A stretch of 64,000 bases of DNA from Ylistrum balloti (taxonomy: Eukaryota). The notes beneath the pieces were generated by a model. The model saw only the letters and a list, made by a program, of their open reading frames with translations, had not been told where the DNA came from and did not search any database. This document shows, one piece after another, positions 1 through 64,000 of this stretch. Each line of letters starts with the position of its first letter. Positions within the stretch are counted from its first letter, which is position 1. The stretch is from NCBI RefSeq assembly GCF_031769215.1, contig NW_026781982.1, positions 2,170,001 to 2,234,000 on the forward strand, written 5' to 3'. The position numbers and the translations under genes were made by a program.

Positions 1-1358
1 CTAAGTGTTCTTGACACAAGACAGAGATCAATCGACACACCCCTGACTTTCTGCTGATTGAAGTTTAGCTATGGTGCCCCCCTTATTTTAGATTTGACTT
101 CAACGACCATGATGCACAAAAATAAACAACATATACAACGCTGTGTCAAACTCTGATCTCTCAGCTTCATATCTAGCATACAAGCCTGAGGTTCAAGGCC
201 TCGGCAGATCGTTCATTATGATATTGTTATATGTCAAGTTAAAAGATCTGATGAATGTTGTGACCAAGGGAGAGGTACAGGTGAAGGTATATCAATATAT
301 GTAGAGGAAGAACATGGATGTCTAAATGAATTGTACTGACAGCTTTGATTCATGGCTTCATTCAGTGGGTTAAATATCAGTTAAATGTGACATATTTCAA
401 AATACAAGCAATGAAAGGAAATTCGTTGAAATTTTTTGTGGGAATCATTGAATTTGATGTCTGATCAAATGCAACACAATTAAAGTTCATAGTTATTTTG
501 GATTCATGTAGTGTAATATGTATTCAAAAACTTCGAATGTTGCCAAATCAAATATGTACTCCGATCTGAAAATTTGCCACTGAAATGTCAACATTACATA
601 TATGAGATCGCGAAACATGCAGAATCTTGCACCAAGTTAACAACGAAAATAGTAATTTCCACCAGATTGACTTAACAATCGCAATTAAATGGAAGCTGTG
701 GTGGTATAAAACATGGTGAATGTGATAAATGTGAAATTATGAACATAAATTACAAGGAAGTGTCACTAATTCACGAATAATTATGTCGGATTAAACACGT
801 GAAATCATACCATGTCTGTTTTGTTGATCTTCGAGACGAACCGACCGCCTTGTAAATGCCCGGATGTCAATAACGGGGTTCCCAAAATGAAGCATTTTGA
901 TTGGTAGATAATAAACATACATTAGTTAGACAGTTTGTAAATCCCGCTTCTGACCTGCTGAACATATCAGAAACTAGTATGATAGCTATAAGCTGACTGT
1001 TGCTTTCGTCATCTTGGGGTTAATATAATGTCATTTTCAACGTAGCCATTTATACCAAATATAACTAACAGTCGGCGTGGTAAAGTATTCGTTCTTGCTT
1101 TTGGCTTTTAAAAAGTGTTATTTCTTTATGTCAGAGACGATGAGTTCATTAAAAAATCTGCTCGTGAAGATACCGACTTTCGACTCTTGTCTTAAAGTTG
1201 TTGAAGACTAGAGTTCCACGTATATTGTTAGTTCTAACGGTTCTGGCTTTCTAATCGGGATTTTATTGGTCTTGGGTGCAAACCGATATCGCCATAAGAT
1301 TTATAAAACACTCATACAATTTAGAATTAGATACAGCAGAGCCAAACAACAAATTGAA

Positions 1359-1416
1359 CTACCTCATACAGCAATTTAGTTATACGATGACTCGTCAGTG
1401 ATGATTACGGCCTAAA
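1359..1416 (-). ncRNA. Degenerate solo copy of the 45-nt hammerhead ribozyme unit
   Basis: Minus strand reads TTTAGGCCGTAAT-CATCA-CTGACGA-GTCATCGTATAAC-TAAA-TTGCTGTA-TGAGG-TAG. This is colinear with the array unit CATCA-CTGACGA-GTCCTAGAAGGAC-GAAA-CAGCTGTA-TGATG-TAG. GAAA is mutated to TAAA and stem II is broken, so it is probably inactive. Confidence 0.55.
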
Positions 1417-1489
1417 TTATCAAGCTAAAGACCGACTGGGGAAAATGTCAACATCTATCTCAGAGGGAGGTGCACAGGCCCCATAATTC

Positions 1490-4120
1490 AGTAGTTACAT
1501 GCACGGGGATGTTTCTCCCGTGTAAACTCACGACTGTCACATGCACGGAGATGTTTCTACCGTGTAAACTCACGACTGTCACCAGCAAGGGAATGTTGCT
1601 CCCAATAAATTTACGACTGTCACCTCCACGGGGATGTTTCTCCCGTGTAAACTCACGACTGTTACATACACGGGGATGTTTCTCCCGTGTAAACTCACGA
1701 CTGTTACATACACGGAGATGTTTCTCCCGTGTAAACTCACGACTGTTACATGCACGGCGATGTTACTCCCGTTTAAACTCACGACTGTCACCTGCACGGC
1801 GATGTTTCTCCCGTGTAAACTCACGACTGTCACCTGCACGTGGATGTTACTCCCGTGTAAACTCACGACTGTTACATACACGGGGATGTTTCTCCCGTGT
1901 AAACTCACGACTGTCACATGCACGGAGATGTTTCTACCGTGTAAACTCACGACTGTCACCAGCAAGGGGATGTTGCTCCCAATAAATTTACGACTGTCAC
2001 CTCCACGGGGATGTTTCTCCCGTGTAAACTCACGACTGTCACCTCCACGGGGATGTTTCTCCCGTGTAAACTCACGACTGTCACATGCACGGAGATGTTT
2101 CTACCGTGTAAACTCACGACTGTCACCAGCAAGGGGATGTTGCTCCCAATAAATAAATTTACGACTGTCACCTCCACGGGGATGTTTCTCCCGTGTAAAC
2201 TCACGACTGTCACCTCCACGGGGATGTTTCTCCCGTGTAAACTCACGACTGTTACATGCACGGCGATGTTACTCCCGTTTAAACTCACGACTGTCACCTG
2301 CACGGCGATGTTTCTCCCGTGTAAACTCACGACTGTTACATGCACGGCGATGTTACTCCCGTTTAAACTCACGACTGTCACCTGCACGGCGATGTTTCTC
2401 CCGTGTAAACTCACGACTGTCACCTGCACGTGGATGTTACTCCCGTGTAAGCTCACGACTGTCACCTCCACGGGGATGTTTCTCCCGTGTAAACTCACGA
2501 CTGTTACATGCGCGGGGATATTTCTCCTGTGTAAACTCACGACTGTCACCCCCACGGGGATGTTTCTCCCGTGTAAACTCACGACTGTCACATGCACGGA
2601 GATGTTTCTACCGTGTAAACTCACGACTGTCACCAGCAAGGGGATGTTGCTCCCAATAAATTTACGACTGTCACCTCCACGGGGATGTTTCTCCCGTGTA
2701 AACTCACGACTGTCACCTCCACGGGGATGTTTCTCCCGTGTAAACTCACGACTGTTACATGCACGGCGATGTTACTCCCGTTTAAACTCACGACTGTCAC
2801 CTGCACGGCGATGTTTCTCCCGTGTAAACTCACGACTGTTACATGCACGGCGATGTTACTCCCGTTTAAACTCACGACTGTCACCTGCACGGCGATGTTT
2901 CTCCCGTGTAAACTCACGACTGTCACCTGCACGTGGATGTTTCTCCCGTGTAAGCTCACGACTGTCACCTCCACGGGGATGTTTCTCCCGTGTAAACTCA
3001 CGACTGTTACATGCGCGGGGATATTTCTCCTGTGTAAACTCACGACTGTCACCCCCACGGGGATGTTTCTCCCGTGTAAACTCACGACTGTCACATGCAC
3101 GGGGATGCTTCTCCCGTGTAAACTCACGTCCGTCACCAGCACGGGGATATTTCTCCTTTGTAAACTCACGACTGTCACCTCCACGGGGATGTTTCTTCCG
3201 TGTAAACTCACGACTGTCACCTCCACGGAGATGTTTCTCCTGTGTAAACTCACGACTGTTACATACACGGGGATGTTTCTCCCGTGTAAACTCACGACTG
3301 TTACATGCACGGCGATGTTTCTCCCGTGTAAACTCACGACTGTCACCTCCACGGAGATGCTTCTCCCGTGTAAACTCACGACTGTCACCTCCACGGAGAT
3401 GTTTCTCCCGTGTAAACTCACGACTGTTACATACACGGGGATGCTTCTCCCGTGTAAACACACGACTGTTAAATGCACGGCGATGTTTCTCCCGTGTAAA
3501 CTCACGACTGTCACCTGCACGTGGATGTTTCTCCTGTGTAAACTCACGACTGTTACATACACGGGGATGTTTCTCCCGTGTAAACTCACGACTGTTACAT
3601 GCACGGCGATGTTTCTCCCGTGTAAACTCACGACTGTCACCTCCACGGAGATGCTTCTCCCGTGTAAACTCACGACTGTCACCTCCACGGAGATGTTTCT
3701 CCCGTGTAAACTCACGACTGTCACCTCCACGGGGATGCTTCTCCCGTGTAAACACACGACTGTTAAATGCACGGCGATGTTTCTCCCGTGTAAACTCACG
3801 ACTGTCACCTGCACGTGGATGTTACTTCCGTGTAAACTCACGACTGTCACCTCCACGGAGATGTTTCTCCTGTGTAAACTCACGACTGTTACATACACGG
3901 GGATGTTTCTCCCGTGTAAACTCACGACTGTTACATGCACGGCGATGTTTCTCCCGTGTAAACTCACGACTGTCACCTCCACGGAGATGCTTCTCCCGTG
4001 TAAACTCACGACTGTCACCTCCACGGGGATATTTCTCCCGTGTAAACTCACGACTGTTACATACACGGAGATGTTTCTCCCGTGTAAACTCACGACTGTT
4101 ACATGCACGGGGATGTTTCA
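1490..4120. repeat. 42-bp minisatellite, about 62 copies (TGTTTCTCCCGTGTAAACTCACGACTGTCACCTCCACGGGGA), with higher-order variant blocks
   Basis: Direct tandem periodicity. It explains all 14-aa-repeat ORFs in 1470-4175, which are not credible proteins. Confidence 0.97.
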
Positions 4121-4424
4121 GTAGGTATTTCAGCAGACGAATTATATAAAATGATGGTTTAATTACAAATATCAAAACGTTAATGTGGGTGTATGCTGGC
4201 TGGATTAATATATGCAGTCAAAAAACATGGCGTCGAAAATATTAGAATCTACATATTCATGTAAATTGAGAAAATAATGTTAGGACTGTTCATACATTGT
4301 TAGTAGTGGGAGAGAATTAGTGTGGAAAAGATTATTGTCCTTGTTGAAAATCTAAGAACTATTTTCAGTACAAAATAAAATTTCATATGTGAGATATAAT
4401 AAATCAGTTTATTGTAAATGATGT

Positions 4425-4516
4425 CACAGGGACTTTGCTCGAATTACAGGAACTTGGCTCGAATTCTATAGTCCATATATTAACTGTGGATTGGGAATTC
4501 GTGCCAAATCCCTGTG
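4425..4516. mobile_element. Possible tiny MITE-like remnant
   Basis: Imperfect ~21-bp inverted repeats (CACAGGGACTTTGCTCGAATT ... AATTCGTGCCAAATCCCTGTG). No clear target-site duplication. Confidence 0.3.
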
Positions 4517-6879
4517 TATGATTAAGCAATTATTTTTCTTTTGATTTCTTCTTCTTTGAATATTTTACTTAACAATAATATATTCTTTCATGTTTATAAG
4601 GAAAAGGGAGTGCGTGAAAGGATGAAAACATATAATGACACTATGTTATATAAATAATTCACACACGGCAGCTATATACAAGTGGTTACTATGGTATGAC
4701 GACATTTGGAATAATAGAAATAAACGTTCAATTACATTTTGCTAGTAAAATATAGGAATTTAGATGATAATGTAAGTTTTTTCAGTGATGAGGTAACTTT
4801 CATAGTTTTGTCAAACGTAGCGCCAAACAATCCAACATCAAAGGAGGTGTTGATATTTCACTAACTTTTTTAACATCGCTTTAAGTTTGAATAGGATTTT
4901 TGTCATTTGTTTTTCCTTTAAAAATGTAACACTAAGAAAAATTAATAGTTTTTCCGTTGATCATCTTGTATAAAATCCAGGAGCGTTTATATCTATATTT
5001 TTCACTGTTTCTATATGTGCCAATGATTATATCCGTATTCTTCGGTGTTTTAAATAATATTTATAACTCTCGTGATCTACACTAAATATGAAACCAATAT
5101 TTTCTCTATGATATTAGAATTATTGAAGTTTAGAATACGCGCGGTACAAATTCTCAATTATAGACTAAGCCACCTTTTTTATTGCACAGATCCTCGCAGT
5201 TGTATCTGCTTACATCATCCATAATAACTACGGTCTCCGCCGAGCTTAACCGTGTAATCCACAGGCTACCCATGGATCGATGTCAATGATACAATATTCT
5301 TACCACACACTGCGTCGTGACGTAATCAATTACGAGTTTTAGGTTTTCGTATTAATGGATACAGCACAGGAAGAATGATAGAAATCCTTATCTGCATTCA
5401 AAGTATTCTTACTTAACTTAATATATTGATATTGTTTGTTCAAAGATCAGTTGTCAAAGGACTGTATAAAGTGAGTATTTGTAAAAGGTTGACACAAACA
5501 GAAATAAATGACATTCCCGAGGAGCGGTTTAATTTTCACCACAAATATAACAGTGATATTTCAATAAATCGAATAACTTGGGGAATTTATGGATTGTTCT
5601 GTTTTCAGTCGGATTCAATAAGATATTTCTTTGATAATACATCCATTGTAAGTGACTTTTATTGGGTTATGAATTCAATTGATAAATAATGATATATCTT
5701 ATCCACCGATCCCTGATCAATTTTGATAAATTCAAGGAGATTGGAATTTGGTACAAGAAAGCAGCCACCCCATCTGATTTCTAAAGCTAATTGTATTTTT
5801 ATAGAATGATTGATGAGTATAAGTTTGACATGTTATTATCAATCAGTACTTATATCTACTTTTAAATCCAGTTATATTATCCACATTATATTTAGATACG
5901 TTTTATTTTCAAGGACTTATTTCAAGGTATTGTTCCAATTTTGTATGATCAATTTATTTAATAGAAAATTAAATTGATTTCAAAATTGATTTTCTAAATC
6001 ATTAGACAAAGTATTGAAACTGATTCGGAAACAACCTCTCATGTATCAATGTACCAATATACCCCACTGATGCAGCACTGACCTTCCTTTTCAAATGATA
6101 CTAGACACACGAGAATTGTCAAAAAAGGAAAGGTCAGTTTACTGAACTATTCAACAAAGCGATAATCAACGTGAAAGAAATGTTTTCCGGCTTTTGACTA
6201 ATACATTTAATTTCAAATTCGTATAAAATGATGAATAATAGATTATTTAGCTGTAACATTCAGTGTGTTTTAAACAAATTGGTATAATTAGAATCTTGTT
6301 ATTTACATTAGAAAACCGAATAAAAACATAGACAAAAAATATTATACAAATTGGACACATACGTGATTTTGAAGGTATTTTGTTGCACCGCATTATAAGG
6401 AAGATTTCGAACAGTATTAACGTAAGAAGGGTTTTCTATTGGTTTCTATGTATACAGGTGTAAGTTTGTGGTTTTGTTCTTAATCCGGCATTACCAGTCA
6501 GGTACGAAGAAGACGAACAGACGTAATAAACTAAGAGATATGACGTTACAAAGTCGACCTAGGTTCGATTGCTGAATTGCGGGAAGAATGCATCATCGTT
6601 TTAAGTGCAGGTGTACTTGTATTACAGAGGTAATAACTCGACTGTTTATTCTGGATTATTGAAAACAATTTGTTGGACACCATACTCTTACAGACAGCAG
6701 TAAATTGGTGTATACGTTTTATTGTCAACTCGGTATAACGCCATAGATTTTGGTAGGAATCTTTTCCTTGTCAGTCCTTGTAGAGTGTGTATCATACCAA
6801 AGGATGAATAAAAAAAAGGGAAAAAAGTAAAAAAAAAAAAAAAAAAACAAAAACAAAAAAGGAAGCCATGAAAACACAA

Positions 6880-8290
6880 TGGACGTTAGAAAAGAAGGAA
6901 GGAGGGAAGGCAGCAGGACGCCAGCGAGGGAAAAAAAGAAGGACGGAATTCAACAGGACGTCAGCGAGGGGAAAAAGAAGGAAGGAAGACAACAGGACGT
7001 CAGCGAGGGAAAAAGAAGGAAGGAGGGAAGACAGCAAGACGTCAGCGAGGGAAAAAAGAAGGAAGGAGGGCAGACAACAGGACGTCAGCGAGGGATTAAA
7101 GAAGCAAATAACTTGACAGGATAAAAGGAAGTAAAGGCAAAAAAACTAGAAAGTCGACAAGAAAGAAAGTTAGGAAGGAAGGTAGAATAAGAGGAATGTA
7201 GCAAGGAATGTGACAGAAAGGAAAGAAGGCAGTAGAAAAGGAAGAATCAATGAAGAAAGGAACCAAGGAGGAAATGAGGCAAGGAAGAAGGTAGCAATGG
7301 AGAAAGGAAGCAAGGAAGAAGGTAGCAATGGAGAAAGGAAGCAAGGAAGAAGGTAGCAATGGAGAAAGGAAGCAATGTAGAAAGGAAGCAATGTAGAAAT
7401 GAAGCAAGGAAGAAGGTGGTCAGTGGGAAAGGAAGCATGGAGGAAGGAAGCAAGGAAGAAGGTGGTCAGGGAGAAAGGAAGCATGGAGGAAGGTAGCGAT
7501 GGAGAAAGGGAGCAAGGAAGAAGGTGGTCAGGGAGAAAGGAAGCAATGTAGAAAGGAAGCAAGGAAGAAGGTGGTCAGGGAGAAAGGAAGCAATGTAGAA
7601 AGGAAGCAAGGAAGAAGGTGGTCAGGGAGAAAGGAAGTAAGGAAGTAAGGAAGAAGGTGGTCAGGGAGAAAGGAAGCAATGTAGAACGGAAGCAAGGAAG
7701 AAGGTGGTCAGGGAGAAAGGAAGTAAGGAAGAAGGTGGTCAGGGAGAAAGGAAGCAATGTAGAAAGGAAGCAAGGAAGAAGGTGGTCAGGGAGAAAGGAA
7801 GTAAGGAAGAAGGTGGTCAGGGAGAAAGGAAGCAATGTAGAAAGGAAGCAAGGAAGAAGGTGGTCAGGGAGAAAGGAAGCATGGAGGAAATGAGGCAAGG
7901 AAGAAGGTAGCAATGAAGAAAGGAAGCAAGGAGGAAATGAGGCAAGGAAGAAGGTAGCAATGAAGAAAGGAAGCAAGGTGGAAATGAGGCAAGGAAGAAG
8001 GTAGCAATGGAGAAAGGAAGCAAGGAAGAAGGTAGCAATGGAGAAAGGAAGCAATGTAGAAAGGAAGCAAGGAAGAAGGTGGTCAGGGAGAAAGGAAGCA
8101 ATGTAGAAAGGAAGCAAGGAAGAAGGTGGTCAGGGAGAAAGGAAGTAAGGAAGAAGGTAGCAATAGAGAAATGAACCGAGAGAAGACAAAAAGTAGGAAA
8201 AGTAGAAAGGAAGGAAGGCAGGAAAAGAAGAATGTAGTAATGAAGGAGACACAAAGGGAGGAAGGCAGTAAGGAAGAAAGTAAGAGTTAT
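6880..8290. repeat. Purine-rich compound tandem repeat (GGAAGCAAGGAAGAAGGTGGTCAGGGAGAAA-type units), preceded by poly-A runs
   Basis: Plus strand is overwhelmingly A/G with recurring subunits. The overlapping ORFs are low-complexity artefacts. Confidence 0.92.
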
Positions 8291-9274
8291 GGATAGAATT
8301 AGCATTACATCTGATCAACTTAACTCTATCATCGAAGACTTTCATCCATCTTACCAACTAGCAGCGTTTGATATATCTTATTAAAATCAAGAACTCAGAA
8401 TATTAAAAATTGTAATTGTCAGTGTCTAAAAAAACTACCATAATTTTATATTACGTGCATTTTTTTCTAAATGCCGTGGTGTAGTGTGTACTTCAGAGTT
8501 AAAGCATGGCTCGTAAAGACCAACAAGGACATATAAACATCGTCTGTATCCTTTCTGCTTTAGTCTTACTGCTAAATCCAGGGTATGTATTTTTCACTCC
8601 AGAATAGTGAATTGTACAGATAGACGTCCCGGATTTGATAAATACTTTTAAATACGAAATACCGATACGGAAAAGTCTATATAACACTTATATATAAATA
8701 GAAACTTATGTCAGATATACAATGTGTTAAAAAAAACTTTACCTTTCAATTCTCACAATTTCCTGATATCGCAATGCAGGCTAAATTTTGTTTTGTTATT
8801 TAGGAATATATTTTATTTACATTTCAAGGGTCAGCAGATGAACACATTAAATAGTATTATCATTAATATTATTTAAAAGAAACATTGTTTGCTAACATTT
8901 TAGAATTCGATCAAAGTGGCCATTGCAATTATGGTAATATGTATCACATGACACTACATTCATTCTAAATCATATTGTGTATGATATTGAAATATATTTT
9001 ATCGTAAATATCGACTGCGATCAGATCTGCACGGTGAACATTTCATTTTATTTTCGGAACAGGTTCGGTGTCAGGACAGGAGTAATATGTGACGCAATGG
9101 TCTGATATATCAGTCAGTGACTCTGATGTGGTTTAATAAAGCTTGAAATTTTACGAGATCTTTTCCCCATAAAATCAATTAAATGTTTACATTAGATAAT
9201 ATCTTCAAACAAACAAATTAAACAGCGTTTTTTCAGAAATGCAGAAATATATGATATCGTAACAAAATTAAGTT

Positions 9275-11335
9275 TGGGAAGGCATTGTGGGTGTGGCAGT
9301 CAGTGAGGAGATAGGACCCCTGGCCACTTACACACCCCATTACAAAACGTGTGGAAAGGCATTGTGGGTGTGGCAGTCAGTGAGGAGATAGGACCTCTGG
9401 CCACTTACACACCCCATTAGAAAACGTGTGGGAAGGCATTGTGGCTGTGGCAGTCAGTGAGGAGATAGGGCCCCTGGCCACTTACACACCCCGTTACAAA
9501 ACGTTAAGAAAGGCATTGTGGGTGCGGCAGTCAGTGAGGAGATAGGGCCCCTGGCCACTTACACACCCCGTTACAAAACGTTTAGAAAGGCATTGTAGGT
9601 GCGGCAGTCAGTGAGGAGAAATGGACCCCTGGCCACTTACACACCCCATTACAAAACGTGTGGTAAGGCATTGTGGGTGTGGCAGTCAGTGAGGAGAAAA
9701 GGACCCCTGGCCACTTACCCATTACAAAACGTGTGGGAAGGCATTGTGGGTGTGGCAGTCAGTGAGGAGATAGGGCCCCTGGCCACTTCCACATTACCAC
9801 ATTGCAAAACGTACACACCCCATTGGGAAGGCATTGTGGGTGTGGCAGTCAGTGAGGAGATAGGGCCCCTGGCCACTTACACACCCCGTTACAAAACGTT
9901 TAGAAAGGCATTGTAGGTGCGGCAGTCAGTGAGGAGAAATGGACCCCTGGCCACTTACACACCCCATTACAAAACGTGTGGTAAGGCATTGTGGGTGTGG
10001 CAGTCAGTGAGGAGAAAAGGACCCCTGGCCACTTACCCATTACAAAACGTGTGGGAAGGCATTGTGGGTGTGGCAGTCAGTGAGGAGATAGGGCCCCTGG
10101 CCACTTCCACATTACAAAACGTGTGGGAAGGCATTGTGGGTGTGGCAGTCAGTGAGGAGATAGGGCCCCTGGCCACTTACACACCCCATTACAAACGTTT
10201 AGAAAGGCATTGTAGGTGCGGCAGTCAGTGAGGAGATAGGGTCCCTGGCCACTTACACACCCCGTTACAAAACGTTTAGAAAGGCATTGTAGGTGCGGCA
10301 GTCAGTGAGGAGATAGGGCCCCTGGCCACTTACACACCCCGTTACAAAACGTTTAGAAAGGCATTGTAGGTGCGGCAGTCAGTGAGGAGAAATGGACCCC
10401 TGGCCACTTACACACCCCATTACAAAACGTGTGGTAAGGCATTGTGGATGTGGCAGTCAGTGAGGAGAAAAGGACCCCTGGCCACTTACACATTACAAAA
10501 CGTGTGGGAAGGCATTGTGGGTGTGGCAGTCAGTGAGGAGATAGGGCCCCTGGCCACTTACACATTACAAAACGTGTGGGAAGGCATTGTGGGTGTGGCA
10601 GTCAGTGAGGAGATAGGGCCCCTGGCCACTTACACACCCCATTACAAACGTTTAGAAAGGCATTGTAGGTGCGGCAGTCAGTGAGGAGATAGGGTCCCTG
10701 GCCACTTACACACCCCGTTACAAAACGTTTAGAAAGGCATTGTAGGTGCGGCAGTCAGTGAGGAGAAATGGACCCCTGGCCACTTACACACCCCGTTACA
10801 AAACGTTTAGAAAGGCATTGTAGGTGCGGCAGTCAGTGAGGAGAAATGGACCCCTGGCCACTTACACACCCCATTACAAAACGTGTGGTAAGGCATTGTG
10901 GATGTGGCAGTCAGTGAGGAGAAAAGGACCCCTGGCCACTTACACATTACAAAACGTGTGGGAAGGCATTGTGGGTGTGGCAGTCAGTGAGGAGATAGGG
11001 CCCCTGGCCACTTACACATTACAAAACGTGTGGGAAGGCATTGTGGGTGTGGCAGTCAGTGAGGAGATAGGACCCCTGGCCACTTACACATTACAAAACG
11101 TGTGGGAAGGCATTGTGGGTGTGGCAGTCAGTGAGGAGATAGGGCCCCTGGCCACTTACACACCCCATTACAAACGTTTAGAAAGGCATTGTAGGTGCGG
11201 CAGTCAGTGAGGAGATAGGGTCCCTGGCCACTTACACACCCCGTTACAAAACGTTTAGAAAGGCATTGTAGGTGCGGCAGTCAGTGAGGAGATAGGGTCC
11301 CTGGTCACTTACACTCCCCTTTCCTATACGTGTGG
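9275..11335. repeat. 77-bp minisatellite, about 27 copies, with shorter deletion variants
   Basis: CAGTGAGGAG recurs at 9301 and 9378. Unit is GGCATTGTGGGTGTGGCAGTCAGTGAGGAGATAGGGCCCCTGGCCACTTACACACCCCATTACAAAACGTGTGGGAA. Confidence 0.96.
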
Positions 11336-12034
11336 GAAAGTTATTGTACATACGGAGGGATAAGTCAGTCACACAAGGACTGACCAACGTGGGGCCACTG
11401 AAAGCCTTCTCTGAAATTTCACCGTCGTTATGTGATACCTAGACTATTTTCTTTTCTAATAAACTCTATTATCATATTTATCGTGTTATATCACCACGCC
11501 CCCTACCTTCCTGGTAACTCCGCCTAACACTGGTAACGTCACCAATAAACGGTTCGATACGATGGACAATTAACGATACCGTTTAACCGCACTTATCGCC
11601 ATTCTTAAATAGATTGTATACATAGCGGATAGAAGATTTCCGATTAACCGACAGCAAGATTTCACACTGCACGAGTAAACACAACGGAAGTTGATCGCTC
11701 ACGATTTGTTTATTTGTTCTTTAACGTAATGTAATATATATTTGTTTGTTGATCAGTTCCATCCCACCTCGGATAAGCCCAATGGATATTCGTCAGAAAT
11801 ATCGGAAATGAAAATCCTGGTTCGAAGCTTTATCAGCTTAACCATGAATTAAAATCTTTAAAACCAGTACACTGTTGAATGTTGTTGTAGTAAAGTTTTA
11901 GTTGATCTCTGAAATCTTTGCTGCACCAAATCCTGGCTTATTCCAAGTTTGTATTTGATTTCTATTTTGATGAGTTAGTAAATTTATTTTCCTCTCTTGC
12001 CTCTTAACCTCCTTATTTTAAAACACTTAGGCCA

Positions 12035-12617
12035 TAGCATCACTAACGAGTCCCCAAAAGTACGAATGAGCTGTATGATGTAGCATCACTAACGAGTCCT
12101 AGAAGGATAAAACAGTTGTATGATGTAGCATTACTGACGAGTCTTAGAAGGACGAAACAGCTGTTTAATGTAGCATTACTGACGAGTCCTATAATGACGA
12201 AACAGCTGCGTGATGTAGCATTACTGACGAGTCCGAGAAAGACAAACAGCTGTAAGATGTAGCATCACTGACGAGTCATAGAAGGACGAAACAGCTGTAT
12301 GATGTAGCATTACTGACGAGTATTAGAAGGACGAAACAGCTGCATGATGTAGCATCACTGACGAGTCTTAGAATGACGAAACAGCAGTATGATGTAGCAT
12401 CACTGACGGTCATAGAAGGACGAAACAACTGTGTGATGTAGCATCACTGACGAGTCCTAGAATAACGAGACAGCGGTATGATGTGACACCACTGACGAGT
12501 CCTAGAAGGACGAGACAGCTGTATGATGTAGCATTATTGACGAGTCCTAGAATGACGAGACAGTGGTATGATGTGACACCACTGACGAGTCCTAGGCGAA
12601 ACAAGTTTATGATGTAG
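12035..12617 (+). ncRNA. Tandem array of about 13 hammerhead-ribozyme units (45 nt), mostly decayed
   Basis: Same unit as 16000-16648. The core CTGACGA...GAAA...GTH is intact in a few units (e.g. 12121-12170). Most others carry core lesions such as CTAACGA, GAGA or GCA. Confidence 0.85.
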
Positions 12618-13086
12618 TTTATTTCATTGTTTGAAACTAATTCTAAATTTATATCGAAATCTACTATTTTCCTACCCGTGTGTCATTGATACAATCATTA
12701 CAGGAGATGAACATGACGAACTAAGATGACAAATCTTTAAGGATTTCTTATGTGTCAAGACGGTAACGGCCTACCCTGTGACGGATTTACGACATCGATA
12801 TCGATACGCTATCTTTAGCCGATACACGGATATGTAAGTAAGTATATATCTACACAGGTTAAACAATTATATCAAATTTACATATTACACGTCAAAATGA
12901 ACCAGTATAAATAAGAGTCAATGACAGAGTTTTCATTTCTGGACCTGTATGAAAGAGGACACTTCAAATTGTGCGTGTCACAGAAAATTATATATGAATA
13001 ACTTTTTTTCGACGGACAAGTTCATTTGAAAAAAAAGAAATTTGGAAAACTGAATAACTATTTCTTGAAATTAACTTACCTGGACT

Positions 13087-13094
13087 TATAAAAA
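13087..13094 (+). promoter_or_regulatory. Candidate TATA box for LRR-Ig gene 1
   Basis: TATAAAAA(GG) lies 40 bp before the ATG at 13127. Motif only; AT-rich context makes a chance match possible. Confidence 0.3.
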
Positions 13095-13126
13095 GGTGAC
13101 ACTTCAATTTTCAAAAAGTTACTGAA

Positions 13127-14710
13127 ATGTATGTTAGAATTCCGCAGGCGCTTCTATATCTAACAATCTGCCTCATATTGGTGGGTAATTTCTCTACATC
13201 CGGGGCCTTTGTGTGTCCGAGCGTGTGCCGATGTCATTACAACGTCACTGTATCATGCGATGTAGGTCTACAAACGATTCCGAGAGATATTTCGGAACTC
13301 ACCAAATCACTGCATCTGGCTGGGAATGTTACGTTACACAACAGTTTCCATCGCGTCCGTCACACTGATTTACCTAACTTGTCCGATCTCCGTCACTTTA
13401 CGTTCAGTTTTAATGACATAGAGTCTATCGAAGACTACACATTTAGCCAATTTAAAGAACTCCGGCAACTGAAATTGAACAACAACAACATCAAAAAGGT
13501 TGGACCAGAAACATTCAGCGGGCTTTCAAAACTGGAAGTTCTAGATCTGTCTGGAAATTTGGGTATAAAAATCCAAGACGGAACATTCCGTGTGCTTCCT
13601 TCGCTCAAAGAATTGTATATGGGAGAGATAAACCTACAGGAATTAGATGTTGCTGTTTTTGACGGTTTAAATGATTTGGAAGTTTTGGACATACATGGTA
13701 ATTTGATAAAAAAATTTGATATACACCGTATGAATTTATTTCCTACGTTGAATGTATTGGACATTTCCTCAAACTCATTGATGATGGTTGATGACAGTGT
13801 ATGGGATACCATGTCTAAACTACAAACAATATATATTGGTGGGAACCCATGGCAATGCAATTGTCTGATGAAAAGAATAAAGCGTTCTCCAAGGCTCAGA
13901 AATATCACAGAGGCCGTGATTTGTGCTGGACCAAGTCAACTTCAATACTTGCCACTTTCGCGTGTCTCTGAATCCGATTTACAATGTCAACCCCCGAAGA
14001 TTTTAACGTGTGCCACGATTCCGACACGTATAACGACGGGGGACGTCTTACAAATTTCCTGCAATCTATCTGGAGATCCATTCCCGTCCATAGAATGGAC
14101 AACACCAAGTGGTGACCGGCTGTATCCGTACAATTCTACCCTAGGATCGTTTTCTGTGAGTGACAATGGATCCTTAACTGTATTTTCTAGCTCGATGATA
14201 GACAGTGGGAAATGGACAATGAAATTATCGAACCATGCAGGGATGGTTGAGAGAGAATTCACAGTTGATATTCAAGCCATAACACCAACTACGAGCCCGC
14301 GAGTTATAATTACACCATTTCCAACCAAACACACCATAACGGCGCAAACAACCAAGATGCAACGACCACCTGAAAACCATACGCCAAGTAAAAATATATA
14401 TGGTGTAGCTTCATCAACACCCAAATCGTCTTCTTTGATCACAACGCCATTACAGATTCCTCTAATAACACAGATGAACGCCAAGTTATCACAGCAAACA
14501 ATGGCCGACTTCAATCGCCAAGGTAACGAAGAGTCGACAAGCATGGGTTATGTAGGTATTATAGTGGCCTCTGTAGTGGGCGGCTGTAGTTTAATCATCA
14601 TCACGACATTGCTTATACTTCTGTATAAGTGTATCTCGGCCAAGAACAGAGTCGGAACTTCCTTTCCGGAAAATACAAGGCCTACCAATACTACCAATGA
14701 GTTAGTTTGA
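13127..14710 (+). CDS. Intronless LRR-Ig type I membrane protein (AMIGO/LRIT/ISLR/Kekkon-like architecture), 527 aa
   Basis: Signal peptide, LRR-NT (CPSVCRC...VSC), about 8 LRRs (e.g. LKLNNNNI, LDLSGN, LDIHGNLI) and LRR-CT (GGNPWQCNC...C...C). These are followed by an I-set-like Ig (ISCNLSGDPFPSIEW...GSL...DSGKW), a Thr/Pro/Ser stalk, a TM (VGIIVASVVGGCSLIIITTLLILLY) and a short tail. Confidence 0.93.
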   Translation: MYVRIPQALLYLTICLILVGNFSTSGAFVCPSVCRCHYNVTVSCDVGLQTIPRDISELTKSLHLAGNVTLHNSFHRVRHTDLPNLSDLRHFTFSFNDIESIEDYTFSQFKELRQLKLNNNNIKKVGPETFSGLSKLEVLDLSGNLGIKIQDGTFRVLPSLKELYMGEINLQELDVAVFDGLNDLEVLDIHGNLIKKFDIHRMNLFPTLNVLDISSNSLMMVDDSVWDTMSKLQTIYIGGNPWQCNCLMKRIKRSPRLRNITEAVICAGPSQLQYLPLSRVSESDLQCQPPKILTCATIPTRITTGDVLQISCNLSGDPFPSIEWTTPSGDRLYPYNSTLGSFSVSDNGSLTVFSSSMIDSGKWTMKLSNHAGMVEREFTVDIQAITPTTSPRVIITPFPTKHTITAQTTKMQRPPENHTPSKNIYGVASSTPKSSSLITTPLQIPLITQMNAKLSQQTMADFNRQGNEESTSMGYVGIIVASVVGGCSLIIITTLLILLYKCISAKNRVGTSFPENTRPTNTTNELV

Positions 14711-15072
14711 TTTTCTTCTCTTTCCTGTTCTCTCCCGATGCCATATCTTAATTCGGGTCACGGCACAACAATTACACGCGCAGCGCTATACACCTCGTTA
14801 CTACTTATTGTTCCTGTTTCCCCCCAGTGTACTTTTAGATGTTACCGTTAGTATTCTGACCACGCAGTACTTGGATAAGATGTAGACGGAATGTTGATAT
14901 ACTGAACATATCGTATGGTAAATATACTGCATATATCTACACCATTGAATTTGAATCTTTCCTTCCTTATATTTGAGATTTTCAATAATTTATTCATAAT
15001 AGTAATTTTCATCTAAGCATTGTTATTCTTGACTGTATCAAAATATTAAACCCATAAAACTGCTGCTAAATA

Positions 15073-15515
15073 GTTCCCGTTACCATGACAACGATCGAGT
15101 GAATATGTGTGATATCGTAAGGTCCCGTTACCATGACAACGATCGAGTGAATATGTGTGATATCATAAGGTCCCGTTACCATGACAACGATCGAGTGAAT
15201 ATGTGTGATATCGTAAGGTCCTATTACCATGACAATGATCGAGTGAATATATGTGATATCGTAAGGTCACGTTACCATGGCAATGATCGAGTGAATATGT
15301 GTGATATCGTAATGTCCCGTTACCATGACAATGGTCGAGTGAATATGTGTGATATCGTAAGGTCCCGTTACCATGACAACGATCGAAGGAATATGTGTGA
15401 TATCGTAAGGTCGTGTTACCATGACAATGATCTAGTGAATATACAAGGTCCCGTTACAATGACAATGATCTAGTGAATATTTAAGGTTCTGTTACCATGA
15501 CAAAGATCTAGTAAA
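15073..15515. repeat. 48-bp minisatellite, about 9 copies, in the presumptive 3' UTR of LRR-Ig gene 1
   Basis: Unit GTTACCATGACAACGATCGAGTGAATATGTGTGATATCGTAAGGTCCC; corresponds to the 16-aa-repeat ORF artefact. Confidence 0.93.
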
Positions 15516-15792
15516 TACGAATGTCATGGTTTATATGATGAAATTGACATGTGTATGTCTGATGGACACATTGTGACATCAGTCCATCACAAACATGGGC
15601 AGTGTGTTATATATATATCATTACGTATTGTTTTTAATCTATTCACCACTTATCTTTTGTATTCTGTAATAATTACATCAACAAATTCTGCATAATATGT
15701 TTTATACAGTTTAGTGTACATTGTTTTTGTTAATTTTTATCGTTTATGTAATTCACTTAATTAACTTTTGTTTATGTTTACTTTATATTAAA

Positions 15793-15798
15793 AATAAA
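15793..15798 (+). terminator. Candidate polyadenylation signal of LRR-Ig gene 1
   Basis: AATAAA followed by a G/T-rich tract (TTGTTGTTTTCATG). Not verifiable without transcripts. Confidence 0.4.
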
Positions 15799-15999
15799 CA
15801 TTGTTGTTTTCATGATTTTGAATTGATTATTATTTTTATGTAATAGTGATCTTCTATATAGTGACGATCTATCTTAACCTGTGGAAAGTTGATTTAGAAT
15901 TTATTGAATGATTTGCCAGTTCACACCTCCATCTTATTTGGACGATTATTTTGACTATTCTGGATTTTTTTTGGAAGTTTCTTCAACGACTTGTAGAAA

Positions 16000-16648
16000 A
16001 AGGACGAAATAGTTGTATGATGTAGCATCACTGACGAGTCCTAGAAGGACGAAACAGTTGTATGATGTAGCATCACTGACGAGACCTAGAAGAACGAAAC
16101 AGCTGTATGATGTAGCATCACTGACGAGTCCTAGGACGAAACAGTTGTATGATGTAGCATCACTGACGAGACCTAGAAGGACGAAACAGCTGTATGATGT
16201 AGCATCACTGACGAGTCCTAGAAGGACGAAACAGTTGTATGATGTAGCATCACTGACGAGACCTAGAAGGACGAAACAGCTGTATGATGTAGCATCACTG
16301 ACGAGTCCTAGAAGGACGAAACAGCTGTATGATGTAGCATCACTGACGAGTCCTAGAAGGACGAAACAGCTGTATGATGTAGCATCACTGACGAATCCTA
16401 GAAGGACGAAACAGTTGTATGATGTAGCATCACTGACGAGACCTAGAAGGACGAAACAGCTGTATGATGTAGCATCACTGACGAGTCCTAGAAGGACGGA
16501 ACAGTTGTATGATGTAGCATCACTGACGAGACCTAGAAGGACGAAACAGCTGTATGATGTAGCATCACTGACGAGTCCTAGAAGGACGAAACAGCTGTAT
16601 GATGTAGCATCACTGACGAGACCTAGAAGGACGAAACAGCTGTATGAT
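16000..16648 (+). ncRNA. Tandem array of 14 hammerhead-ribozyme units (45 nt: TGATG-TAG-CATCA-CTGACGA-GTCC-TAGAA-GGAC-GAA-ACAGCTGT-A)
   Basis: All conserved hammerhead core nucleotides are present (CUGANGA, GAAA, NUH = GUA). Stem I is 5 bp, stem II is 4 bp, and palindromic ACAGCTGT can form an 8-bp stem III between neighbouring units. Units at 16285, 16330 and 16555 are consensus-perfect. Confidence 0.92.
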
Positions 16649-17074
16649 ACAGTTTAATTCATAATTTGGCTTTACCGTTTCAAACTCTGCATTGAAGCAT
16701 ATTTCACATTTAGTGACGTAACAAATGCCTTTGACCTTTTGACCTTGATTGGAACTAGTCCACCATTCCCTGTAGATTTTTTACATTTCATTCGATTATT
16801 TCGGATTTTACTCTGTCTCCTCCTTGGTTTCAGGACTATATGCCCTTAACGTTACCGACGAAACAATTGTATGATCCAGTTGGCTTTTCTTACTTTACTT
16901 GTTTTAAACGTGCTATTCAATAAACTATCAACGCATTAATTTTAGTATCTCTTTTAGCCATTCTTAAATACACCTGAATATACGGTTTAATCTGGCACGG
17001 AAGAACGACGAGACGAATCCGGGAGTTTATAGACATTTCAGTTGAAGTGTTGAAGTCAATGCAAATGAAATCTT

Positions 17075-19498
17075 AACACCGCATTCCCCACCACACCAAG
17101 AAAAAAACAAAGCCCAACCAAACCAAGAAAACAACCAAACCTAGAAACATCACAATCCCCCACCATACCTGAAGCAGCATAATCCCCACCACACCAAGAA
17201 AACAACCTAACCTAGAAACATCACAATCCCCCACCACACCAAGAAAACAACCTAACCTAGAAACATTACAATCCCCACCATACCTGAAGCAGCATAATCG
17301 CCTACCACACCAAGAAAACAACCTAACCTAGAAACATCACAATCCCCCACCACACCAAGAAAACAACCTAACCTAGAAACATCACAATCCCCACCATACC
17401 TGAAAACAACCTAAGCATAATCCCCACCACACCAAGAAAACAACCTAACCTAGAAACATCACAATGAAGCAGCATAATCCCCACCACACCAAGAAAACAA
17501 CCTAACCTAGAAACATCACAATCCCCCACCACACCAAGAAAACAACCTAACCTAGAAACATCACAATCCCTCACCATACCTGAAGCAGCATAATAATCCC
17601 CACCACACCAAGAAAACAACCTAACCTAGAAACATCACAATCCCCACCATACCTGAAGCAGCATAATCCACACCACACCAAGAAAACAACCTAACCTAGA
17701 AACATCACAATCCCACACCACACCAAGAAAACAACCTAACCTAGAAACATCACAATAGTTAATCCGCGTGCTTTTCTGAAGTAGCATAATCCACACCACA
17801 CCAAGAAAACAACCTAACCTAGAAACCCCACCACACCAAGAAAACAACCTAACCTAGAAACATTACAATAAACAACCTAACCTAGAAACATCACAATCCC
17901 CCACCACACCAAGAAAACAACCTAACCTAGAAACATCACAATCCCCCACCACACCAAGAAAACAACCTAACCTAGAAACATCACAAACCCCCACCACCAC
18001 CAAGAAAACAACCTAACCTAGAAACATCCATCCCCCACCACACCAAGAAAACAACCTAACCTAGAAACATCACAATCCCCCACCACACCAAGAAAACAAC
18101 CTAACCTAGAAACATCACAATCCCCCACCATACCTGAAGCAGCATAATCCACACCACACCAAGAAAACAACCTAACCTAGAAACATCACAATCCCCCACC
18201 ATACCTGAAGCAGCATAATCCACACCACACCAAGAAAACAACCTAACCTAGAAACATCACAATCCCCCACCATACCTGAAGCAGCATAATCCACACCACA
18301 CCAAGAAAACAACCTAACCTAGAAACATCACAATCCCCCACCACACCAAGAAAACAACCTAACCTAGAAACATCACAATCCCCCACCACACCAAGAAAAC
18401 AACCTAACCTAGAAACATCACAATCCCCCACCACACCAAGAAAACAACCTAACCTAGAAACATCACAATCCCCCACCACACCAAGAAAACAACCTAACCT
18501 AGAAACATCACAATCCCCCACCACACCAAGAAAACAACCTAACCTAGAAACATCACAATCCCCCACCATACCTGAAGCAGCATAATCCACACCACACCAA
18601 GAAAACAACCTAACCTAGAAACATCACAATCCCCCACCACACCAAGAAAACAACCTAACCTAGAAACATCACAATCCCTCACCATACCTGAAGCAGCATA
18701 ATCCCCACCACACCAAGAAAACAACCTAACCTAGAAACATTACAATCCCCACCATACCTGAAGCAGCATAATCCCCACCACACCAAGAAAACAACCTAAC
18801 CTAGAAACATCACAATCCCCCACCACACCAAGAAAACAACCTAACCTAGAAACATCACAATCCCCCACCAATGAAGCCCCCACCACACCAAGAAAACAAC
18901 TAAATCCCCCACCACACCTGAAGCAGCATAATCCCACCACACCAAGAAAACAACCTAACCTAGAAACATCACAATCCCCCACCACACCCACACCAAGAAA
19001 CACCACACCAAGAAAACAACCTAACCTAGAAACATCACAATCCCCCACCACACCAAGAAAACAACCTAACCTAGAAACATTACAATCCCCACCATACCTG
19101 AAGCAGCATAATCCCCACCACACCAAGAAAACAACCTAACCTAGAAACATCACAATCCCCACCATACCTGAAGCAGCATAATCGCCTACCACACCAAGAA
19201 AACAACCTAACCTAGAAACATCACAATCCCCCACCACACCAAGAAAACAACCTAACCTAGAAACTCCCCCACCACACCAAGAAAACAACTAAACTTAGAA
19301 CATCACAATCCCCACCATACCTGAAGCAGCATAATCGCCTACCACACCAAGAAAACAACCTAACCTAGAAACATCACAATCCCCACCATACCTGAAGCAG
19401 CATAATCCCCACCACACCAAGAAAACAACCTAACCTAGAAACATCACAATCCCCACCATACCTGAAGCAGCATAATCCCCACCACACCAAGAAAACAT
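17075..19498. repeat. C/A-rich compound minisatellite: 45-bp unit (CCCCACCACACCAAGAAAACAACCTAACCTAGAAACATCACAATC) interspersed with a ~27-bp unit (CCCCACCATACCTGAAGCAGCATAATC)
   Basis: CCAAG recurs at 18301 and 18346. The sequence is unrelated to the 45-bp ribozyme unit. Confidence 0.96.
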
Positions 19499-22400
19499 AA
19501 CGCTATCGTATTCAAATGTCTAATCTTCATGTTATACGTAATTTGTAAATGATATTGTTACAGTAGAAAGTAGCCAGCACATTTAGGATTGGACCTTTAT
19601 CACCGGAAAGACTTATTACATATTACATCAACATATAAATAATATGAAGAAAATAGAATATACCTTTTAAAAGTAAACTATAATTAAGGAAAGTAGGTAT
19701 ATCCACGGCTGTACAGGTAAGAATAAATAAAAATATGCCAAATGATCGACTATTATTATCACACCTCAGAGAATACCACACCAGCATTCTCAGTCTAGCA
19801 TAACCATACCGAAACAGATAACGTTCTTCAATAAGTGTTTATTACGTAAGCAACCCACCTGTATCATATAGTGGACAGATTTAAGGTTTTAAGAATGACA
19901 CTGGATACGTTAATCTATATATACACAAACCCCAAAGTAATGACGTTTGTAGGGGTGGGTCTGTGGTGATGCCGGTATTTAATACAAATATTTGTAATTT
20001 TTAACTGAGTGAGTGGGCGTGTTGAGTATTATCTCACTACATGATTTAGAGAATCGGAAGTGACTTTTTTCAGTTTTTAACGGTAGTTTCTCCTCCTCAT
20101 TGGACAATTTATTAGCCAATCTCCTAAATTTACATTCGATGTCAGATCTACTATACATTGTACTATACATAGCGATATTCCATAGACAACTCTAACTTCA
20201 TCAAATTTTCACTTCTTTCTCTATTTGTTTTTCCTGTAAATATTTATCTTATTCTTGGTTTTACCCTAAGGTTCACTAAGAGAAATATCCTCTAATTAGG
20301 AACTACAGTGTACTATAGCTCTGGTGTGTATTTGACAGTGGTGGTATGTGATTTAATGAAAAGGGATACCACTTTTTGTTTAATGTTTAAGACACAATTT
20401 CTGTCAATGAGGACCTCAATATCACGTCGCTTTGACACATGTTTTGTATCTAACAGAACATGACAGAAAATTTCCCGTTTTCGAGTCGTTATTCTTATTC
20501 TCGATATATTTCGTTCTTTTTGGACAAGTTCGTGCAGGTTTTTGTTATACAAGATACCTGATCCACTCAATAAATCACGTTAAATTTCTGATTTTGTTTA
20601 CCACCATCGGAGCCCTTCAATTCTACATCAGAATTTAACTGTGGAATTAAGAGGACGATTATACACATGAAATTAATGTTATTTCATAACTATCCTTTAA
20701 TAAGAACTAAATGAATGTCATTATTCAAACTTTCAAATATATGTTAAGTTCCATGTGGTAATTCCTGGAGCATCAAACGCAGTAGTTTATTGATCTGTTT
20801 CTTCTCTTATCTATTCATCTGTTTATTGTTATTGTATCTGAAGAGGAAAATGAAAAGACAATTTAAACTGCGAAACGTTTTGAAACCTACACACCCTCTA
20901 TACTCCAATGGTTACTATCATTTTCGCTACATGCATTCCTGGAACATGTCATGGCAGAATTACAGGTTCTGTGTGCGACACCTTGTGGACAAGAAGAAAA
21001 GTCTAGTTTGATTCTTTGATGTACATCAAACGAATCTCGAGGTCGCATAGCTATATATTGTTATTGCTTTGGAGTTTGGTGTCGCTCCTTTGTAATCTTC
21101 AAAAAAGCGGATCGGCCTATGATCGGTTGGTTTTTTCTCCTGAAACCAATCAAATTACTTCGTTTTTTAATTCAACTTTGTCGTGACATGTTCCAAAAAT
21201 AAAGAGAGCAAAAGTGATTGTAACCCCTGGAGTATCGAGAATGAAACCCATATTGCACGTGTGCTTAATCATGCATGTTAAGTTTGTGGATTTAGTCCTG
21301 CACCTCAGACAGAGAGGGTGCATGTATTGTTTTTAAAACTGTACACGGAGCTAACAGACAGCGAATACTTCTATGGTATTCTCTGAGCAGGGTATCTATC
21401 CTCTACTAATTAGTTGTAAAGATTGCGGTTATAAAATATTGGCTTAAATTGTTGGGCAAAATATAAACTAGAGCAAAAATTACGCAAAGGCTCCTGAAAA
21501 AGTACGAGGAGAATAAGACCAGCTGTTCCAGAAGAGTAAGCGTTTTCTGTTTCATGGTCAATCCAGATAAGTGCCATGCTCAAATGAGAACTAGGCATAC
21601 AATAACGGAACCAACAGGCAAACTAACTAATTTTGAGAAGCTTTGGTACATACTTAATCCATGCTTAATCAAAGAGAATGTCGCTTAAATTACTTTTAAT
21701 TATTAGTAAACTGTTAGGGTACCTGTGTAAACAATTAGGTTAATCGGTGCCTTGTTCATAAAGCATGCTGTATATGTATCAGTATGCGTCATGGTAACTT
21801 CAGTTCTCCACTATCTTACAAACATGTATATTATTATGTATCTATGTATCTTGTATATCCCATGCTGCATTTGGGCATAAATTGAGACTAAAATTGATTC
21901 AATGAGGTTTGACCACTCCATTCATTTTGTAAAGTTTTGTTTCAGATTCATTAACACAAATATGTACCGAGGCTAGAAGGTGACCACCGACGTTTTCATA
22001 GGGTTTAAACGTTATGTTTTTATCACGGATTTTATCTATAAGGTTAAGTAGTATTTTAAAATTATAAAAATGAAAATTACCTGTAAGTTAAGAACAATAT
22101 TGTTTAGAGAGGAAATGAAATAAAAACAGCCACAACAACTGAAACCAGAATTAATTCATATTTATTTTGGAACATAACGAAAAAAGTTTAGGAATAAATA
22201 ACCCCTTTTTCGGTAAAAACACCAACTAAGTATTAACAACAACGAAATATACTTTTATTTGGATTTCAAAATGTTTCATTTTCAAAGACACATTTTCTTC
22301 ACTACAAGAAATTTTCCTATTTGCGATTATTCATATAACGGCACGAGCTATATAACTAGCAAACTGTAACATCTTGAATGTCGCTGTAGTTTGTCTTAAA

Positions 22401-23748
22401 CACTGCAAGTAAACAGACGAAAGATAGTTCAATTTAGGATACTGTGAAAGACGATAAATAAATAAATAAAGAAAACAATAAATAAATAACAACATTATGT
22501 ACAGGAAAGTATAGCACGATATGAATAACTCAATCTAAGCTCAATAAAGCTGTCTTTAATTAATTTGAAAATGAATTATAACTTACTGTTAATTACATTG
22601 CTAAATTGGTACTACACGAATATCTTACACACTAGAATAATACATGCAATGAAATTAAGATGGACTTAAAAACAAGCACCGAGATTCATTAAATTGAACA
22701 GAAGATGGTAACTGCAAATAAGACATTTAAAGATTTCCCTTATAGGACCAAATTCACTAGAATAAAGAATGTTTGTTCATTCGATAGTTCAAACTTACTA
22801 TTTTATTTAATTGCCGGAATATTTCACAAATTACAGACTATACTATTGACGATACATTTAACTCTCCTACAGAATAAAACTAAAACATTCCTTTTTTTTA
22901 GTTTGAATTGGTGAGGGCGTATTCTGCTTATTCTCACGATTTGACGAACTCCACAGAAAGCAACTTTCCTTTGAGCTCACAACATGAAAATAAATACTGA
23001 ATTCATATCCTCAAAATATTAATATTGAAGATGAAAATGAATTAACAATATTATAGTAACCATAACAAGGAAAAATCAAACAAATAGTCCAACACAAAAA
23101 GAAAACATTGATCACTGTTATTGATGACATTGTATTTTTTCGTCGGGATCATAAAATCACATCGACATGTTATCGGCAACATTTCAACACCATCACTTAC
23201 AAATCCAGTATGTATCAATCAGTTCTAGGTATATGGAAATAGCCAACCAATGTCTTAAAGGGGAATGCGATGCCAATTTAATTGAAGACACTAATCATGT
23301 ATTATAATTAGAGTTTCTTGATATTTGATGTGTTACAATAAATCCGAACAAAATGATATAGAATGATAAACCTGTCGAATTTAATGCTCAAGATTAAACA
23401 CCACTTTTTTAATCAGCGCCGGATGGAAAGGGAACTATTTGGTAGGTGTATTCCGACAGCAGTGATTCCTGTTACAGAATACAGCCTTAATCATCCGTAT
23501 ATTACATATCACAGTCAAACTTGTAAAAGTTCTTCCGTAGAAACGTTATCACAGTAAGACACAGAAATGTAAACAAAAATAACAGTAAACAAAAGTTTCA
23601 GAAAGTAAAAACCTCCATCAATATTACACGTGTCTTCTGTTATTAATCACGATTAAATTAGTTTTGAATAAAATCGATGTTTACGTCCACGAAATATCTT
23701 TTGACAGTGCGACATATAACCGCTTGTTCTTCACACTTGATGTTTTCT

Positions 23749-25494
23749 TTAGAAATCATCGGCCAGGCGACGACGACGTGGCGTTCTTACGGAGTCAAAA
23801 TCATCGTCCTGTTTGATGCTGATATCCTCTACACGGTTACTATTCTTCTTCCTCTTCACGCAGTAGATCGTCACGGCGATGATGACGATAAGACACACAC
23901 CTCCTCCTCCTCCAGCTCCAGCTATCATCATCATGTTCATTCCCCCACCTTCGTCGCTCGTCACCGGCGCCTTTTTATCTGTTGGCTTTTTCAGGTCGCT
24001 TTCATCTTTAGTCTTGTCCATGTGTTTTGATGCGATGCTTGTTGGATTCGGGTTGTTTTGATTGGGGAGTTTAGATGTTACCATACCTCCACTAGCTTGC
24101 TGATGATTGCTATTGCTAATCATCGAATTAGCAGGTATAACTTTTGATGTAGTCTGCTCTGACGTTCTTGCCGTTTTTGTTTGTGAAGTCGGTGTTGATG
24201 TCGGCATTGCTTTTGTCGGCGTCGTAGTAGATGTGGTTGTTGTCGACGGTGTTGTAGTCGTCGTCGTTGTCGCCGTTGTCGTTGTTGTCGTCGTCGTTGT
24301 CGTTGTAGTTGTGGATGTTGTCGTTTTTAGGGTGACAACAATTTTCAGTTGATGACTTCGCTGGCCGACTGTATTACTGACACCAAGTGTCCAAGTACCT
24401 TCATCGGTCTTTGATACATTAAAGATATCCAAGGAACCAGTTCTGGAAACATAGTAGTTCGAAGTGTTTTCGTAGGTAAATGCCACATATTTCCCATCGT
24501 GTCTCGTCCATGTCACATCCGGGTAAGGATCTCCTGTCAGCTCACATGACATACGAAGGGATGAAGTTTCCATGACTACATAGGTTTCAGTAGTGCAGTT
24601 TGTTATTTCGGGAGGCACGCACTTAAACTCTAAATCTGGAACGCGCAAAATCGGAGCATATTTTAGTCGTTCTGGTCCTGTACAAAATAAAGCATCACTT
24701 GCATACTCGGGATCCAATGCCTTTTTAGGTGCATGTTTCAACCATCGTAATTCACAATTACATTGTAGCGGATTTCCTGACAATTTTAAAGTTGCAAGAT
24801 TTGCAAAAGAATTATTGTAACGTTTAGGCAGTCCCTTGAGAAGGTTTTCTGATATATCAAAGTGTTGTAGGCTGGGAAACATAGCCCCTAAATCAAACTC
24901 AATTTTCCAAATCTTGTTTCCATGGACATCCAAAATGCGAAGATTTTTCAAATTTGTTAACATAACTGGAACTAAGCGTTCCAAGTCCATGTCGGCAATA
25001 TAAAGTTCTTGCAGATTTGAAAGGCTATCGAAAGATTTTTCACTGAGTTCACAATGTGGATTCCCACTGATCTGGAGGGTAATTAAATTGGTTAGTCCCG
25101 CAAATGTTTTGTCAGTTATTCGGGGAATGTTGTTAAAGGACAAATCTAAATACCTCAACAAGCTACGTGAAGAAAATGTGTCGTCTGCGATTGTATCAAT
25201 TTCACAATGAGACATCGTTAATGTAACCAATCCAGGCATGGATTGAAAGTCGCTCTTATGTAATGCTGGGATCTTGTTGTGTGTCTGGAAGTTTCCCGAA
25301 ATGGAAAGAACTTGGACATCATCGGTCAGCGGTGACGGAAATTTTGAGAATCCTGCACTGCAGCTCACCACCTTGGAGTTGGGGCACGCGCATCCCCGTG
25401 GACATTGTCCAGATGATTGACCTCTCCCACTTGAAATGATCATTATAAGAATAAACAGCATTGTTGCCAGTTTAGTGTACGTGTTCATCTCCAT
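23749..25494 (-). CDS. Intronless LRR-Ig type I membrane protein, paralog of 13127-14710, 581 aa
   Basis: Signal peptide, LRR-NT (CPRGCAC...VSC), about 8 LRRs matching gene 1 repeat-for-repeat and LRR-CT (SGNPLQCNC). These are followed by an Ig (MSCELTGDPYPDVTW...GSL...DEGTW), a poly-Thr stalk, a TM (AGAGGGGGVCLIVIIAVTIYC) and a basic stop-transfer RKK. Confidence 0.94.
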   Translation of the reverse strand: MEMNTYTKLATMLFILIMIISSGRGQSSGQCPRGCACPNSKVVSCSAGFSKFPSPLTDDVQVLSISGNFQTHNKIPALHKSDFQSMPGLVTLTMSHCEIDTIADDTFSSRSLLRYLDLSFNNIPRITDKTFAGLTNLITLQISGNPHCELSEKSFDSLSNLQELYIADMDLERLVPVMLTNLKNLRILDVHGNKIWKIEFDLGAMFPSLQHFDISENLLKGLPKRYNNSFANLATLKLSGNPLQCNCELRWLKHAPKKALDPEYASDALFCTGPERLKYAPILRVPDLEFKCVPPEITNCTTETYVVMETSSLRMSCELTGDPYPDVTWTRHDGKYVAFTYENTSNYYVSRTGSLDIFNVSKTDEGTWTLGVSNTVGQRSHQLKIVVTLKTTTSTTTTTTTTTTTTTATTTTTTTPSTTTTSTTTPTKAMPTSTPTSQTKTARTSEQTTSKVIPANSMISNSNHQQASGGMVTSKLPNQNNPNPTSIASKHMDKTKDESDLKKPTDKKAPVTSDEGGGMNMMMIAGAGGGGGVCLIVIIAVTIYCVKRKKNSNRVEDISIKQDDDFDSVRTPRRRRLADDF

Positions 25495-28400
25495 TCCTAA
25501 AAATGGTGTTCCTTTTGATGTTTAAAATTTATGTTCTTATTCACGAAACGTACGGAAATCTTCAGCGGAGATCGCTTCTTTAACAGAACGATATTTCACT
25601 TGTGCGATTTGTGAGGTTATGACACTGCCACAAGCTTATACTTTCTTTTGTATATATTATCTAAACACGTTAAGCAATATCTAAATATACCAACATAAAC
25701 ATTTAATCAATGTCAGCGTACAACGGACTTTCAATCTAACTTTCACGGTAGCAATTAAGATTAATATGGAGCGGCCAGGAGATATGAAAAGAGCGCCATT
25801 TGAAGCTTACTCGGCTGTATAGACAGTAAACTAGAGGATAACCGCATGTCAAATTCCACTATTGTACCCAGACTGTCCGGCTTTAATTATTCGGCCGTTT
25901 ATATCTACAACTATTGAACATTATGTATTGAAGCAACAAAGGATTGTCAAATTTCCTTGGGAGTTTGATAAGCCAGAGAACAGGCACTTAGTCGCTATCT
26001 TTATCTATCCATCAGCAGTCGTGTAAAGGGCGACATGTGCCAAAGTTGGTGCAATACAGCAGGTCAGTAAAAATGATTAATTACAAAACCCCTGTGTTTA
26101 ATACTTGAAACTCTGAACAACTTTTAAATATTAATAATTAAAAAACTCACATAAAATACATTTTGAATATCATCAAATTCAAGTTAACATGAAAACTTCA
26201 CCATACTTCCCTGTTTTTGACACCAGACTCTCTACAGTATCCTGCGACCTTCACATTTTTATTTTGGTTTGGTATATAAATCATACCTTGTTAGTACAAT
26301 CGCGGAGAGATTTATGTGAAACACAGATCGTTCTTTCTCGTCAAGCTTTATATGAACAAAGCCATACATATATCACCTGTATTCTGAAAGAGTATAATGC
26401 GTAATTTATAAAACATGTTACGTTTCCTTTCCATGCGTTAACGTCGTACTTGGCAAGATTTTTTTCTATTTCTCTGTTAATATATACAGGTGCTACATCG
26501 AGACCGCTGTAATTTGTAACATTTTCTATTGCTGAGATTTATAACATTCAATAACAATATAGATTAAGTAGAGTTATAAACGGAAATACAGCAGCTGAAT
26601 TAGCTCTATACAAATAAAGCAATTACGAGAGTTATTTCCATCGTAAAACAAATCGTGTCAGTTGTACATTAAGTATCGGTAGATGTTACAATATTTTTGA
26701 ATGCAGAAACACACAATTTCTGAACTAATATTTTTTATACCCATAAAATAAAACAGAATAAAATATACATATAGAATAATAACAGGTTTATGAACTTTTA
26801 ATCTTGTCTATTTATAGGATTCCTAAATTGCACAAGTGTCTGTATAAATCTTTCAATGCCTTTGGAACTAGCCAATAACTGTTTCAGTCTTATATCATAA
26901 CTTCAAAAAGCTTTTTATCACCATTGAAAAACCTGACATGAAATCCATTCAAGCTAAAGAAACGCCTTCATTTTCTGGTTTTATGCGAGTATATTTGATG
27001 AAATCGAGATAGCTTGGCGGTAAGATGTTTAAACAGCTGACTGGCAAACCTATTGGAATATTTTCCCGTCTTCATATGACCCTGTTGTGTAAACTACGGT
27101 AAAACAAGAAACAGAGCCCCTGTCTCGGCTGATCTCTTATTTCATTCGAGCTCGAATTAAGCGAAGATTTTACCGAATATGGTAATAAAAACTTTACAAA
27201 GTATTTAATTATCTTTAACGATATATTCATGGGGCCTTGTTTTAAATAACAAAAACAAACATGGCCATCGGACATGTAAACAACATCTTAGACAGTTTTT
27301 TTCTACATCAGTCACTTAATGATAATAATAATAATAATAATATCTTTTATTTATCCAGGGTTGCAAATTTAGACAAGTCTAGTTTACAATATGGCCCTGC
27401 CGTCAAATATATACACACATCACAGAAAGATGTTACATTGGATGTTACCGGTACATAAAATACATAGATTATGAATATTAATTAATTATAAGATATAATG
27501 TAGAACAAACATTATTACAATACATAGTTGGCTAAGATATATTACGATGTCATCGAAATATTGTAACTGTAAGATACATCAAAACAGGCGTAAAATATAT
27601 TCAGATATCACAGATATCAATGATTGTTTCAAAGCTAAAATCTAAATTTTTGAGAAGAGCTCCTGTAGATATTTATGTTTGAAAACAGACACACTACAAG
27701 AATTTCTAATGTTTTCACTGATACCATTTAGTAAAACCGAGCAAGTATATACAAATGAGCGTTTAACATACTTTGTTCTAGATAAAGGAATATAAAAATT
27801 TGTTCGAAACGGAAGATCTTGTGTTTCTAGAGGTGACATCCCTAACATAGGTAAAAAGACTACACAAGACTCCTGGGGTATCTCCATGTAAAATTTTGAA
27901 GGCTAGAGTTGCTTTCCTAAAAGTGTGATATTCTTCAAAAGGTAGCCATTTTAACTGTTTAAAAAGAAATTTAGAAGGAGTGAGAACATCTTTCACATTC
28001 AATAAAATTCTCGCTGCCCTTTTCTGTAGTGTAGAAATCTTCTGGATATAAGATTTGTTACTAACCTTAAACCAAACTACCGAACAATAGATGAAGTGAG
28101 GGAAAACTATACTTTGATAAACTTTGGTAAGCACATCGTTTGACATAAATGGCCTTAGCCGTCTAAGTACACCTATCTTCCTTGAAATTTTCTTGGAAAT
28201 GTAATTAATGCGTTCTTTCCAAGACAGACAGTTATCCACATAAACACCAAGAAGTTTTGCGGATTGTACAGTTTCAATAGATAAGTTGTCTACAGACATT
28301 TTCAGCTCACGACATCTGGCTAATTTCTGAGCTGATCCAATCAACATACACTGAGTTTTGCTAAGATTAAGACTAAGTTTATTATCTCTCATCCACTGGA

Positions 28401-29194
28401 TTGTACATTGAAGATCCATTGTCATTTTCATTTCTAATGAATCAATTGATTTATCCCTTACACTCTGTGAGGTGTCATCAGCATGCATAGTTACTGAGGA
28501 ATGTTTCAAACATTTGGGATAATCATTTATATTTAAAATAAACAATAGAGGCCCAAGTATCGAGCCTTGAGGCACACCAATACTAATGGGTGAAAAATCA
28601 GACATCACACCGCTGTTACATACAGCTTGTGATCTATTTGATAGATATGATAAAAAGAACTTAAGTGAAAGAGGAGACACATCATATGCTTTGAGTTTGT
28701 GTAAAAGAACGGAGTGATTAACTGTGTCAAAGGCCTTACGCAGGTCGATAAAAACAGCACCTGTCAAAAATCCTTCATCTATATTTTGTAACCATTTGTC
28801 TACTACGCTCACCAGAGCTGTATCTGTGGAATGATGAGGACGAAAACGAAATTGACAGTCACTTAATAACTGATTCTTGGAGAGATAATCATAAAAAGTA
28901 TTATGTACATGTTTCTCCAATATCTTACTGAGAACACATAATACAGACACAGTTCTGTAATTATTGACTAGGGTAGGGTCACCAGCTTTAAAAATAGGTG
29001 TGACCTTGGCCTTCTTCCATTCAGAAGGGAAAACACCTTTAGATATAGACATATTATACAGAAATGTTAAAGGTGATACAATAGAATCACCTGCTAATTT
29101 CAATAACTTAACAGAAATGCCACCAATTCCTGTTGCTTTACCATCAGCCATTTGCTTGATTTCGGTAAGAACAAAATCTGGTGTTATACTTCGG

Positions 29195-29354
29195 ATAACA
29201 TAAGGATTACCAGAAACAAAACTGTCTATATTTGGAATAACATAAGGATTACCAGAAACAAAACTGTCTATATTTGGAATAACATAAGGATTACCAGAAA
29301 CAAAACTGTCTATATTTGGAATAACATAAGGATTACCAGAAACAAAACTGTCTA
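29195..29354 (-). repeat. 42-bp in-frame tandem expansion (4 x DSFVSGNPYVI) inside the LINE ORF
   Basis: Seen directly in the DNA and in ORF 27778-29436. Confidence 0.95.
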
Positions 29355-30033
29355 CTTTTGGTAAACTATCATCAAACGTTTTACCTATTTCTGAACCAAT
29401 GTTACAGAAAAAAAGTGTTAAAGGCGTTAGCAACATCTACCTTATCAGAAATAGTAGTACCATCCATACTTAAATTAACAGTGAAGGAGGATCTTTTACT
29501 AGGTAAAAATTCCTTGATCTTTTTCCACATTTCTTTGGAGTTTTTGGAACACTGCAGGATAGATTCATCTAAGAAATTCTGCTTAGCTTGCCTAATTTTA
29601 AGAAGTACCCTGTTTCTACAAGCTCTATACAGTGACCAATCAGATTCTAAATTAGAACTTTTTGCTTTATGTAAATAATTACGGTTATGCATTTCATTGA
29701 AAACATCATCATTACTCCATTGGGCTGAATTTGATTTAACCCGTTTTTCACAAATGGGTGCATGTTTGTCAATACCAATAAGGAAAAGATCTTTAAATGC
29801 AGCCCAAACATCATCTATATCATCAAATGCCCATCAATGGGAACTCCACGGAACACATTTTAAATCAACAACCAAGTTCTTCAAATTAATATCCTTAAAC
29901 TTGCGGAAATGTACAGTTTTATGACACTTAGGGGGACCACCCCTTAATTTACGAATGATATATACAAGGTGATGGTCACTACAGCCCAAAGGAATGACAC
30001 CCGACTCCACACGTCCAAGTGAGTCCGAGACAT

Positions 30034-31048
30034 TGATATTAGGAAGCTAACATTTTTTGGAAGATTGTGTAATTTAGGGAAAGAGAGTGTGTCTTGTACT
30101 GTATGTTTTACTCGCCTTTTTATGGCGGATGTAAGCACTAATATGCATTAAATTTGAATGATCGCGGATTCATGAATGATGTTGTTCGAGTTTTGAGAAA
30201 ATATGATCTGTATGAAATGGTAAAAGAATGTTTAGCACGCGGATCATTTCCTTCAAAAAGTAAATGGAAGAACAAAGTAAGGATGATGACCGCGAGTTCT
30301 ATAGATTTAAATTAATTCATAATAGCTCCCCACATATTGTGGAAGCTATCAATTAAGTTTTCTCAGAATAAGGAATCCATAGTTAGTATTATGAAACTTA
30401 TTGTGTCCATCAGAAATGTAAACACAGTTGAATTATGTCACAGATGTGGCCAAACGTATGAAGATGTGTATACTCATATAGTCTTACAGTGCAATTTTAC
30501 TGAAGAAATTCGAGATCAATTATGGTGTCAAATGATCAGTATCAGTGATCATGAGTTTAGCGTATATTTACATGATCACTCAGATTTTGACCTATTCCAT
30601 ATCTTGATTGGTGGAGAAGTAATGTTTGAATTGAATTTAAAAGAAATATCACAGTTTTACCTTAATTCAGTCCATTATGTTTCAAAAATGCTTAAAGCAT
30701 ATTATGGCTAAAATGTATATGATACAAATTACATCTAAAGAATTATCATTAAGTACAATATATATATATGAGTAATGTAATTATGATTCGTTTTATATGT
30801 TGCTTTGGTATTTTGTAACTATTTAATCATTATTATACTTATGTTATAATGATCACTGTGTTGCAAAAATGATGTACCTCAATGTTCCGATGTGATTTTG
30901 TAACGACTTAATTACTATAATTATCCTAATGTTATAATATCTTGGTAATAATTTTGATTTGCATGCCAATTCAACGTTCTCTTTCACTAAATTAATGTTG
31001 TTCTTTTTGTGAAATCTTCTTAAAGGAGGAAATAAAGAGAATAATAAT
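30034..31048 (+). mobile_element. 5'-truncated second LINE (3' ORF end with CCHC-type zinc knuckle, 3' UTR, AATAAA, short TAA tail) nested in the CR1-type element; clade uncertain
   Basis: Translation includes RKLTFFGRLC and CHRC...HIVLQC. It ends GGAAATAAAGAGAATAATAA. Removing 30034-31048 rejoins the host minus-strand frame as T-L-I-D-H-I-Y-V-S-D-S. Confidence 0.8.
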
Positions 31049-32059
31049 AGATGTGATCGATGAGAGTACTCGAGTCCTTTGTGGGTGTGGTGATCTGCTG
31101 ATGTAGGTTATGTAGTGCCATTAAGTCTTCTGGATGATTTGAGTTGATCTACATTAAAATCTCCCAACCCAAGTAAGTTATTGTTTATCAGGGATAGTGA
31201 CTCCATAACCGAGTCAAATCGGTCATACCAGTCGACGAGTTCACCCGGAGGCCTATACACAGTAACACACATTATTGGAGAGGAGTTTTTCGGCCTTAAA
31301 AGAACTGGTAAGAGTTCCAAACTAGTATCACAATTCAGCAGAGGAGAATATATCACGGACATAGGTAACGACTCCCCCTCCACGTCTGTTCCGACCTTTA
31401 CGAAAGACGTTGTATCCAGGAACAGAAAGTTCACCATCATCAATAGTTTCATCAAAATGGCTTTCACTTATGGTTAAAACGTCAAAGGTATGGTTCCTCA
31501 GTAAAATTCTAATGTGGTCCAGTTTGTTAAGAAGACCTCTGACATTCAGGTGAGCTATTCTTAGACCATGACGCAAATTCTGGACCAATTTGTCAGAAGA
31601 CTGGTAAAAATCATAAAAAGTAGAAATACTTTCCACACAGTCATTGCAAAGTCATTCTAAGCTGCCAGGTGGTGTTTGGCTAGTAGTATTCACACAAGCA
31701 GAGTGGACAACTACGGGACAGCCAATACAGGCAACAGTCTCGCTTGGCTGAACTTCTACTGATACCAGGAGGGCCTGGGTTCAGATTGACATCATTGGAC
31801 AAGAGTAGGTACCAATGCCCATGTGGGTTGTGTCAACAGTGGTTGGTAGATTGTTGTTTTAACCATTATAGTCAATCTCACCAAAGTGAGCACAGGTAAC
31901 CAAAAACTGTTTAAATAATTATACATAAGCCACAGGTAAAAAAATGTCCAAAAATATAAACATAAGCCAATACTGCTATATAAGGACTCGAGATGACATT
32001 ACAATTCATAACCTGATATTCATTCCACAAATTGAGACTTATTTCATACTTGGGACTGA

Positions 32060-32340
32060 ATTTCAGATTCATTTATATTGTACTAATATTACTCTTGTGT
32101 AATTTACTCTTGTAATAATTTGATTAACTTTATTGTAGATTTTATTTGCTTGTCTGTATTTTGTGTTTAATTTATTTAACTTTCTTTCAGATTTCTAGTG
32201 CTTATATTAATTTTGTGTTGATAATTATGTTTTAAATAATTTGATTGTATAATTTGCTTGTCTATATTTTGTGTTTAATTTATATAACTTTCTTTCAGAA
32301 TCTAGTGCATATATTAATTTTGTGATATGGTGATATTGTG
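32060..32340. repeat. AT-rich ~110-bp tandem duplication (2-3 copies)
   Basis: TATTTTGTGTTTAATTTAT(T/A)TAACTTTCTTTCAGA...CTAGTGC recurs at ~32158 and ~32266. Confidence 0.7.
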
Positions 32341-32398
32341 TATAATAACTGTGTAATTCATTGAACTCGACGTAATATCTATACATAGCATTTGAGAC

Positions 32399-32593
32399 AT
32401 GGCGTATCTTCAAGTTCAAGTCAAATTTGTTATGAACAAGCGTGGAGGTCAAAACTTGCTTCATAACGGTTTCCGGTATCGTGTAAAGATACACCATTAT
32501 CACATTAATCTCCAGGAGCACCAGCACACTAATGCTCCCCGACGACATTCTGTATCGGTGAACAGGACCATTACTCATTATCAAAGATCCTAG
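32399..32593 (+). pseudogene. FLYWCH-like fragment, probably a Mutator-type transposon remnant
   Basis: VKFVMNKRGGQNLLHNGFRYRV resembles the FLYWCH start (F..S.RG...L...GY.Y), and a later EHQH resembles the HxH end. The central WRC segment is absent. Confidence 0.4.
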
Positions 32594-35500
32594 CCACCAA
32601 GTCGTTGTCTTAGCGAACACTAACCTAGACGCTAATTTCTATGGAAGTAACAATATAACGACTTATAATTTGTCTTGGCGAAATGAATACTGCACTTGCA
32701 TACTTCATACCCATAAACATGGACCAGCTACGGGCTAGTCGTTGTACACGTACAGCGACCGAGATTATAGGATCCCTAGCGCAAAAATATACCGGTATTT
32801 GGTATCAACTGTTATAGATATAACCAGGTGTGATATATACGTCCCTGATATAACCATAGATATAGACAATTAAATATCTGATAAAATCTTCCTTGGTAAA
32901 CTGATGGACGACTAGACAGTTAAAACGTTGTGTGTGTGTTTTTTAATATAGTTTGACACAAGTACAGCTTACCTATGTCCCTATAGACTTCCCGCCAGCC
33001 GGACACAAAACACGTGGATGCCGGACTTTGTTTATACGAGAACATGCACGTGTCAACAGACTCGGCTCGTGTATTCAGTAATGTCAACTTGATACATATA
33101 TGTGAGCATGGTGGCTATATTTTTTACATCGTATCATCGACGTGGTAAAAAGATAGTTATCGGTTTTAGTATAATTCACAATATTTTCATATTTCTTGTC
33201 AATATTAAAGTGACCTTGCAACACGGACCAAAAAGTGAATATCTAATCACATTGCTTTGTACCAAAGTGTACGTCTAAGTTCACAATTGATAGATTCGGA
33301 TGACTTCGGATTTTATCGTGTGATCTGCACATTACACGTAATGTTTTTACTGTGACTTCCCCCCCCCTCCTCCCCGAGAGATGCTACGATACAACAAAGA
33401 AAAGTAGATGTTGGAGTTGATCATTGAAATATCGACTTCTAAATTTGACCATGTGCCAAAGTGATAATGCACGTGCCGACCAATACAAAACACCAATAAT
33501 GAGTTCGAGTGTTCGCCATTGTGTGAGGTAAAACCGAATAGTTTGGAGTATAGCAAACCTTCATTGTTTAATTTGTGTGATGTCAGTTTTTTTTTCTCCT
33601 GGAACCAAGCAAATTTCTTCGCTTGTGCCTTCAATTTTGAACAAATTCAACAGATTTGTGCACCAATATTCACAGGAAACAAAATAAAACAAACTATTTC
33701 AATATTTATATGATATTTATTCAATGACATAGAACATATGCACTAAATACTAATAACTACTGTATATCAATACAGAACATTTCGCTTCCCTCTTCAGTGA
33801 TTATGGCTCATTTGACAAACCACGACATTTTTCTCTTTATCACGTTCTATATCAACCAACTACTGATTTTGACTAGATTTGAAATTAACATTGCTTTTGT
33901 CTCATTAATCAATTTTACCTATCACGAAATGATAATCAAAATAGCACAAATCAGTGGAACAACAACATTTAAGGATACATAGTATGTATACCTACTACAG
34001 TCCTAAGGGGGGTAACTCTTACAATGATTACAGGTAACTTTCTAGCTTACCACATTGTACAACAGAGATTAAAAAAAAAACACTTCATTTTAGTTCTATT
34101 TAGATTCGCTTTTCAATGAGTAAATACTTCACCAAGTTATGACAGGTTTGTTGTCAAACATGTAATGGATGTTAAAATAGATCATGTCTACCTACCATAG
34201 CAAGATTGTTCATTGCTTTAATTCTTATTTCTTATACGTGTTGATGCCCGAGGAAGGCAGGTTATGAAAGTTCATGCTGAGGTTTGTTGTTTCTTCTGTT
34301 ATATAGTGGAATTAAAATGGAAACATCAATAATACAAATTTAACCTTGTTAACCATTTGTAGCATCAACAAAAATGTACCACTCTCGGAGAACCAGATCC
34401 AACTGCACAGGCCTTACATAAATATCAACACGTAAATATCACACCATTCTGCACCACATATAAATTGTATCTGATATCTTACTGCTATCTGATTCAGATG
34501 ATATTCCATGTTATGATTCATTAAAGAAAATCTTACCATCACTCTTTGACCACATTTCAATCACTATACTTACAATTTCACCTCACATTTCATCATTTTG
34601 ACGATTGCATGATAATTTCCTTAAAAGATCTTCAACTTTCTTCAATCTCAAGTGTGTGTTTTTGATTTATTAATTATCCAAAAAAAAAAAAAATAATCTT
34701 ACACAGCAGCAACAAAATGTACAGGAAACTGTTTTTAGAATGTTCATTGGTATTTTTTAAACTATCAATGTTTTCATACTGTAGTAGTACATAAGTTAGA
34801 GAAGGGAACCAATTGCTTTTTATCATTTATATAACAAAGATATTGTGATATTAAAGAATCTGTCTACCAGAGACAACCACCTTACCTTTTTTTCCATGCA
34901 CCATAATTACTATGTAACAAAACACAAATAATCACATATTTCATGATAAATATTTAACAAACAACTTTTGATCCCCATACAAACATTTCTTAATTCCCTC
35001 TCACACAACCAATCATGACAAAAACACTCTTTGTTCAAGGTACAACTGGAATGAAACATAGATTTCAGATATGAAAAGTTTTCAACCCACTTTAAGAGCA
35101 AATCATCACTTTTGTTTTCATTATTTTTAACATGTTATCAATATTCTATATTTACACACACTGTACAGTACTTCATTATATCAAATTACCGTTTAAATTT
35201 CATTTTATTCTACTTAATCAAAGAATTCAAATCAATTTTCAAGAATTGTGGAAAAGAATGGAATGTTGGGAAAACAAATTGCTGAAAATTTCAAAATGAT
35301 CATTAATACATTTATTGACAATAATAACTAATCCAATGTGTACCCTACAAACTTCACTTTGAATACATTTCTTGAAACTTCTTGTTTACTTGTTATGGCA
35401 AAAGTGAAGATATACTCCAATTAAAAAGAAGAATAACTTGCCCTTTTAGAAGCCAACAATTAATGTCTGTAGCATTGCTGTACTCTGTATCTTAATATTA

Positions 35501-36822
35501 CAAATATTTAAATAGATTCATTGTATGAATCAGATTTAAAGTAACTACTACTTACTCTATATACCCTGTACACATTACTAGCAATATAATGTAATGCAAT
35601 TTAAATCATTTCACAGATTATTTATCAGTAATTTTCAGTCATTCTTGGTTACATACTACAATGTACATACTGCTCAATCAAGCATGAAATAAAAATAAGC
35701 TCTACTTCCATGAAAATCAATATTTACAGACTGATGAAGTGAGAATATTTGATAACAAAAGGAAATCACAGTAGATATAAAACTAATCATTCACATGTTG
35801 ATACATGTTTGTATTGTTCGAGACATGATGTTTGAAGCATATTACAATGTAAGTTGTATATATTATATGGATAAATATTTATCTGAATATAAATCTACAA
35901 CTGATGATAAAAATGTGTACCCAAGGATTTCTTAAGTTTTGACATGGATTATGAATACTGCACTGTTGAACCTTATTACCCCAAATATATCAGTATGTTC
36001 AAAAATCACTCCAAGGCTACTTTCATTGCCAACCTTGTGTAAAATTACGGTATCTTCCATTGCAAAAAGCTGGAAACACAAATCACAAAGTATGTACAGG
36101 TACATGTTTTTTGTGTGTCCAGCACTTGTGCCTCCATCTTTGTTTGTTTCCAAAGTATTATTTCCCTCACAAAAACCAGCCGATGACAACAACAACATTT
36201 ACATAAAATTTCATATTTTACCAATATTTGTCCTCTAATGGTATTCTTACGTTAATAAGCCCATGCCTGGTAATACCTTGGCAATCTATTTCTATTAACG
36301 TTTAGTAGAATTACAAACACTTCTGAATTAGCCTGCAATAAGTTCAGCTCCAGACATTGAGCCAGAAATTGTATGTAAGCGATGAGCTTACAGCATGTTC
36401 AGTGAGCAGATTTTTTCTTTATTTTCAGACAAATCAATCTTTACTGTAGACAACTGATGTTTGATATATTTGGAAACATCAACAACTTACTATTAAAATG
36501 AACAAATTAACCAAAGAGAACATGGAAATGCATAAAAATGTATTAATGTTTTTGGCCCAAAAGATCTTTGTCTACAAACAAATGGTTTTTAATGAAGCTT
36601 GAATTATGATCATTCAAGAAGGATTGTTGGAGACATCAGTAGAATAGAATAAATCTACCACATTTACACTTTCTTTATTTGAATCTATTCCTCATCTTTT
36701 CCTCTCCAGACGTATCTTCAGAAGGAGCTGAGCTAGCAGCAGCAATATTTCCAAATATGTCCAGTAGGTAGTGTTCCCTAGGTCGTACATAATATAATTG
36801 TATTAATGGTCTGAGACAGCAG

Positions 36823-39800
36823 TTAATCTGTTCCCATCTTCACTCCTGTGATCTGTGAGGAAAATGAAAAAATAACTTATTTATCTTTTTGCTTGAAAAA
36901 CTTATTGAATGAATGCTTGAGTGTCAAATTTAATACATATCTAACTTACATGCTCATTTAATACTGAATACCTTCAGTTCTCTAAAATCCAACAAGAGTA
37001 TCAGTGAAACTGAAGAATGCTCCCCAAAAACAACTTTTTTGGACCCAATATTTTAACAAAGGGCAATACATGTATTTCTGTAATTAAAGGGTTTCAGGCA
37101 CTGAATTTGTTACATTGTACATGTATATCCTCTTTGAACGTCCAATGTATTCACCAAGTTTCATTACCCTTGCTTATATGAAAGCGAGTTATGTACTTGT
37201 CAAAAACAGTTTTACAAAGGGCAATAACTCTGTAATTGAGAAGCCGAGGCCCTGAATTTGATACACTGCACATCCTCTTAGTATGACCAACGTATACACC
37301 AAGTTTTATACTACTTGCTTAACCGTGGGAAAAGTTTTGCTCCAGACAGAGAAGGATGGATGGAAAGACGGATGGAAAGACAGATGGCAAAGCTCAACTA
37401 TATGCTCCCTTGAAAACATTGAGTTGAGAAATAAATACCCAATCATACTGTACTTACTTGCAAGATAGCAACAATGATTCCAAAGAGACCAATTGCAGTG
37501 GCAAAGATTTCTATAATTAGGAGCTTTACAAAAAGACTGGCATTTTGGGCATCGGCTAAAGCAGCACCAGATCCAACAATTCCAACACTGATCCCACAAG
37601 CAATGTTAGATAATCCTACTGTGAGGCCAGCAGCAAACATCTGGAAACCTAAAACATACAGATAGTTGTAACATTGGGACAATAGATGGAACAATCTGCT
37701 CCTGGCACTTGTATATTATTTGTTTCCTTTAGACCAAAATGGTATGTTTACACAAACAATGAATGTGAAGTTTGAGTTTTTTAATGGATTAATTTGTAAG
37801 TGAAACATCATGAAAGAAGTTTCTGCATATGGTAGACAGTTTTCATTTTGAAAGTTGTCTGAAAAAATACTGAAAGTAAACACTGTTAACTGTCTAACCT
37901 TACCTGCATAATGGGAATCCCTTATAACAGTTTCTGATGCAGTGAGTGGGTCATAAGTCTGAAATATAAGAAAAAAATTTTATCAGGCCCATCAAATACA
38001 ATGTATTCTCTTACAAACTGATATTACTTTTTATTGAAGTGATATTAAACATCAAACCTGGTTTTAACCAATACAAAATGTCTTTTCCTGCAAAAACCTG
38101 GATTTATTCATTTAGACATGTACATCTATGACAATGCCATTTAAGAAAGAATTACAATTGATTTGATTAATTTTTGTGAAGAAAAGTTTGACCTATCAGA
38201 TATAGAGAACAAAAAAGTTAATTACGTGTAGATTCTCTTCAATCTAGAGCTTAACTCTAATATGAGACATACATACATACAGTACAAATTAATCAGAATG
38301 AAGGCATATTTAATGTTTGTCAACATTTAAACACATGAGAGTTGCAGACATTTTTATAGGACAAGACACTTACCCCTAATTGGTTAGCAATGACAATAGC
38401 CATGATGATACCATAGATGGCAACAGCCTCACAGAAGATGATACTGATCAGATTCTTTGTTTTGATACGAGGGGCCTTAACTCCGCCTCCGAGGATGCTC
38501 ACTCCTGTGGTAAATATTCCCCTGTAAAACAATGCCACAAGGATATTCAACATTTCATTTTTGTTCTTCTAGACATGCCATCATATAAATTTTCATGGCG
38601 ATCTTAATTCAATTATTTTCCACTGATTGTGAACCCCAAGTTTTATCTTCTTCGGCCTCATTTTGTGCATATACTTTATGAAATATTCAGTACAATTACT
38701 TACACTCATCTGAATGACTGTAAAATATTGTTGTATTATTATCATATATAGGTTAAGATCCATTCATTCTTGTAATAACATCCTTTAAAATATGTACCTC
38801 AATTTCATTTCATTCTTTTGAGAGGTAATATGTAAATGCTGACAGGTAGTAGGTGTTTTAATATACATCTGGTGCATATACATTTTCTTGGTGTCTACCT
38901 TATGAAATGTTTAAGTTTAAAACTGTGCCTGATAACTACTAACTGGTGTAGAATGGAGTAAGATTGTTTTCATAACTTACCAGGCAGCTCCGACTACTGA
39001 CAAGGAGATTGACAAGCCAATACCTATACTCGCCCACATAAATGGAGAAGTGCTTTCTAGAAACCTGGAAAAAATGAAATGTCAAAGTATTATAATACAT
39101 TACAGACCTCACAATGTTACAATTTAATTACAACTGTGCATAATACATTTTTTTCTTCATCTTTACACTTTTTTTCAATTTCAGTAAATTCCATTTGTTG
39201 AATAAGCAGAATAACTAAAGATTAAAGACAGAAAGTCAGAATTTTATGTGAAACTATTACGTTGACATAATTATGGAACTTTCAAAATGTTAATATGTTT
39301 ATAAAGCTTACCATCCAAAATCAAATCTTGCTCCCTTTCCTGTTAGCATATAATAAAAGGCTGCAAAACAAACAATATAGCATTATGAATGTGTTCACAA
39401 ATACTGTATACTTTAACTAATGTTAGAATTATAATCTGAATTATCCAATGGTAAATAGTCAGCGGATAGTGATAAAAGATATGATTAAACTCCACGATAT
39501 AATGTTAAAAGTGGATAACAGATATAACCTTAAATAATAATGGCTCTTTAATCTAGCACTAGAAAGTAGACATTTAAGTACCGAAAGTAGCAAAAGGTCA
39601 ATAATAAAAATAAGGAAATGAAACTAATTAATGCTCAAATTGTAAACGACCATCAGCAGTTTAGAAATTACTTATCCAGATTGGTATGATTATTCAATAC
39701 TTAATTACACGTTGCATTGATAAAGTTGTAAACACGATTGACATGTTGAACTGTCAAACCCAGGCCAGCTGTGATAATATCAATAAAGGCAACGATGACC

Positions 39801-40124
39801 TCTAATCTTTATAAAAAAAACTGTATTTGATAATGACGAATAAAGACAGTCCGAGTAGGAAAAAGAAAAAATGTTCACATAGACCGCATGCATTCCTGCG
39901 TCACCCAGCTCGGGACCATTTGTCAACAACTGGAGGCCCAAGGGCACTGCCATGTCAGCCATACTCTTACGATCTTTGGCAAATGGACGTGCGTGAACAT
40001 TCAACTCACCTATCACAAGGATTGCCGAAAGAGCCAAGACATAAACAACCGCATACACGGGGTACAGAGAAACCCCCGAAAGTTTCGAGGAAGGCTTCGA
40101 AGGCTGGTAGTCTACGTCTGCCAT
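36823..40124 (-). CDS. ATP6V0B: V-type proton ATPase 21-kDa proteolipid subunit c'', 223 aa, 7 coding exons
   Basis: Exons 40124-40010, 39360-39312, 39064-38981, 38521-38374, 37958-37904, 37648-37458 and 36852-36823 are all GT-AG and total 672 nt in frame. Diagnostic sequences: [76 protein letters not shown]. Confidence 0.96.
36985..37430. mobile_element. Non-autonomous Helentron/HINE-like element in ATP6V0B intron 6
   Basis: AACAAGAG start, two internal AAAGGGCAATA(A)C...ACCAAGTTT subrepeats, and a GGATGGA(A)AGAC microsatellite tail typical of bivalve HINE-like repeats. Boundaries approximate. Confidence 0.55.
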
Positions 40125-40659
40125 CTTTGCTCATATGATTTACCAGGAAATCACGTTGTAGTCTCGTAAAGACCGATAACTCCGACAATTTAACCCAATT
40201 TACAATCAAAGTACTGGAAGTACTGAGAACACAAACGCCAGAAAATATTTTAACTGACTGATGCGAAAGTTCCATGAGCCTTAAACGTTACACAAAATAA
40301 AGAGTTTAAACATCGATCAAAACAGAAAAATGTAATAGTTACAAGGACAAAATTGTATTACTTGAAATTACGTCACCGAATTTTTAAAATATGCATAAAA
40401 TATTCATTATGTAAGATACAGTGATGTAGTGACGTTGGTGATAAAAATTTGAACCAGTTGTTTTTCTCTAAATTTTATAAAATGTTTTGTCCACAATCAG
40501 TGAATGGCTTTGTGAAAAATGTGTTTCTGTACCAAGTTTCCTATATCAGGGAGATCGTGCAATAAGTGTACTTCCAAGGTCACATCACTTGTTTAGAATG
40601 TGGATACAAACCCAGACACTTGACCATGTGATATATACGTCTCTGACTTGACATAGCAA

Positions 40660-41090
40660 ATGTTTAGGTTAACTGAGCCTTTTTCCATCATAAATATTGT
40701 CCGTTTTCTGTTCATTTTTCACAATTTTCCTCTTCTCAAGAATTATTACGGATATTTAAATATATGTATCTTCTCTGTTGGGAGACAAATACATCATAAG
40801 TGACTGATATGGTTGTAATGTCAAAAACCTTCAGAAAAACAGTCAAATTTGTGGTCTCCAGGAGTGGGGGATGTTTTGGCATGGACAAAATACTAATACA
40901 CCAATAAAGTAAATCTTGTATAAAAACACATGTTTTAAAGTTTTTGGAAGTGGTGCAAAGGTTTTATCAACACTTGTCTCTAAAATCTTCAATTTTTGAA
41001 TGGGCCACATCAAAGTTTCGGGAAATAATGTGAAAATCATTTTGATTTAGTTTCAAGGTCACTGGGTCAAAGGTCAGCGAGACTTAAAAG
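40660..41090. mobile_element. Degenerate Helentron/HINE-like repeat upstream of ATP6V0B
   Basis: Family-typical pieces (TTTTCACAATTTTCCTCTTCTCAAGAA, TTTCAAGGTCACTGGGTCAAAGGTCA). Boundaries approximate. Confidence 0.45.
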
Positions 41091-41934
41091 CAGTACATCT
41101 GCTAGTTATTTAGACAATTTGAAACATATTTTTCCATCACACAAAACGCCACATCCTAACCCACACCTTGTCCGACTCTAGAACATGCTGGTTATCTATA
41201 TGCATTCCAATTTTAAGGGTTTTAGGAAATCCAATTACCAAGACATAAATACCTGTTGATGTTGGGATTTGAAATCTTTTCTTCTTGTTATTTATAAAAG
41301 ATCACAGAAAGATAATGATTTTGCCACCATACAGTCACCAGTATTTAGTTGTAGCTATATATGACTGACTCCTTCATTATCTGCTATTACTGTAGTAATA
41401 CCATTTCACTATCAATATATATCAATGATTCTCTGCCAATCATCCTGTCCTAAAATTACAAGGGATCAAATGTATACAGTTTCTAGGAAGATTCCTTCAG
41501 TACTTTTCTTTGGGTTGTGAGTAGAGGTACATTAATATCTATATGTAGTACATTTTAAGGGAAAAATAATAATAAAATGTTTTTGCAGGATGAAAATTAA
41601 ATATTGAAATAATGTAACACATAGTTGTATTCAACCACTTAGTATTAATAATGTGTAAACGAAGTATGCAAGATACATGAATACCCATTAGAATAAAACA
41701 AGTAATTAAGATTTGAGGGGCGTTTGACCGTACTTTGTGGATTATTGATATGGGAACTTCATCACCGGGGTATATATTAAGAGAGAAATAATTCAACAAA
41801 ACAAGCCTTTAATCCATTTAACTGACATTTAATCAACAATGTTTAAAATAACCTAAATTTAGTGTATACACTCTATCTTTGTGTAACTCCACTATGTATT
41901 ACGTTTGATTCGTCCAGAGGACAATGGAATTCCT

Positions 41935-42920
41935 AAATTTATTGTGACAGGATGTGTACAATGTCAGTAAGTCAGCAGATGTCTCAGAAATTTATCGTGA
42001 CAGGATGTGTACAATGTCAGTAAGTCAGCAGATGTCTCAGAAATTTATCGTGACAGGATGTGTACAATGCAGCAGACAGTAAGTCAGCAGACGTCTCAGA
42101 AATTTATCGTGACAGGATGTGTACAATGCAGCAGACCGTAAGTCAGCAGATGTCTCAGAAATTTATCGTGACAGGATGTGTACAATGCAGCAGACAGTAA
42201 GTCAGCAGATGTCTCAGAAATTTATTGTGACAGGATGTGTACAATGTCAGTAAGTCAGCAGATGTCTCAGAAATTTATCGTGACAGGATGTGTACAATGC
42301 AGCAGACAGTAAGTCAGCAGATGTCTCAGAAATTTATCGTGACAGGATGTGTACAATGCAGCAGACAGTAAGTCAGCAGATGTCTCAGAAATTTATCGTG
42401 ACAGGATGTGTACAATGCAGCAGACAGGAAGTCAGCAGATGTCTCAGAAGTTTATCGTGACAGGATGTGTACAATGCAGCAGACAGGAAGTCAGCATGTC
42501 TCAGATTTATCGTGACAGGATGTGTACAATGCAGCAGACAGGAAGTCAGCAGATGTCTCAGAAATTTATCGTGACAGGATGTGTACAATGCAGCAGACAG
42601 GAAGTCAGCAGATGTCTCAGAAATTTATCGTGACAGGATGTGTACAATGCAGCAGACAGGAAGTCAGCAGATGTCTCAGAAATTTATCGTGACAGGATGT
42701 GTACAATGCAGCAGACAGGAAGTCATCAGATGTCTCAGAAATTTATCGTGACAGGATGTGTACAATGCAGCAGACAGTAAGTCAGCAGATGTCTCAGAAA
42801 TTTATCGTGACAGGATGTGTACAATGCAGCAGACAGTAAGTCAGCAGATGTCTTAGAAATTTATCGTGACAGGATGTGTACAATGCAGCAGACAATAAGT
42901 CAGCAGATGTCTCAGAAATT
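41935..42920. repeat. 59-bp minisatellite, about 16 copies
   Basis: Unit ATCGTGACAGGATGTGTACAATGCAGCAGACAGTAAGTCAGCAGATGTCTCAGAAATTT; one-base shift per 60-nt line. Confidence 0.96.
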
Positions 42921-44380
42921 GATGTTATCAATCTGTATAATACAAATCAAAGAACTGGTATATCTTAATCAAGAAAAATGTGGAAATAAATATTGATCTA
43001 CAATTAATTTGTATATCAGAAAGGATGACAGCTTGTGTAAATAAATGAAATGCTAAGAAGATACATTTTTAAACCATTAAAATCTGCCGAATTTGTTTTA
43101 CATATGTACAGAAGGATCATTACACTTAAATGATAACCACTATTGATAAGTGAATCGTACTGATTTCCATTCTGTTTATATGGCCATATTTTCTTGTTTT
43201 CAACATGTGATATTTACTTGTTTTATTTGTGGGGCTGTCCACCTTTTTTCTTTCATTTTAACTTGTGCCCAATCCACTCATCAGTTTTTGGCAAATACAC
43301 CTTACATCAACCAAATACATATTAATTACGATAGATAACAGCTTATCTGCTTGTAATGGAATAATAACACGATCATTTAGTAAATATAAACTGGTACCAG
43401 ATAGACATGTTTGTGACATCCTTCTTGTAGCATTTGAATTCTCTGAGAAAATTATCTAACCACAACATCAGTGATGTTAACTTGTATACATCAACAGAAA
43501 ACAACGCTCATTCCTGCTCCTTTGTTAGAGCGAGACACAAGTCCAAGATCTCGATGACATTCCTACATAACACAAGACAACAGACAAGAGACATTAAAGA
43601 CACTTTAATTATCCATCTGGCTTTTACAATAATGATTAACAATGTCAAATGGAATCATCAATTGTTGACAATGTAGTGTTTATATGGTTATAAACATTTT
43701 ACATTGTGTCCAGTTTACAGGGACACAATCATAATATATCACAGTAGAAAATATAAACGCCAGAATTTTGTGATACACAATGATAAATGAAGATTCTAAG
43801 ACTCTGAAAAGGTGTTTTTGTTGTTTTTTTTTTTCATTTGAAACAATTAAGACTAACAACAAAAAAGTTAAAAAGCAGTTTTTTTTTCAAATGGACTAAC
43901 CAGATATGGAATTGGTACTCCATAAGGTCTGAAACGTTATGTCTTAATCAATGAGTGCTGCCTTGATTAATTGGCAGGACAAGAATGATACATAAAAGTT
44001 GGAGGAATCAAAAGCTTTCATTGCCCAGCAGATACATTCTGTATGCAGACCATTGGCGTTTTAGGTAAGAAATGTACCGCGTGAAATGTGTTTGTAGTGA
44101 TTTTATTGAATTCATCAGACCAATAACAGATATAAAAATGTCTTTTATCAAATGTTTTAACTTTTTAATTTCTATGTTTGAATTTTGATCAAACACCTGG
44201 ATAATGATTATGACACAAACTTTGACTTTGTAGAAAGAGCCAGGATTTTGCTTTACATGCTGACCAGCATATGTAATTTACATAGAAACCAATGGATCAA
44301 GCTCATATATAGGCCTCCAGTTATAACATGATATGTCCATAAGAAAACCAATTAAAGAACTAAGGTCCTATCACCACTTC

Positions 44381-44640
44381 TCAAAATTGGACCTTATATG
44401 TAAATCTTTTGTATTCAAAAGTCTTATATTTATCAAAATTGGACCTTATATGTTAATCTTTTGCATCCAAAAGCCTTATTTTTATCAAAATTGGACCTTA
44501 TATGTTAATCTCTTGTATTCAAAAGTCTTATTTTTATCAAAATTGGACCTTATATGTTAATCTCTTGTATCCAAAAGTCTTATTTTTATCAAAATTGGAC
44601 CTTATATGTTAATCTCTTGTATCCAAAAGTCTTATTATGA
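44381..44640. repeat. 52-bp minisatellite, about 5 copies
   Basis: Unit TCAAAATTGGACCTTATATGTTAATCTCTTGTATCCAAAAGTCTTATTTTTA. Confidence 0.9.
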
Positions 44641-46584
44641 TCAAGATTTGACAATGTTCACACAGGGATCTACCAATCTATCTTTACAGCTGTAGTACTG
44701 TCAGAGAAATTGACTAAAACACAAACAAAAATGGCTAATGCAAAAAAAGGAATCTTATATCTTATTGTTCATATTATTTTAAACTTCATACAAAAATTTA
44801 GGTAATTTTAAATCAATGACTATGAAAACCTGGACTGGTGTTCCCCAGACTCGAGTATACATCATGAGAGGCAAGACCAATACAAAACCAATAAAAATAC
44901 TTATTATTTTCACATTCTGTCTTTTTCAAAAATGACCAATTTTCTGGTTGTTTTAGCAATGTCTGAAATAATGATTATACAATGGAAAGTTTAGAATATA
45001 ATTATTTTTCCTGGTCAGATTTCCTTGTTGATAAATAGGACCACAAAAACAACAGAAGTTTTACAGAAACAACAAATAAGAGAACAGAAAGTTCAAGGAT
45101 ACCGTCAGTTTATAACAGAATATTATGTCTTTTGACAACTTTTAACAACAATATGAATTCAAGAAAACAATGTTTATTCTTATATTGTTAAATCTGAATA
45201 AGATTTGAAATTTCCAATTGAAGGTACCACTACTATCATTATATGTATTATTCGAAAATGACTTAGTCTGTAGAGGTTCCTATATGATATTCAAATGAAA
45301 CAGTAAGTAATAGTCAACTCACAATGTTATCAATGCGTTTGTTTCCTTTGGCTTCACATTATATATAAATTATCATACAAAACAGAATCATAATACTGAC
45401 ATAAACAATTACAATAAAACACATCTCACATTAAAGTTCCCTTTCATTAGGACCTAAACCTTCATGAAACTACAATTGTAATAAAAAGCTGAAAGAATCC
45501 AATGAGGTTTGAAACAGAAACATTGCATCCTTTTCTAGTTCTAGAGATGAAAAGCATGTAACCAACAAACCAACCCAACCAACTAAGAATTTTCCTATGA
45601 TGTTCAACATTCATTTCTCAATACACCAAGCATATTCCCTGACTTGAGGGATATCAGTCATCTGTCTTACTACTGAATATATACTTGGCTATTATACCCA
45701 ATGAGAACCTTTAAAATCCCTGATGTACATCTTGGTTAACTTAAGGTTACACTCTGCCTACTCTTATTATGATGGGTTCCAGCAGGTTGTAACCTTTGGC
45801 TACCAAACATGCTGATAAAATGCATACAATCATGTATGGTGATTTTCATTTGTTACACATGTATATGTTGTATGAATAATGACACACACATACATAAATG
45901 AAACGTTTGTTACACATGTTCTAATTTTAACACAGTTATATATCCATGCATTTAAGACAGATGTTGTTTCTTTCAAATTCACACAAGCACCCAGCATATT
46001 CTACATATGTAACCTTACATGATGCTAACCAATTTCAAGTTTTAGAAAATGTGATGATACAAGTTATCTACAGTACATAATGTAGAAATTGTTTTGTGGA
46101 TCCTTCTGGTTAAATGTAAAGTAGCTTAATAAGACGACAATATCGAAAATGAAATCAATAAATATTTAAATTTAGAAACTGTTTACACAGCTTCAATTAT
46201 ATAATTCTTCCCCGATATTATTACACCTACTATGTACAACACTAGATATTACAAGTTTGTCGTGAATACTTAAACAACACACACTATAGCGACACTGAGG
46301 CCACCATATACCAACAACTATTGGGTATATCTCTGTACACACTAAATATGAACACAAATCACCTTCAACTTGTAATTTATGTGTTCATCATTTCACTTTG
46401 AACAGTCAACAGGTGCTTCAATCAATGACTTTGCCACCATGAAAAAAATCTACTATTCTAACAAATGAGATCAAACTTTGTTATTTCTGAGAAAACTGAG
46501 AAAAAATAGTGTTGAATTTATTTAAACACCTATCATATACTTATAAGTATGATATACATTTGTGCCAGCCAGCATACAAACTTA

Positions 46585-48175
46585 TAAATTGTACCAACAT
46601 CACATTCTCAGATATATTTATATATCCAGCACACCCTGTAATATCCTGTCACTCCAAATTGTACCAACATCACATTCTCAGATATATTTATATATCCAGC
46701 ACACCCTGTAATATCCTGTCACTCCAAATTGTACCAACATCACATTCTCAGATATATTTATATATCCAGCACACACACTGTAATATCCTGTCACTCCAAA
46801 TTGTACCAACATCACATTCTCAGATATATTTATATATCCAGCACACACACTGTAATATCCTACCACTCCAAATTGTACCAACATCACATTCTCAGATATA
46901 TTTATATATCCAGCACACACACTGTAATATCCTACCACTCCAAATTGTACCAACATCACATTCTCAGATATATTTATATATCCAGCACACTGTAATATCC
47001 TACCACTCCAAATTGTACCAACATCACATTCTCAGATATATTTATATATCCAGCACACACACTGTAATATCCTGTCACTCCAAATTGTACCAACATCACA
47101 TTCTCAGATATATTTATATATCCAGCACACCCTGTAATATCCTACCACTCCAAATTGTACCAACATTACATTCTCAGATATATTTATATATCCAGCACAC
47201 TGTAATATCCTACCACTCACATTCCAGATATATTTATATATTGTAATATCCTGTCAACATTGTACCAACATCACATTCTCAGATATATTTATATATCCAG
47301 CATACCCTATAATATCCTACCACTCCAAATTGTACCAACATCACATTCTCAGATATATTTATATATCCAGCACACCCTGTAATATCCTACCACTCCAAAT
47401 TGTACCAACACATTCTCAGATATATTTATATATCCAGCCACTGTAATATCCTACACAAATTTTACCAACATCACATTCTCAGATATATTTATATATCCAG
47501 CACACACCCTGTAATATCCTACCACTCCAAATTGTACCAACATCACATTCTCAGATATATTTATATATCCAGCACACACCCTATAATATCCTACCACTCC
47601 AAATTGTACCAACATCACATTCTCAGATATATTTATATATCCAGCACACACACTGTAATATCCTGTCACTCAAAATTGTACCAACATCACATTCTCAGAT
47701 ATATTTATATATCCAGCACACCCTGTAATATCCTACCACTTCAAATTGTACCAACATTACATTCTCAGATATATTTATATATCCAGCACACTGTAATATC
47801 CTACCACTCCAAATTGTACCAACATCACATTCTCAGATATATTTATATATCCAGCACACACCCTGTAATATCCTACCACTTCAAATCGTACCAACATCAC
47901 ATTCTCAGATATATTTATATATCCAGCACACACCCTATAATATCCTACCACTCCAAATTGTACCAACATCACATTCTCAGATATATTTATATATCCAGCA
48001 CACACACTGTAATATCCTGTCACCCCAAATTTTACCAACATCACATTCTCAGATATATTTATATATCCAGCACACACCCTGTAATATCCTACCACTCCAA
48101 ATCGTACCAACATCACATTCTCAGATATATTTATATATCCAGCACACTGTAATATCCTATCACTCCAAATTTTAC
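46585..48175. repeat. ~70-bp minisatellite (68-72-bp variants), about 23 copies, 3' of RNF121
   Basis: Unit TTGTACCAACATCACATTCTCAGATATATTTATATATCCAGCACACCCTGTAATATCCTACCACTCCAAA. Confidence 0.95.
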
Positions 48176-48848
48176 ACAGGATACCAGTACACAAGTTAAT
48201 TACTATAACTAAATACATATTCCCATAAATAACATGACCTTCAACATGTTTGAAGAACAAACATGTAATTAACATGAAAATATGAATTTCTCATACAAGG
48301 CATTTGTTGTTCATTTTCATAACAAATAATGAATGTCCCTGTTGTTTAAATTTTTTTCAGATAACCGATAAGATTCTACAGAAAGAAATTAGTGTCAGCA
48401 TGATCATCGAGTTTCATGTAGTTGATTATTGTTAAATACTGTCATGCCATGATTGATGATCAATTTACAAACCATCCTTTCATTCCTTGGCTTTTTTCTC
48501 TCAATTATCCTATGGCAGTGGATAATGAAAATATTGAGTTTGTTCATGGATTTATAATACAACATTCAGAGGTGCTCTCTATTATACATACCATTCAATA
48601 TATTTTATTTATGAAAAATTTATACATATGAATATTCAGATATATATATATATTTCTACAGCTTTATTTAAGCAATGGCAAATATATCAGTAAGAGTGAG
48701 ATAAGCCTGAATACCAATATTTTTTTAATGATAACATTGTGATGAAAAAAGCAACAAAAAATTTACATTTTTTAATTTAACAAAATATCATTCTTATACA
48801 CCATTGGTCATTGAGATCACATACACACACACTTTTGGAATAAATTAT

Positions 48849-57271
<8,423 letters not shown>

Positions 57272-57554
57272 GTTGGAAATGTCATTACTGCGAGGACATC
57301 TATGGACTGTGTGCTAAAGTTACAGGAACGATAACTAGGGTTTATAAAGAAAGTTTCGGGTGGAAATAAACAAATAGAAGGCATACATAAGATGAAATGC
57401 ATCGCCTAATGCAGAAATACAATTTGAATACATAGGAGATTACAATCAGTTACAACTATCATCAATTCAATGTACAAAGAATCAATTTGAACAAGTGGTG
57501 TGTCGGATAAGGAGGACCATAGCACAACAATCTAATTTACTGGCAAATATAGTT

Positions 57555-59820
57555 AAGGCTTTTCTGGGTAAAGCCCTATTGTTATTGTTCAGTTTCTTAT
57601 TAGGTCTTTTCTGTAAAAGACGTATTGTTATTGTTCAGTTTCTCACCCAAAGGTGAAAAGACCTATTGTTATTGTTCAGTTTCTCACCCAAAGGTGAAAA
57701 GCCCTATTGTTATTGTTAAGTTTCTTATTCTTCTTATTCTTCTTTTATTCTTCCGTATTTTGTGGAGTCTCTGTCTTTAGATGAGTGAAAGAAAGGTTGA
57801 TGGTTTTGTTAGTATGTTTATAAATAAGGTCTGAAGGTGTTACAGGAACATTTTCAAATAGGTCAAATATCCAATATGGCCGCCATGACGTCATAAGTTA
57901 AAAACAGAAAAATGGCAATATCCCGAAAACCATTGATTGTACAGAGTTTGTGCAATAATATTATATGTAGAGAATTGCCATATTCAACTTTTTCTCATGC
58001 CATATTAATTAAAAAATCAAATAAAAAAAACTCGTTGTGGGGTAAAATTTTCAAATTTTAACAATTTTTTTCTTTTTTTTTTTTTTTACAATTTTGAATT
58101 TTCTTGAAATTTTCATCTTCAGATCGATGCAGAACGTCCTTCCGATAAATTTAGAGTTTTCAGTTCATCTGAAACGTTTACCATTTCCGCTGTACGCCAT
58201 TTTGAAAATTTTCTGTGATCTTTTAAAAATGCCGACAAATAGGAAAAACTTGTTCTAGATCAATATTGATGGGCTATATTTTATCAAATTGTTACTGAGA
58301 AGATTTTCCAAGATGTCTTCTACAATTGAGTGACATTTACAAATTCATCAGAAAAACAAAATGGCCGTCAGAACGTCATTTCCGATTTTACCTAAAATGC
58401 CGTAACTCAAGAACTATTTAAGCTAGTGACCTCAGTTTTAATCATATTATGTAAATTAAAAAGAAAACAATTTCCACAAGAAAAAAACTGGAATCAAAGG
58501 TCAACTTCCAGTTTTCGGTAGGGGTCAAATTTCAAAAGTGTTATTTTCAGTTACAAACTTTGACAAACTTCTTCTCAAGTTCTGCAAAGTCTTGATATTT
58601 CACGTGTAAGATGTCTGTTTAATTATCTATCAAGTTTGTTAATATAAATGACATTGACCCGCTTTCAAGGTCACAGGGGTCAATTATGTAAGAATCGTTA
58701 AATGGTAATTTCTCCATTGTTATGCTGCCAAAAGTCTTCAACTTTCGACATAAATATTCTGTGGACATTTCCTGTCGATTGATATAAGAGAAACGTACCT
58801 CAAAATTCAACTTACGGTTTGCGGTAGGGGGTCAAAGTTGAAAAGTGCTATTAAGGGTACCAATCTTTGAAAAACTTCTCCTCAAGTTCTGAAAGGCCTA
58901 GAGGCTCTATATTTCACCTATATGAAGCATATGTAACTTGGCAACAAAGTTTGATAATAAAAATGACCTTGACCCACTTTCAAGGTCACAGAGGTCAATT
59001 AACTAAGAATCGTTAAATGAGAGTTTCTCACTTTCTAGATGGCACAAAATGATGAAAATAGATTATAAACCTTCTGTGGACACTTCCTATTGATTGTCTT
59101 AAGAAAAACTTCCCTAAAAGTTCAACTTCCGGTTTTTGGTAGGGCACAAATTTGGAAAGAGCTAATTAGGTTACCAAACTTTGAAAAACTTCTTCTCAAG
59201 TTCTGGAAGGCCTAGATGCTTGATATTTCACATATAAGAAGCATATGTAACTGGCAACAAAGTTGATAATATAAATGACCTTGACCCACTTTCAAGGTCA
59301 CAAATGTCAATTAACTAAAAATCGTTAAATGACAGTTTCTCAATTTCTAGAAGGCACACAATGATGAAAATTAATGATAACTTCCTAGTGATTATTATAA
59401 GAAAAAATCCCTCAAAATGTCAACTTCCGGTTTTTGGTAGGGAACAAATATACACAATAGGGTACCAGTGTTCAACAATCTTCTTGTCAAGTTTCACAAG
59501 GTCTAGAGTACTAATATTGGAGATATATTGATCATCTGATGTTACATTATAAGGCTTGCAAATATGAATAACCTTGACCTACATTCAAGGTCACAGGGGT
59601 CAAATATGTTTGAACCTTTAAAAAGTGTATTTCTTCGTTATTATGTAGTTATATCTCCTTGACGTTTCAAGATACGAAGTTCATCTTTGGATATGTCGTA
59701 GAGACTAATAAACAAGGAATCCTTCTCATATATTGTTATAAGGATAAATGTCAACTTCCGGTCAACTTGTCGCCAAAGAAGTGAAAAGCCCGCAAAATTG
59801 TTAACAACAGTTTCTAGTTG
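57555..59820 (+). mobile_element. Helentron/HINE-like non-autonomous element upstream of RNF121
   Basis: Reiterated start (GAAAAGACCTATTGTTATTGTTCAGTTTCT), a (TTC/TTA) microsatellite, and ~300-bp internal repeats containing GACCTTGACCCACTTTCAAGGTCACA. It ends GTGAAAAGCCCGC...TTTCTAGTT. Confidence 0.7.
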
Positions 59821-62292
59821 TAATTGTGACCCCCCGAGAAAGAGTTATGTAGGGGATGTGATATTCACAGAATATTATACTAGTAGCCAATTAATCACGA
59901 GAAAATAAATAAACAAAACAGTTCTCTCGTATTATAGAAAATAGAATTAAAACGCGAATCGCATTTTGTAATTCTACCAAGTGTCGTCAAAATAATTTGG
60001 ACGAATGCGTAAGATTGACTACTAGTTATTAAAGACCTATAGGTAGTGGAGTCCTACAAGGAGTGTCCACAGACCCGTGGTACATTAACAGGGATGTCCA
60101 AAGATAAAAACAAACAAATTACAAAAACAGAGAAATCACAGCCTTCAGACATTCACAAACCGATAGTTGTTGTTAGTGGAAATAATAAATATGTTTAAAC
60201 TTCACAGCCTAATTTAAGCTATACTTACTGTGATATTGTAAAATTCCCCGTCTCCTTCTTACATAGGGAGGGTCGGACAGTGTGAAATAATGTTTAAAAT
60301 ATAAAAAAAAAAAAAAACAAATTCAAGAAATCAATAAATATTTGCATATGACGGTTTATATTCAATACATACAAGTATATTCATAACAGTTCATACCCAC
60401 ATAGACTAGTGGAATATGTAAAAGTCTTCCACGCCTGCTAAATTACGACTCCAGGACGTAAGGTTTATTAGAAGAACATTTATCATATTATGATCGCTGC
60501 TACTACAAATGAAACTCAAAAGTTAACTAATATTAGTTTTCCGCCAGAACAACCCCCGGAAACAAGCTATCATATACACCGATTCTTTGCGAGATTGTGT
60601 GAAGATATATGCACATAGATTGTAAAACCTGTACATTAGATCAAAGGTCATATATTTCGGAACACAGTTAATGGCGCCTTGCATTATCTCATATCGTATG
60701 GTTATTTTTAAGGTTGTTTTAAATATTGATGGCATGTTGACGATGCCTGCCTGGTAACCCTGTCAACGTGGTTACGGATGTGTTATGGAATCTGTGGGTA
60801 GGATGAATAGGAATTCGAAGAAAAAAATATTTACAAAAAATGTCATTGTTATAATCCTTTATACGCCGCGTCATTTACCAGAATATTGTTTTATTTTCAA
60901 AACTTACTGAAAAAGTTTTGAGTTACATCATTTGTGGTTATTTTGAAGTTTGTCCGAATAATCCCTCTTGACACCAAGTTGTAAAGGCGACCATACTAGC
61001 TGTATTAGACACGGTGATGTACCGTGTGAATGTCACCTTCCCTCCCTGATCTTCCTATTTACTCCAAGAACCGATAGAGAATTTCCCAATCAGCATTGAA
61101 CCCTAAAATTTCAACAACTATACTGAAGAAATTTGATTTAAAGGACCACTGTAGCCTTAAAATGATTCACGTGTTATTTAGCGCCTTCCGTAGCATGTTA
61201 TTTACCAAATATTCAAACTTTTTCATCTAAAACTACTAGATGTATTGCATGATGGATAGGTAGCACTCCAAGGACGCTAAAGTATCTAGAGTTGATGCCT
61301 TTCAAAAACCAAGAATTCTCATTGGTCGATCCAGACTCATTTTCAAGCATATTGATTACCAGAGATCTAAGCATATAAACTAATCAACATGCCATCCTGC
61401 CTTGCACTTTTATTTAAATCTTGTTGAAATTATTAAAACGTATGACATCTGTCAGTTTGGATTTCGTCGGGGTCGATGACTTTATGAAGGAGGGAGCAAT
61501 GTAAAAGTTCAGAGTACAGATCGCCTTACTAAATAGCCTTGGCATTAGGAATTTCCTGTAGGCAATAGATAGAGTGCCAGTTTGGCTAGAGACCGAAAGA
61601 TCCCAGATCACACCTTTAGGGATCAGGCCATTTTCATCACTGTTGGCTAATTAGTCACTGGAATTTCATATCGTATAAAGAAATACAATAGGGTTGGTGT
61701 TCAATTCAAACTTCTCTAAACTGGAGATTGTAATAATGAAAAAAATAAAGAAATAAGTAAAAAACAGAACATATAGTCAATTCAGAATGTCGACATGAAA
61801 GAGCGTTTTATAACTTCGGGAAGCAAGTGTATTACTATCTGGAAATGATAAAGCGTGTTCTACAGAACTTGGAATGATCACGTTTATCCTGGATCATGTC
61901 TAGATCTGTCCTTGTTGGTTGTGTTGTAGCATGTAACGAAAATTGAATTTTAAAAAAACACGATCCTGTAGATAGTGATGCCAAGACCCTTACTGATGAT
62001 GCACATTGTACTTGTACAAATTAATTTTACAGGTAAAATGAACACGGGCAATGTCCATGCCTCTGACACTCATCCATGTCTGCCATTGACACAGAGATAT
62101 CGAGAAACGGGGACAGTGGACAAGAGCATCCTGGACACAAATGTTAGAATTTCAATCAACTAGTCAAATGGAGTGTCCCGATTTAAAAAAATACTGACAT
62201 GTGAGAACTCTGGTACACAATTTACGTCTTGTTTCAATTTCATGAGAGCTACTACAAATGTATGTAGAACACTACGAATTAATGGATTGTTT

Positions 62293-62400
62293 TCAAGGAC
62301 GTTTTATATCATCCTATTAACAAGGACGCTTTCTGTCATCCTGTTCATAAGGACGCTTTCTATCATCCTGTTCACAAGGACGCTTTCTATCATCCAGTTC
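62293..62400. repeat. 27-bp tandem repeat, about 4 copies
   Basis: Unit CAAGGACGCTTTCTATCATCCTGTTCA. Confidence 0.85.
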
Positions 62401-63433
62401 CCTTGCTGCAATCAGCAGTTTTTTAATGTTCATTCTTTAGGACTATAAATGTCAGTAAAACAAATCTGTAAATATTTTGTAACAGTTCGATGCCATGTTT
62501 TGAAAGGGCATATGTAATACTAGTATGGTGTTCATGGAAGTACCTGTCAGTACCAAGATGGAGGATGGAGTCCGCGTCTGTCAATCGTCGAGTGAAACTG
62601 ACTGAATGCCTCTTTATGTCAAAAGCCAACAAGAAAATACCAATATGTCAACATAGTCAAAATCCAAACTCAGATTCAGTAGATATTGGGCAAAATGTGA
62701 ACAAAATGTTTAAACGGAGACTCCTGCAAAGGTACAAGCAGAATAAGACCAGTAGTTCCGGAAAAGTAAGAGTCATCTACTTTATCATCGATACTTGTCA
62801 ATGAAAAAAAAAAAGAAAAAAAATCATAGAATCGAATATTGTACACAAAAAGTGTTTATAATTACAACACCACGACTCTTTATTTTTGATATTCCAACAT
62901 ATAATTTGTCAAGTCATATACAAGAATCGTTAACGTAACATCTGAGTTCAAGTAGCATTGTTTAAATCCTACAGTGCTAAGAATGTGCCAACATCGACAA
63001 AATCAGCTGATCAATTTCTGTATGAGATGTTATATAAGTAAGTGGCTTGTATGAATTCTTTCTTTAAGCCTCACTGAATATCCCTAGTCAAACATGCTTA
63101 TAATTCACCTCAACGACCAGTTCATGTTAAAATGGGAAGGATACCGTAGAGGTAATTGGACTTTCTAGTTTTGGTTTTACTTACTGGCATAACCATAAAT
63201 AACCTGCAGTGTTGGCAAAGGATGTGTTGTTTTGTGCAACATTGAAATAATGGTCAAATTAATATTCCTATTTAAAAAACTTGACGGTTCCAGAGAAAAT
63301 TGGCAATTTTACTACTTTGAAATCTCGCTGACCTTTTACCCTATGACGTTGAAAATGAGTCCAAAAACAGTTTTTGCACCATTCAATAGACATCCTTTAA
63401 ATAAAAAGAAATTTAATGACTAAATCCATCATA

Positions 63434-63830
63434 TATATCACCAGAACTAGAAATCAAAGGTACGACAGACTCTTTTACACCAGCTGCTTATCTCGATCTT
63501 TTCCTCCAATGAAACCAATATTATACAGCTTGCAATCAAGCTGTATGATAAAGTTGATGATTTCAATTTCCCTCTTGTGAATTTTTCATTTCTGGATAGA
63601 AATATCCCTACATCTCCAACCTATGGTATTTACATGTCACATTTGATTCGTTATTCAAGGATCTGTTCCAATGATCTTAATTTTCGTTTAAGAAGTCGTC
63701 AAATAACTGACAATCTCATAACACAAGGGTTCAAAAGGTTTAGGATGATGGTAATTATGGGGACGTTTTATGGTCACCATAGTGATCTCATTTTGAAATA
63801 TTCTTTTTCTTTGTGCGACATGAAGCTATG
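63434..63830 (+). mobile_element. Penelope-like element RT C-terminal/thumb fragment (pseudogenised)
   Basis: Translates to YISPELEIKGTTD..AAYLDL* and, after a frameshift, KLYDKVDDFNFPLVNFSFLDRNIPTSPTYGIYMSHLIRYSRIC...QGF...FYGHH. This matches the YDKRDDF / YGVYISQLIRY signature of invertebrate PLE RTs. Subclade not determinable by eye. Confidence 0.7.
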
Positions 63831-64000
63831 GGTAAGAAATGGGTTAATCACTACAGCGAAGGATCATGCATTTCGTTAAAAGTATTTAAAATTGTATGGC
63901 ACGTAACAAAGTTTTCGCGCCCTAATCCCCACATAGAGGAACATTGTTACATGTCCCTATGAATACATATATACCTACCTGTGTCAATATTGTCTAGTTA

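What the first reader, a model, noticed from the sequence alone, without database searches (positions are those of the whole stretch)
16000..16648. A 45-bp minisatellite whose entire repeat unit is a hammerhead ribozyme
Seen: 14 head-to-tail copies of TGATG-TAG-CATCA-CTGACGA-GTCC-TAGAA-GGAC-GAA-ACAGCTGT-A with no spacer; every base falls in a stem, loop or the catalytic core. Established: CUGANGA, GAAA and NUH are the hammerhead core. Metazoan hammerheads are known in newt satellite 2, Schistosoma SM-alpha, Penelope-like terminal repeats and non-LTR retrozymes, whose units normally carry much extra sequence. Inference: palindrome ACAGCUGU of unit n can pair with that of unit n+1, so 16276-16328 folds as a type III-like hammerhead. 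It has an 8-bp stem III, a 5-bp stem I with a UAG loop and a 4-bp stem II with a UAGAA loop, and cleavage is predicted after 16284 (GUA). Loop 1 starts with U and loop 2 ends with A, fitting the known U-A loop-loop contact that accelerates natural hammerheads. Cleavage would release 45-nt 5'-OH / 2',3'-cyclic-phosphate RNAs that RtcB could circularise. This would be a near-minimal retrozyme, and rolling-circle reverse transcription of it would directly generate such a minisatellite.
Basis: partly seen in the sequence, partly recalled or inferred. Interest (0 to 1): 0.93.

Follow-up and report, generated by a model that had tools for sequence, protein, structure and literature searches.

The report
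Hammerhead ribozyme array inside a retroelement
The 45-bp repeat really is a string of hammerhead self-cutting RNA motifs, but it is the expanded ribozyme module of a common ~350-400-nt mobile element that grew as ordinary repeat DNA, not a free-standing 45-nt "mini-retrozyme".

Summary
Window 16000-16648 is 14.5 head-to-tail 45-bp units, and the consensus unit is a complete hammerhead. Rfam type III scores 48.4 bits against a cut-off of 48.5 (E 1.7e-9). The proposed three-way junction is the MFE fold, and GUA with cleavage after 16284 is placed correctly.

- Only 5 of 14 units are fully canonical.
- The array is not a naked satellite. About 14,000 units genome-wide sit in fixed register between conserved arms: a left arm of ~265 nt and a right arm of ~95 nt, present in at least 3,500 copies.
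- The element has no inverted termini or poly-A, is often 5'-truncated, and its 3' end runs straight into its 5' start. [quoted passage not shown] The "type III" fold is the known double-hammerhead pairing between neighbouring units.
- Inside arrays the core drifts as fast as the loops, and dead variants were amplified in place. Growth therefore did not need cleavage.

No transcription or cleavage evidence exists for this species. The scan has found this family repeatedly elsewhere in this genome. A 2026 preprint already lists retrozyme units down to 51 bp.

The parts
16000..16648 (+). Array B: 14.5 tandem 45-bp hammerhead units (one of 42 bp). It shows A/B alternation with 90- and 270-bp higher-order periodicity. 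5 units are canonical.
16276..16328 (+). Best inter-unit (type III-like) hammerhead. Helix III is 16276-16283 paired with 16321-16328. Predicted cleavage is after A16284.
15940..15999 (+). Diverged end of the element's left arm, running into a partial first unit that starts in loop 2.
   Evidence: by comparison with the consensus; weak similarity only
16649..16727 (+). Right arm of the element that carries array B.
   Evidence: (BLAST to arm consensus, 16650-16688) and reading
16768..16848 (+). Left arm (proximal ~80 nt) of a second, 5'-truncated copy lying head to tail after the first.
16849..16885 (+). Truncated ribozyme remnant of that second copy. It lacks CUGANGA and the helix II 5' strand, the same deletion form seen in L038 and L039.
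16886..16960 (+). Right-arm-like sequence of the second copy.
   Evidence: reading against the consensus
12035..12595 (+). Array A: an older array of the same unit, about 12.5 copies at 84% matches, with 179-bp higher-order period. Most units are inactivated.
12615..12696 (+). Right arm of the element that carries array A. It ends in a diverged form of the family's 3' terminus.
   Evidence: read against the consensus
1298..1488 (-). Solo, 5'-truncated copy of the same element: left arm, one decayed ribozyme (1391-1403 keeps CATCACTGACGAG), right arm. It abuts the 42-bp satellite.

Best explanation
Window 16000-16648 is the tandemly expanded ribozyme module of a dispersed, non-coding, non-autonomous retroelement. 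With a single ribozyme the element would be about 350-400 nt.

Anatomy of the element: a left arm of ~265 nt, then n hammerhead units (n from 1 to more than 40), then a right arm of ~95 nt.

The ancestral module is a typical metazoan type I hammerhead. Helix I is 5-6 bp and helix II is 4 bp. Helix III is only 2 bp, capped by the palindromic loop AGCU, so it becomes stable only when two copies pair.

Duplicating that 42-nt ribozyme with a 3-nt linker (TAG) put copies back to back. Neighbouring palindromes can then form an 8-bp helix III, and each junction scores as a type III hammerhead.

Shown here: the motif, the fold, the fixed register between conserved arms, the copy numbers, the 3'-to-5' junction, and the amplification of dead units.

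Inferred: (1) the parent element spreads by reverse transcription of more-than-unit-length or circular RNA, probably using PLE enzymes as proposed for non-LTR retrozymes; (2) the arrays then grew and homogenised at the DNA level by slippage or unequal exchange, independent of catalysis; (3) if transcribed, only the canonical units (5-6 of 14 here) could cut, giving 45-nt multiples.
For: Motif and fold:
- Rfam type III 48.4 bits, E 1.7e-9.
- The MFE equals the proposed junction.
- Family members elsewhere pass Rfam cut-offs: type III 50.3 bits, type I up to 39 bits, including terminal units next to the right arm.

Dispersed family:
- 13,988 hits to the 32-nt core at <=2 mismatches, control 0.
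- 3,554 right arms, control 0.

Fixed register between conserved arms in about 30 independent loci.

Retroposon traits:
- Variable 5' truncation.
- No terminal inverted repeats; arm GC 0.35-0.38.
- The element's 3' end lies directly before its 5' start in 3 of 4 full-length copies.
- The same junction occurs as a fixed sequence 272 times, against 1 for the control.
- Whole-unit head-to-tail pairs occur in L038 and in the window.

Catalysis-independent growth:
- Shared inactivating changes within arrays: C3>U 20/34, A6>C 26/40, G12>C 16/23, G8>A 14/23, C3>G 10/13.
- Within-array variation of the core is 5.2%, against 4-7% elsewhere in the unit.
- Lag identity in array B is 0.978 at 90 and 0.992 at 270, against 0.959 at 45.
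- The 5'/3' junction of the element also forms 47-bp arrays.

Literature:
- The short palindromic helix III and dimer action are the norm for metazoan hammerheads (PMC4209133).
- Mussel retrozymes are 350-390 bp (PMC7229834).
Against: - No reverse transcriptase or GIY-YIG ORF was found beside any sampled array, and no autonomous partner was identified. The PLE link rests on layout and literature only.
- Complete dimers (ribozyme, full spacer, ribozyme) with exact anchors were not found, so classic ~400-nt retrozyme circles may be rare or absent.
- Higher-order repeats and runs of dead units could in principle also come from reverse transcription of multi-unit circles bounded by active units. 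The DNA-level inference is therefore parsimony, not proof.
- My loci were chosen through a perfect 32-mer, which biases the sample towards young arrays.
- No RNA data exist for this species, and the RNA-library hits are contigs from other organisms.
Confidence: 0.75

Rival explanations
1. The 45-nt unit is itself a minimal retrozyme: transcripts self-cleave to 45-nt RNAs, RtcB circularises them, and rolling-circle reverse transcription of the circle creates and extends the minisatellite.
For: The unit is a complete hammerhead and adjacent units can form a stable helix III. The 90-bp A/B periodicity could reflect a two-unit circle. Related organisms carry a 49-nt ribozyme-only tandem in RNA-library contigs.
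Against: Arrays sit in one fixed register between conserved arms. Dead variants dominate many arrays. There is no core constraint within arrays. A non-ribozyme module of the same element also forms arrays. A lone 45-nt unit is predicted to misfold, with the core paired to the palindrome. The 4-unit ensemble is diffuse, with MFE frequency 0.0035.
Confidence: 0.07
2. The carrier is a composite DNA transposon of the kind common in bivalves (tandem-repeat-containing MITE or Helitron/Helentron-associated satellite). The ribozyme is a passenger with no role in mobility.
For: The arm-(tandem repeat)n-arm architecture with variable n resembles DTC84-type elements (PMC3879986). No RT lies nearby.
Against: There are no terminal inverted repeats above the shuffled background. 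5' truncation is frequent. The 3' end is duplicated directly before the 5' start, as in PLE-type insertions (PMC8557442). Helitron termini were not specifically tested.
Confidence: 0.12
3. The arrays have been taken over by the host. For example, they could act as self-cleaving elements that trim or destabilise transcripts of the LRR-Ig gene they bracket (13127-14710, same strand).
For: Both arrays and the gene lie on the + strand. The window holds four copies of the element, against about 0.35 expected from 3,554 copies in 648.5 Mb.
Against: Array A is heavily decayed and array B is about 60% non-canonical. The region is generally rich in minisatellites. There are thousands of such arrays with no sign of constraint. 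No transcript data exist.
Confidence: 0.05

Closest known systems
Animal non-LTR retrozymes (Cervera & de la Pena 2020, PMC7229834; Li et al. 2026 preprint, 10.64898/2026.07.22.740005)
   Same: Non-coding, low-GC, non-autonomous repeats that carry a type I hammerhead with a short palindromic helix III. They are tandem-capable. The size with one ribozyme (~350-400 nt) matches mussel units (350-390 bp). The unit closes on itself, 3' end into 5' end.
   Different: Here the tandem repeat is the 45-bp ribozyme alone, inside the element. Whole-unit tandems with two good ribozymes are rare. CircRNA is not shown. The described units are 150-450 bp, and 51 bp is the shortest consensus listed in the preprint.
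Minimal hammerheads of Penelope-like elements (Cervera & de la Pena 2014, PMC4209133)
   Same: Helices I and II are closed and helix III forms only between two copies (dimer). The ribozyme lies near the 3' end. Insertions are partial tandems with a 3' tail and frequent 5' truncation. Thousands of copies occur per genome.
   Different: PLE min-HHRs have a 6-8-bp helix II with an unpaired base, while this one has the canonical 4-bp helix II. No RT/GIY-YIG ORF is attached.
Classical hammerhead satellites: newt satellite 2, Schistosoma Sm-alpha, cave-cricket pDo500
   Same: Tandem DNA whose transcripts carry a hammerhead that needs a neighbouring copy (double hammerhead) for a stable helix III.
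   Different: From my own knowledge, those units are ~330-500 bp with much non-ribozyme sequence. Here there is none beyond a 3-nt linker.
Tandem-repeat-containing MITEs and Helentron-borne satellites of bivalves (e.g. DTC84, PMC3879986)
   Same: A dispersed composite with conserved arms and a central array of variable length that expands at the DNA level.
   Different: No terminal inverted repeats. The element shows retroposon-type truncation and a 3' tail, and its core repeat is a ribozyme.

Membership tests
Hammerhead ribozyme (Rfam clan CL00010) | Conserved core CUGANGA ... GAAA with a G10.1-C11.1 pair and an NUH cleavage triplet | tested here: met
   The consensus unit and 5-6 of 14 window units have all of these; the triplet is GUA.
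Hammerhead ribozyme (Rfam clan CL00010) | Score at or above Rfam's curated gathering threshold | tested here: inconclusive
   Window units score 48.4 against 48.5 (type III) and 32.7 against 34 (type I), E 1.7e-9 and 3.5e-6. Family members elsewhere pass at 50.3 and up to 39 bits.
Hammerhead ribozyme (Rfam clan CL00010) | Site-specific self-cleavage | not testable with these tools
   Only assembled contigs were available, which cannot show RNA ends. In the 2026 preprint only 1 of 9 predicted dimers cleaved in vitro.
Type III hammerhead topology | Helices I and II closed by loops, helix III open | tested here: met
   Met only across unit junctions in arrays. In solo or terminal units the same ribozyme is type I (hits at L050, L042, L034).
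Non-LTR retrozyme | Tandem repeats in which consecutive units each carry a complete hammerhead | tested here: met
   Met formally at the 45-bp level, e.g. units 16293 and 16338. At the level of the whole ~370-nt unit it occurs only as rare, partly deleted pairs.
Non-LTR retrozyme | Non-coding, low GC, no LTR/PBS/PPT | tested here: met
   Arm GC is 0.35-0.38. No coding ORFs with Pfam domains were found. PBS and PPT were not specifically searched.
Non-LTR retrozyme | Expression as self-cleaved linear and circular RNA | not testable with these tools
   No RNA run of this species was found. Contigs of other organisms hold a 49-nt variant only.
Penelope-like element (autonomous) | ORF with RT and GIY-YIG endonuclease | tested here: not met
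   None of 9 long ORFs near the arrays has such domains. At most this is a non-autonomous dependant.
Penelope-like element (insertion style) | Partial tandem or 3' tail before the 5' end, with 5' truncation | tested here: met
MITE / DNA-transposon composite | Terminal inverted repeats | tested here: not met
   Local alignment of the termini scores 5-9, against a shuffled mean of about 6 and maximum of 10-13.

The most novel reading that the evidence does not exclude
Transcripts of these arrays are cut in vivo into 45- or 90-nt RNAs that are ligated into the smallest natural ribozyme-derived circles. Multi-unit circles are occasionally reverse transcribed and recombine into resident elements. 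On this reading, RNA-level rolling-circle copying contributes to array growth and to the higher-order periodicity.
Probability: 0.08. Interest if true: 0.8.

Novelty: new variant of a known kind. Interest (0 to 1): 0.4.

Why it matters
The finding shows how a ribozyme-only minisatellite can arise: a standard dimer-dependent animal hammerhead, duplicated with a 3-nt linker, becomes a chain in which every junction is a type III-like ribozyme.

That gives a compact natural template for testing how neighbouring hammerheads compete for a shared helix III. It also allows a test of whether 45-90-nt self-cleaved RNAs or circles exist in animals.

It adds a scallop or bivalve family to the retrozyme/PLE-hammerhead group, and it cautions that counts of hammerhead motifs in genomes can be inflated by DNA-level repeat expansion of largely inactive copies.

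It does not, on present evidence, reveal a new kind of mobile element.

Tried and rejected
- A BLAST-type search of the window's own genome with two units found nothing, because simple repeats are skipped. I replaced it with pattern searches.
- A gapped pattern meant to catch whole-unit tandems was swamped by the arrays themselves and is uninformative.
- An exact-anchor search for ribozyme, ~350-nt spacer, ribozyme found 0.
- My first core pattern had the wrong spacing.
- A Pfam scan of long ORFs near arrays gave only low-complexity or coiled-coil noise and no RT or endonuclease.
- RNA evidence: 15 RNA or possible-RNA runs hold only the repeat unit, as contigs and from other organisms, so no ends, strand or level could be read.
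- The 42-bp satellite at 1500-4119 was checked as a possible diverged ribozyme array and rejected. It merely abuts a solo element copy.
- Species identity: earlier notes name the scallop Ylistrum balloti. I could not verify this. The neighbouring protein is in NCBI nr without a name, and papers gave no assembly match.
- Literature searches found no description of hammerhead arrays in scallops.

Full report
**Observation.**

TRF reports a 45-bp period with 14.5 copies, 94% matches and no indels at 16000-16648. The unit-by-unit listing shows thirteen 45-bp spacings and one of 42 bp.

ACAGCTGT occupies 16276-16283 and A17 is 16284, so the predicted GUA cleavage site is correctly placed.

- The default Rfam scan lists nothing, but only because the intact units score 48.4 bits against the Hammerhead_3 gathering score of 48.5. 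The E-value is 1.7e-9 with a full-length match and all pairs standard.
- In the other register, Hammerhead_1 gives 32.7 bits against 34.
- RNAfold gives the proposed three-way junction as MFE and centroid for 16276-16328: -17.5 kcal/mol, z -2.97.

It needs one qualification.
- Five units are fully canonical.
- One has loop 2 shortened to 2 nt.
- Six 'B' units have an A.A mismatch at 10.2-11.2 in helix II.
- One has G10.1>A, and one has the core change A13>G.

**What the array is part of.**

The 32-nt core of the unit occurs 13,988 times in the 648.5-Mb assembly at <=2 mismatches. The reversed control gives 0. Hits lie on both strands and on many contigs.

In about 45 arrays that I fetched, n ranges from 1 to more than 40 units. 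The arrays share conserved non-repetitive flanks.

- The left arm ends in ...TTTAGGCCCTTAG, directly before CATCA.
- The right arm starts CAGTTTAATTCATT directly after TGATG.
- Arrays therefore begin and end in one fixed phase. This is the type I register of the ribozyme, with TAG as the only linker.
- The right-arm 24-mer occurs 3,554 times, control 0.

Full-length left arms are about 265 nt, and many copies are 5'-truncated. The right arm is about 95 nt and ends ...TTTTGTACAATC without poly-A.

- The termini show no inverted repeat above the shuffled background.
- The two arms together are 300-340 nt with GC 0.35-0.38.
- With one ribozyme the element would be about 350-385 nt.

In 3 of 4 full-length copies the element's own 3' end sits directly upstream of its 5' start.

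Genome-wide, the junction TTTTGTACAA-(13 nt)-AGGTGGTAG is a fixed sequence found 272 times, against 1 for the control, at dozens of dispersed loci.

Locus L038 is a head-to-tail pair of whole units, with the upstream ribozyme partly deleted.

The window shows the same layout: array, right arm (16649-~16727), left arm of a truncated second copy (16768-16848), ribozyme remnant (16849-16885), then right arm.

A third, solo copy lies at 1298-1488 on the minus strand. The older array at 12035-12595 has its own arms.

No RT or GIY-YIG ORF lies beside any sampled array.

**How this compares with what is known.**

Cervera and de la Pena (PMC4209133) describe the typical metazoan hammerhead as type I.
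- Helix I is about 6 bp and helix II is 4 bp.
- Helix III is 1-2 bp, capped by a 2-4-nt palindromic loop.
- It is inactive alone and active as a dimer when two copies lie in tandem.

The unit here matches this exactly: G-CAUCA/UGAUG-C, GUCC/GGAC, and AC-AGCU-GU.

Consistent with that, a lone 45-nt unit is predicted to misfold, with the core paired to the palindrome.

Terminal units next to the right arm pass the Rfam type I cut-off elsewhere in the genome, and one inter-unit junction passes the type III cut-off.

The 'type III-like' ribozyme is therefore the double-hammerhead pairing seen from inside a very tight tandem. It is not a separate class.

Several traits match PLE-style insertions (PMC8557442) and non-LTR retrozymes. 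These are the element's size, low GC, non-coding nature, partial-tandem insertion with a 3' tail, and 5' truncation. Mussel retrozymes have 350-390-bp units (PMC7229834).

A 2026 preprint (10.64898/2026.07.22.740005) derives retrozymes from PLE terminal regions. It lists family consensus lengths from 51 to 972 bp and found cleavage in only 1 of 9 tested dimers.

**How the array grew.**

Across 494 in-phase units from 32 arrays, variation from the array's own consensus is 5.2% at core positions. It is 4.2-6.5% in loops and 4.2-7.3% in helices. Units therefore drift neutrally once in an array. Only 31% are canonical.

Many arrays are dominated by one inactivating change that must have been copied in place:
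- C3>U in 20 of 34 units
- A6>C in 26 of 40
- G12>C in 16 of 23
- G8>A in 14 of 23
- C3>G in 10 of 13

In the window array, identity is higher at lags 90 (0.978) and 270 (0.992) than at lag 45 (0.959). The six helix-II-defective B units were propagated as part of that higher-order repeat.

The element's 5'/3' junction, which is not a ribozyme, forms its own ~47-bp arrays on other contigs. The window itself is full of unrelated 25-77-bp minisatellites.

Together these findings favour ordinary DNA-level expansion by slippage or unequal exchange, independent of catalysis.

They do not strictly exclude reverse transcription of multi-unit circles bounded by active units. I keep that as a low-probability rival.

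**Expression.**

I laid four of them on the array with its flanks; all are assembled contigs.
- The contigs cover only repeat units and never this locus's unique flanks.
- Many continue into a different linker (TGATG-TCCCTAA-CATCA), which makes a 49-nt unit.

That variant is absent from this genome. These contigs therefore come from other organisms that have their own ribozyme-only tandem, with the same core, helices and loop 2.

This shows that the ribozyme is conserved beyond this genome and is present in RNA libraries of relatives. It says nothing about ends, strand, level or cleavage, and nothing about this species.

A 4-unit transcript has a diffuse predicted ensemble, with MFE frequency 0.0035 and long-range pairings between the nearly self-complementary helix I segments. 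Efficient ordered cleavage is therefore not a given.

**Verdict.**

The sequence observation is right and the motif is real. It is best read as the expanded, partly decayed ribozyme module of an abundant retrozyme/PLE-like non-autonomous element. It is not a self-sufficient 45-nt retrozyme.

The arrangement, a repeat unit reduced to the ribozyme plus three bases, is a little more extreme than the shortest catalogued unit (51 bp), and I found no description of it in bivalves.

I rate it a new variant of a known kind, of moderate interest.

The scan has already reported this family several times elsewhere in this genome. Those notes reached similar conclusions, which I re-derived here independently for the flanks, the dead-unit amplification and the double-hammerhead reading.

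The host is said in those notes to be a scallop. I could not verify the species.

Noticed in passing
window 13127-14710 (+): An intronless 527-aa ORF with LRR_8 and Ig (I-set) domains lies between the two same-strand ribozyme arrays, 532 bp after array A and 1290 bp before array B. The exact protein is in NCBI nr. The window holds four copies of the element against about 0.35 expected.
   Followed up: partly
G000 contig C185:231352-236010 (also C233:1197078-1198590, C246, C105): A ~47-bp satellite built from the element's own 3'-end/5'-start junction (TTTTGTACAATC...AGGTGGTAGACACTGCTGGTGGA). So a second, non-ribozyme module of the family also expands into arrays.
   Followed up: partly
window 1500-4119: A large 42-bp satellite (62 copies, 88% matches) with an internal hairpin. 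It abuts the 5'-truncated end of a solo element copy at 1298-1488 (-). It has no hammerhead core.
   Followed up: partly
window 16849-16885; L038, L039, L034 left flanks: A recurrent truncated ribozyme form in which the left-arm end is fused to loop 2 (...GCCC|TAGAAGGACGAAAC...). This is consistent with deletion between the direct repeats CCCTTAG and TCCTAG.
   Followed up: partly
RNA-library contigs of coded organisms A and B: A 49-nt version of the ribozyme-only tandem with a 7-nt loop 1 (UCCCUAA/UCCCUAG). The linker resembles the left-arm end, which suggests an independent duplication with a different breakpoint. It is absent from this genome.
   Followed up: partly
window 9275-11347, 15075-15517, 17113-19497, 41935-42920, 46586-48175, 52137-53015: The window is unusually dense in minisatellites with 25-77-bp units (TRF), so tandem expansion of short modules is a general property of this region.
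   Followed up: no
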